This document shows, piece by piece, positions 1 to 64,000 of a DNA stretch of 64,000 bases. The first letter of the stretch is position 1. The number at the start of each line of letters is the position of its first letter. The notes beneath the pieces are model-generated. The model was not told where the DNA came from. It saw only the letters and a program-made list of their open reading frames with translations, and did no database searches. The stretch comes from Sarea resinae. Lineage: Eukaryota. The stretch is taken from the NCBI GenBank assembly GCA_026026165.1, contig JAPEUD010000013.1:248001-312000 (forward strand), in the 5' to 3' direction. Position numbers and translations under genes: made by a program.

Positions 1-94
1 ATCCGAGTTTTTAACGGCATTTGTACCAGTGGCGAAAGTAGCGTTGGTGTTTGGGAGTACTATAGAGATATCCTTTGATTATCCATTGTTGTCG

Positions 95-671
95 TTAACC
101 TGTTTTGACCTTGAGATCATCTTGAAATTCGCCACTGGCTGCTTGCTTGTCCCATTCCTTTTGATCCTTCAAAAACTGCGCTTTCAAGGTCAGATACGTC
201 TTGCAGCTGCGACATCTATTCCAATACTCGCGGAAAACTATTGATGACTCCAGCTTCTCCTTGGAATCATGATGTTCCGAGGTCTTTTCCAGTTCCTGAC
301 CGGTGGCTTTTGAGTACTTGCGCCCACCAGCATGATTGGCATACCGTTTCGCTCTGGTCATGCCCTACACGCGTCGAATATTTAGAGGTGAGCGATTACA
401 GCATTAAAGGGAGAATAATATATGAAGTCTAACATACCATCTGGATGAATTTCCTCGTCATGTCCATACCAACAAAGTCAGCCTGCTTTTCATATTCTTC
501 AAACTTTTGCCAGAGATCATTTGCACTCTTCTGTGCAATATCGACCGTGCGGAACCTCCACAGAGGGAGGAGGGCACTCTTGTAAGGCTCAAAGGTCAGA
601 ACACCTTGCTCCCCGCGCCCGATGCGGTAGCTCATGCGCGTGGCTCTATCTGTTGTGGTGGCCATGGCCAT
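95..671 (-). CDS. DUF4385-family protein (2 exons: 671-438, 364-95)
   Basis: Spliced product reads YRIGRGEQGVLTFEPYKS..LPLWRFRT..DFVGMDMTRKFIQMG|MTRAKRYANHAGGRKY, the recognisable DUF4385 signature; intron 437-365 GTATGT...TAG restores the frame. Confidence 0.85.
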
Positions 672-1024
672 TGTATGGCATCAAACGTGTATTGAACATG
701 CGAATTGACACAAATCTTCTAGAGTCATTTTCCAAATTGGTAAGACAATGGGTTCAAATAGTAGTCGGTGAGAATGTGAAAATGTATGGGTGACTTCGGT
801 CTTGAGGTAATAGAGGCATCAACACTCTCCGGTCGCTGCATTCGCCACTAGTGCTAAAAACAGAAACATTGGATCCTCGCTTCGCGCGTCAATGAGGCGG
901 ATAAAAAGCCTTCAAGACGACGACATTCCATCTTTGCGACCGTATGGTCATCGACGAATCACCACCACGAGGTCTCCCATCCTAAAAGAAGATACTATCA
1001 GAGGAACTTGCCCTCAGAGCCCAT

Positions 1025-3139
1025 ATGGCGCCCCGAGATTCGTCACAGGAGCCTGTAGGGACGCCTGATCCCGTTCACAAAGGTTTCGCCACTTTGGCCA
1101 CCTTACAGTATGTCTCTTTCTCTTTTCCAGCATATTTCCTGGATTCTTCCATATCGCTCAACCTCGAATCCGTTGCTAATTCTCTTCCAGGATCGGCGTG
1201 AAGGCGTTCGTTGAGAAAGTAAGTGGCTGCATGACTTGTTGCCATATTTCGCTTGTTGTTTGCACTGGCTTCCGTATTCATGTTGTCTGGCAACTTTTTG
1301 ATATTGACCTTAGATTGCAATTCTCTGGCGATTTTTACCTTTGGCGGTCTTTTTGCACCTGATCTAAATCCTAAGTCCTTACTGTGTGCTTGAATTTTTT
1401 TCCTTATAATTCGTCGCCGGGCAATATCCTAGTTCTATCTTCATGACGGCGTATCTGGTCTTGGCGCTGACCCCATTCTTCAGGATGGAGAGAAACGCAA
1501 AGCAGAAATTTTATCCATGCAACATCGAAAAGGACAGCCGTACTTCTAGTAAGAATTCCTTTTTATTCGAAACGTCTCCGTCTGGCGCTAATAAAACAAC
1601 AGTGTTCATTACGAGGAATTCAACAAGCGGCTAGACGGTCAGTATCTGCTCGAGATAATCTTATCACACCGTACTGACGAGAGCAGAGTGGGTTCCCGCG
1701 GATCGTCTGGACCTCTCAAAAGAAGTCGAATGGCCCGCCCCAGAAAAGCCCGAAAAGAAAAAAAGCGGTGCCATCAAGTCAAAAGCCCAGACCTCGAAAG
1801 CGGAATCTAAGGTTACTAAGAGCTTGAAACGGCCCCGGCAATCTTCAAGTCGTGATGTCTCGGCCACCCCCGAAGCGGCATCCGTCAACATCCCTGGGAA
1901 AGCACCTCGACCTTCTAAAGCAGGAGGAAAAGAAAACAATGAGTCTATCGCCGTCGTCCAGACAGAAGTAATCGATGGCACCCCCAAGCCTGAAGATGAA
2001 GAGATGGATCTCGTGGACGTTCAAGATGCCGCTGCTGCCGCGAAAGCAAGTGCACCTGAAGTATTTTCCCGCGAGGACGAAATCGAGAAACTTCGCACAT
2101 CAGGTTCCATGACACAGAATCAGACGGAAATCTCCCGCGTCCGAAATCTCAGTCGCGTCCAAATGGGCAAATTTGAAATCGAGCCGTGGTACTTCTCCCC
2201 TTACCCCATCGAATACACCGAAGAAGACATTATCTACGTCTGTGAATTTTGCCTCTCCTACTTCGGCGAGATGAAACCGTTCGAGCGCCACAGGTCGAAA
2301 TGCACCCTGCTGCATCCGCCAGGTAACGAGATATATCGCGACGATCATGTCAGCTTCTTCGAGATCGACGGTCGTCGCCAACGGACCTGGTGTCGCAATC
2401 TTTGTCTCCTCAGCAAACTCTTCCTCGACCACAAGACCCTCTATTATGATGTCGACCCCTTTCTCTTCTACTGCATGACCACCCGCGACGAACATGGCTG
2501 CCATCTCATCGGCTACTTTTCCAAGGAAAAAGAAAGCGCAGAGGGCTACAACGTCGCCTGCATTCTCACACTACCGCAATACCAGCGTAAGGGGCTCGGA
2601 AGACTGCTCATTGCTTTCTCGTACGAGCTGTCCAAGCGAGAGGGGAAACTAGGCAGCCCCGAGAAACCGCTTAGTGATCTGGGACTTTTGAGTTATCGCG
2701 CTTATTGGCAGGAGACTATAGTGGATGTGCTCATGGACGGAAGAGGCGACGTTACGGTTGAGGAGTTAGGCGCGCTGAGTGCGATGAGCACGAATGATGT
2801 ACTCCACACTCTGCAGAATCTCAATATGTTGCGATACTCTGTGAGTCTCTCAGTTATTCTCCTTGCGTTGCTGACTTAGCCCCTTACTGGGCCCTTCCTC
2901 TACCTTTCCCTAGCCCATCACCCACCTCGGCTGTTCTACTTGGAAAGTCGCAGATTACTGATCATATCAACGACAAACAGAAAGGCCAGCACGTCATCGT
3001 CCTCACGAATGCCATAATCGAGCAGAAAGAAAAACAGCGCGAGAAGGAGAAGCTGAGAGGGAAACGCCACATCGATCCCGAGAGGCTGCAATGGAAACCC
3101 CCTGTCTTTTCCGCATCGGCCAGGACGTGGAATTGGTGA
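1025..3139 (+). CDS. ESA1: MYST-family histone acetyltransferase, NuA4 catalytic subunit (6 exons)
   Basis: Tudor-knot [15 protein letters not shown] assembled from small exons (introns about 1108-1190, 1219-1483, 1549-1602, about 1638-1686); MYST domain [39 protein letters not shown]; last exon 2981-3139 ends [15 protein letters not shown]. Confidence 0.97.
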
Positions 3140-4027
3140 TTCCTCTTCTTGCCCCCCCTTCCCTTTCCGGTCCTTTGATTCTACGAGATGAAATGTCTTC
3201 TGGTGGAATGAATGTGTTATCTGGCGTATGGCAGATTTAGCGATGGCGTTTCTAGGGGTGTTTGTTTGGCCCATTTACTTCTTGTTTGTTTCGCGGCGCG
3301 GCGATGGCGTAATGGCGTGGGAGTAGACTGGTCGATGGAGGATTGTAGGTTGGCTGGCTGGCTGGGGTGATGAATTAGTGTATTTCTGTTTTTACCTCTA
3401 CCCTCATATCCATTTTGGGTAGGGGGAAGACAGGTTGGTGTAAGGATAGGGATCATTATCCTTTACTTTCGTGCCTCCTGCCGATGGGATCCAGGGTCCG
3501 TTGAATCTACCGTTAGTCGTAGGTACTATCATACGCACCAATCCTGCAAGGAATATGGTCACTGCTCTGTTTAGTGGTCGGCCTTGCGCTCTTGGGTCCG
3601 CAGTGGACAATTTTATTGGCATCCCATCTCATTTCCAAGGGTGAAATGGAACACAGAAAATGATAAACCCCATACCTGTGTTAATGATATGATATTTAAT
3701 TCCCGCTTTTCTCGAATGCCTAATAACAGCGCTATAGTGTACTACATGATACTACTCTACACCTCCCCAAGACACCTAGATCCAGTACCAAAAGGAAAAT
3801 GCCCTATGCCCCAATTCGTGAACTACCCGCGACATGCTCGAGACTCCGTCGAAGAAGAGAGCCAAGGAAAAGCCAAATCAGAAAGATGGAAGGTCGTGAT
3901 CTTTTATGCGTCCAGTAGATGGTATGGTATCAGAAATAAGGAGATGTACGCCAAAAGTGCGTGAGGAAAGGGATTGAGGGAATTGGGGATCTGTGTTCGA
4001 ATGTTTACGAGTGGGAGGGATAAGTGT

Positions 4028-5241
4028 CTAGGAAGGAGAGAAGGCGGCTGGTTGCGGAGTTGCCGTCGATGGAGAATTCGTCGGCGTCGTCGTAGTCGTC
4101 GTGGTTGTCGTCGTAGTGGCAGTAGCAGACCCAGGGCCATTCATGCGGACGTTGAACTCCTGATCGGCCTCATCGTCTCGCCCGGCCTCGCCAACGATGA
4201 ACTCTAGAACCTTGCTTACACGATCGTTCAGAATGCCTGCACGACCCAGCATTTCTGGCGGCTGTGGCAAAGGGAGACCCGCAGCTTGCAGTCCTGCAGC
4301 TCGAGCCCGCCATTCTTTCTCCTCTTTGGCTTTTAGCGCACGATCGACGCGCATGGGCACCGCTAGCGTCACCCGCACCAGATGAACGGTCAGGCGCAGA
4401 CGGCCGACAACGTCGAGGTAGCCGAGTCCCATCAGCCGTTTCTGTACGCGGTGGATACGACCGAGCTCGATGTAGACGAGCAGGGCGTAGGTGCGTGTCG
4501 TGAGCACCAATTCTCGAATCCGTACAAAACTCCGCTCGACCGTCAGCACAACCTCTGTGCTGACAAGGTGTGGGTAGCGTCTGTTGAGCGATTCTAGCCA
4601 CTGGCGCACGAGGGAGAAGTCGCCCGTCATGAATTCGTGTAGGACGGCCTCGACGGCGCCGCGGAAGGTTTGATCTCCCCCCAAGGTAAACGGTCGACTG
4701 GCGGGATGCTGTGGGGTGGATGAGAAAGAGGCCCGGGAGGATGCCCGATCATAGGTGCGGCGAGAAGACGTGGATCGGAGGACTTCGAAAGCGAAGCCGA
4801 GGCGTTGGAACGCGCTGGATATTCTGGTCAGCAATGAACCTGATAGCGCAAGGAGTATCTGAGTGGAGAGATTGCTCACCTCGTGGAGTCCGGGTGGAAA
4901 GGGGGTTTATCGGGATGGCATATCTTCGAACGTTCCAGGTAGCATCTTCGCAGCTCGACGGCACTGTACGAACGTGATGCGCCCAGAACATTGTATAACT
5001 GTGCAAGTGATTAGCCATTACGGTACAGGTAGTGAGATGGTCGTGTTCGATCAATCGCGGAGATAGGTACTCACATCTTCCTCGCGCAAAATGGCTGGAA
5101 ACCACGGAAGGTCAGCCCGCTTCTGGTGCGTCACATGCTGGCCAGAAGAAGCCAAAGTCTCAACTTACCATCGATCATAGACGCCTTTGCGCTTCTGGCA
5201 TGAGCAGTGGGTCGGACGCCATCGTCAGCAGCATTCGACAT
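4028..5241 (-). CDS. J-domain (DnaJ/Hsp40 class C) protein, 4 exons
   Basis: Spliced reading ..EED|LYNVLGASRSYSAVELRRCYLERSKICHPDKPPFHPDSTS|AFQRLGFAFEVLRSTSSRRTYD is a J domain with the HPD motif; canonical GTAAGT/GTGAGT/GTGAGC donors; C-terminus in ORF 4028-4879. Confidence 0.85.
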
Positions 5242-6089
5242 GTCCTCGAGGGCATTCTTGATGGGATTGTAGCGAGAGGAGCAATGGAAACGGAATTGAA
5301 ATCAGCAGAAGTCACGATGCGGTGAAGCAAGGAGACATGATTCGATCATGTGGAGTGGTGGAGAGGAAGACGATGGTGATACACGGAAAAGAAGAAGATT
5401 TATTTGATGGAGGTAGTGGTCCCATCCGCCCACCATTTGAGTATCTTTTGCCGTTGATTGATCCCTGCGAGACCGCTTTGGGGGGGGAGGGGGGTCCGTC
5501 AGTCGTGGCCGTCACAGGCAAGATACAGGTAGCAGAGGTAGCATGTGAAAGTGGAGGCCACCGACGATACTGCGTACTCCGCGTAGAGTACTGGGCGAAG
5601 GGTGAGGCGACAGTACCTGCGGTTGTATGCATCCTGATACGCAGATCAAGGTACACTTGGATCAGATGCAATGGAACTCATCAATCCAAGATGCATGTGG
5701 GATTCTGCCACCGCTTCTCGTTTCACACCCTGATTGGTCAATGCTCGTGATGCCAGCCAGTGAACACCTAAACGTCAGTCATGAGGTGGCTGTCCGAATG
5801 GATGAAGGGAGGAAGGATTGAGAGACGAGAATCGACGTTGCAGATGTCATCGATATCGAGCACACTACCTACTAGTACATAGTGAGCAGGGAGCCCCGAA
5901 TCTGAGTCTACCTCCGACGAGTCGCTCGAGTACTGGAAGAGAAGCCTAGAAGTACGCCGTAGATGTTCTGGTGGAGCCGGGGCCGTGTTTGGGTAACGTG
6001 GACATGAGTGGACCGATGGGGTCGAGGATGAATGATCTTTGAAGAGGGCCGTTACTCGAACCGACGGGAAGAGGTCTTCCAAGGCCACC

Positions 6090-9000
6090 ATGGACGGAGA
6101 TGCGCCGACAATGGCTCAGAACGGCAGCGACATGCAGCCGGCAGACTTGGCACAAACATCGGAAAATGGACATGAAGAGAAACACACCTCTCGTGCGACC
6201 TCTATCTCAGCTGCGTCTGCAGCAGGTGAGGAGGCGGCTGACGGCCCTGGCCCGTCTGCTCAAGATGTCTCAACAGAGTTGCCCCAGAGCCGCACGGCGG
6301 ATGAGGCTCACATAATGAACGACTCTGAAGAGGCAGATGAAGCTCCGAATTTCCCTCAGCTGTCTAACAATCCCCCAGACTCTCTGGGACTACCATCGCA
6401 GCACGGTGATGCCGAGAGCGAGGACGGTGAGCCAACGATGCCACGATCCATTGGCCGATCCCACAGCCCGACATCATCCTTTCCACGCAACCGAGCGGCA
6501 GTATACCAAAAGATTGGAGAAGAAGGAGTGGTCAAGATGCACAAGTTTTCTCTTTACGAGACATCCACACGATATTACGTCGTTGGCGGCGATCTAATGG
6601 ACAGCCACTTCCGGATATTGAAGATTGATCGCACGGTCGAAGAGGGCGATTTGAGCGTCAATGAGGATGATATAGTATACACAAAGAAGGAGATGAATCA
6701 GCTGCTTAGTACGATTGAAGATGGCAATAAAAGCTCGGGAGGACTAAAGCTCAAATGCAGCACCTGGGGTCTGCTGGGCTTTATTCGCTTCACCGGGCCT
6801 TATTATATGCTGTTGATCACCAAGAGAAGCCAGGTCGCCATGATTGGCGGGCATTACATCTATCAGATTGATGGAACTGAGCTCGTTCCCCTCACCATGG
6901 CATCGTCATCTAGATTTAAGCCCGAACAACATCCAGAAGAAGCTCGATTTCTAGGTATCTTGAACAACCTTGACCTATGCCGTTCATTTTATTTCAGTTA
7001 TTCCTACGATATCACCCACACGCTACAGCATAATATTGTACGGGAACGAAAAGCTCTGAATGACGGACTGGCTCATTCTGGCCATGATTTCAATGACATG
7101 TTTGTTTGGAATCACTATCTACTCGAGCCAGCTTCAGCGGCTTTGAAGAACACCTACGACTGGTGCTTGCCTATCATGCATGGATTCGTTGATCAAGCGG
7201 GTATGTTTAATGTCCATTAAACTGCCCTCATTAGTCCCAATATTCTCTAAACGTTGGCTTAGCCCTATCCGTCTATGGTCGAGCCATTTATATCACCATA
7301 ATCGCGCGCCGATCACGATTCTTTGCTGGAGCACGGTTCTTAAAACGTGGGGCGAACGATTTGGTACGCCCTTCCTTTATCACTATATACCGCTCTCTGA
7401 CATTAGTTGGTCCAGGGTTATGTAGCGAATGATGTCGAAACTGAGCAGATCGTGGCCGAAAAGCTGACCACGTCGTTCCATGGTCCCGGCCCTTCATTGT
7501 ACGCCAATCCGGACTACACGTCCTATGTGCAGCACCGCGGTAGTATCCCCTTGTACTGGACCCAGGATAACACCGGTGTTGCCCCCAAACCTGACATCAA
7601 GTGTAAGACCGAGCAGTCAATCCCTAATGTCAGTCCCTGCTGACTAGAGACAGTGGACTTGGTCGATCCCTTTTACGGAGCAGCAGCACTTCATTTCGAT
7701 AACCTGTTTGTACGGTACGGAGCTCCAATATACGTCTTGAACTTGGTCAAGGTAAATTTGGATTGCAATGCGAAGTTCGTCAATACAATAGCTGACAAGG
7801 TTAGGCTCGAGAGCGGACACCCCGTGAATCGAAGCTGCTCGAGGAATATACTCGAGCTGTTAGTTATCTTAATCAATTTCTGCCCGAGGATAAGAAGATC
7901 ATCTACAGGGCATGGGATATGAGCCGAGCGTCAAAAAGGCAAGATCCTGTTCATCTTCGAGGATGAGTCTTCACTAAACGTATCCAGTCGAGATGGTGAC
8001 GTTATCGGAACTCTAGAATCTATCGCTGAAGAGGTCATGAGGACCACAAGCTTTTTTCGAAATGGTGATGGCGTGAAGGATACACCAATGATGCAGAATG
8101 GCATTGTCAGAACCAACTGCATTGATTGCCTCGATCGAACGAATGCTGCTCAGTTCGTGATTGGCAAGCGGGCCTTAGGCTATCAGCTTCATGCATTAGG
8201 CGTCATTAGTGACACGAGCCTCGAGTATGACACGGATGCTGTAAATCTCTACACTCATATGTAAGTTCTCCAGGCTAAGAGAGGTGCCATTGGCTGAACT
8301 TTCAGGTACCATGATCATGGCGATACGATAGCGATACAGTATGGTGGATCACATTTAGTCAATACCATGGAAACCTACAGGAAGATTAATCACTGGTCCA
8401 GCCATTCGAGAGACATGGTCGAGAGCTTCAAGCGGTATTACAACAACTCTTTTCTCGACAGCCAACGTCAAGAAGCATATAATCTATTTTTAGGCAACTA
8501 CATTTTCTCTCAAGGACAGCCGATGCTTTGGGATCTTGCTACAGACTACTACCTTCATCATGCCGACCCCCGAGCCTGGTCTCAAAAGCGCCGCAGGAAT
8601 TACATCCATTGGTACACACCCGCATCCCTCGAAAAGAGGGAGATGCCACCCATGTTATGGCCCGAAGGCCCACTGGCATCAAAGCCTTTAGAATACTTTG
8701 ATGACTATTGGTCAGAATATTACCGTCCACTTGCGGTATCTTCGTTTCTGAAAGTCTTCTCATACAAAATCAACTCCACTCTTCGCTACATCCCATTCCG
8801 CTCCACACAGGACGGAAAGTACGACCTCAGTCCTTTCTGCGTGCGCTCAGGCCACGAGCCCGAGCTATCGGAGAAGAAAAAGGCCCGAAAAGGTGTTACC
8901 ATTACGACGCCATATGATGATGACGATACGAGCGTACAGACTAGTGAAGGGTCGACTCAGACAAGCTACTCGCGGGGCGACAGAAAGAGCCCGTCCTTGC

Positions 9001-9602
9001 AGCGCTGGCTACAACAACGCCCCGTTAGCAATGTAAATGGACAACAAAGCATTCTCAAAGAGGCTCAGCCTCCACTTTCTACATCAGCTCCTTTACTGGG
9101 CGCTGTCCCAACCACAAATTCGGCTTCGCTGGCATCCCTCCAATCTCTCCATCCAGGTACTAAAGCTAAAGATGCAACCAAAGCGCTGAATACTCAACAA
9201 ACTCTGTCACATCTTCTCCTCACCTCTCTCAACCCTTCTGTCACCGCCTCGGAAGCTCTAGAGTATGATCGCTATATCCGACACCCACAGCACCTTCCTC
9301 TCGTCGTCTCCACCGAACTGCCTTCAGATACAAACTTGGACTTTCTCGACTACATGAACCGCGGTTCTGTTCCCCAAGATGCTCTTTCTACGACCAGCAA
9401 TTTCACACCAGGGCGCGGGGATCCTGACGGTAGATATGGAGATGAGTACGATGGAGCAATTGCGGAGTTCGGAGAATTCTTGGCTGTAAAGGAGGATCCA
9501 CTGACAGTTATGGAAGATGATATGAGTAAGAAGAGGTACAAAGCTTATCGGCAGTGGTTACGAGGGAAATCATTGTTCAAGCAGCAGAGGGTCGATGCTT
9601 AG
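6090..9602 (+). CDS. FIG4: Sac-domain PI(3,5)P2 5-phosphatase (7 exons)
   Basis: [70 protein letters not shown], catalytic [12 protein letters not shown] (CX5RT), [16 protein letters not shown]. Confidence 0.96.
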
Positions 9603-10294
9603 TCTCAGAAGGTGGGACAGGCGTCTTTCATACGCTCGATATAATTATTGCTTTGGCGTCGCATAATTCCAACTTCTGCGTTGGCGTTTGTAGAGTCATA
9701 CGGACGAGACTGGATGAAAAGGGTAATTGAGCCAAGGGAGTGTTAGGAGATGACAGGATGTTGGCTTCTCGACAGCGACTCGACGAATCTAATGATCGTT
9801 GGCATCAAATGTTCAGATACTAATGACCGTTACTCCTCGCTCCTAACCTTAAACCAGGGCAACTATCATCTCCGGGCCTCAGATTATCTTCGAAGGGTAC
9901 CTAGGATGGCCAACACCTTAGCTTTATAGATCGTCTTCAATGCATTATTGGTCTTGTTGAGCAATATGCTATGTCCGACATGCTGTCCTTGTCTCACTCT
10001 GCAGAGTCTATCAGTCTCCCTTGCTGTCAACAATGGAGCCGGAATCGCGAAACAACCCCCAATATGCTTTGCGACTTCCGAAAGAGGAAATATTTTGGAC
10101 CTTTCTTGAGCCCATTGAGATGTTCTTTCCTTATCAGACTGCTGACAAGCTTGCACAACCAAGCGTTGACATCATATGCCGTGCACGTCTTTTTCCTCAA
10201 GCAGTCGACTCTGCTTTATCCGATGGCTTTGTTTGCATCTTTCTGTCCCACCGGTTGAGGACTCTTTTGGACGCCCCTAATACATTTCACTGCT

Positions 10295-12359
10295 ATGGTT
10301 GCCGTCCCCCGTCATGACCCCGAGGTCTTACCACCAGACATCGTCTCGAGTGTTGGAATTATCAATCGTGGACTCGACTCGCATATGAGCCAGAGTCATG
10401 TTTATACTTCAAGGCAGCAACTTATCATTCGGACACTTGCTGTAGTATTCGCTGCAGTGAGTGTGCTGGCGGCGTTTATCACTTTTTACTGGTTTGTGAA
10501 GATGAAAAGAAGCTTCAGACATCAGTACGTGGTCACTATGGCCTTCTTGCAAAAGTGCCATCTCGAGCTGTTTAGATTGATTTAAGTAGCTGCTAATTCC
10601 TTCAGTCTTGTCATAATCCTGATACAGAGCGATATGATCAAAAGTCTTTGTTATCTGGCTTATCCCGTGGTTGCGTTTGCCAACGGTCCAGTGGGCACTC
10701 AAACTTGGTTCTGCCAGTCCATTGGATTTTTTCTCGCCTTGAGTACTGAGGCCACTGGTCTGTCAATTTCGAATACGATTCATAGAGCCGGAGCTGAACA
10801 TCACTAGACTTTGGGATCCTGATCCTTGCCATTCATGCGTGCCTCTATATCTTCATGCCTGGCATTGATAGCTCACGCCAGCAAGGTATCTACGACTATC
10901 GCCACTTTGTATACTGCCTTTGGATCGTATTTCCGATATTGATGGCTTCTCTTGCCTTCCTTAACCACCCCTACGGATATGCAACGACTGGAGCCTTCTG
11001 CATGCTCCCTGCTCGGCCCTTTTGGTATCGTCTTGCGTTAAGTTGGATACCTAGATATGTAATTTTCCTTGTCATTCTGGGTATCTACCTGGCGATCAAC
11101 ATATATGTCAGAATCAAATTCCGTGATTACGGCGCGGCATCTTCGGGCTTGTCTACTGATGAGAGAAGCATAGTTGGATTGGAACAGTCGGACATTGAGA
11201 TGGAGTCGGTATATTCTGGTGTGCTGCGCGAACCTCCTCCAATGCCCGAGCTCGATCTTCATGGCCTCATTCCCTCCACAGATGAAATCGATCATTCTAC
11301 GGCCTTAGACTATCCACCGAATTTGGTTTATCCGGCAAGAACGACTTCTATAGGTTTTTCGGGGTTGAGTAGAGATAACACACCGGCGGCGCCTTTTGGT
11401 ATGCACAACAGTGCAACTTTAATTTGAGCTAGAATGCTGACTGACAGTTCAATCCAGATACTAGTGAATGCCTTCAGGCTTCTTCAGAAGCACATTTACG
11501 AGCGCCAGGAATAACCTCTGAGGGTTACGAAGTTGAGCCTACGAACCCTCTTGACTATGGCAGTGTAATCCACATATTACAAGCACTCAGGGAACAACCC
11601 CTGACACCTCCGGTCCCAGTAAGCCGTCCAGCTTGGCCGACTGCTAGGACTTCATCCACAAAGACTCCAAGAGCATCCAAAGAGCTTGGCTCGAACCAAC
11701 TGGCCAAATCCCATCAACGCATCCAACGTCGCCTGCGCTACCTCTTCGTCTATCCGCTTCTCTATATCCTCACATGGCTCATCCCGTTCGTCTCTCATTG
11801 CCTGCAGTACATGGACCACTACATCGAACACCCCCCTTTCGTACTGATTTGCTTGTCTACCATCAGCATGGTTTCACAATGTAGCATGGACTGCCTTGTC
11901 TTCAGCGCTCGTGAAAAGGTCTGTTTTCCCCCGTGCACAGTCCGCCTGCCCATAGCTTTTCCTGCTTGACCGCTCTGGATTCTGACTTTTTTCTATACGG
12001 TCAAGCCTTGGCGTTACATACCCGGCTCTCAGGGTACCTTCCTCGATTCCTTCTGCTTCTGGACCCACGACAGTTCGGCCCGCACAGCAGGCTGGTGGTG
12101 GCGCCACTCTCACGACGCCCAGACCCAGACTCGCCGAGCGGGCGCGCAGATGGCCTTTAAGCGGCTGGAGAACGAGCAGCGGGAACTGGTGCGCCAGCGC
12201 CGGATGACTTTTGGTAGTAGTGGCGGCGGCGGTGGTGATGTCGGGAATCGTGCTGGCAATGAGAAACCGAGAGAATGGTGGGATACGTATGGTAGGGCTG
12301 ACACGTTCCAGACGCAGGGCTCGCACAGACGGGGTAGTTCGTTGGCGCATTTGATGTGA
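10295..12359 (+). CDS. Git3/GPR1-type carbon-sensing G-protein-coupled receptor (5 exons)
   Basis: Hydrophobic segments with Git3 motifs KMKRSFRH.L..LIQSDM.KS, GAFCMLPARPFWYRLALSWIPRY; Git3_C RIQRRLRYLFVYPLLY, DCLVFSAREKPWR; introns about 10525-10605, 10759-10808, 11399-11457, 11919-12005. Confidence 0.9.
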
Positions 12360-12807
12360 TTCCCTTCTTAATCAATATCGGAGCATGGAATTCAAAAGGA
12401 GAGTTAGCAAGTACCGATATCATTCTTGAACGCACGAGCGGGATGAGGAGAATTGGCTCTTTAGCCATGCACCGAGGGTGATCCCTTTGGTGTTAGCGGG
12501 GTCCTCGGGTGTATCAAATAGCTGTTACAGAGTATAGAAATAAGGCCGTTGGAGAAGACCGCCATGGCCATCTTCCATGAAAGAGCGCTGTGGAGGATTT
12601 TGATTGGATGCAGACATAATGGTTCTAGAGTACATGCATGCAACGCCTGAGAATGTTGCTCAAAGGCTGAAATGCCGAAACGCCATGAGTATCAGCTAAA
12701 TAAATTGGACGCCGCCCTCGAAACGAGATAAGGACTAGCAAGGCAGTTCTTCCTTTCTGTGGCTGCCTCCCACTTCTTCTTGCACTTGACTAACCCTCAA
12801 TCCAAAG

Positions 12808-14010
12808 TTAGTTGAGCACCAGCCAAACGGGCGTCTTATCCTGCGTCGGAAACCTCGCCGCCGCCTCCCTCATCGCCCACAACTGCTTCCTGCACTTGGC
12901 CGGCTCCCCAATGGCCACAGCTGCAGCCGGATGAAGACCCATTTCCTTACGGATACCCTCGACGAAGTCGCGCGGCAAGCACTCGGCGACGTGGAACTTG
13001 TGGCGCCAGAACAAGCGGATGCCGATATCACCGAAGAGCTCGTTGGCCTCTCTCTCCGTGCGAGGTTGAGCCATGCTTGAGACGTTGTGAAAAGCCCAGA
13101 AGGCCTGCTCGTCCAGCATACCCGCGAGCAGACGGCGATCCCAGAGGAGTTTCTCTTTGAAGGGACCACCGTTCGGGTGGAAGCCGCAGAGCGAGCCGAC
13201 GTCGCAGGTGACGGTGTGGATGGAGAAGCGGTGCAAGTTTTGGACCTTGACGAGGGATTGCACCCATGCGGCGTCGAGACGGAGGGCCGATCGGAAACAA
13301 GTGCAGTTGCCCGCTCGACACAGGCCCCCGGAGCAGTGCGCGCTGAAGTCGAGCTCGATGTCCAACTCTTCGAGCGCCATGTTGTGAGCCATGAGGGCGC
13401 ATAGTTCGGGCCATGCTTCCGAGTCAAGGCTCTTCAACCCGACGCAGAGAGCTAGTCGTTTGATATGGGATCGGTTGGTCGGAGTCAGGTTCGTGAGGAG
13501 CTTTGTCACTATGGTAGGACTGGCATAGCAGGCGACCATGAAGCGGAAGGTGTGCGAGCGGTAGAGGTATGCAGACGCTTCGGCGTGGATGGCTTTGCTT
13601 GTGCGGAGTATGTTGGGGTGTAAGGAGGAACGCGCGCCGGTAAGGATATTCGTCCCATGTCTGGCGCCGTAGCGGTCACATTCTATGCCAACGTCGCGAA
13701 ACGGCGCACTGAAGAGGTAGCTATAGATCTGAGTGCGAAGCTCAGGAGGAAGACGCTGGAAGGGGAAGTGCTGGTTGGCGCGGAGGCGTGTGAGGGAGCG
13801 CGTGTTTCCACTAGGAGGAAAGTCGTTCATGAAGCCCTTTAAGCTCGATGTCTTGGAGTTGGTGGTGAGAAAGGTCGAGAGGTGAGATTTAGGCAAAGGT
13901 GAGAGGAGATAGCGTTGACGGCATCTCTTATAGATGACGACTTTTGGGGAAGATGGGAATGCACGGTGGCCATGTATAGATATCGCGTCGGAATGAATAG
14001 GAGAGCTCAT
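12808..14010 (-). CDS. Hypothetical protein with F-box-like (FxxLPxELRxxIY) N-terminal motif
   Basis: Long ORF; FPFQRLPPELRTQIYSYLF...ILRTSKAIHAEASAYLYRSHTFRF is typical of the fungal F-box-like/DUF7730-type expansion; start uncertain (14010 or 13830). Confidence 0.7.
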   Translation of the reverse strand: MSSPIHSDAISIHGHRAFPSSPKVVIYKRCRQRYLLSPLPKSHLSTFLTTNSKTSSLKGFMNDFPPSGNTRSLTRLRANQHFPFQRLPPELRTQIYSYLFSAPFRDVGIECDRYGARHGTNILTGARSSLHPNILRTSKAIHAEASAYLYRSHTFRFMVACYASPTIVTKLLTNLTPTNRSHIKRLALCVGLKSLDSEAWPELCALMAHNMALEELDIELDFSAHCSGGLCRAGNCTCFRSALRLDAAWVQSLVKVQNLHRFSIHTVTCDVGSLCGFHPNGGPFKEKLLWDRRLLAGMLDEQAFWAFHNVSSMAQPRTEREANELFGDIGIRLFWRHKFHVAECLPRDFVEGIRKEMGLHPAAAVAIGEPAKCRKQLWAMREAAARFPTQDKTPVWLVLN

Positions 14011-14390
14011 GGTGGCGGTGGTCTGACTTCGTAACGTTGCGGTGTAGAATTGGCTGGCTCTCGTCCGCCTCGAATTTAAGAAAAAGCAAAAATGGGAATG
14101 CCGTATTTCGCTCAGGCAATTTAAAGCTTTGGGTCTGTGTATTGTCAATAACACACCCTAGATCTTCCAGCTCGTTGGATGTTGATCAAAGCGAGCTCGC
14201 AGTAAGGCGAGGTCGACTCTCGGGAACGGTGTTATGGATAGATGTATGTAACGGTAATGAAGGTTTGTGAGACCATGAAACCCCATATTAGAAGATGTGT
14301 TAGAGGATGAGCCATGGATCTCATGTCATCAAGGTAGAGATGAAAGGACATCCTCTCTCGAGTGATCGCGGGATATGATAGACGATCTTG

Positions 14391-14744
14391 TCAGATGTAA
14401 CGGAACATATTGTTCTTGACACTCCGTTTCATCGAGACGGGCTGGCCGTCCTCGAGCTCGATACCTGCTGCGCCGCCATCGCCTGATCTGCCCTCAAGCT
14501 TCTGCCGGAGCTCCTCATCCAGTTGTGCCATCGTCTTGTGTTGTTTCGATGTTGGAGCTTTACCGTCGCTTTCTTCTGTGCTTGCTACTTTGGCCTTGGA
14601 TTTGTCGTCCGGAGATGGAGAGCCATTAGAAGCGGAGCGGATGCTCGTTACGCTTGTTTGGAATCGTGGGATGAAGGGTTTGCATGTCTGACAGGCCGGT
14701 CGGAGAGCCCGCAAGGCTGATGGAAAGCTCATCTTGAAGACCAT
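14391..14744 (-). CDS. Small conserved fungal protein, probably mitochondrial
   Basis: Single exon; Arg/Ser/Ala-rich, acid-poor N-terminus resembling a presequence; protein-like C-terminus KTMAQLDEELRQKLEGRSGDGGAAGIELEDGQPVSMKRSVKNNMFRYI. Confidence 0.75.
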   Translation of the reverse strand: MVFKMSFPSALRALRPACQTCKPFIPRFQTSVTSIRSASNGSPSPDDKSKAKVASTEESDGKAPTSKQHKTMAQLDEELRQKLEGRSGDGGAAGIELEDGQPVSMKRSVKNNMFRYI

Positions 14745-15116
14745 CGTGAATGACTACGGTGAGATGCAAGAGATAGAAAGGTCCATCCCGTAGACGGTCG
14801 GGGCGTTCTCGTCGTTAGAAAGGCCTACGATGATGTCGCTGCTAGGGTACCTCCGAATCAAGTAGCTGAACTATTCAAAACAATCATAGAGTGACTTCTG
14901 GGTTAGTCCCTTGAAGGGTAGGCTTAGCGCGAATGTCCCTTTCGCGTTGCTACTGCGCAGTACTTTACTGTATTCTACGGTAGTCTACCTACAGAGTAAA
15001 GTTGCTCAAGCAAGTCCCGATCATCAACTCGATCATCGATCATCAACCATCAAAGCTGCGTCCCACTCTTCGAGTCTTACTACGTATCTTGTGGTGATCA
15101 CGCCTCCTTCGCCAAC

Positions 15117-17717
<2,601 letters not shown>

Positions 17718-17881
17718 GCCAATTTTCTCAATAGGTTTTGGGTTCAATGGCTAGCATTCAAAGTATAACAATTGGAGACCTGGACAAGAGGCATTCTTTG
17801 TGACTATGTATGCTTATGCCTAGGCTGTCACATCTTGGAATTGGGGAAGAGGGCTAGACCGCCCTTCAATCTAGAGAGCCG

Positions 17882-17895
17882 TCTTATCGATAAGA
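17882..17895. promoter_or_regulatory. Perfect 14-bp palindrome TCTTATCGATAAGA (paired GATA-like sites) upstream of DCS1
   Basis: Seen directly about 225 bp before the DCS1 ATG; regulatory role inferred. Confidence 0.5.
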
Positions 17896-18118
17896 TTGTA
17901 TACTGCCATTACCCTGCACTCACACGCTGATCACACAATGATTGAGCTTCAATGTTCAGCATTCCGGCGCGCAATTAGAACTTTGCTGCTATCATTCATT
18001 GACATTCTAGACATTGCATTGTAACAATTTGGCTTGGAAGAGCTATATTAGCATCCAAATCTGAGCTAGTGAAGCCTTCTGGGCTTGAAATTTGGCGTTT
18101 CGTACACGAAAGAACATC

Positions 18119-19565
18119 ATGGCCGTCACCGCGGCCGCAGAAGCATTGGTACTGCAATTTGAATTTGAAAGGCTCCTCAATCAGGGCAAGAAACCACGAA
18201 CAGACTCGTCATACAAAGCTGACTCCAGATTCTCTTCCAGATCAAGGGGGCAGACGAATCATCCTCCTCGGCCGCATTGCCTCTCAGCCCGCGATTCTTC
18301 TCGCTGAACGCGCCGCCTTCTCAACCCTGACCCCTCACCTTTCCAGCTTCACATCTGGTCTCTCCGAGATCACCCAACTAGGATCTAATGATATCTACAG
18401 TTGGTATCTCGCCTCCTCTTCACCTGCGCCCGCTGTCTCCAACTCCAACACGTCCGCGACCGACGAGAATTCATCCCCACCGCCGGACCTAAAACTCAAT
18501 CTAATCTATCCGTGCACACCACAACATGTGAAGAAGTATTCCTCTCAGGGTGTCCGCATGGTTACAGAGACGCCAGAGATTTATGCGAAATATGTGAGGC
18601 CGTATATGCAGCGAAAGCGCGATGAGGGTCGCTTGAATTGGGTTTGGAATATCATTGAAGGGAGAACGGAGCAGGAGGATGTTTTCTATAGGCAGCATGG
18701 AGAAGAGGGGTTTCTAGTGTTGCCGGATCTGTGAGTGGACCCTCTATTATGTGGATTGTCTATGGCTGGTCGACATGGTTTATGCTGCCTGGACGCTAAA
18801 ACATTGCTCTACGACAACACTGATTTACCAATCGTCCTGTTGGTTTATCCTCCTATATTTGGAGCTTCCAGCTTCTCCTTTTTTGTTCGGAAGCATCTCC
18901 ACTACAGTATCAAAGCAAGACAAAACTCAAGCTAATCACTGATTTTCCCGCTTCTTTCTCACCACTAGAAATTGGGATCGCAAAACCCTCACAAGCCTAC
19001 ACCTGCTTGGCCTGGTCGAGAGACGCGACATCTGGTCTCTGCGTGACCTACGCAAATCACACGTCACGTGGCTGCGGCATATGAGATCGAAGTTGCTAGA
19101 TGCCACAGTGAAGTTGTATCCGCAGCTTGAGACGGACCAACTAAAGCTTTACGTCCACTGTAAGTTTCGCAGCGCGTTTCTTTCTAGCATCTCCCTCAGT
19201 TTTCTGCACATCAATTCGGATACCCTGGTATTTTCCCGATCTATAACACAGGCCTGCCCCCCAATTTGAGAGCCTTTTACAACTTCCAACAGAAAGCACA
19301 ACTGATTATAGCAGACCAGCCGACCTACTACCACTTTCACATTCACATCGTGCACGTCTCACTCGAGGCTGGTGCCACTCAAGCCACAGGAAAGGCCTTC
19401 GGACTAGAGAACTTGATTGCGCAGCTCGAGACAATAGGCCGCGCTGACGATGACGGTGCTGGTCTCGCAGATGTTAGCCTGACGTATTTTCTGGGCGAGG
19501 CTAACGAGTTGTGGACGGAGATATTCTCGCCGTTGAAGGAGACTGAAGGGGCGAAGGAGAACTAG
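18119..19565 (+). CDS. DCS1: Scavenger mRNA decapping enzyme (m7GpppX diphosphatase, HIT family), 4 exons
   Basis: FERLLNQ|DQGGRR, NDIYSWYLA, LKLNLIYPCT..HVKKYS, LPDL|NWDRK, YVH|YQPTYYHFHIH (HIT motif); introns 18186-18240 (GC-AG), 18731-18968, 19160-19314. Confidence 0.95.
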
Positions 19566-20630
19566 CAGAGTTGTCTTGGTATCAGGAAATTTCAAATAAT
19601 AGAAGTTACGCTCGGGATGAAAAGCATTAGTAGTAGGTAGAATTGTGACAAGGAGGTTTCTTCAGAAATGGAGAATAACGGACTCGAAAAACGCGCTAGA
19701 CCATGATGGCCTTGATATCAGAGCTAGAGTACCTAGATACGATATTGGTTGGCTTTTGAATGCTGGTGGAGGCGCAGGAGAAGGAGAAAGCAGAGCAAGG
19801 CAAACATCTCCATCAAACCCTTAATGGTATCAAAGTCAGGCCGTCTTATTGCCCTGCTTGACTCGGTCGTCGGTTCTCTTTTCGACGCCTCCCTAAATTT
19901 GATTTCCAGTCTCACTGCTAGTATTGCAACTTTCGGGCCTACGATCCCCGAGGAAGTGACTGGATCGCCGGCAAAGGGCCCCTGACCACCTTTTCTTTGT
20001 CCTGGCCACTTCCCTGTCTTGAATAAATGCCCGCTTGAGAATATCATAGCTACCGATCCGACACAGAGAAAGGCCTCTTACAGAGAGTTTCAGGCACTTC
20101 GTCATATTGCCTTTCTATATCTCCATCTCGGGTCGTCTTTTCTTCGTGAATCAAAATCTTTCTTTCTTAGCACTCATTCACTTCTACCTCACCCCGAGCC
20201 TTGATGATACTTGAAACTCTTTGACTATGGTTTTACAACGTTGCGACTTCACAGCTTCTCAATTCTCTTATTGTATCTAATATTCCATGTAGCCTTTAGG
20301 CTCCTAGTGCTACAGCCGCTTAATGAAATCTAGTATTTAGTCTCTGTCTTTTTGAGTGTTCGCAAACCGTTTGGAAGGACGAGTGAACGCTTTATATCCC
20401 CTATTTCATTAGTCTCTCATTAGATTCAGATCATTTCCAGCGCTATTAGACTATGGTGAGCTTCATGGGCATTTTATAGCGTCCACGAGCAGTTTAAATA
20501 TTCACGCTTTCTACCATATTATTAATAATAGAGCCATAGTAAGCTTCTGAAGAGTTGTTCACAATCTTCTTCGAGTACGCAAATTTACACTGAAGACTCT
20601 GGAGTATCTTCCGCCCTCTCGAAAATACCG

Positions 20631-21209
20631 CTAGTAAGCGCTCCCCTCCACCTGTCGGACCCCCTCCAACCCAGGCAACCAGCTCACACGATTCCTAGTA
20701 AATTGCTCCACTCTGGGTTTCAACTTGGTCTCGTGCAGATGGAAGTCATCTACGGTGCCGATGCGCGTGATGCTGTGGCCCGGGAAACCCGAACTGACGC
20801 GGTACATGAGCGTGCCGCACGTGGAACAGAAGTAGTTGGTCATGGTGTTGCCCGAGGCGATGGAGCGCGACTGGCTGAAGGTCTTCAGGTTGTCGCGGCC
20901 GCGCAGATGCTTCAGGTGCGTGTCGGCGACGATGAAATTGGATGCGAACATGGATGCGGTGATTTTGTGGCAGTCCGAGCAGTTGCAGACAAAGGAGTCA
21001 ACCAGGCCTGGGCCTTGGGTTGGCTGGGGGTTCGAAGACGGTATTAGAGCAGAGGGAGAAGATGGGACTTAGGAACCAGTGCTTACAAATGCCAATTGTA
21101 CCGACCCACAGAAGCATGTGGCTGTCGCTTCATCTTCTTTAGACCAACCGTCATCGCGGAGGCCGGCCAGAGGGAAATTGGCCATTTTAGAATCTTCCAC
21201 GGCGGTCAT
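20631..21209 (-). CDS. GFA/Mss4-like zinc-binding protein (glutathione-dependent formaldehyde-activating family), 2 exons
   Basis: TATCFCGSVQLAF|...FVCNCSDCHKITASMF...NYFCSTCGTLMYR: CxC, CxCxxC and CxxCG pattern of GFA. Confidence 0.88.
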
Positions 21210-22127
21210 GGCTGTGTGCCTTTATATAGCTGTGGAGCGTGATGTAGGTAAGATTGGTTGTCTAGGACAACTGTAAATATTGAAGAATTAAAAAAAGATT
21301 TCAGATGCAGGAGAGGAAGAAAGATTTATATAAGAAATGACAAGCTAATCAAAACATAGAGCAAAGGTGGGGTAGGATCAAAGCTATCCACAGCAACATT
21401 AACAACCAGACGGCGCGAAATGTACTGTATCGGAATGTTAGCAGTGACAGCAGCTCTAATATGATTGCTCGTTATGCTCTACGTCCGCTTTGAAATCAGG
21501 ACTCTTTTCGCTGCTCAAACGCTACAATGTAAGAGCGAGATAGAGCGGTCGTAGTCGTAGTCCCTTCAAACGAAGGCACCTCAACAAAGACGTGCTTACC
21601 CGGCGCGCCACCCACGTCAGCTTCCCTTACCTGGCGACCACCTCACCTTGCGGTTCCGGCATTAGTAAGATCAACAGAGTCAAGGCCTCTGGAGCTTTAT
21701 ATAGAGAAGAGCAGCACTCGGACTCTGTGAAGCTTCAGGAGCCCCCTGTGTACAGCTATCTGCCTGCATTCTATGCTCTCACAAGAGCTCTGCTGATAAA
21801 TAGGGATGATGGTATCTGCTTAAGCTTGTAGCGGATAGCCTTCAGACCTCTAACAATAATAGGATACAGACTTAGTAAGACCTATACCCCCTCCTTTCTG
21901 CTATAATACGATTTGTAAGCACCTTCACTGGTAGCTCACTCTGCCTCTATGGTCTTCATTTCTAGAGTGCTGACGTTCTTCTCAAAGTCTTGCTACATGT
22001 ATCGAAGAAAGCAGAAAGAGGGCAACCTTCTTGGCACGTTTTTTTCGTAGTCAGAGCTCTTGACTGCGAGCCTTGATCTCTCTGTCCTCTTCGCAGGCGG
22101 CGGCACCAGTCTTAAATGTCCGTGGCT

Positions 22128-22729
22128 ATGGGTGACAGTAGTAATGATGGGCATAGGTGTGACCGGTGTTTGAAGCTCTACTCACGAAGTATTCTTGCTC
22201 TACTCACGAAGTATTCTTACTCTGATATGATGGTAATATGGCTAGCATTGATCTCACTGACCCCCTGATCACAGGGGATCTACTCATGCGCCACCGCCGG
22301 CGCTGCCAACCGCATAGAGTCGTCTCGAAGAGAAAGGCATGCCGCACTTGTGCTAGGGCCAAGATTAAATGCTCTCATGAAAGGCCCCGCTGCTTGAGCT
22401 GTACGAGGCGGGGTATACCTTGTGAGTATCCAACGAGTTTGGAGAGCAACAACAACATCCATATCGACATCAACGACAGCGAGGATCAAAACAGTAATGA
22501 TGCTGGCAAAGAAAGCACCGAAGAAAGCACTAGCACTCCACTTGCAATTACAGGTGCAGATAAGCCCCAAGATATGATAGATATGCCTGCCTACATGGGC
22601 GATGGCGGCAGTATCGGAGAGCTCGATTACAACTTTCAATGGAGTGCCATCATGTCCCCTTTGACATCAGAAACATTTGATGTGCCTACGGAGGCTCGAG
22701 CCGGGATTTCCCAGGCTCAAGTTCCATGA
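22128..22729 (+). pseudogene. C2HC zinc finger + Zn(II)2Cys6 transcription factor, apparently C-terminally truncated
   Basis: MGDSSNDGHRCDRCLKLYSR|RDLLMRHRRRC (intron 22189-22274), then KACRTCARAKIKCSHERPRCLSCTRRGIPCEYP; stops at 22729 with no regulatory domain or obvious further exon. Confidence 0.65.
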
Positions 22730-22999
22730 TAGATTGTCAAGCAGCATTTCTCGGGGGGATGTCGTTGCCCCTTCCCCCGCGAGCTCCGGTCCAAGGACGT
22801 GCAGCACGGTCTCCAACAGAGGAGTGTTGGCTTCGACGATCTGACGGGCTCTATAGGGTCCTTGCGGCAGAGACCAGCCTTTGCCTTTTACCATGGCCTG
22901 GCCGTTGCTGCCCTCGACGATGGAACGTAGCACGGTGCCGATTCGAAGACGAAGAGGGCCAGACGCCTCGAACGGCTGCTCAACATGCGCAGGGGCCAT
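22667..22999 (-). CDS. Short ORF or gene fragment convergent with, and overlapping, the zinc-cluster gene
   Basis: AAACAAGATGGCC start context; protein-like MAPAHVEQPFEASGPLRLRIGTVLRSIVEG...MLLDNL; no family recognised. Confidence 0.35.
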   Translation of the reverse strand: MAPAHVEQPFEASGPLRLRIGTVLRSIVEGSNGQAMVKGKGWSLPQGPYRARQIVEANTPLLETVLHVLGPELAGEGATTSPREMLLDNLSWNLSLGNPGSSLRRHIKCF

Positions 23000-23944
23000 C
23001 TTGTTTGCGAAAATGTTATTGTGTTGCTTGAGCGTTGTTGTATTCGATGAGAATCGCAATGTCTGCATTGTCCCCAAGGCACCAAGTCAGTCAAGCGTAG
23101 ACATCCGTTCTAGAAGATAAATGAATCCTAGACCAGCATTCGTCGAATCAAATTGAAGTCCAGCAAGCAATTGAATAATATAAACCTACCTGAGAGATAG
23201 CGAAGACGAAGCTGAAGCCGGTTCCAAAGACGACTGACTACTCGGCGAGCGACAGACAGTCCAAAAACAAGAACCAAAATCAACCATGTAAAAGTATTCC
23301 TGACCTGCACTGCACCACTTTGAACTTCATAGACAACTTTTCTTTTTCTTCGCCTTGCCTACAAACACGCAACCCGCGAGCCCTTTATATCCTTACATCA
23401 ACCACGATTGACGGGCCCGCATCTGCATTTGCATCTGCATTGTTAAGCATCCCCCGTTCGACCTTCGGGACATCAGACGTCGTCGTTTGTTTATCGCTTC
23501 CCCTTTCTCGGAATTGGGTGGTCGTTCACCAGCGCGCTGACAATTGACAATCGACGGGAAACGGGGGATGGACGACCATCCTTCTCCGAAAACCATCCTA
23601 TCCCCTCCCCTCCTACCCCACCACTTTCCCTTTTTTTTCTTCTTTTCTCTTTGCCGCCAAGGTATCAGCACAGCGCTTTTCGCTCCGTGCGTAGGTGTTG
23701 GGTGTGAGATTGTGCCGTCTCTGCTGAGTGAGTTGAGCGGGTGAGTTGAGTTGAGTTGAGTGAGTGGATGAGATTGGTAATCAGTTCGATGGTGAGTGGG
23801 TTGGCTTTTGGGGAGCAATGGTGCTCTGTAAGATAGGTATTGTCGACGGACGGGTAGGTAGGTAGGTAGGGAGGGTATGGTATGGTATGGCTTGAAACTT
23901 GTGGAGGGAACTCCGGGGGTGGGGAGGGAGGGAGGCCTGTGTCT

Positions 23945-23960
23945 TCTCTCTCTCTCTGTC

Positions 23961-23992
<32 letters not shown>
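23945..23992. repeat. (CT)n microsatellite
   Basis: Directly visible dinucleotide run. Confidence 0.95.
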
Positions 23993-24310
23993 GCGACGGC
24001 TGCTGAGACAGGAACAGAGACAGACGGAGACAGAGAGAGACAGAGACGGAGACAAGCACAGTGTCACACATACCATACCATACTATCCTACGCTACCCAC
24101 ACACCTCTCGGCCCATGGGGGGCCCAAAGGGCTCGATTTTCCTCTCCATATACCTACATAACCTTGAGACTCCGACTACGACTACGCGGTAGGTGGGTAA
24201 ATACTTGCGTTGGATCGTGAGTCGTGAGATGAGGTAGACTCTGCTACCTACTTTAGTCTAGTCCCCGGAAAGTCGGTGGGAGAGATCAGAGGTGCGTCGT
24301 CGTGTATGGA

Positions 24311-24353
24311 ATGGATGGATGGATGGATGGATGGATGGATGGATGGATGGATG
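24311..24353. repeat. (ATGG)n microsatellite
   Basis: About 10 tandem ATGG units. Confidence 0.95.
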
Positions 24354-24887
24354 TATTTGTCTGGCTGGCTGGCTGCTAGATTGCTTTCACGCTTGGGAAA
24401 AGTATCGTGATGGTGGAAGTGGAGGGGGAGGGGGAGGTGGAAGAGGAAGAGGAAGAGGAAGAGGAAGCTGGCGGGCAAGGGGGACTCGATGATACCGCGG
24501 GGTTTGAATACATGTGCGTTTCTCTGTCGCGTTGTATGGTAAGGTATGGTATGGTAAGGTATCCTACGCCGTCGCCGTGTCTGCTGTCTCATCGCATCTC
24601 TCCTCATGTCATCTCTTCTCAGCCACGCTTGATTTGTGATGTATGCCATAGAGGAGATTATCGCAAACCCCGAAACAGTACTCCGCAGCCTTCCTGTGAT
24701 CTAGCTCCAAACACCCATGCTCCAACCTGTCCCACGAAATCTCCCAGTCTCGGCCAGCACCAGTCCCATGCATTATCTGCGAGTTCCATACATTATCTGC
24801 ACCGCCCTCTCCTGTGGGACAGGCCAATCTATGCCACCAGCCCGCCCACCATGCTCATCCTCCCCACCCTCCAATAACACAGATCTT

Positions 24888-25335
24888 TTAATGCTGCACC
24901 TTATGATCGCCCTTGACGGCCTCAGCATACGACGGCGGCACTCCGCCCCCAGCCCTGTTCCCGTCGGCGGCCGACCCCGCCGAATTTCCCGCGACCGTCG
25001 TTCCGTAGTCCATGCGTCTCTCGCGGCGCTCCTCGCCACCGCCACCACCACCACGCTCCGGGTCTTGCGCCACGGCCTCGTAGCCCGGGTCTGGATGCAG
25101 CGAAATAATGTACCAGGCGTGCAGGAGACCGGGCAGGTAGCCCAGGCAGCAGAGCAGGAGGTTCAACAGCGATGCGCCACTGCAAATGCCGAGCTTGATC
25201 CACACTGTTGCAGGAGCGTTAGTGTCGTTGAGTCTTGGAATTGGAAAAGGGAGACGGGGGAGTGTGAGAAGACAAACCTGGGAGTGGGGGGAAGAGAACC
25301 GCGAGCAGGAAGAGAAAGAGATCGGGCGTGCACAT
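24888..25335 (-). CDS. Pmp3/SNA-family (UPF0057) membrane proteolipid with C-terminal PY motif
   Basis: MCTPDLFLFLLAVLFPPLP|VWIKLGICSGASLLNLLLCCLGYLPGLLHAWYII; intron 25277-25205; PPSY motif as in Sna3. Confidence 0.9.
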
Positions 25336-26080
25336 GGTTGCTTTGGATGTGTGGAGATGGTGTCAGATAGGATCACTTTGACGCTGGGCGATCGTTCTTG
25401 TGTGTGTGCGTGCGCCGCTTCGGAATTAAGAATCGGATGCTATGTGAACTGACTTGAGCAAAAGCAGCCTGTAGGAAAGGGTCGTTTTGTTGCTGATGTC
25501 TATGTAGGCTTTGCGGTAGATGCTGCTTGGATAGGAAGTCGAAAGAAAGGTCGCCGAGTGAGGGCGAGAGGAGGCGCAGGTGGTGTGAAGGCGCAGGCAC
25601 CGGGCGGCGATGACGCCGCTTCCATTGCCATGTTCGGCTGCAGCCTATTCAGGTAGGCGCCGTTTCAGTCATGGTGGCGGGGCCGAGGGGCTGAAATGGG
25701 CCCCCCCGACGCGGCAAATTCCGTGTAGCTTGATCCTCTCTATTGATGCCACAGGAGCATTATTACACGTCACGGTGAGGTGGTAGACGATCTTTTCGAG
25801 TTATGGATTTGGAGAACGAGCGGAGCGATCATTTCGTTATTCTACTGGTTCTTCTGGACTGATAGTATTCTCTTTTCCTTGAAGCCGGGACGACAGGGAG
25901 CGTCTTTTACCGCCAATATATCATAACCACCTTGCTCTCTTCTGCGCCATTCCGAATAGCATACAAACACTCGCATCTGGAAGGATATTGCCATGATAGC
26001 TCATCCTGATCCCTCGAATTCACGCCTAACAAATGCAAGAGCCAAGAGAAAGGCAAGCCAAGCCAAGGCAGAGTAGTCTC

Positions 26081-26959
26081 TCAATCCAACCCTGGCGCCA
26101 ACGCCACAAGACTGAACCGCAATTCTCCTCCGCCAGCCTCTTCCTCTCTCTTCAAAAACCCCCTGACGCCCATCTCCAGAGCAGGCTCGCTCAGCACATC
26201 TTCCTCCGGCGCCAACTCGCCGCGATCCAGCGGGCCCTTGCGCCGTCCGTCGAGCTCCCAGAGGTGATTGTTGGATGATTTGACGAAGCAGACGTAGTGC
26301 AGGTCGACCTCGTCCGAGGCTGAAGGCGCAGTCGTGTCGCCTTGAGTGGCCGCGGTCGCGTGGGCGCGCTCGAGGAGCGGGGAGTTGTAGAGGACGTCGG
26401 CGCGAGGGCCGGGAGCCAAGGGTGTCGCTTCTTTCAGGAGTGCTGCGAGGCCGGACGAAGGATCTATTTTCATGAGTGAGTTGAGTAGTGTGCAGCTTTA
26501 CGATATCATTGCAGGGTCCTAGGCAATAGAATGGCCGGCAGGGCGACACAGGACAAGACATGACCAAACGAAAAACCAAAAGAGACAGCAAAACCTACCG
26601 ATTTGGTTCCTAGCCTCCCCGTTTGCAACCGCGTGCAACAGCCCGATCAACCCGCAAGCGTTCCGTATCGTCTGCTTGAACCACATGACTTCCTCTCCCT
26701 CCCCTTTCCCCTCGTATTCGGGCTTGGATGCATCTTCGTTCCGACGGAATGTCTCATAGGTAGTGCTGACAGGGAAGACGAGGAGGAGTGCAAGGGCGGG
26801 TCTGGGAACAAAAGAGAGTAGATCTGGATCGGAGATGCTGTAGACGTCGTGGAAGGCGAGGGTGGGGGAGAGACCTAGCGTGTGGACCAGCGTGCTCATC
26901 ACCGCCGGGTTGTTCTCGAGGGGCACGAATGCTTTGCGAGCCGCTGAGGGATCGGCCAT
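26081..26959 (-). CDS. YUH1: Ubiquitin C-terminal hydrolase (UCH-L3 type, peptidase C12), 2 exons
   Basis: FVPLENNP, FHDVYSI, WFKQTIRNACGLIGLLHA (catalytic Cys), LHYVCFV (His), WELDGRRKGP (Asp). Confidence 0.93.
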
Positions 26960-27302
26960 CTTGAGGGAAGAGGCCTGCGAAATATTGGTTCGTTCCTATT
27001 GTGTTTCTTCCGTTGGACGATGCAGCTCAGTGGGAAGCTAAAGGTGGGATGGGTATGGCGTAGTGGTGGGGCAACATTGATATACTACGTAGTACTCCGT
27101 AAGCTGGCGACCCGTGTACGAAGACGAAAGTACCTCGCGCTGGGATGGGCGATCTGGTCCCTCGGTCTGGAATCTGGGGTAAACTTTTCGAGAACAACTC
27201 TAAATTTCGGCGCAGAGACTACATCCAGCACCCACCTCGACCTCGACCACCGGTGCCAATCCTCAATCAACTCTACGGGCGCACTTCGAAACCCTCGTCA
27301 TC

Positions 27303-28656
27303 ATGTCTTGTAAGTCGCCCACATCCCAGATTGCCGGCCCTCACGTCAGGTCTACCCATTCCTCGAGCGAAACATCCACTTTCCGATCAAAGCATTCCCA
27401 GACGCACCCGCAACTTCATGCTCGCGCTAACACATCTTCTCTCCTCAACAGCCTCCGATGACGAAGACGACCCCGTCGTCCGCACCTACGATGTCTTCAT
27501 CACGCCCGAAATGTCGGAACAGCTCTTCGTGCTCCAATACCCCAATCGGGCGGCGGACTCCCCATACTGCGAGGCCAACCACGCCAAGCCCCTCGAACTA
27601 CGGATGAAACCCCGCTCCGGCCATGTGGAACTCGACGTGCCCATGAACATCCGCGCGAATTATGATAAGATCAAGGGGATCGAATGGGGTGAGGCGGTCC
27701 GCAAGGTCCATGCTGAGAGGAGTGGAGGCTCGTTTGGGTTTGCCGGTGGCTTTGGATCTGGCGGAGGTGGAGGCGGAGCACAGGCTGGGAGGAGAGGAGC
27801 GGGGGCCAAAAACAATAGTAATGGTAGCGGTGCTGGAGCTGGAGTTGGAGCAGGCGCAGGCGACGAGATATCGCAAGAAGCCATCCTGGCCAACTTTGAA
27901 GACGCAAGCAACAAAGGCCACGTACTCAACAAGCAAACTCTAGGCGGTCAGATCGTCCCCGTCGAAGACGGCGACCCGATCTACATGATTGGTGCTTTTC
28001 GCGGTGGTACGTCTATCCTCGTTCCCGTCCACCCAGCCCAGACGAAAGCCCTTGAGAACCCCCCATACCCTTCGGCATCACCAGCTAACTTGACTCTCAA
28101 CAGACCAGCTCCACCTGACGCCCACCTCGCACATCCTACAGATGCGCCCGCAATTCCACCACCTCGACGCAACCGTCGAGCACGAACGCTCCCTCACACG
28201 ATCCCAGCGCGACGCCGCCAACCCGCCCCGCACCACCGAAGCGCGGCTCGTGCAGATGACGGTCAAGTCCTCAGACGGCGACGACATCGACATGGGCGAG
28301 ACGAGTCGACTGCTGCGTGCCGCGCTCGAGGAGAGTTGGCAGAAGATGACGTATTACGACGAGGATGTATGCATTTCCCCTCTCTCCCCCCCACCTTTGC
28401 TCTTATCCCCCTACTCTTTACCCCCCCTTAAAACAAACCTCCCTAACCAAAACCCCTTTCCCTTCCACCTTCCAGTCCCCAGACAGCTGGACAACGTACC
28501 ACGACAAGCTCTTCCTGCACAGCGCCGACGACGCGCCCCTGCTCGAGTCGAACATGAGCAACGACGCCTACCTAGACGCCATCAGCGCGCCCCGCGTCGA
28601 CCCCGCGCATCCGGATCGCGTGCCGCGGTTCTCGAAGCTCGAGGAAGATGATGACA

Positions 28657-28688
<32 letters not shown>

Positions 28689-28841
28689 GAGAAAGAGATG
28701 GAGGCCGAGGAAAAGGGCGAGGGCGAGGCTGGTCACGCCGACGATGACGGCGCACACGCCGCGGGGATTAGGCGTACTGGTGCTGGTGATGATGGTGGCG
28801 CGGCGTTTGCGGACAGCGAAGACGTGCAGATGGTGGACTAA
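27303..28841 (+). CDS. RPC37: RNA polymerase III subunit C37/RPC5 (Sin-like domain), 4 exons
   Basis: DDEDDPVVRTYDVFI..LFVLQYPNR..ELRMKP..VELDVP; YMIGAFRG|DQLHLTP..ILQMRPQFHHLD; EESW. Confidence 0.85.
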
Positions 28842-28938
28842 ATCCGCGGGAGATCTCTCTTCGATATCTGCAGGGTAGATCTTCCCCTGTTTCCATCTCA
28901 TCCTCTCCTCCCATCCTTCTTCCCGTCCTTCTCCTTTC

Positions 28939-29214
28939 CCATCCATCCATCCATCCATCCATCCATCCATCCATCTCCCACCCAACACATCACGCAACAT
29001 CCCCCCCTCCTCCCTTCTCTCTTCTCTCTTCTCCCTTCTCTATTCTCCCTTTGCCTTCCTCCTAACCCCACCCTCAAATTCCCAAATTCCCAAATCTATC
29101 TATACCTACCTGTCTACCTACCTGTCTACCTACCTGTCTACCTACCTATCTACCTATCTATCTATCTATCTCATCAAACCCAGGCCAACAGAAAACAAAC
29201 CCCCCCCCCCCCCC
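28939..29214. repeat. Simple-repeat cluster: (CCAT)n, (CTACCTGTCTAC)n/(CTAT)n and poly-C
   Basis: Directly visible between the convergent RPC37 and epimerase genes. Confidence 0.9.
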
Positions 29215-29741
29215 ACCAAAGGTTCCATTTCCACCATTTTCACTACACTGCACTACACTACACTACAAGATTCTCATGTACATATACATACTATACAGAC
29301 ACATATCTAAGAGGAGTTTGTCGGTCGGCTTTGGTTTGCCCGCGTTCGAGCCGAAATAGCTTCCTGCAAGAGAGAGAGAGAGATTCAATTTTTTCCCGAG
29401 GTCAAGAAGAAGAAAGGAAAACAGAGAGAATGACGTGGAATACGGGTCCGGTATCATCAAGGGAGAAGGGGAACCTCTCTGTCGTGGTAAATAGCTCGAT
29501 GCCTGCTGACATCATGGCTGGGCTGCAAGATGGCTGATGCTATCATTTATGGCTATGGAAGACAGTAACATTCTAGGATAGTATGATTGGGAAAAGAAAA
29601 AAAGTTCCGCCAACACTTTTGATTCCTCCCAAGATGGCGAGTTGCGAACTTCGGCACGTATTGGCACCCACCACCATCCGTCTATTTAAAAATTCATCAT
29701 TATCGTCAGTGCTACAAATCAGAATCCCTCACAATGGAATT

Positions 29742-31061
<1,320 letters not shown>

Positions 31062-32849
31062 TGTTGATTATCTGGATGGTATGAAGGGAATGAGATTGAT
31101 TTGATTGCTGGGTTCTTGGGCAGTCCGAGAGAATTGTAAAGAGATGGAGGAGGGTCGAGGTCGAGGTCGAGGTGATAGTATTAGTATTAGTAGTAGCAGC
31201 TCCTCGATGTTGGTGTTGGCGGGGCCAGTGCAATGGAGTTGACAGCGACCAGGGCAGGTACCGGCCACACCTCACCCCTCCATCGTCTGCGCCATTTCTC
31301 TCGCATCGCGTACCTCAGGTACCTCGCTCAGTCTTCCGCAACGGGCATAGAGAGGCAAACAGGACGCAGACATTTCGATTTCGACCCTCACGAGATTCAA
31401 ATGGGGGCGCTGCGCTGGTCGCGATGACGATGATTACAAAAATACCCACAACGATCTTGCCGTCGCCGTGAGGAGAGAGAAGATGGCACATGAGATATCT
31501 CGGAAATACAATGGATGTGCGAGGAGTACTGAAGTACTTCGACTTCGACAGAGAAATATCGGAAGTGGAAACATCTCCTGACGATCATTAGATAATTCTC
31601 CCCCCGCCGCCCACCGTCATCCTTCGCTCCACGTGCGGCGTCTCATGGAAAAGCTGCAGGTGCAGGTGGATTGCAGTCCTGCAAATGGATACGAGTACGA
31701 CGTCTCCCTTGGGTTCGCCCGCCATACGTATAAGAATGAAGACTTTCATGAGGGTTCATCTTGGATCGGGTTCTCTCTCTGCCTTTCTCATCGAGTCATC
31801 GTGGGCAGATGTGATCATGACTATCATGTACCTTATGCAGTAGTATCATGACAGCACTTCCAGAGCCATCTGACGAGGAGTCTGATTGTGCAAATGAGGC
31901 GTTGACTTCCATGGCCTGTCTGTCTGTCTGCCTGCACAGTGACGAGCTGCTGCGGCTGCGACACCCAATAGGACCTGCTCGGTCGTGTATGCTGCTGCGG
32001 GCTCGACCAGACCCTGGATGACTCGAGGTGCGGCTCTGCGGCTCTGCGGCTCTGCGGCTTTGTTGTGGCTGGTACCGACGGCAGGCACGTCGTGTCGTGT
32101 CCGGTCGAGTCGCGAATGCGTGCAGGGTAGTCAGACTTCCAATCGCAGAAAAACAAAGAAATCGTAGCTCGAGGGTGCATTTCCCCCGCGAGTCTTCACC
32201 ACCAGGACGCTGCACCCACAAGATTCGGGCTGGACAATGAGAGCGACACATGAAGCTTTCGACGCTTGAAGATTGTATTTACTCTTTGGCGCACACAGGA
32301 CAAAGAGCCGTCTTAGCCTTACCTTATATGTCCGCCTTCACCATCGCGGTCTCTGCGACCTGCAGCCACGACTGTCTGTACCCGCCCGCGCCACGAAGAA
32401 AACCTAAAGCTTATCTACGCATGGCCCTGCGGTGACAAGACGTATGGGTGGAAAGATCAAAGCTGTACGGGTCGGAACAAGTGAATACCTGGGTGTCCAG
32501 AAAGGGCAGTCGCTGTCAGTAGCTGCTAGGCCTATTGAACCATCAATTGCTTCACTGGATGGCAGCAGCCAAGGACAATAAACAAGGACACAATAAGGAC
32601 TCGTTGACTACCCTATAGTCAGGAGCACGCTCGTCTACTGAGGAAAGGTAGATAAAGGACACTCGATCAATACCTTCCTCGAAACCCTCTGATGCTTGCT
32701 TTCTTCTTCGAATCCTCACCATAAATCTCATCGCATACTACGAACTCTCGACTGCTCTTGCCGTTTCCTTTGAAGAACCTGGACTCTACTCGCCCCTCAT
32801 CAATCTTCTCTCGGACCATTGCAAGTTCTAACACTAGTTGTCATAGCAG

Positions 32850-32951
32850 GTAAGAAGCCCACACCGCGTGTTGTACTTGCTGTTTTCGCTATTTTCGAAC
32901 CGCGTTTTGCGTGTCGTGAACATCTAAATGAGCTAACGTGCCTGGCCTCAG
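32850..32951 (+). other. Probable 5'-UTR intron of the SUN-domain gene
   Basis: CAG|GTAAGA donor, GCTAAC branch site, CTCAG acceptor; lies upstream of the ATG, with an in-frame stop at 33026-33028. Confidence 0.55.
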
Positions 32952-33115
32952 CTTCCCTCTACCCTCCCGTTTCCCGATTCCTACTCGAACACGCTTCGGA
33001 CCGTGGACTCGTTCATCTATCTCGGTGATCATTTCACGCTGCTTTCATGTTCAGCACTACGCCTCCGCCATCACAACCTCTTTGCGTATCCGATTTAGAC
33101 TCTCAAGTATCTGCA

Positions 33116-35286
33116 ATGTCTGCTCCTCGCCGCTCAACGAGGGTGGCGACCCGCGCTTCAAGCCAGGCGGAGACTCCTGCCAGAAAGACTCCGCGCAAGA
33201 CGCGATCCACGTTTGGAACGCCAGCGCCGGCCGCACTGCCGGCCTTACAAACGCGGGAGTCCTTTGCATATGGCTCCCCTGCCATGCCAGCGATGCCGCG
33301 GGGGATGCTCGTTGGTGAGGGAGGGAAGGGGATCGCCGAAGTCCTCGAAGTCGGCGTTCGAGCCGCCGTGGAGAGAGATCGTGCGCGTGGAGATACTCCT
33401 ACGGGAGAAGAAAATGGAACCGGGCGAAGGAGCCCAAGCGTTCAGAGCGCCGCCTCGACGAGCTGTGAGTCTGATCCTCTTTAAACCTAAGCGCAATCTA
33501 ATATATCGCAGTCAGCCACAATACGCGTAGTCGCGCTCGAGTGAGGCTTTCGGAGACCATCGAAGAAGATGGAGCCCCGACTCCGAATGCAAAACAGCCC
33601 TCGAAAACATCGAGCACGTCTGTGACGCGCCAAAATATCTCAAAGAGCTTCAATGCAGAGAGGAGCCTTTTCGGACACATTGACACAGATTCAACTGTGC
33701 CCGAGTTGCAATTGCCATCAGAAGAGAATGGTGATCAACTGTCGGAAGGAAATGGTATTCAACCATCCGAAGAGAATGATGATCATGCTTCAGAAGGAAT
33801 CATTGATCACGCATCGCATGCCATCCGCTTAGCACCTCACAATCATCCCTACAATCCTCTCCATCACCTTCCAACCTTACCACGCGTGTCTCGTCGCGCT
33901 CTGCTCACATACACCTCTATTGTCGCGTTGATCGGCTTCCTTGCTTACTCTATCTACACGGGTTCTGACTTCGGTCTTCTTGGTGTCATCGGTTCTCTCT
34001 TCGGTGCTCTCGGTAGTTTTGTTCGAATGCTGGGTTCAGCCTTCAGCCGGCCGATGGCGAATCGCCCTAGCTCTTGGACAGCTTCACAGACTCCCGATTA
34101 CATCTACGCGCCTGACCTCGTTCAGCGAGTCTCTAGTCTGGAAGCGGACGTCGCACAACTGCAGAACAAATTTCATCTTCACGAGCAAAGTTTGGAAAAA
34201 CTGAAAGATCTACTTCCTGATGCGTTCCTTGTCCCTCTGAACAAAGCTACCGGTAGCCTTGAGATCCCCCTCGATTTCTGGAATGCTCTCAAAGAGAAGA
34301 TCCAGATCGAGTACGGCACGAAGAAGGGTAAGGGGAGCGTCTGGGATGCATTCCTGAAAAAGAACGATGCTCGGGTTCAACGTGCCTTGCATGATGAAAG
34401 TGCCTGGCAGGCCTCGCCCAACAACAACAACATCGTCACTAAAGAGTTCTTCATGAAGATGCTCGACGATAATTACAACAAGCTATCTGGAGAAATCCAA
34501 GACCTCACTCAGACCTACGACAAGCGACACCAAAGCCTCAAAGCCGACACGGACCGTTCAGCTTCAGCCATTGCTACAAGGGTAGCGACGGGATTACTAA
34601 AGAAGCACGTACCTGCGGTGCAACTTGAGGCAGCAGCACAGGCAAATCTTAATCGAAATTCACAAATCGCTCTCAAGAAAGTCAACTTCTTTTCGACTGG
34701 CCTTGGGGCTGTCGTCGTTCCATATCTCACATCTCCTACCAAATGGAAACCCTCTAGCCTTCTCCAACGTAGCACGTCGGAGCTGTTTGGACTGAAACGG
34801 CCAAATCCTCCGGTCGCAGCCTTGCAGTCTTGGGAAGAGACAGGCGACTGCTGGTGTACGCCCAACGAAAGAGCTCAGCTCGCAATCCTTCTTCCGCAGA
34901 AGATTTATCCTTCTGAAATTACAATCGAACATATTCCGGCTGCGGCTACTCTTGATATCGAATCCGCGCCCAAAGATATGGAGCTTTGGGTAGAGATTAA
35001 AGACGACGAGGCTCGAGAGACTGTTGGTCGGACTCAGGACCAGCTCTTGGGAGTCCCAGAGATGCCAAAGGCTGCTCTCGATGATAATTTTGTTCGAGTC
35101 GGTCTGTGGCAATATGATATTCATGCCTTGGATCACGTCCAGACCTTTACCATCGACGTCAATCTTGAGAACCTTGGCGTTCCAATCGAGCAAGTAGTCG
35201 TCCGCGCAAAGAATAATTGGGGGGGCAAGGACTACACGTGTTTGTATCGCGTTCGTCTACATGGCAAGAGAGCCGTGGCGGCCTGA
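33116..35286 (+). CDS. SUN-domain nuclear envelope / spindle-pole-body protein (Sad1/Mps3-like)
   Basis: Basic N-terminus, TM segment (LLTYTSIVALIGFLAYSIY), coiled coil, C-terminal SUN domain VNFFSTGLGAVV..W.ETGDCWC..ITIEHIP..SAPKDMELW..NNWG..YTCLYRVRLHG; intron about 33465-33511; alternative ATG at 33047. Confidence 0.92.
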
Positions 35287-36677
35287 TCGCGAGATAGTGA
35301 TTCCGATGAACATGGTCAGTGTTTTGAAAGCGAAAATTAGCGTTATGTTCTTTTCCAACGATATTGTATCCCCATCCTGATTAGTCCTCGTCCGATTCCG
35401 TGTCGTTTACACTTTTCAGCGCAGCATTATCTGGGCAAAATTGGGAGGTTTTATATTGTCTGGCCTTTTCAGATTGGCGATTGCAGGCACTGGTGGCTAT
35501 ACCCGGCGTCGGTTTTTGGCCTTTGGGGACAGGCATCCAGTCGATTACGTCTGGTCACGACAGCACGATTCTTGTTTGTTTGTTTGTTGAAGATAAGTCC
35601 ATTATCGTTGTCTGCTGTTCAGGATCAGTGGGCATGACTGTTGTTGGCTGTTGCATTGGCTATGGCTAAGGTAGAGCCTGCATGAGTGTCCTGACCATCA
35701 GCTTTGGGTCTTCAGCTGTAGCATAGTACTCCGAGTAGATTAATCCATCAATGATCCTCTCCTCTTCATGCCGTCGCCATGGCCCATGTCGTGAAACGTA
35801 AGGGAAGATCTTAGGCCGATGAGGCTCATGCAGCCATGGACCTCGGTGGAGCGGATAGAGTGACAAGATCTCCCTCCCCGCGCACAATGCACTTGTCTCT
35901 CTAGCTACTCGCATCGATGATTACTATCCCGGGTGGCCACTGCGTGCATGCTACTGCTCTCATCGCTATAACATCTTCATGTTATCGAGGTGGAAGGAAG
36001 TGGAAGAGTGGAAGGCATCTGATGGATGATGGATCACCTATTAGTAATCATAGATGCTCGCTCCAGCTCGCTCCGACCCCGGCCACTACTGCAACACTAA
36101 GTGACTGCTCCATGTGCCTGATGCCCTAATCGATCTAGTCGCCGAATTAGCTAAAAGTCCCCTGATTCTCTCCATCCCCTCCGGACCATTTCCCCGCACG
36201 ATCGAACGGCCCACCGTCTGCAAAGGCCCTCTCTCCCCTCTCCCCTTTCTCCCCACATCTTTACCCATCCCACCCCGACTACCTCGACTAAACCGAGCCT
36301 GGTCTGACCACTCCGCCTGCTCGGCCTCCTCCGTGCATTCCCGTACAGCTGCAATCAGGTTATCATGCTCTCGAGTCAGACCGAGTCTGCTCGATCCAGC
36401 CTCCTCCACATGAACGGACAAGCCTGCCCGTCCAATGAGCGGAAAATGAATTCGCCGCTTGGCTAATACTGCCGTGGACGCTCGACACGAGGCCCTCACA
36501 GCCGCCGTCATAGCATCACTGACCAGCATCCACACACTAATCGGCAACTCGTGATGGTCCAGCCCTCGGGTTCAGTCGGCACCCAGATCCCGGACTCGCG
36601 CGCTTGACTTCTACTCGGAGTCCTTTATAGATGCGCAGAGGCCCAAGTTTGGTTTCGACGCCCCCAAGAATCCCACA

Positions 36678-38043
36678 ATGCAGTCGATATCCGCTCTGAC
36701 AGCCCCGTTACGGCGGTCCTTCTTCCAGGCTACTTCGGTAGCCGCACGAAGGCAATTCTCCTCCAGAGGACCCAATCAAGCATCATGGGGTTTCATCGGC
36801 CTGGGCCAGATGGGTAAGTCGATTCGATGCAGTATCCCTGCCAAGGGGCGATCCATCGTACTGCCTAGGTATGCCGGACAATCGATCATGACGTACTGAC
36901 ATGCTTGGCAGGCTTCAACATGGCCAAGAACCTTCGTGCCAAGATTCCAGCAGAAGACACCTTGACTATCTACGATCTCAACGCAGACACTACGTCCCGC
37001 TTTGTGAAAGAGGTGGGCATTGCGGCATCGAGCGCAGGCGTTTCCGGTAAAGGCACGGCTATCGAGGTCGCCGAATCGCCTCGCGAGGTGGCTGAGAAAT
37101 CCGTAAGTGATGCACTGGCCTTTCATCACCGCCCACCTTTCCTTATGATGAGCATGTCCAACGAATGATCTAAGTTGGGGGTTGCCTCGTGTGACCCTTC
37201 AATCTGATTCTACAAATTTACATCAAAGCCAATCCTCTGAACCCGGAATCCATTTCTATATGCTACTGAACGTCTCGATGCAAGCGAAATGGGCGCTGAC
37301 GTTACTCTTGCTAGGAAACCATCATTACCGTCCTGCCCGAGTCCTCGCACGTCAAAAGCGCCTTCTGGTCCATACTCGAACATGAGCTACCGACGGAGGG
37401 ACTATCGGAAGACCGGCTTTTCATCGACTGCTCTACCATCGACCCGGCATCATCCCGCGAAGTTGCCAATGCGGTTCACTCTGCCAGCAGGGGCAAATTC
37501 GTCGACGCGCCCATGTCCGGCGGCGTCGTTGGCGCCAAGGCTGGAACATTGACGTTCATGCTCGGAGCGCCCGAATGTCTGATTGATCGCGTGAACCCTG
37601 TTCTTTCGCTCATGGGCAGCCGTATTCTCCACCTGGGCCCTCAGGGCGCCGGCCTTTCCGGAAAGCTCGCCAACAATTACCTTCTGGCCCTCACCAACAT
37701 CGCCACGGCCGAGGCCATGAACCTGGGCATCAAATTAGGCCTGGAGCCCAAAGCCCTGGGCGCCATGATCAACGTCTGCACGGGCCGATCCTGGTCCAGC
37801 GAGGTCAACAACCCGGTGCCCGGCGTGCTCGAAGGATCGCCCGCGTCGCGCGGATACGAGGGCGGCTTCGGGGTCAGTCTCATGAAGAAGGATCTCAACC
37901 TGGCCATTGCCGCCGCCGCGGAAGCGGACGTGCGGCTGGAACTCGCCGAAGTCGCGCGCTTGGTCTACGAGGCCGTCGAAAAGGACGAGCAGTGCAAGGG
38001 CAAGGACTTTTCCGTGGTCTATCGCTATCTCGGCGGGGCTTGA
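36678..38043 (+). CDS. 3-hydroxyisobutyrate dehydrogenase, mitochondrial (3 exons)
   Basis: Presequence, then WGFIGLGQMG|FNMAKNL, IDCSTIDP, FVDAPMSGGVVGAKAGTLTFM, KLANNY, GFGVSLMKKDL, KDFS. Confidence 0.93.
37140..37245 (+). ncRNA. Intronic box C/D snoRNA candidate
   Basis: Inside the about 210-nt intron 2 of the dehydrogenase: C box ATGATGA (37145-37151), internal CTGA (37204-37207), D box CTGA (37237-37240); AGCCAATCCT immediately 5' of the D box is antisense to conserved LSU rRNA AGGAUUGGCU; flanking TTCC...GGAA stem. Confidence 0.75.
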
Positions 38044-38497
38044 GGATCTTGAAATCCCTTTCTTTCATTGATTTTTCTTTTTCCTCCCCTTCCTTTTACG
38101 GTATGTCAAACCTGCATGAAACGGAGTTCTTTGCGGAGACGATGCATTAGTCCCCATGGTCAGTGAGGTCTCTATCGGCGTATTCGTTGCGTGCATCCCC
38201 TTTCGAGCAAAGCCATGTCATCATAGTCAGTTTACCTCGAGCATTTTGTGCAAATCACATTGAAAACATTTCTCAATGGCAAAACGTAGGAGAGTAGGAA
38301 TTACGTTGGATGACATGTCTGTCGTAAGAATTTCCTATAGAAGCCATTGAGACAAGAAAGACCGCCATCTAGGCCGCAACCTCTGTAGTGTAGACTCTCA
38401 GTGGAAGCGCAAAACTCCATTGCCCATTCGAGTCGGAAGGGACGGCTTGATCGACCAATCAATCATAGGAAGAGGAGATGCTCGCCCGTTCCTGGGA

Positions 38498-39822
38498 TCA
38501 TACCGCAAAGGTCGGAATGTCATCCACCGAGATGGCCTTCCTCTCCTGTTCTTCTTTGATCCGCGTCTTCTTGGCCTGCAGGGCCTTCCGTCGGGCTAGG
38601 CGCTGAACAGCGTCCTCGGAAAGGAGTGAGGCTTGAGGCAGAGGGAGGAGATCTTGGTCGTCGAGGTTAAGATCGCCCTTGTTTTCAGCGACAGGGTTTC
38701 GCCGGATGTGTGGCAGCTTGCTGTCTGGCCGAGCTGATGATACTCGCGCATCTGCGGGATGGTCATATCTTGAAGGAGATTTGTGAGAGAGAGTTTTCTG
38801 TCCGGGTTGATCGAAGGGAGGCTGGCGGCTGTCGATCCGGGGTCGCGGGCCTAGACGGTCCGAAGGAGAGGTAGGGTGCGTTGAGCTTCCTTTCGTCGGC
38901 TTCGAAGAGCTGGCATCTAAGTCGTCGTCGTCATCCCCAGAGGTCGTGGCGTCTTCAACAGGGTCGGCTGGCCTGGCATCTCTGGTTGGTTTTTGGGCTG
39001 TGAATGTGGAAGGCGCGGGTTCGTCTCTTGGATTTGTTCTGGACTTGGTGAAACCCGCCGCTGCTCGCGTGCTTGATTTGACCTCTGCCAGGCCGCGCAA
39101 GGACTTCTTCGATCGTCTAGGGCTGGTCATGAGACCGTGCAGAGTTGTGCCCACCCATGGATCGTCCTCTCGATCGTCTTCAGAGTCAGAACCAGGCCCC
39201 CTAGACTGGATCTTTGCCGAGCCGGACTTTAGATCACGAAGGACGTCCTTTTGCCCCTTGTGGGTGGCCGCTGCCGCTTTCTGTCTTTGCAGATCGTCGC
39301 TCATTTTGGTCTTTGTGTCGACTGGCCTGGCAATGGATTGGATTGTGGACGCGTTTTGCGCCTTGGCCAGGTTCTTCAGCCGCAGATATTCTGCATGGTG
39401 GAGGTGTTGCGTGAATTGTTTTGCAACGCTGAGAAGTTCATCCTCGACCATGATGTATCGGTCATCGTGTTGCGGACCTTCGATCATGAACCTGATCACC
39501 ACACTCGTCAGCCGTTGGCCTCGATCAGAGGCGAGGGCAGGTATCACTCTTCGTCTGGCGGGGCGGGCGGAGGAGATGTGGAGGGCGTTCGGGCTGTAAT
39601 CTAGTCAGACCTGAGGGTAACTCGGAGAGCGAACGAGGTAAGCTTGCCTGTTCTCGACCGGCCAATTCGTTTGGGACTGTATATCCGAGACGAGTCCGTG
39701 TCTTCATCGTCCAAGCTAGGGACATTGAGTTTCCGCTTCTTCAGTGGATGGTGATTGGCATTTCTGTCCGAAGACGAGGGTTTGGCTGGGCTTCCCGACA
39801 GCCATGGAAGTGTTCGAGTCAT
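38498..39822 (-). CDS. Hypothetical protein (3 exons)
   Basis: MTRTLPWL..|ARTPSTSPPPAPPDE|EFMIEGPQHDDRYIMVEDELLSVAKQFTQHLHHAEY..DDPWVGTTLHGLM..DDIPTFAV; introns 39647-39594 (GC-AG) and 39547-39492. Confidence 0.8.
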
Positions 39823-40451
39823 TTCGAGCTCGCTGTGTATCGTTCATGCGACTATCATGATTGAGTGGAGGTGTAGAAGAGACGGCTGATGGACTGGACA
39901 ATCAATGATTCAGGTATTATGGCCGTGAATTGATGGCTCAAGTGGAGGTGTAGTTGCGGTAGGACGGGAGGCATCGTGGGGTATGACGCGTGTGAAGTAC
40001 AGTCGCGTGGGCGGGCCCGTGGCTACTGAGGGGTACTTTGCTACTGTAACCTTCTTGCAGCGCCAGCCGGTACCTTTGGGTAGTCCGGTCCGGTCCACAG
40101 AGCCCTGGCGGTGATCTACAACGCGTATCTTGGCCCCACCATGCAGTCACTGCTCGCTCCCGTTGGGGAAGACTCACGCAAGAAGACACATCGCCATAGA
40201 AACGTGGAATCTCGTCGAATTTCATTGCATCGAGGACCAAGACAACACCAAATGGAATCCTCCCTGCCTTGACCGCGCACTGGAAGGCCATCGTTGAGGG
40301 AGACATCTTGCGCTTGAACCTCACAGGGACCCTCGTCAGTCTATATTGAACCCGGAGCGAGCCTTGGTGTTGCGCCCTCCACCACAGCGACGCCCTGTCG
40401 ACCCTGCTCTACTGCAACAAATTGATCCGAGACAGACTACCTAGTATCTTG

Positions 40452-40535
40452 ATGCTCCGAACATTGTCTGGTCGCCTCTGTCCAGACGTCGGAGCTATGT
40501 CTTGCTATCCGCGCCGTTGCATGTCATCTTTCTGA
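40452..40535 (+). promoter_or_regulatory. 27-codon upstream ORF before the eIF2-alpha kinase
   Basis: ATG CTC CGA...TTC TGA with three in-frame ATGs, ending 54 nt before the kinase ATG; whether it lies inside the transcript is unknown. Confidence 0.35.
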
Positions 40536-40589
40536 GCCTTCGTTGCCTACTATACCACACTCCTTCGAACGAATTGAGACTCATCCGTG

Positions 40590-42908
40590 ATGTTTCGATC
40601 ACCAAACGAGGTCTCCTCATCCGATCCGGAATCAAGCTCGGACGATGATGCGAATCTTGATCCCCTCGAAGGGCAGACCGCCGATGGGTGGACCCAAGAG
40701 TCCGAGCACAGTCTCCCGGAGAACGTATATCTCGACTCCAATGAATCGATCATGATCCCCGATCTAGAGCCCAGTGGACATGCGGACTTCATATACAGCT
40801 CTCTGCTCGAGTTCTATTGCTATACGACAGCCGCCGAGCTCCTCAATCGACAAGAGGGTGCCAACGGCAGATATACACGAGAGGACCCCGAAGTACAAGC
40901 TCTAGGAAGGTCCATGTTTACTAGGACTTCGCAACAGCTGGGAAATGTCGGTGTCATGAATCAAGGCTATGACGAAGATAATCTGGAGGAGATTCGACAA
41001 GGTTATATTCAGGGTCTGGAATTCATGTCTCTGAACGCTCTTCGGGATGCTCCTGCCCCAGGAGAGGCGTCACCTGCAGCTCTCCAAGCTCTACGCCAAC
41101 AGGCCCCCCAAGCCACCGCCCCTCCTTTAGCTGCTAGGCCTCGGCCGCGAAGGATGCTTACAAACGTAGCAGCCAATCCGGACCCGGTGCTGGATGGAGA
41201 GAATGGCCCACATGACGATCTTGCCGGCAATGCCTCGGAAAAAGGAATCTCTCACTCGGGGACAGAGCTGGGACTCAATCCTTCTATGGATCCCGCTTTC
41301 CCGCCATCACGATACTCGAGCGATTTTACAGAAGTCGGCATGATTGGTAAGGGCGGCTACGGAAAGGTGTACCGGGTCATGAACCATCTGGATGGCCAAG
41401 AATACGCAATCAAGAAAATCTCCTTGAGTCAGAAACAATTGAAGAGGCTGCAGGATGGAGGGGCAAGCGAGCTAGAGGCATTACTGAGAGAGATTCGGAC
41501 CTTGGCTCGCCTGGAACATACAAACGTCGTTCGTTACTTTAGTGGATGGATCGAACGATCCGGCGAAGTTGTCTCGACCGAATCTACGCGGAAGCGCGAA
41601 CCCCTACGCCGGCTTCTCAGTGACCACTCAACCGGAGCAGATGGAGAGTTCAGCTTTGGCATCGCTTTCGAGGATGATTACGAAAAAGACGAGAATCCGC
41701 CGGAAGACGATGGAATTGTCTTTGGATATTCATCTCCTTCCCGACGAGATCAATCTGATAGTGATGAAGGTCAAGGAAGACAACGCCGTGACAGCCATAC
41801 CACTGCATCCACGAATCATAGCAGGAAAAGCTTCGTCCAAAATGCAGACGACGACGAAGACGAAATCGAATCTATCCCTCGGAAATTCGAGACCTCTAAT
41901 AACTTCCCAACTTCCACCCTCGACGAGACTAGCTCCGATGACTTCTCGGACGGCAAACTCTGTGTCCCCCAAACCGGTAACGATTCTCGACACGCTGCCA
42001 CGGGGCCCACCCTGACCCTCCACATACAAATGTCTCTTCACCCACTCAGTCTCAGCATCTACCTTTCACCCGACAGTCCCAAAGAAGATGCAAATGACAT
42101 GAACCTATCCCCGCGCCACTGCTACCATGTTCTCCCATCCGTGCAGCTCCTTCTCTCCATCTTATCGGGAGTTGAATACCTCCACAGCCAAGGCGTCGTC
42201 CACCGCGACCTCAAACCCGGGAACATTTTCCTTTCCGTCGCCAAAGGCAACAATCCACATCCGGCTTCCGGCTGCGTCGAAGTCGCCAGCTGTCCCAACT
42301 GCTGCCCGACTACGAGCACTCCATCGACACCCACATACATCACCCCGCGCATCGGCGACTTTGGTCTTGTCGGCGAACTCACCCGCCCCAAAGACCCCTC
42401 TCCTGACGTCCAATCCACCACCCCGGGCAAAATTCTAGGCACAGTCATCGGTTCCTCTCTCGGTAGCAATAATTCCCTACACTCTCCTGCTCTTCAGCCC
42501 GCTTCCCCTCTCAAAGCCGCTGCCCGTCTACGCGCCGTAGGAACCGAGTTTTATCGGCCTCCATCACTACCACACTCCTCGTCCACCTCTTCTGCCTCGC
42601 ACCACCATAACCACAACGACGAGACCGCCGCCACCACCATCGACGAGAAGCTCGACGTCTTCTCCCTCGGCGTCATCGCTTTCGAGACCGTCTGGCCCTT
42701 TTCCACCCGCATGGAACGTCACGAGACGCTCTCCCGGCTCGTGAAGGGCCACTTCCCGCCAAACTTCTCCGCCAAGGTCGGCGAGTCGACGGGCCGGCTA
42801 GAGAGCTGCATCAGGGGCATGTTGGCTCTGGATCCGCGAGCGCGAATGGCCTGCTGTCAGGTCCGAAGGTGTTTAGAGGAGTTGCTGTCGTCGATGGCTG
42901 TTTCGTGA
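40590..42908 (+). CDS. eIF2-alpha kinase (HRI-like), single exon
   Basis: SRYSSDF..IGKGGYGKVY..LDGQEYAIKKI, LREIRTLARLEHTNVVRYF..WIE, long acidic kinase insert, LHIQM, HRDLKPGN, IGDFG, VGTEFY, DVFSLG; no GCN2 RWD or HisRS domains. Confidence 0.9.
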   Translation: MFRSPNEVSSSDPESSSDDDANLDPLEGQTADGWTQESEHSLPENVYLDSNESIMIPDLEPSGHADFIYSSLLEFYCYTTAAELLNRQEGANGRYTREDPEVQALGRSMFTRTSQQLGNVGVMNQGYDEDNLEEIRQGYIQGLEFMSLNALRDAPAPGEASPAALQALRQQAPQATAPPLAARPRPRRMLTNVAANPDPVLDGENGPHDDLAGNASEKGISHSGTELGLNPSMDPAFPPSRYSSDFTEVGMIGKGGYGKVYRVMNHLDGQEYAIKKISLSQKQLKRLQDGGASELEALLREIRTLARLEHTNVVRYFSGWIERSGEVVSTESTRKREPLRRLLSDHSTGADGEFSFGIAFEDDYEKDENPPEDDGIVFGYSSPSRRDQSDSDEGQGRQRRDSHTTASTNHSRKSFVQNADDDEDEIESIPRKFETSNNFPTSTLDETSSDDFSDGKLCVPQTGNDSRHAATGPTLTLHIQMSLHPLSLSIYLSPDSPKEDANDMNLSPRHCYHVLPSVQLLLSILSGVEYLHSQGVVHRDLKPGNIFLSVAKGNNPHPASGCVEVASCPNCCPTTSTPSTPTYITPRIGDFGLVGELTRPKDPSPDVQSTTPGKILGTVIGSSLGSNNSLHSPALQPASPLKAAARLRAVGTEFYRPPSLPHSSSTSSASHHHNHNDETAATTIDEKLDVFSLGVIAFETVWPFSTRMERHETLSRLVKGHFPPNFSAKVGESTGRLESCIRGMLALDPRARMACCQVRRCLEELLSSMAVS

Positions 42909-44299
42909 GGACTAGTCGCCACATCGGCTGTACTGGTGCAGGGAAAGGCAAGGCTTCCGCTTGGATCTCCTGCGTGTTTTCTTTTTTTGTTTTGTTTTTC
43001 TCGAAGGCGTATGGAAGCGGCGTTTGGGCGTCGCATCCGAGGGTGACACGCGCGCGAGGCAGGGCGTTGCGCACCTGATATTTTCACATCGGTGGAACGG
43101 GGACCTAGTCGCGGCCGTCTGTCAGTTAGTCTGCCTGTCTATCTGCCTGTCTGCCCATCTGCTGCCTTTCTGTCTGTCTGCCTAAATGTGTAGCTGGCTA
43201 GATGGCTGGGCAGCAGGGCCGACTTCCAGCGAGAGTAACCATGCCGACAGCTGTTCCTTGACTCTTGGCCTGCTCCCTCTATTTATCTTATTTACCTACC
43301 TACCTACTTACCTCACTTACAAGTCAAGTCAATCAATCAAGTGATCATACTATATACTGTATAATGCTATACCATACAATACCATACCACCCAACCTCAA
43401 TACTGCGACCCCAGTACCCCTGCGCCAAACACTTCCAGCTCCACCTCAAATCCCCCCCCCTTATCCATCTCCACCCCTCCCCCTTTTCTCTTTTCCCTCT
43501 TCCACTCAGCCTCAACCCCCTCTACCTTGGCTCTCCCTCATCTTTCTCTGCTCTACCTGAGCTCACGTAGCCCAGCCGCGCGAGAGCTCCACGATGGCTC
43601 CACGATGGCTTTACAGGTGCTTTTCCTGTCATTACGGCTATGGCGGTGTTGTGCTTGTGTTGGGTTTGATGTCTGATATTTGATATTTTGATATTCGTCT
43701 GGCGGGCAATACGTGAACGCGATGTGTCTTGCTGTACCCGGCGAGCGAGACGAGTGAATCTGTGAATCTGTGAACGAGTGGGACGACACGTGTGAACGAG
43801 CGGACGGACTGAATGAACGAACGAATGAACAAAATAACAAACAAACAAACGGACAAACGGGTCACGAGTTACCAGTTCACAGCCACCCAGCCACCAATTT
43901 AACAAATTCAACAAAGAAAGTTATGGCTTTGATATACACTTACTAATAGGGTTAAGGGCGGGCTTAATTAGGAGAGTTTTCGTTTTTGTTCTGGTTTTGT
44001 TTCATTTCTTGCTTGAAGTAGAGCGAGCGAGCGAGCGAGCGAGTGAGTGAGTGTTTAGGTGGATTAGGTTGGGTTGGTATGGGCTTGTATGGTATGGTAT
44101 GGTATGGTCTAGGGAGGTGTATAGAGGTGTAGAGAGGTGTGGAGAGAGTGTGGAGGTATAAATGTGGTATACATAGATGCATTACTATCCCCACCCCCCG
44201 TCCCTTTGCCCCTTTCATCCTCTCATTAGTGTATATAAGGACTACAGAGCTGGCTCTGAAAAAATAGGTTGGAAGATAGAGAGAGAGAGAGACAAGATC

Positions 44300-46020
44300 C
44301 TAAACCATCAACCTCCGCAACCCCTCGGTACCGCCCAACACGCGTCTCCCAGTGACAGCATCGCGGCCTATGCCACTCTCCCACCTCCCTTCCCGGGACG
44401 TCTTACCCCTGCGATCGGGCCCCTCGTCATTTTCCTCTTCCTCTTCGCCATCATCATCGTCACTATCGTCATCACCACTGCCCCGGCGCCCCTCATCAGC
44501 CCACGGTGTCGTCTCTTGGGGCGGCAGAGGAGCTTCAACTGAAGAGGCGTGGCCGCCTGCCATGAACGCCACCTGCCGCTCGTGCGTCCCCTCTACCCAG
44601 CGGTGGATGCAGCTGTAGCAGTAGACGTGGCCCGTCTGGGCGGCGGTCGGGGTCTCGATGGGCTGCTGGCAGATCGGACAGAGAGGGTGCTCTGGGACGT
44701 TGGGTGTGGTGCTGGGGTCGTCGTGTTGGGGGTGTGAGGAGGGATAGGACGGGGGAGAGGTTGCTGGGACGGTGAAAATTGGGAGGTGCGTTAATGAGGA
44801 AATTGGTGGCTTCGGTTTGAGCTTTTTCTTTGGGGAAGATGCGGTGGTGGTGGTGGTGGGTTTCGTGGGGTCGATGTCGTGTGATGATGTTTCCTTTGCT
44901 GTTGATGTGGGGTTTTGCTTGCTGGCGGTAGCTGGAGTGGTGGTAGTGGGCTTTTCTGGTCCGGAAGACAAGCCTGATAGGACAGGTGGAGGGAGTTCAA
45001 GGCCCTCGGCCGCCTTCCGGGATAGTTGCCGCGCAAAGTCGGACGCATGCCACCATTCGAGAAACTTAAGGGCGAAGATGGAGGTCGGGAGGAGGATCCG
45101 AAGGGACGAGAGGAGTCGCGGCGTGATTGCTGCTGAAAGGGTCGACGGGTGGAATAGAGACCGTGTCAATGTGGGATGCTGACCGGGTGTGGTTGATGAT
45201 GTTGCTGAGGACGGAGGGGGAGGGTTGGTGGCTAGGGCGATGGCGCGGTGATCCGCTTCGTTCAGTCGACGAATGCGCGTGCCTACGAGCCAGAGGAAGG
45301 GAGAGGCGAATTTCGTGCCGTCGAAGAGGTAGGCGAGGTTGAAGGCTAGGAGCGACAGATAGTACGCGCAGTTGATGCTCGGATAGACGTGTCGCAAGAA
45401 CCATTTATAGTAGAACATGAATCGTTGCCTCAGACCGGCGTCGGGTGGAAGGACGTCATCGCGGCGCCGATAGTTCGGTCCCATCAGAAGAGCAGCCTGC
45501 GGCGCATGGATATCGTAGCTCTCGTCCAGCTTGCGCTTGAGGTACGGCACGCCGACCATGACGGCCAGATTCCTCCAGACGTCGGCATTGCGGAGTTTGA
45601 GCGTTTCGCGCACGATGGAAGGGGCGGCGAGCTGGGCGCGCGGGATCTCGCCGTTTCTCGTCCGGAGCACACGTTCGCGCTTGAGGCCGTAGAAGTTCTC
45701 CGTGAAGCCGCCGCCATAGGTGCGGAGAAAGTAGCGCTCTAGGAAGAGTGAGAGCACGGCGTAGAGTTCGTCAAAGGAATTAAGGGCCCGGATTAGGTAG
45801 CGTGGGTGGCGGTGGGTCAGGAGCGCGAGGAGATAGCGCAGGGAGGGGGGGAGAAGGGCTGAGAGCTGCTGTTCGGACAGGAGTTCTGGTCTTAATGTTA
45901 GCCTCTCGCGGTGCTGGTTGTGAGGTTGTGGAGGATCGGATTGAAGGAGAGGGGAACGGTACCGAATAACGATGGTTTGAGATCGTCGAAGCCATCATGG
46001 AGGTTGGTCATGGATTCCAT
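44300..46020 (-). CDS. PEX12: Peroxin 12 (Pex2/Pex12 domain + RING), 2 exons
   Basis: DDLKPSLF|ELLSEQQL..LPPSLRY, FTENFYGLKRER, LLPTSIFALKFLEWWH, CPIC..TGHVYCYSCI, GTEGLRRLMV. Confidence 0.96.
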
Positions 46021-46295
46021 GGTGAGATGATTCCCATTCTAGGATCATTCATGGGAACCACCAGGGCCCGTGTATGTTGTGAGGGCGAAGATGATGTTCG
46101 ATGCATTCCAATTCCTTCCTGGAAACCCTACGTACCTAGTCGACACTCGACATACCGAGGTCCACGTCTGAAGTCCGAGCGCGATGCATCTGTCACTCTA
46201 GGTTACCCTGCGCGTCCGATACGCACGACAACTTTTTCTCGAGAGATATACGTTCACCAATGTACGGATCGCGACTCTCTACCAACCCAAGCACA

Positions 46296-47387
46296 ATGGC
46301 GACACGAAAGCGAAATGAATGGCTCGAGGCAGACCTGTCAGAGGAGGAAGAAGATCAAGGTTATGACTCCGAAGCCGTCGAGGAGAGCAAGGGCAATCAG
46401 CACGCCAAGTCATCTTCGCGCAACGCCAAACGACGAAAACTCAGCCCCGGCGTTGATGAGAGCGCAGAAGAGGATCCTAGCCAAGAATCGGAACGAGATG
46501 AAGAGGACGACCACGGAGACGATGAAGGGGCCGATCATGAAGGTGGCGTTCTACTTCAGAGTCGCTCAAAAGAAGCTCTAGAAGGAGAAGAAGACGAAGA
46601 AGAAGGAAAAGACGACACCTCCACCTCTCCCTCCACAAAATCTAGAGCTAAGAATCTCTCCGCCGACAAAACCACCACACTTAAAACACTTACACCCAAA
46701 CAACTCGCTGCCTCACAGCGCGCCGCCAAAAAAACAGGCGTGATCTACCTCTCGCGCATCCCGCCCTTCATGAAACCCCACACCCTGAAGCACCTCCTTA
46801 GCCCCTTTGGTGATATAGGCCGGATTTTCCTTACCCCGGAAGACCCCGCCGCGCACACCCGGCGCGTGAAATCAGGGGGCAACAAGAAGCGCTCCTTTAC
46901 GGACGGCTGGGTCGAGTTTATCGACAAGAAGCACGCCAAGATTGTCGCCGAAACGCTGAATGCGACAATCATCGGGGGGAAGAAGGGAGGTTGGTATCAT
47001 GACGATGTGTGGAACATCAAGTACTTGAAGGGCTTCAAGTGGCATCACTTGACCGAGCAGATATCGAATGAGAATGCGGAGCGCGCGGCGCGTATGAGGG
47101 CCGACATTGCCCAAGTCAGCAGGGAGAATAAGTTGTTTGTTAGAAATGTCGAACGCGCGAAGATGTTGGAGGGAATGGAGGCGAAGAAGAAGAAAAAGCT
47201 GGAAAAGGCTGGTGGGGTTACAGTGGGTCCAGCAGGTGAGGAGGGAGCAGCGAGGGGTGATAGGGATGGAAGGCATGGGTTCAAGAGAGAGTTCAGGCAG
47301 AACGAGGTTCGAGTCAGGACAGCCAAGGATAGAACAGACACGGAGCAGCCGGAAGAAGTCAGGAGGGTCTTGAGCAAAATATTCTGA
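46296..47387 (+). CDS. ESF2: Pre-rRNA processing protein Esf2/ABT1
   Basis: Acidic N-terminus; KKTGVIYLSRIPPFMKP, GWVEF..K..AK..AETLN..IGGKKG..HDDVWNIKYLKGFKWHHLTEQI. Confidence 0.96.
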   Translation: MATRKRNEWLEADLSEEEEDQGYDSEAVEESKGNQHAKSSSRNAKRRKLSPGVDESAEEDPSQESERDEEDDHGDDEGADHEGGVLLQSRSKEALEGEEDEEEGKDDTSTSPSTKSRAKNLSADKTTTLKTLTPKQLAASQRAAKKTGVIYLSRIPPFMKPHTLKHLLSPFGDIGRIFLTPEDPAAHTRRVKSGGNKKRSFTDGWVEFIDKKHAKIVAETLNATIIGGKKGGWYHDDVWNIKYLKGFKWHHLTEQISNENAERAARMRADIAQVSRENKLFVRNVERAKMLEGMEAKKKKKLEKAGGVTVGPAGEEGAARGDRDGRHGFKREFRQNEVRVRTAKDRTDTEQPEEVRRVLSKIF

Positions 47388-47528
47388 TCACAGTACAATT
47401 GAAGAAGATTTATCACGGCGCAGCGGCAGAAGCTTCCCACTCATTTCATTCGTAAATGCCCAAGCTCAACGATGTAGAGCCATACAGATTAACGCCAGAC
47501 CGTGACTTTTAAGCTGTAGCCGACCACC

Positions 47529-49182
47529 CTATGCTTCATCCTCCACATTAAGCTCGTCAAACTCATCCAGAAGTTCGTCCATGTTGATCTTTGGCACCTC
47601 GTCATCTTCACTACCTTCTGTCTCCGTATCGTCCATTTCGGCCCCCTCGACACCCTCCATCTTCTCCGCTCTCGCCTTCTGCTGTGCCTTGTACAGCGCC
47701 AGGGTGTTCCGAAGTTCGGTATCCTCTTCCACGTCCCGCAAGAACATTTCAAAGTCTCTCTCCATGCGTTCCTGATCTTGTTTCTTCGGTAGCAGATCAC
47801 CATCATCCTTGTCCATACGCTTGAGATGCCAGTTGCGGTTCTTGTTCTTCTTCTTCCGAGCATAGAATTTCTTGACTAGCATCACGTCCGGTATATTGTC
47901 CGCGTAGGTGCTGTTCTGTTCGAGCGCTTCAAACTGAGGGTTGTTGAAGTTGGTCCCAGTGAGATGATAACCTAGGACGGAATCTCCAGGGTGGAGAACA
48001 TTTCCCAAGTGCGTGCGGGTGTAATAAGTGATGTCGTTGCTGCCCAGGTCGGATGCACGAGCCACGGTAGCTTCGGCAAGTAAGAATCTGCCCTTTGCTG
48101 GGCCAATCGGCTCAATGTCCATGACAACAAATTCTATCAGCTCTTGAACATCCGTGAGCGGGGTGAAAGGTGTGCGCCAATAGATTGGTGTCGACACGTC
48201 AGCGGTCTGCAGGGTTTGAGGATCGAGGAGGTTAACGGATGTGCCAATTCGGTAACATAGAGTCAAAGGCGAAATATTGCCAATCGACTTGGCGAGCTTG
48301 ATGGGTAAAGCAACTAGATCATCCTTGCAGATCGGGACGAGCTCGACCGAATAAGAGAACTTGTAAGACTTCGTCGATGTGTGGATATCCATGGAAATGA
48401 GCTCCTGCGATTTCTTCACCTTGCACGGCACCACAGAGTTCAGAAAGTCGATTAATTTCTCGGCGTGGTTCCGCTGCGCAAAGAAGAAATCCAGCCCATC
48501 TTTGACTTCCTTGATATTGATGCTGTCTCGGTGAGCCTGGTGTTTGAGCATGAGCTGTTCAAGGTAGAGAAAGGTCCGTTTATGAGGCACCTTCTGGCGA
48601 ACCTGCACCACTGCGCGCCAAGTATTTGCCGTGTATGATTTGGCACACTCGGGGCATTGCTGATATGCCACCACATACTCAACCTCAAAGCTCTGCTGTA
48701 GAATGGTGCCCTCAAATGCTTCTTGCTGGATAGTCAACTTGACCTTGACCCTTCGCGAATGCGGTTCCGTCCAGATGAAGCTCGCGTCAATGATTCGAAC
48801 TTTCTGCAGTCCTCTTAATTTCCGGAGACAGAGCGCTAGCAGTTCTCTCGATTCTGGAGAGGCTACGAGCCAGTGGTTGGGTGGCTGCAGCCATCTTTCG
48901 CAGTCTCGACACCAATGCAGTGTCGCCTCTCGCTGGATGCCTTCTGAAATGTCCACTGTGAGCTTGATGCAGTCGTAGCAAAGAGCACCGGCAGAAGAGG
49001 TGCCATCGATCGGAGCGCCGCAGTTGCAACACAAGATACTGGTGGTCTATCTGTCAGTCATGATTTTCGCAACAAAGTCCAGACTTGGACGCAGACGAGG
49101 ACTAGACTTACGTCGCAGCAGTCTGCTGGCCCATACCTGGCGCAGGCTGGATAGAAACAGGAGCGTCAAGATCCATCGACAT
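47529..49182 (-). CDS. NMD3: 60S ribosomal export adaptor Nmd3 (2 exons)
   Basis: ILCCNCG..CYDC, CRDCER, ESRELLALCL, FIWTEPHSRR, QCPEC..WRAVVQVRQKVPHKRTF; C-terminal NES-like LLDEFDELNV. Confidence 0.98.
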
Positions 49183-49597
49183 GGTGAAGGGGTTTCAACG
49201 GCCACTTGGCCCTGCCCGTGAATAGGTTTTGTTGTTGTAGAAAAAGGGCAGTGGAGGAGGAGTATTTGAGTGTCTGAGTATTTGCCCCACCAGAGTATCT
49301 GCTCCCGATAATTCTCTATCGTTGCGGTGACTCGGAGCTCTACACAGTAAAGATTGATCGCTTGCTTGCTTACTAACGTGGAGAAATACTTCGTCCCTCG
49401 TACCCCCTACACGTGACAACATCACTTTCCTCGGTCTGTATCTGTATACATCACGAAATCTCGATTTTATATGAAGAGAGCTTCGAGCATCAATTTCCAT
49501 ATTCGTGCTCCACGGCAAAGGCTTCGCTCTATAACGACTTCACCTGGGCAGACCTGGAAGCTGATGGTAGGCTGCTTTTGACTTCAAGCACTCCAAA

Positions 49598-51847
49598 ATG
49601 GCGGCGAGCAGGGCAATTGCGAAATTAGGGGACTGCCAGAGTTGCCGCCTTGCTATTGTACGATCCTTCATCTCTGTAGCAGTCGTGCCTGGGCGGCCTG
49701 CTTCTCACCTCCAGCGGACGAAAAATGAATCTGTATTGCATTCAAGGAGGACTGGTTCCGGCCCATCAAGATCTTTCTCGACCATCTCTTCTCTACACAC
49801 AGATCAAGTGAGGAAAAGCCTAGATGCGAGCAACCTGGAAGCCGAAGAGGTTGAAGACGCCCCCGCTGCCGAAGCCAAGTCTTCCGAACCAGCAGAGGCC
49901 AGTGACCACGTTCCATGGTATTTGAAAGCTGGTTCTCAACAGCAGGACTACAACCCTGTCTCCGAAAGACAGAGATTGCCTAAAATACCCTCCAATCCTC
50001 CAGCAATCCTCCAGCCACTGCTCGAGCATATTTCGGTGGACTTGGGCCTCGATGACTTATCCCTATTCGATCTTCGGAAGCTGGATCCACCGCCCGCTCT
50101 TGGAGCTAATCTCCTCATGATCATCGGCACAGCGCGCAGTGAGAGACATCTGCACGTATCTGCAGACCGTCTATGTCGTTGGCTACGAACTACCTATAAG
50201 CTCAGTCCTTTCGCAGATGGCTTGCTAGGACGGAACGAGCTCAAGCTCAAGCTGAGGCGGAAGGCGCGCCGAGCGAAGCTGCTAGGCAGCGTGGGCGCAT
50301 CCGATGGCGGAAACGCAGATGATGGACTCAGAACAGGCTGGGTCTGCGTAAACGTCGGCAGAGTCGAAGGTGGAATGGATCCCGAGGAGGCAGTGCAGGA
50401 GCAGGATTTTGTCGGGTTCGGGACGCGAACAGATGGCGTCAGGGTGGTAGTGCAGATGCTCACGGACGATAAAAGAGGAGAGCTGGATCTCGAGAGTCTC
50501 TGGGCAGGGTTTCTAAGAAGAAAGGCGAAGGAAGATGCGACAAGAGGAACTGAAGACGAGGCTGTCGATGATGCGTTTCTGGCAGAAGTATCGGCGTCAG
50601 AAAAATCTACTCGACCTTTGTCTACAGCTCCTCCGCAATCCCACGTCACATATAAGCCTCTGCAGACGAGAGGCTTTCATACCTCTTCCAGGTTTGGAGC
50701 GCTAGAGACAGACAGTCAGTCTGATACGGGGTACGATGAGTCCTCTCTCCCCAGCGTTGAGCCTAGAATACAATACTCAAAGAACGCCGAGCAGAGCATT
50801 GCATCACGAAACCTAATGCCACCCGGCGGGGTCAGCTCTGAACATCACGGTCACCAACCCACTCTGGAAGACAAAACTCATATTTTGACCCTACGCGCTT
50901 TGCTTGGCCACCTCCGTCGCCTCCCGAAACCCGACGCCCTGGAGGTTCTTGGTCAAGGTCCCTCCGACACATCTTCGACGTCTTTCCTGCAATCTTTCTA
51001 CTCCGCTCTCCCTCCTGTCTCCGATCCAGCCCATGGCACCTTTAAGTTATTGCTCTATGCCCGTGCCGTCCAGCTCAAGCACCCAGGCTACACCAAAAAA
51101 GGCCTGCTTTCCCTTTTCGAGGAGAATCGAATCATTGGTGGCGCTATTGACGACCAAGTCTCTCAGGCTGTCTTACACAGCATCTTACGATCCGCATCTC
51201 CCAAGACAGTCCACAAGGACATCGACCTCGCGCTCCAGGTATTCACAGACCGCGTCTACCGCGGATTCCCACTTATCACCAGCGACATCTACGTCCAGCT
51301 CAACGAAACAGCACGCATCCTCTGTCCCTCCAACCCAGCCCCCAATTCCACCGACCCTTCCCCAGTATCGCCTCTCTACCCTCGTCTTCCCGTCGATCAC
51401 ATCCTCTCGGTATCCACCTCTCACACAACACCCAGCACGCCTCAAACCCGGCTGCACCTCATATGGACTCTCCTCTCGCCTCCTCTCCCTTCCCCGCACA
51501 ATCTCAATAGGCTACTCTCTATCTACGCAACCACCAACCACTGGGCACTCTTTTGGGATGTCTGGAACAGCATCGCCCGGTCCGGCGTCCCGCGCTCTGA
51601 AGACCTCTACCATTCGCTTTTCACTCTCGTGGCCAAGACTAAGCATCCGAGGGGTGTGGCGGCCGTGCTACGCCGCTGTGTGCCGGCCATGCAAGAAGAG
51701 AGTCCGCCTGTTCCGGTGGCAGGCAAGGTGGCTGCTGCTGTAAGAGAGTGCGTCGAGGTCGTCGAGCCGAGGGTTAGGGAGATGGATCAGGAGCGCGAGG
51801 GCGGTGAGTGGGCGAGGCTTTGGAGGAGATGTTGTGATGGTCGCTAG
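49598..51847 (+). CDS. ATP25: Mitochondrial ATPase synthesis protein 25 (RsfS-like N domain + C domain)
   Basis: VPWYL, DLGLDDLSLFDLRKLDPPPALGANLLMIIGTARSERHLHVSADRLCRWLR, ADGLLGRNELK, GWVCVN, VVQMLT..KR.ELDLE.LW. Confidence 0.9.
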   Translation: MAASRAIAKLGDCQSCRLAIVRSFISVAVVPGRPASHLQRTKNESVLHSRRTGSGPSRSFSTISSLHTDQVRKSLDASNLEAEEVEDAPAAEAKSSEPAEASDHVPWYLKAGSQQQDYNPVSERQRLPKIPSNPPAILQPLLEHISVDLGLDDLSLFDLRKLDPPPALGANLLMIIGTARSERHLHVSADRLCRWLRTTYKLSPFADGLLGRNELKLKLRRKARRAKLLGSVGASDGGNADDGLRTGWVCVNVGRVEGGMDPEEAVQEQDFVGFGTRTDGVRVVVQMLTDDKRGELDLESLWAGFLRRKAKEDATRGTEDEAVDDAFLAEVSASEKSTRPLSTAPPQSHVTYKPLQTRGFHTSSRFGALETDSQSDTGYDESSLPSVEPRIQYSKNAEQSIASRNLMPPGGVSSEHHGHQPTLEDKTHILTLRALLGHLRRLPKPDALEVLGQGPSDTSSTSFLQSFYSALPPVSDPAHGTFKLLLYARAVQLKHPGYTKKGLLSLFEENRIIGGAIDDQVSQAVLHSILRSASPKTVHKDIDLALQVFTDRVYRGFPLITSDIYVQLNETARILCPSNPAPNSTDPSPVSPLYPRLPVDHILSVSTSHTTPSTPQTRLHLIWTLLSPPLPSPHNLNRLLSIYATTNHWALFWDVWNSIARSGVPRSEDLYHSLFTLVAKTKHPRGVAAVLRRCVPAMQEESPPVPVAGKVAAAVRECVEVVEPRVREMDQEREGGEWARLWRRCCDGR

Positions 51848-52238
51848 GGCTCTCTTGGTCGGTCGGCCCGTCGGTCGGTTCGTCGTTTGACGTGCCAGGC
51901 CGTCGTGTAGGATAATTTTGAGAACAAATTTTTTTTTCATATGCTTGAGCTCGCTCGTTTCTAGGGGCCCTGTTTCTGTATGTATGTATTTCAAGGCAAG
52001 GGGTTTTTCCGTAATCGAGCACCGTCATGTTAGGTCTAGATGATAACCTTTTTTGGGCAGCGACAGCTTCATTGTACAATTACAACTACATATCCACTTC
52101 CTTCCGTGTATCTTAGCAAGAATGAAACCCCACTTCACTTCTCTTCACCTCTCTCTTTCTCTCTCCCTCGCTCCCCTTTCTCACCTAGTCTATCCATCTC
52201 TCTACGACACCAGTTTCTAAACCACATCTCTCCATCTC

Positions 52239-54023
52239 TCAAACCCTCCCCTCCCCCTCTCCCTGCCCCTCCCCCTCTCCCTGCCCGCCCCCTTCTTGGT
52301 CCCAATACCCTTCCCAATTAAAGCGCAACACTTCATCGCCCCAAGACCACCAGCCTGCGACTAGATGGCGGGCGAAGAGCTCGAGGACGCGTGGTGGGGA
52401 CGATGCAGAGGAGCGTGGGGAGCGTGGGGCCGGGTTCTGCGTGGGGCTGGGCCGCTGCGAGCGGGTGGGCAGGAGGTGGGTTTTTATGAGGTCTGGAGCA
52501 TGTGGGTTAGTTTGTTGGTGAGGTCGGTGGGTGAGGAGGGTAGTTAGTAGGTGGGTGGTAAGGTAGGCGTTGAGGGAGATGATGAGAGCCGGGTAAGATA
52601 GTGGAAAGGGGACAGAGAAACTAAACTAACCTCTCAGACACGGTTTCCGGGAATGGAAATCGGGCACCGCGACGAGGATTCTTCTCTTCACCTGCACGGG
52701 CACTTTGGCGTCTTGCTTTGGGGTCTTTGTGTCCCTTTCATCGTGGTCCTCATCCTCCTCTTCGTCTTCATCATCGTCATCATCCTCGCCACCAGCCACG
52801 ACGGCCTTCACTCTCCTTCCAATCAGAAGCACCTCATACGGCTTCCTCCACAGCCCGTCCAGGTCCGTGATCGGAGCCCCGCCGGCCGTCACTTTCGCCC
52901 ACACCCACTCTTCCACGAGCGTGGCTCCAAGCCCGTCGAAGACGCCTTCCGGGCCCAGGATCAGTGCGCGCGCGGCCGCCGAGTTGGTCGTCCAGATTGC
53001 CACGTGCCCGGCTGGAGCGAGGAGCGGGCCGAGGTCGAGGCCGGCCAGGATGGAGCGCAGGTCGGGCGTGCTGCGCGGGTGCGTGGAGTAGGTTGCGCGA
53101 CGGCGGGCGGACGCGTTTGGGTACGGCGGGTCGAGGAGCAGGAGGTCGAATTGGTGCTGATGATGAAGAAGGGCGAGGGAGGTGGGGAGGGTCTTCTTGA
53201 AGCGGTGGTGGGATGAGAGGAGGAACGTCGCTCCTGGGGGGACTGTGAAGTTGTGGGTTTTACTGGAGGGGCAGGGCACGGGCGTTGGTAGCTCGGCGGC
53301 TGAAATGGGGAGAGTGACTGCGTGTGAGGCCGAGTTGTGGATGCTGCTGTAGGGCGTGTAGGGACTCTCGCTGAGGGAGTCCGGTATGAGGTGTTCGAGG
53401 GCGGCGGGCCATTGTGTATGCCAGAGAGATTGGAGGGTGAGTGATTGGATTCCTTGTAGCAGCGAAGTTATTGGCGGTGCTGCTGTTGTTGTTTCTTCTA
53501 CATCATCTTCGACACGATCTTCCTTTGCTCCTCCTTCAAGACCTTCATTCAACCTTTTTCTTTTCCTACTGATATTCTCCTTCTGGCCGCCATGGTCGCC
53601 CCGTCTATCCCGCTGTAGCGCATCCGGTGCTGGTGTCCGCGGCAGACACCAAGGCCCGTGGTGGTGACGACGGATCTCCTCGAGAGCTGCGAGGATCAAG
53701 TCCCGGTATTCGGCATGCAGCCGAGCATCTACGATGTTGTTCTCTATCTTTGCGCGCGCGGCCACAGACTTGGGCTCGTTGTGCACGATATACGGCTCCT
53801 GGGGTGCGGGGGACGAGAGCAGGGTGTCGCGACAGGGGCGGTCGGGCGTGCCCTGGGCGGCTTGGATGGAGGCGGGGATGTCGAGGAGGATTGTTGTTGC
53901 GGTGGGGTTTTGATAGAGGATTGGTAATGGCGGCGGCCTGCATGGAGGGAAGGCGGGCTGGGGTTCGGGGTCCATGATTGGGGGTGGAGGGCGCTCTCTT
54001 GCTCCTCTGCTCCTTTGCCGCAT
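52239..54023 (-). CDS. MT-A70-family adenine methyltransferase (METTL4-like), 2 exons
   Basis: FDLLLLDPPYPNAS, VAIWTTN, EEWVWAKVT..G.P....RKPYEVLLIGR, VAVPDFHSRKPCL|..VLELFARHLVAGWWSWGDEV; start at 54023 or 53975. Confidence 0.9.
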
Positions 54024-54742
54024 CCATCTCCGCCCCGCTTCCGCTTCCGCTTCCGCTTCCCCACACTCAATGGGCCGAGACCAGACCCGCCGGGGCCGAG
54101 TCCGGGTGGAAGGTGGAGGGTGGAGGAAGACGATGAGGTTGAGAAAAGTTTACTCTTTGTAGATGTTTCTTCCTTGATTCCTTGAGAGAGAGAGATTCAT
54201 ATCATCATCATTCATATTGACCGTGTTCTTCGTACGTGCCCGTCGAGGGCGATTGCGGTCATTGTCTTCGTTCGGTGCATCTCTCATCTCTCGAGCCTCG
54301 GTAAATGTGACGTCTTCGCCTACCTCGATCGCAGATTTACGCTGTACAGGTTCCCGATCCAGATCCGCCATCATCATCACCATCATCACCATCACCACCA
54401 CCATCATCACCATCCTTAGCATCTGCGGCTGAAAGCTGAGACCTGAACATCTCCACTCCGTCGACATATATAGTACATACAGCGTACATACAACGTACAT
54501 ACTCCACGCCCTGTACAATCGTGTACCATTTGTCTCCCACCTGGCCGCCAGCTCCACCGAGACTTCAACCCCACACGCGACACCACACAGATCCGAAACG
54601 CCATGCTATCTGCTCCCTTCCACCACAACTGAGATCTGGAGCATTATCATCTTGGCCATCACCATTCGAGATCATCATCCTCAACGCTGCACCCCCGCCG
54701 TGTCTCCTTCGTGGGACAACCGTCCCCTCTCTAGCTGTGGGA

Positions 54743-56025
54743 ATGCCCACAAGCCTCTTCCGCCATGCCCCTACCACTTCACAGCAAGAACAATCACGAC
54801 CGATGACGACCGCACCACTTCTCAGCTCGCAGAGGAGCGAGCCGGCATTATGCCCCACCGACGACGAGGCCATCCCTCCGAAAGTCGTTGCCAAGGACGA
54901 GCCGGCACTATGTCCTACAGACGATGAAGCCATCGCCCCCAAAAAGACGGAGAAGCAGAGTTTGGACTATATACTTCGGACTGGGCTCGCCGGTGGAATG
55001 GCCGGATGCGCCGTACGTCTGACTGATTTTATCTCTCTTTGCATCCATTTCCAGCAGCTAACATATTCACGCCCCTTCAGGCCAAAACCGTCGTCGGCCC
55101 TCTCGATCGCGTCAAGATCCTTTTCCAAGCCTCCAATCCACAATTCGCAAAATACACGGGCTCCTGGACCGGAGTCATCACCGCCCTCAACGACATCTAC
55201 CATCAAGATGGCATGTTGGGGCTCTTCCGCGGCCACTCCGCGACGCTCCTCCGCATCTTCCCCTATGCCGCGATCAAGTTCCTCGCATACGAGCAGATCC
55301 GCGCCGTCATCATCAAAGACCGCTACCACGAGACGCCGTTCCGGCGATTAATCTCGGGCTCACTGGCGGGCATAACGTCCGTCTTCTTCACGTACCCACT
55401 CGAGGTCGTCCGCGTGCGTCTGGCGTTCGAGACCCGCCGCGACTCCCGCTCCTCCCTAAAATCCATCTGCAAGCAAATCTTCCACGAAAAGCCCTCGATC
55501 CCCTCTCCGCCCTCGGCTGCCACCACCTCGGCAGCTACCGCGTCCGTGTCGACGGGCCTCCACCGCGCCACTCCCCGCTCGGGCCTCGCCAACTTCTACC
55601 GCGGCTTCAGCCCCACGCTCGTCGGCATGCTGCCCTACGCGGGCATGTCGTTCCTCATGCACGACACGGCGGGCGACTGGCTGCGCCACCCGCTCGTCGC
55701 CGAGTACACCACCCTGCCCGATGCCCACCACATCTACCACCCGCCGCTGAAATACTGGGCCGAGCTGCTCGCGGGCGGGTTCGCCGGCCTGGTCTCGCAG
55801 ACGGCGTCGTACCCGCTCGAGGTCATCCGGCGGCGCATGCAAGTCGGCGGCGCGGTCGGCGACGGCCATCGCCTCAGCATGGGCGAGACCGCGGCCCGCA
55901 TCTGGGCCGAGCGCGGCTTCAAGGGCTTCTGGGTCGGTTTGGGCATCGGCTACGCCAAGGTCATCCCAATGGTCGCTACGAGCTTCTTCGTCTACGAGCG
56001 CGGTAAGCTGTGGTTGGGGCTGTGA
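54743..56025 (+). CDS. LEU5: Mitochondrial coenzyme A carrier (SLC25A16/A42-like), 2 exons
   Basis: SLDYILRTGLAGGMAGCA|AKTVVGPLDRVKILFQASNP, RGHSATLLRIFPYAAIKF, TYPLEVVRVR, SYPLEVIRRRMQ: three PX[DE]XX[KR] repeats; start at 54743 or 54803. Confidence 0.93.
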
Positions 56026-56685
56026 TGTTGATCCTTGGCTTCATGTGGTTGTGACGTCGAGGAAGGAGGTAGCACGGGAATGAGAAGAAGAGGTGGCCTT
56101 TCCTTCGGTCAGCCCTCCTTGGATGGACGAATGCATGCACAGATGGATGGATACATTGCGCTTTTCGAAAGACTATCTCTTCTCTCCTATCCACTTCCCT
56201 TCACTTCAGTAAGAAACCATGCTCGGAAAATATATCTCTGGGTCGGCATTTTCAACGGCGTTTCTTGCTTTTCCTGGTCTCTCGTTAGTTTTTTGCCACG
56301 CTTTCTGTTTCGCATCAATTTTTTTCGGGGCGGTTGGGGGGGGGGGAGGGGTTATGAGAGGGGGGGGAGAAGGATCCTATAACGTACGTCGGGTGTGTCC
56401 GACGATGACGTACATGGGCACACGGGCAGATAGGTCACGTCGTAGGTAGAGTCAGGCAAGATCAGATCGGCTAGGATGAGGTTGAGACTGAGGATGAGGC
56501 TGCAGCATATAACGCCAGCGCGGGATGGGGCGGGGTGGTCAATAGATAGATCTATAAGTGATGAATGAATACCTAAGATATCTATCTACCTTACCTTGCC
56601 TTACCTTACCATACCTACCGTATTCCTCCCTCCTCCTCGTCCTCCTCCTCCTCCTCCTCCGACGAGAGTCTCGTGCATCAATCGA

Positions 56686-57900
56686 TCAAGGAAGTGGCGG
56701 TCCAGAGGCAGAGGGAGATGGAGGTGGCGGAAGTAACAGCCCCCGCAAGCGCTCGTCGGCAGATACGAGGGATGCCATCTCGTTCGCCCAATCCACTTTG
56801 AATTGTGCTTTTCCGGGCCCAGGCCCAGGCCCATGCTTGTCGTCGCTGGCTCCGTCGGTGGCGCTGAGATCATCACCTTCACCCTCGCCACAATCAGAAT
56901 CGCTCGCAAGTACGGCCGCCCTCAATAAAACCACCGTGTCCATGAGCGCTTTCTTAGTCTCGTCCAAGCCGGCCTCGTGCCCCGTCTTTTTCTTCCTCCC
57001 CACTCCCTTTTCCGGCCCCTCGTCCTCTTGCTCCTCGAAAATCCTAAGCCAGCACCCCGTGACGCCGACCAAGATCTCCGCCCGATGGCCCGCGACGCGC
57101 GGCCAGGCGTTCCGCACGAGCGCCTGCAGGGCCGTCGCGGCCGCCAGGAGCAGCGGCGGGTACGCGGAACCAAAGGGCGCATCGAGGACGTCCCGGGCCA
57201 GGAGCGTGACGAGGTCGTGCAGGTGCCTGACGGAATAGACGGCCAGCTCGTCGAGGAGCGGGACGAGCTGGGTGAGGAGGACTTCGGCGACGCGGACGTG
57301 GTCGCCGCCGTGCGCGTAGCCGCGCAGGAAGCCGTCGCGGAGCACGGCGTCGAGGAAGAGAGCTTTTTCGCCTCTTTGGGCCGCGCTGGCGAAGCGGGCG
57401 CGGGACAGCGAGATTAGGGCCGGGTAGGCGGCCGCGAGTAATGGGAGTGAGTCTGCTTCCGGGGTGAGCGGTGGTAGGTAGGCGAGGCATGGCATTAGGG
57501 CTGCTTGGAGGAGGTCGCCGAGACCGGTGCGGGCGAGGAAGGCGGGCGGGGTAGAGCGGAGGAGGAGCGAGAGGAGGTTGCAGCCTGTGGTTTTGTGGGC
57601 TGGGGAGGGGTCATCGATGAGCGTCAGCAGCGGCGGCATGATGAGTGGCCAGTGAGTTTCAACAATGGCCGGTTCGGCGTTCTGAAGTACCCATTTGAAG
57701 ATCTGGAGGGCGTAGGCGGCGTCCTTGCGCTTCCACGGCTCGTCAGCAGCCTCGCCGAAGTCGTGTTTTCGGTGGAGGGATTGGATTGACTGGACGGCCT
57801 TGCGGCCGTGAGGCGTCAGTCCAGGGTGACCGTTTGACTTTGCAAAGAGAGGTCGGATGGTGTGGGCCAGGAAGTGTGCGATTAGGCTATTGGTCAGCTC
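56686..57900 (-). other. TTI2: Tti2 (TTT complex subunit, DUF2454)-like helical-repeat domain, C-terminal part of the CCA1 ORF
   Basis: TIRPLFAK..T..GRK, PWK, HWPLIMPPLLTLIDD..K..GC.LL, RTGL..L..CLAYLPPLTP...SLPLL..AYPAL, NAWPR: motifs I recognise from fungal Tti2. Confidence 0.75.
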
Positions 57901-59930
57901 ACCTTTGCCTGCGCTGCCGCTTCGGAGCTCGTCGAGCGCTTCGTCTGCGCTGGAGGCGTGCGGGTGACGGAGCTGCCAGGCCATGACGACATCGAGGGCG
58001 TCTTTCATCCACGGACCCGGCTTGATTTCGAGGGCTTCGGCGATTTGCTTACCGCTGAGGATGGGCTTGAGGGAGTAGGCGGAGAGAAGGTCTTCGGTCT
58101 CTAAGTGGGAGAGGAAGATTGAGAAGCCTTTGAGAACGTCTATAAGTTGAGAAAAGGTTAGTTCTCACATAGGACTTTGATCAGGATGTAATTAAAGGGT
58201 TGTACCCTGTCTTGACTCCTGGCGATCTATCAATTCTCGAAGGAGTGCTAGGAGAGCATGAGATCTCCAGTTAGGACCCCATCTTCGGATTGCCATCCCA
58301 AGAGTATCTCGAGCGGTAGCGCTGTCATCCTTTCCGCGTCGGGACGGAGCTTTCGCCTTTGCCTCTACTACTCCATCCTTGAGGTTTTTGATCTCCTCAG
58401 CATTCCTGAAGGCGCCAACGACGACATCGAACACCTTATTATTCGCTTTGATGCCTTCTTTCGCGACGCTGGCAGCCACGGGTGGTGGGATTTTGGACCC
58501 ACTTCGTGGTGGATCCGGCGTGTCGATCCAGGGTGTGAGAGCAGTTAGTATCCAGGCGAGATAGTCGTCCTCTTTATTTCGAATCAGAGTCGATGATATG
58601 TTCGTTTCAAAAGTACCAGACGGTGTTGAATCTTCAGCGCCAGCGCCAAGGAGGTCTTGAGCACAATCATATGCAATAGCCCAAGCTTGCGTAGATGGTG
58701 TAGGCAAGTCGTCTTTGGTCGGGTCGGTGAAGATGGTATCGTACAGGTTCAGCCGGTCGATGAGCTCCAGAGCCATTTTTGGATCGGGGCCTAGATTGCA
58801 AGCGTTCAGTGACTCGAGCATTTGTTTGGCAAGATTCATGAAATACCTCTAAGCATCTTTTCGACTTCTATTCCCACTCGCTCGCGGCTAATCTTCAATC
58901 TCAAGGCGTCCTTGATACCCTGATCACCCATGCAGACTTCAGCTTCTTTATCAATCTGGAAGTCTAGCCTGCTGGCGAAGCGGATCAATCTCAAGACTCG
59001 CAAGGGGTCGTCTTTGAAAGTTTGATAAGGAGCAAGGGGGGTTCGAATGATTCTCTTCTGCATATCTTCAAGACCCCGGCCAGTATAGTCCTCGACAAGG
59101 CCTGTATGGATGTTGTAGAACAGGGCATTGACGGTTGCATCGCGTCGCAAAGCATCTTCCTCTGGAGTACCAAATTCCATTTGCGGGTTACGACTGTCTT
59201 CGGAGTAGGTTTCTTTCCGGAGGTTGACGAGGTCGATGTCAAGATCCAAGATTCTCGTCGTCACAGTCTCCAAATGTTTGCTCTTCTCCGGATTTGCTTC
59301 GATCTTGTGCAGGCCACCAACGAGCTTCTTCTTGACGGACGAATCCGGATCGGTTCCTTGGTCATTTGCGGCGCTGTCTCCTAGTTCATATTTCTCAAGC
59401 ACGCCGGGGAGTTCGAGATATTCTTTCATCCGGAGGCCGAACTGGTAGCCTGTCATCTTATTGATGGCCACATCGATATCGTGGCTCTCCAGACCCATAA
59501 GCTTGTCTCTGACCCATCCTCCAGAGAAACGAAGCTGCATCTTTGCGTCGACCAGGTCCTTGGGGACCGTCTGCTCCGTGCCTGATGGCGCTGGCGTCTG
59601 ATCAATGTGCTCTGCCACATCGCATAGGAGTTGGCGGAGGCTGCTCTCGACTGGGTTGAGGTTGATGGACAGATCGAATGGGGGCTGAGTGTCGGGGACT
59701 TCTTGGATCATCATCTTGGAAGAGATTGCAAACTCTCGCGAGTCCAGTCTCCGTCTCTTTGAGCGGCCTTGTTCTTCGAAGTCAATGGGCTGGCGCTGTG
59801 CCATCAATCGTCGCACTATCAGCGGGGAGAGGTATCGTCTTTGCTCGTGTAGGCACACGGCAGGAATTGGGATGATCCGGCGGCAGTTGACTACGTAGAC
59901 GCAACAATTATACCAGCGTGTTAGACGCAT
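56686..59930 (-). CDS. CCA1: CCA-adding tRNA nucleotidyltransferase fused in frame to a C-terminal Tti2-like domain (exons 59930/59804-58847, 58790-58206, 58139-56686)
   Basis: RFSGGWVRDKL..SHDIDVAI, NPEKSKHLET, DLVNLRKETY, FGTPEEDALRRDATVNA, DDPLRVLRLIRFASR, KISRERVG, tail KPGPWMKDALDVVMAWQL; exon 3 stays open for about 400 more codons. Confidence 0.92.
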
Positions 59931-60290
59931 CCACCCGATTACAAGCCGTCGTGAGAGGGAAATGCATTGACGTGCCACATGATCACAGCCCACGCATTTC
60001 CATGAGAGGTAGTTTGAATGTCGGATGCTCTGAGAACAAGGCGTCTGATCAGCGTCTTATGATGAAGACGAAAGTCGAGGGAAGTGGAGTGTGGTGGTGA
60101 TGAAGAAGGTCGCGGTGTCTGTCAACGATGATGATATTCGCAATGTTCACCAAATTGGCCAGCTCGCCTACGTACTGTAGTAGTAAGTTGGGTAGATCTC
60201 GACGACCGGACCACCGAGTGATCCGTGCATCATCGTCCGGGGATGCCATCACATCACATCCCAATGCTTCCCTTTCGAGGTCCATCCACG

Positions 60291-60326
60291 ATGGATCATG
60301 ATGGATCATGATGGATCATGATGGAT
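60291..60326. repeat. 10-bp tandem repeat (ATGGATCATG)x3.6 in the CCA1/ARB1 divergent intergenic region
   Basis: Directly visible. Confidence 0.9.
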
Positions 60327-60833
60327 TGCCTCGTCGTTTGCTGCAGGCTCGTTGCATACGCACAAGAGCAAAAGGGCAAATGGCGCGGTATGAGACGTGT
60401 CGATGTAACATGCATCACCAGCTGGAGATCAATGGATGATGTTTCCCTTTTCCTCCCGCACCTGTCAAATGAAGCAAAGAATGCCTCATTGCCACTTGGC
60501 CTCATCTTCTGCTTCAAGGTTGTGGGTTTGGGCAGTGGCGATGCATCACATTCATTCCTTCAAAGTGCATCAAATGAGTCAAATGAGTCAAATGAAGCTC
60601 GCCCCAGAAGTGGAAGCTCCCAGCTTGCCTTGCTAAATTCAATTCACTGCTATCGTTTCGACCAATTCACCATCACTGTTCATTTATAGATTCGTCCATT
60701 GTCTCTTACCGCCTGCTTGTTCTTCTTGTCTGAGGGGCAATCAACATCGAAAAGCACATGGTCACGTCTCAGTTCCATTAGTCCTCTCATTTACAGTCTC
60801 CGAAGTCTTCCTGCGTTCCTACTTACTTTCATC

Positions 60834-62553
60834 ATGGCCTCAAACCCTCAATCTGCCAACACTGAGCCAGATGCTCGCATCACGACACCCGAAGTCGACC
60901 AGCTCGAAAGCCACATGGCCAAGCATGACATTTCCAACGGTGCAGAAGATCAGCCCAAAGATGATGCTGTCCAAGGAAGTCCCAATAGCCTCACGGAAGC
61001 TGGCGTCGAAGTAAGAACGGAGACCGTGCTTCCCAAGAAGAAGAAAAAGAAGAGCAAGAGTAAGAAAGGAGCGGTGAGTTTTCTTGACTTCCCCGTCCTA
61101 GCGTTATCTAAAACGTCAACACCAGTCCAAGCCGACCGGGTTCGAGGAGTACTACGTGGACGCGCCATTAACCCCGGCTGAGTTCGAAGAGGAGAGGAAT
61201 ATCTATGATCCGTATGTTCCTCTCACAGCCACGAGCCTTGGCCACATGCTGACTGCTTCTGTAGCTCAAGGAGCTTTTGCGAGTACGGTCGAGACCCATG
61301 TCCATACCGTAGCTGCTAAACTTCATCTAGGCGCATCGAGGCGTGTATCCAACGCTACAAAGCGAAACGCAACTTTGACTCGGAGCGGAAGAATATGTTC
61401 GACAAGTACATGACCCTCGGAGGCATCAACACCGAACCCAAAATGTTCACTGGTGGCCTGGCCGACGCAGACCTTGAAGAGAAAGACGCCCGAGACATTG
61501 CCGGAATGACGGCTACTACTCACGTCGGCGAAGACAAGCAGGATACCTCTGTATGGGCGGTCGACTTTGAGGCCGTGGTCAAAGGGTTCTTGTCAGTCAT
61601 CCTAGGCACGGTTCTCCTTGTACGAAACTAATCAAGACAGCTCCTCACGTGTCCCCGTCTTGTGGGATCTGACAACGGAGAAACAAATAGCAGCGTGCAC
61701 GTCCATCGTCCGAAACTTCCTGAATTACATACTCCATCACGACGTCTGTCCCGAATACAACGACCAGATACACGCATCCCGCACGATCTGCGACCTCGCC
61801 GAGAAGGAGCTCTTCGCCATCAAAAATGTCTCCTCGGCTTTTCCAGGCGACTTCAACACAGCGTGCTCCACCCTATACGGCGGCTTCTACCATGCTATGT
61901 ACACGGCCGACAAAGTCTGGGCCATGGACATGGCCAGCAACCTTGGTCTCAGCCAAGAAAAGGCCAAGCAGACGGTCATGGCTGCTCTCGCTGCTCGGGG
62001 CACGGACGCGCAGATTGAAAAAGCCATGAAGGGCACGTCGGCCTTCCACGTCTCCAAGAGCGAGTGTGTCGGTTTCGAAGTGCTGGAGATCACGCCCGCC
62101 GACTCGGAGACAAAGGACTTTTACGCCAGCCAACCCTACGGCGCCCTGCAGCCCATTGGCACGCTGAAGGCGCGCCGCTGGTACAATCCCGACGCCGCGG
62201 CCGAGGACGTCACCGGCGACGACGAAGCCGACGCGCGCTGTCCGTGGGCCAGGGACGCCGAGTGGGTGTTCTGGGTCGAGGACCATGTGCTCGAGCACTG
62301 CTTCGTGGGCATGAAGGCCGAGGCCGTCGTCACCCAGCTCGATTGCGGCGTCGTCTTCTTCGATGCCGTCATCTCTGTCTTCTGCTCCTTTTTCACCGTG
62401 CTGGATAATGAGCTTCTGATTGGCTGGAAGGATCATGTGCCTTTGGAGCCGAGGAGACGTCGTGGCGGCGGTGATGACGATGGTGGGGACGAGGGAAATG
62501 CGGAGACGGAGAATGGGACTGGTGATGGTGAGGGTGCGCACGAGCTTGACTGA
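60834..62553 (+). CDS. ARB1: Argonaute-binding protein Arb1 (ARC complex), 5 exons including an 18-nt micro-exon
   Basis: KKKKKKSKSKK..KPTGFEEYYVDAPLTPAEF.EE..IYDP, RIEACIQRY, FDKYM..GG, WAVDFEAVVKGFLS, RNFLNYILHHDVCPEY, LPGDFN-like FPGDFNTACS; micro-exon 61265-61282. Confidence 0.88.
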
Positions 62554-63062
62554 GTGGCCGGTCGTATCTCAAGCAGTCGGTCGAGGGTCACAGCCAGTCA
62601 TCAGTTGGCGCCAGCGCCCTTGCAATGGGATCAAGGAGTCAGTCGGTCAGTCATTCAAGTGAAAAGATATCGCCAGGGCGGCAATCGGAAGGGAACAAGC
62701 GGAAGTGACTAGATGGATGGCCTTTGTGTTTTATTCTTATTATCCCTTCATATCAGTTATTGTCTTTCAAAATGGGTCATGCGAAGGGGGCACCCTCCCA
62801 CTCATTGGTTTACTCGCTCGCTCACTCATGTGATTTGGCCATTGTCATTGTGATTGTGACTGTACTCTGTAGGGGTGTGTGTAGATGCAACTGTAACCGT
62901 AACTGTAATTGTGATTGCGATTGCAAGTGTTAATGTATTTGAGATTGTGATTGTGACTGTGACTTGATTCAATACAGAAATCTTTTCTCCGCTTTTCACA
63001 CCATCCCCATTTCTCCCTCCTCTCCTCCCTTCTTCACAACAAACCAAACCTTTCCTCCAATT

Positions 63063-64000
63063 CTACGGCCTCAACAACAGTTTCCCCGTCGTCCGCCTGG
63101 CCTCGAGGTCCTGCTGCGCGCGCGCAACCTCCTGCAGCGGATAGACGGCGTGCACGCGCACGTCCATGCGCGCGTCCGTCATCAGGCCGAACAGGTCGAC
63201 GCTGTAGGCGTCGAACTCGGCGCGCGTGGCCATGTAGCCGAAGAGCATCGGGCGGGTGAGTTTGATGTTTTTGGGGGAGAGGCGGCTGTTGGTTTTTTGG
63301 GTGGTGGTGGGTTAGCGTTGGTGGGTATAGTGGGGGTAAAGGGGGTAGGAGAACAGAGAGGCAACTCACGCAATCGTCAACGGTGGCACAGCCCCGGACG
63401 CGTTGCCAAACGAGACCATACTGCCCTTCCGCTTCAAGGCCTCCAGGGACGAATCAAACGTGGCCTTGCCCACGCCGTCGAAAACCGCCGCCACGCCCTC
63501 GCCGCCCGTGGCCTCCTTGACCTTGGCCACGACGTCGTCCTCGGTATAGCGCACCAGCACGTCGGCGCCCGCCTTCTGGGCCAGCTCCAGCTTGGCCGGC
63601 GTGCTCGCCGTCGCGATGACGTGCGCCCCGATCGCCTTGAGGATCTGCACCAGCCACAGGCCCACGCCGCCCGCGGCCGCGTGCACGAGCACCCACTCGC
63701 CCGCCCGCGTCGGGTGCGCCTCCCGCACCAGCGTCAGCGCCGTCATGCCCTGCAGGAGAGCCGCGGCCGCCTGGCCCGGCTGCAGCGCCGCGGGTACCTT
63801 GGTCGTGTGCAGGGCGGGCACGGCGGCGTATTCGGCGTACGCGGCGAAGCCGAGCCAGGCGACGCGGTCGCCGACCGCGAGGCCGTACGTGTTGTCGGGC
63901 GTCGAGTTGGGGCCCAGGGATACGATTGTGCCTTCGGCTTCGCGGCCGAGGATGTAGGGTTTATTGCTTGGGTAGAGGCCGGTGCGGAAGTAGCTGTTGG
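63063..64000 (-). CDS. ZTA1: NADPH:quinone reductase (zeta-crystallin, MDR family), 5' end outside the window
   Basis: YFRTGLYP..PYILGREAEG, AAALLQGMTALTL, VHAAAGGVG, VFDGVGKATF, VSFGNASG, TTGKLLL; intron about 63369-63287. Confidence 0.9.

Follow-up and report, generated by a model that had tools for sequence, protein, structure and literature searches.

Tti2/TTI2 is a subunit of the Tel2-Tti1-Tti2 (TTT) co-chaperone for the PIKK kinases. The class II CCA-adding enzymes are defined by the carboxylates of a GGxVRD..DxD motif and by the EDxxR/RRD motifs for nucleotide selection, and yeast CCA1 has multiple in-frame starts. Exitrons, as Marquez and colleagues reportedly set out in 2015, are alternatively spliced introns within protein-coding exons and are said to have been described in plants and humans. 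In the 64,000-nucleotide stretch of Sarea resinae DNA analyzed here (the window), a CCA-adding enzyme is joined in frame to Tti2, and the joint resembles an exitron in that a coding exon contains a GT..AG segment which is fully coding if retained and which some transcripts of relatives lack. Unlike exitrons, the segment is 65 nt long, which is not a multiple of three, its splicing yields the canonical enzyme here while its retention adds a second protein, and it is conserved at the class level and beyond. A literature search on exitrons, fungi and frameshifts returned nothing on fungi as judged by title or abstract, and no description of either the CCA1-Tti2 fusion or the 65-nt element was found in the full-text literature searched. 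The new finding here is that the Tti2 part opens with 65 nt that have the appearance of an optional intron.

The gene lies on the minus strand. When two GT-AG introns are removed, one open frame of 998 aa runs from ATG 59804 to the stop at 56686, and the spliced coding sequence computed from the letters of the window is 2997 nt without an internal stop. An in-frame CCA1-Tti2 fusion of exactly this structure had been proposed by the sequence-only reading, and it was confirmed by the recomputed splice and by a public 968-aa protein labelled Sarea resinae (P0004), which is the product of the window from Met31 on, letter for letter. The features of the gene are as follows.

59928..59930, minus strand: upstream in-frame ATG, 42 codons ahead of ATG 59804, read from the upstream translation.
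58847..59804, minus strand: exon 1, CCA-adding enzyme head domain (translation, PF01743, identity with P0004 from Met31).
58791..58846, minus strand: intron 1, 56 nt, GT..AG; taking it out reproduces the public protein P0004.
58206..58790, minus strand: exon 2, CCA1 body domain (translation, alignment, identity with P0004).
58140..58205, minus strand: intron 2, 66 nt, GT..AG, with a CTAAC branch motif inside (computed splice model).
57903..58139, minus strand: exon 3a, CCA1 C-terminal tail (..GPWMKDALDVVMAWQLRHP..), then the short linker SGSAGK (PDB phmmer, AF2).
57838..57902, minus strand: putative 65-nt alternative intron in the coding exon, GTGAGC...AAG (computed coordinates, homologues).
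57743..57745, minus strand: TGA reached only with the 65 nt removed (computed shifted frame).
56686..57837, minus strand: exon 3b, Tti2 domain body (alpha-solenoid) and low-complexity C-terminal region (PF10521).

The frame of exon 3 (58139-56686) is uninterrupted, the stop-to-stop ORF 56686-58164 being 492 aa long. The stop of the fusion is the TGA at 56688-56686, and exon 3b shares the CCA1 frame only with the 65 nt retained. As in yeast CCA1, the gene has several in-frame starts; exon 1 has additional in-frame ATGs at codons 31 and 32, and the public model begins at codon 31. The extension from the ATG at 59928..59930 is an Arg-rich N-terminal stretch almost without acidic residues, possibly, by analogy with the yeast starts, a mitochondrial presequence.

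Pfam searches placed PolyA_pol (PF01743) in front and Tti2 (PF10521) behind, both above their cut-offs, which is the arrangement that had been anticipated. Exon 1 matched PF01743 with an E-value of 1.4e-24 and 87.3 bits (cut-off 23), and the full protein matched PF01743 with 83.1 bits and PF12627 with 23.9 bits (cut-off 22). The catalytic motifs GGWVRDKLMGLESHDIDVA (GGWVRD..DID) and EEDALRRDAT were found in the translation of exon 1 and are invariant across an alignment of 12 fused proteins, so that the earlier description of intact class II motifs holds. With its PolyA_pol head, GGWVRD..DID and EDALRRD, the first half resembles the S. cerevisiae Cca1 and S. pombe enzymes, and by domain and motifs it belongs to the class II CCA-adding enzyme/PolyA_pol superfamily. 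The last 60-70 residues of S. pombe cca1/cca2 (PDB 9ns2-9ns4) align with the C-terminal CCA1 tail of the window; in a phmmer search of the PDB, residues 12-65 of P0001 matched residues 424-477 of the 487 in S. pombe cca2 (9ns4). The linker that follows the tail was modelled with low confidence (AF2 pLDDT < 50 at P0001 residues 75-77). In contrast to an ordinary CCA1, the stop of the normal enzyme would be reached in the window only by removal of the 65-nt intron; otherwise the frame enters Tti2.

Exon 3 matched Tti2 PF10521 over profile positions 21-278 of 279 with an E-value of 6e-72 and 242.9 bits (cut-off 25.2), and by this domain the second half is a member of the Tti2 family. The human TTI2 chains 7f4u_C and 9wjy_B matched at E ~1e-3 (query 133-353 against 217-426 of 508). 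The AF2 model had a pLDDT > 90 across most of residues 140-370 and gave generic HEAT/ARM fold matches with Z scores of 14-16 that began at model residues 77-84. Foldseek returned no match against the PDB at E <= 0.001, and the Foldseek and VIA-align lists contained no TTI2 chain, just generic HEAT/ARM solenoids (importins and the like), which do not bear on family membership. The likeness to Tti2/TTI2 as a TTT subunit (human 7f4u, 7ole) consists of the Pfam match, the match to human residues 217-426 and the all-helical solenoid model. Unlike stand-alone Tti2, the Tti2 part of the fusion has neither its own start codon nor the N-terminal residues.

The absence of the usual N-terminus, suspected earlier, was borne out by alignment, Pfam positions and tblastn. 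Judged by the first two, the Tti2 part is without about 157-200 N-terminal residues of stand-alone fungal Tti2. In the stand-alone proteins P0091, P0100 and P0096, 117-157 residues precede the Pfam domain, which in P0091 starts at residue 158 of 571. The full-length architecture, with a region ahead of the domain, was not found in the window, where the alignment shows a gap. When the N-terminal regions of stand-alone Tti2 were used as tblastn queries, nothing was found in the window, and only the last ~30-50 residues were found in fused loci. In Pal et al. 2021 (PMC8278493), an N-terminal piece of human TTI2, residues 1-193, pulled down TTI1; most of its counterpart is absent from the Tti2 part of the fusion.

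The fusion is widespread. Both PF01743 and PF10521 are present in all 73 long database proteins (847-1092 aa) found with exon 3, nearly all of them from Dothideomycetes, and the suspicion that such fusions had gone unremarked in other Pezizomycotina annotations thus proved well founded. In 37 metagenome loci, as in the window, one open frame links the CCA tail motif to 313-417 aa of Tti2, as far as the contig permits; the scan used a fused-only alignment as the query. Two loci (L012 and L013) follow the same pattern with AYQ in place of AWQ, as checked by eye. In the tree, 30 Dothideomycetes proteins have the record of the window, labelled Sareomycetes, as their sister. An assembly or annotation error merging two genes, or chance splicing at a cryptic site, might be held responsible, as the record of the window is by its name a metagenome-assembled genome and two Eurotiales models (P0061, P0062) seem to be full-length neighbours that the predictor has merged. 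However, the same joint and the same 21-codon segment recur without a stop in the 37 independent metagenome loci and the 73 proteins, and the synonymous-site conservation of the splice signals, described below, speaks against noise; an artefactual origin is extremely improbable. The open frame across the joint is, as judged from the sequences, far beyond chance, and the fusion, by the same comparisons, is not an artefact.

In unfused relatives, CCA1 and then TTI2 stand in a tight same-strand tandem. TTI2 lies downstream in 24 of the 33 unfused loci, a recount that excludes second motif hits and two cDNA-like contigs, and the spacer from the CCA1 stop to the TTI2 ATG is 109 nt in L041 and 242 nt in L037, the two loci measured. 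The fusion most likely arose by deletion between these ancestral tandem neighbours, and because CCA1 and TTI2 are already adjacent in unfused relatives, it may be a by-product of that adjacency. The locus is in this respect like conjoined, read-through or 'Rosetta stone' fusions, the joined genes being same-strand tandem neighbours in unfused relatives. Unlike read-through fusions, the window-type fusion is old and fixed in the DNA, with the spacer and the Tti2 N-terminal region lost, and it is paired with what appears to be a dedicated splice switch restoring the separate first product.

The 65-nt element (57902-57838) consists of GT followed by 21 codons (ELTNSLIAHFLAHTIRPLFAK), and it combines a canonical GT..AG inside a coding exon with a retained segment under protein-level constraint. 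This conserved element inside exon 3 had been overlooked in the sequence-only reading. A 16-nt GT..AG segment at the joint (GTGAGCTGACCAATAG) was rejected as an intron because it is too short. The element is 65 nt long and begins with GTGAGC in 30 of 30 distinct homologous sequences, which share phylogeny and so do not represent 30 independent events. With GTGAGC constant, the Gly is always GGT or the Ser always AGT, the Glu is always GAG and the Leu always CTN. The element ends in AAG in 19 of the 30 and in CAG in the other 11. In contrast, control codons vary in the same sequences, showing that synonymous sites are well mixed: the Gly of G.W is GGC in 15, GGT in 8, GGA in 4 and GGG in 3, the Lys of PWK is AAG in 20 and AAA in 7, and the Glu of LTPE is GAA in 17 and GAG in 7. 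The overall codon usage is 0.25 for GGT, 0.12 for AGT, 0.58 for GAG and 0.61 for AAG. Even four fused genes without introns, located on long contigs (L006, L008, L014, L050), have kept GTGAGC..AAG/CAG. In most sequences a branch-like CTTAC or CTGAC lies ~23 nt ahead of the 3' end of the element; the window has CACAC at this position, not the CTTAC of most relatives, and offers weaker candidates in CTAAT, 44 nt, and CCGAC, ~13 nt, ahead of the 3' end. By these counts, the splice signals of the element are held at synonymous sites, and the 65 nt at the joint are probably an optional intron.

At the protein level, the 21 encoded residues and the IRPLFAK and PWK that follow are conserved with stand-alone Tti2, and the encoded HFLxLTIRPLF is likewise conserved and common to stand-alone Tti2. 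In the AF2 model, the 65 nt correspond to exactly one helix (P0001 residues 80-99), which follows the low-confidence linker, a helix that would be the first of the Tti2 solenoid. Removal of the 65 nt from the window gives a frameshift and a CCA1-only product of 624 aa from ATG 59804 with an out-of-frame tail of 31 residues, the longest among the 27 sequences examined. In all 27, the shifted frame meets a stop after 1-31 codons, with just one codon ahead of it in 12 cases; a stop within 31 codons, as in the shifted frame of the window, is not unusual in itself and no significance is claimed for it. The spliced C-terminus matches in length that of unfused CCA1, which ends 39-46 aa past the G.W motif.

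Excised and retained RNA-like forms were both observed in relatives. Two cDNA-like contigs, L028 and L038, are 99-100% identical to the genomic L027 and L039, respectively, but lack exactly 65 nt (L027:1966-2030 and L039:7663-7727), and the canonical intron at the position of intron 2 of the window is also spliced out of both (50 nt in L028, 47 nt in L038). Products that end at the spliced joint were found among the JGI ORF calls (P0109, P0115, P0119), the Logan gene calls (P0103, P0137, P0138, P0163, P0187) and the NCBI proteins, the last being P0123 of Coniothyrium glycines (551 aa) and P0126 of Ascochyta lentis (552 aa); for Ascochyta lentis, a fused model of 905 aa (P0074) stands beside P0126. 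The direct cDNA-like evidence all comes from Pleosporales-like sequences, and it is from relatives at 40-55% protein identity that we infer that the organism of the window splices the 65-nt element. Short Tti2-only proteins (P0078, P0081-84, P0087) were rejected as separate Tti2 products: they begin at the first ATG of exon 3 and retain the helix encoded by the 65 nt, and are therefore taken as ORF calls on unspliced DNA.

The retained form is represented by P0104, a 908-aa protein called by JGI from a contig of 3165 nt that is known from this protein. Compared with the genomic L043, it is 99% identical, skips the 49-nt intron 2 and keeps the 65 nt. Since JGI calls on genomic contigs run straight into introns (P0166 on L024, P0174 on L026), P0104 implies a template without intron 2, and hence that a processed form with the 65 nt retained exists in relatives.

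These observations fit best a single transcription unit that probably gives two products by means of a conserved frame-shifting 65-nt alternative intron at the CCA1/Tti2 joint. With the 65 nt spliced out, translation would end at the TGA 57745-57743, and the CCA-adding enzyme produced would have the usual length, with 624 aa if begun at ATG 59804 and fewer or more if alternative in-frame starts were used. If they were instead retained, the 65 nt would supply the first helix of the Tti2 solenoid and the frame would continue to 56686, giving a CCA1-linker-Tti2 protein of 998 aa whose Tti2 part is short of some 160-200 N-terminal residues. A very unlikely alternative is that in this fungus the 65 nt are never removed, and that one bifunctional polypeptide of 998 aa, possibly cleaved later, provides both activities. 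The open and conserved frame agrees with this, as does the public annotation of the record of the window, which is the fused form; the element in the window is also without the CTTAC of most relatives and yields the longest spliced tail seen. However, the window has kept both GTGAGC and the closing AG, all 30 sequences, the deep sister lineage of the window included, preserve these signals while their control codons vary, and excision is seen in relatives. Moreover, an obligatory fusion would presumably take Tti2 into mitochondria with a mitochondrial CCA1 isoform. The earlier suggestion had been either one polypeptide or a polyprotein separated by proteolysis or isoform choice. Of these, isoform choice is favoured because a conserved frame-shifting intron lies at the joint and its removal in relatives gives a stand-alone CCA1, whereas a single obligatory polypeptide and proteolysis were not supported.

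Two overlapping genes would require the same continuity of frame. Here the CCA1 mRNA would always lose the 65 nt, Tti2 would be made from a shorter internal transcript that keeps them, starting at Met559 (GPWM) or Met567 (VVMAWQ) in the 998-aa numbering, and the full fusion would be rare or absent. The short spacers of L041 and L037 indicate that a TTI2 promoter in or abutting CCA1 may be ancestral, no fused sequence listed is without the Met of GPWM, and the context of Met567 includes a purine at -3 and G at +4. On the other hand, the T at -3 gives the Met of GPWM a poor context, Met567 is absent from some fused loci (L019 has TVIAWQ and L054 VVVAWQ), and both residues also occur in unfused CCA1, so that neither is diagnostic. 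A free Tti2 would also be without most of the region that bound TTI1 in the human proteins, and the processed RNA implied by P0104 extends from the start of CCA1 to the end of Tti2 and keeps the 65 nt. We consider overlapping genes unlikely.

With alternative splicing of one transcription unit as the preferred reading, Tti2 function would depend on an mRNA of the retention type whose translation comes in from upstream in the frame of CCA1, the fusion protein being the simplest such product. The window has no in-frame ATG from Met567 to the residues that the 65 nt encode, and these residues are conserved with stand-alone Tti2; Tti2 function would therefore need the retained form. The fused polypeptide is presumably the working Tti2, and a second TTI2 gene presumably absent. 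That the retained-intron product is the sole Tti2, and that the body of the CCA enzyme replaces the Tti1-binding N-terminal region and thereby joins the machinery for TTT/PIKK (TOR, ATR, ATM) maturation, is a doubtful proposal. The locus raises the concrete question of how a Tti2 without its Tti1-binding end works in the TTT complex.

A single gene carries two essential housekeeping roles, the addition of CCA to tRNAs and the maturation of PIKK/TOR, in a very large group of fungi that includes Zymoseptoria, Alternaria, Parastagonospora, Cercospora and Aureobasidium. Annotations of the locus conflict, as with the 552-aa and 905-aa models of Ascochyta lentis; the 65-nt element would account for the conflict and provide a usable rule for annotators. 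The locus illustrates the merger of two abutting genes into one, and would be a natural case of a selected, frame-shifting intron in a coding exon that chooses between an enzyme and an enzyme-chaperone fusion. The functional tie of tRNA maturation to PIKK/TOR biogenesis put forward in the sequence-only reading is pure conjecture. If the CCA enzyme does join the TTT machinery, regulated splicing of the 65 nt would determine how much CCA1 is free relative to TTT-bound CCA1-Tti2, and the status of the tRNA 3' end would be directly linked to TOR/PIKK biogenesis across a fungal class that includes many crop pathogens.

Translation and splicing of the minus strand bore out in all details the sequence-only reading of this locus, in which two introns are followed by a frame open to 56686 and the product has 998 aa. 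The features are as follows.

59804 (ATG) to 56688-56686 (TGA), minus strand: CCA1-Tti2 open reading frame, 2997 nt and 998 aa with two GT..AG introns removed
58846-58791, minus strand: intron 1, 56 nt, GT..AG
58205-58140, minus strand: intron 2, 66 nt, GT..AG
58139-56686, minus strand: exon 3, a single unbroken frame with the CCA1 tail and the entire Tti2-like part
57902-57838, minus strand: 65-nt element, GTGAGC...AAG, read as GT plus 21 codons (ELTNSLIAHFLAHTIRPLFAK)

From Met31 onwards the model agrees residue for residue with P0004, a public protein of 968 aa. Its source record calls it hypothetical and gives its origin as a metagenome-assembled genome of Sarea resinae, a species that NCBI assigns to the Sareomycetes. 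Pfam located PolyA_pol on exon 1 (E 1.4e-24) and Tti2, PF10521, on exon 3 (E 6e-72, 242.9 bits where the cut-off is 25.2, covering positions 21-278 of the 279 in the profile), confirming the proposed order of CCA1 followed by Tti2. For the exon 3 protein, alignment to PDB chains paired residues 12-65 with the C-terminal 60-odd residues of cca2 and cca1 from S. pombe (9ns4, 9ns2), and residues 133-353 with human TTI2 217-426 (7f4u_C, 9wjy_B, 7ole_J; E ~1e-3). The C-terminal 60-70 residues are of low complexity (Gly/Pro/Asp/Ser) and were modeled with low confidence. Simple repeats lie directly 3' of the stop on the minus strand (~56590-56665), a GGA/GGAGGA run and then GGTAAG-like repeats. A mitochondrial carrier gene (Mito_carr, E 4e-60; 55027-56025, plus strand) is convergent with the 3' end of CCA1-Tti2, the two coding ends being ~660 nt apart.

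When longer proteins were searched with exon 3, 73 hits of 847-1092 aa were obtained. Both PF01743 and PF10521 were present in all 73, as expected from the earlier guess that similar fusions exist elsewhere in the Pezizomycotina. Except for two entries from Eurotiales and the protein of the window itself, those with names belong to Dothideomycetes, with genera that include Zymoseptoria, Cercospora, Alternaria, Parastagonospora, Aureobasidium, Macrophomina and Trypethelium; one entry filed under Quercus suber is presumably a fungal contaminant. A quick maximum likelihood tree was built from 33 of the 73 proteins, selected to cover a range of taxa, with the two Eurotiales models as root. It placed the window protein as sister to all 30 Dothideomycetes (SH-aLRT 95), indicating that the fusion dates back to that split or earlier and that the window protein is not a contaminant nested within the Dothideomycetes. 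Metagenome contigs were scanned with 12 aligned fused proteins, and 80 of 514 confirmed loci were kept. Among these 80, the frame is open from the tail motif (GPWMKDALDVVMAWQLRNP) into Tti2 at 37 loci, and CCA1 stops 39-46 aa past the motif at 33 unfused loci. Two loci, L012 and L013, have the fused arrangement of the 37 with a variant tail motif. The CCA1-Tti2 fusion is real and widespread.

At 24 of the 33 unfused loci, a full-length TTI2, N-terminal region included, lies directly downstream of CCA1 on the same strand; at least two unfused loci, L044 and L059, showed none in a downstream flank of over 5 kb. The distance from the CCA1 stop to the TTI2 ATG, measured at two loci, was 109 nt (L041:7685-7799) and 242 nt (L037:7721-7968), which leaves little room for a terminator and a promoter. 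In these fungi the pair may already be co-transcribed, or the TTI2 promoter may lie within CCA1. The possibility was considered that Tti2 in the window comes from a shorter transcript begun inside CCA1, with Met559 or Met567 as its translation start. With spacers as short as those at the unfused loci, a promoter within CCA1 is plausible; overall, this explanation is judged unlikely.

In the fused type, a short, variable linker connects the CCA1 tail directly to Tti2, which is present from the helix ..HFLxLTIRPLFAK.. on. Alignment showed that ~157-200 N-terminal residues of stand-alone Tti2 are missing, in agreement with the suggestion that this Tti2 is shortened, and a search of the rest of the window and of the fused-locus flanks did not find them. 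The simplest history would be a deletion that ran from the CCA1 stop across the short spacer into TTI2, with loss of its 5' part. The two Eurotiales models, P0061 (Penicilliopsis zonata) and P0062 (Aspergillus karnatakaensis), are 1087-1092 aa long and carry CCA1 joined to the whole of Tti2 with its N-terminal region; in other Eurotiales Tti2 stands alone and has 540-609 aa. Both models are probably predictor merges of tandem neighbours, with real read-through splicing as an alternative. Stand-alone Tti2 models with part of the N-terminal region were also seen in P0079 (Watsoniomyces obsoletus, 374 aa) and P0088. Tti2 of these lineages aligned with the window Tti2 at 38-39% identity, and they would be useful to date the fusion relative to the Arthoniomycetes and allies.

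The 65-nt element at the joint is a candidate alternative intron, and its conservation was examined in 30 distinct segment versions from 37 loci and the window. Both the length of 65 nt and the first six bases, GTGAGC, were found in 30 of 30 versions, which are related by descent and do not amount to 30 independent trials. At the 3' end, 19 versions have AAG and 11 have CAG. These signals imply fixed codons: Gly GGT (or Ser AGT), Glu GAG, Leu CTN and a final Lys/Gln codon ending in G. In contrast, control codons are mixed: Gly of G.W (GGC 15, GGT 8, GGA 4, GGG 3), Lys of PWK (AAG 20, AAA 7), Glu of LTPE (GAA 17, GAG 7) and Gly of RTGL (GGT 11, GGC 7, GGA 5, GGG 3), and GGT has a share of 0.25 of Gly codons overall. 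This contrast speaks for selection acting directly on the splice sites. In four fused genes every ordinary intron is gone and the GTGAGC..AAG/CAG signals are still there; each is one open reading frame of 991-1016 aa on a contig of 11-160 kb (L006:2624-5620, L008:5065-8088, L014:5749-8724, L050:2753-5803). Most copies carry CTTAC or CTGAC ~23 nt before the 3' end. The window copy lacks the CTTAC motif, and removal of its 65 nt is predicted to give a 624-aa protein ending at TGA 57745-57743 with a 31-residue out-of-frame tail, the longest among the compared sequences. A constitutive fusion in Sarea resinae, with the 65 nt always kept, retains some probability on these two grounds and is considered quite improbable.

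The short contigs L028 and L038 match genomic L027 and L039 at 99-100% identity. Both are without the canonical GT..AG intron (50 nt or 47 nt) at the position of window intron 2, and a segment of exactly 65 nt, GTGAGC...CAG, is missing from the joint (L027:1966-2030; L039:7663-7727). Loss of the 65 nt shifts the frame, and CCA1 stops one codon on (..KNEI*, ..GQTDK*). Spliced-joint ends were also found in JGI open reading frame calls (P0109, P0115, P0119), Logan-derived proteins (P0103, P0137, P0138, P0163, P0187) and NCBI models of Coniothyrium glycines (P0123, 551 aa) and Ascochyta lentis (P0126, 552 aa), the latter species having a fused model as well (P0074, 905 aa). P0104, a 908-aa JGI call on a 3165-nt contig, aligned with genomic L043 at 99%; it skips the 49-nt intron 2 and keeps the 65 nt. 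Since JGI calls on genomic contigs are plain calls that run into introns (P0166 on L024, P0174 on L026), P0104 implies a processed, RNA-like template that lacks intron 2, retains the element and spans the whole fusion. As judged from these sequences, both RNA forms are present in public data of relatives.

The literature found on Tti2 with CCA-adding enzymes is unrelated and describes neither the fusion nor the element, no publication was found on Tti2 with tRNA nucleotidyltransferase, and no description of the fusion was found among the matches listed on Tti2, gene fusion, Dothideomycetes or fungal genera. Work on exitrons and frameshifts included none that was fungal by title or abstract, the matches listed on TTT structure included none on filamentous fungi by title or abstract, and none was found on tRNA nucleotidyltransferase with intron retention in Ascomycota. 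CCA1-Tti2 is a variant of neighbour-gene fusions, and the element a variant of exitron-type alternative splicing. The fusion is visible as a domain pair in public annotations, yet undescribed, and what is new is the proposed splice switch.

In the model judged most likely, splicing out the 65 nt would yield an ordinary CCA-adding enzyme with a C-terminus as long as in unfused fungi, and retention would yield a CCA1-linker-Tti2 protein. The 21 encoded residues are conserved with stand-alone Tti2 (IRPLFAK). An AlphaFold2 model of the exon 3 protein (34-row alignment, mean pLDDT 83.2) folds them into exactly one helix (residues 80-99), which opens the solenoid and comes after a linker with pLDDT <50; structural matches, to generic HEAT/ARM repeats, begin at residues 77-84. 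The PWK motif just 3' of the element region is nearly invariant, and the window sequence has no in-frame ATG between Met567 (998-aa numbering) and the conserved element region. Given this conservation and the missing start codon, the reading frame indicates that Tti2 must be translated in the CCA1 frame from a retention-type RNA.

Yeast CCA1 uses several starts to produce mitochondrial and nucleo-cytosolic forms. The window resembles this layout, with in-frame ATGs at codons 1, 31 and 32 and a further one at 59928-59930 (minus strand), 42 codons 5' of ATG 59804. The 42-residue extension from ATG 59930 is Arg-rich with one acidic residue (MRLTRWYNCCVYVVNCRRIIPIPAVCLHEQRRYLSPLIVRRL), and its product may be a putative mitochondrial form of CCA1. 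Removal of the element would then keep Tti2 out of mitochondria.

Pal et al. (2021, PMC8278493) report that the N-terminal part of human TTI2 (1-193) pulled down TTI1 and that the C-terminal part was insoluble. By extrapolation from the alignment with human TTI2, the fused fungal Tti2 would start at about human residue 160-165 and would lack most of the counterpart to the part that pulled down TTI1, a notable difficulty for any model of the locus. In the boldest reading, the CCA1 body may stand in for the lost Tti2 end in the TTT complex. More economically, most transcripts would give free CCA1 and a minority isoform the fusion protein, a ratio that would suit a plentiful enzyme alongside a chaperone subunit of low abundance.
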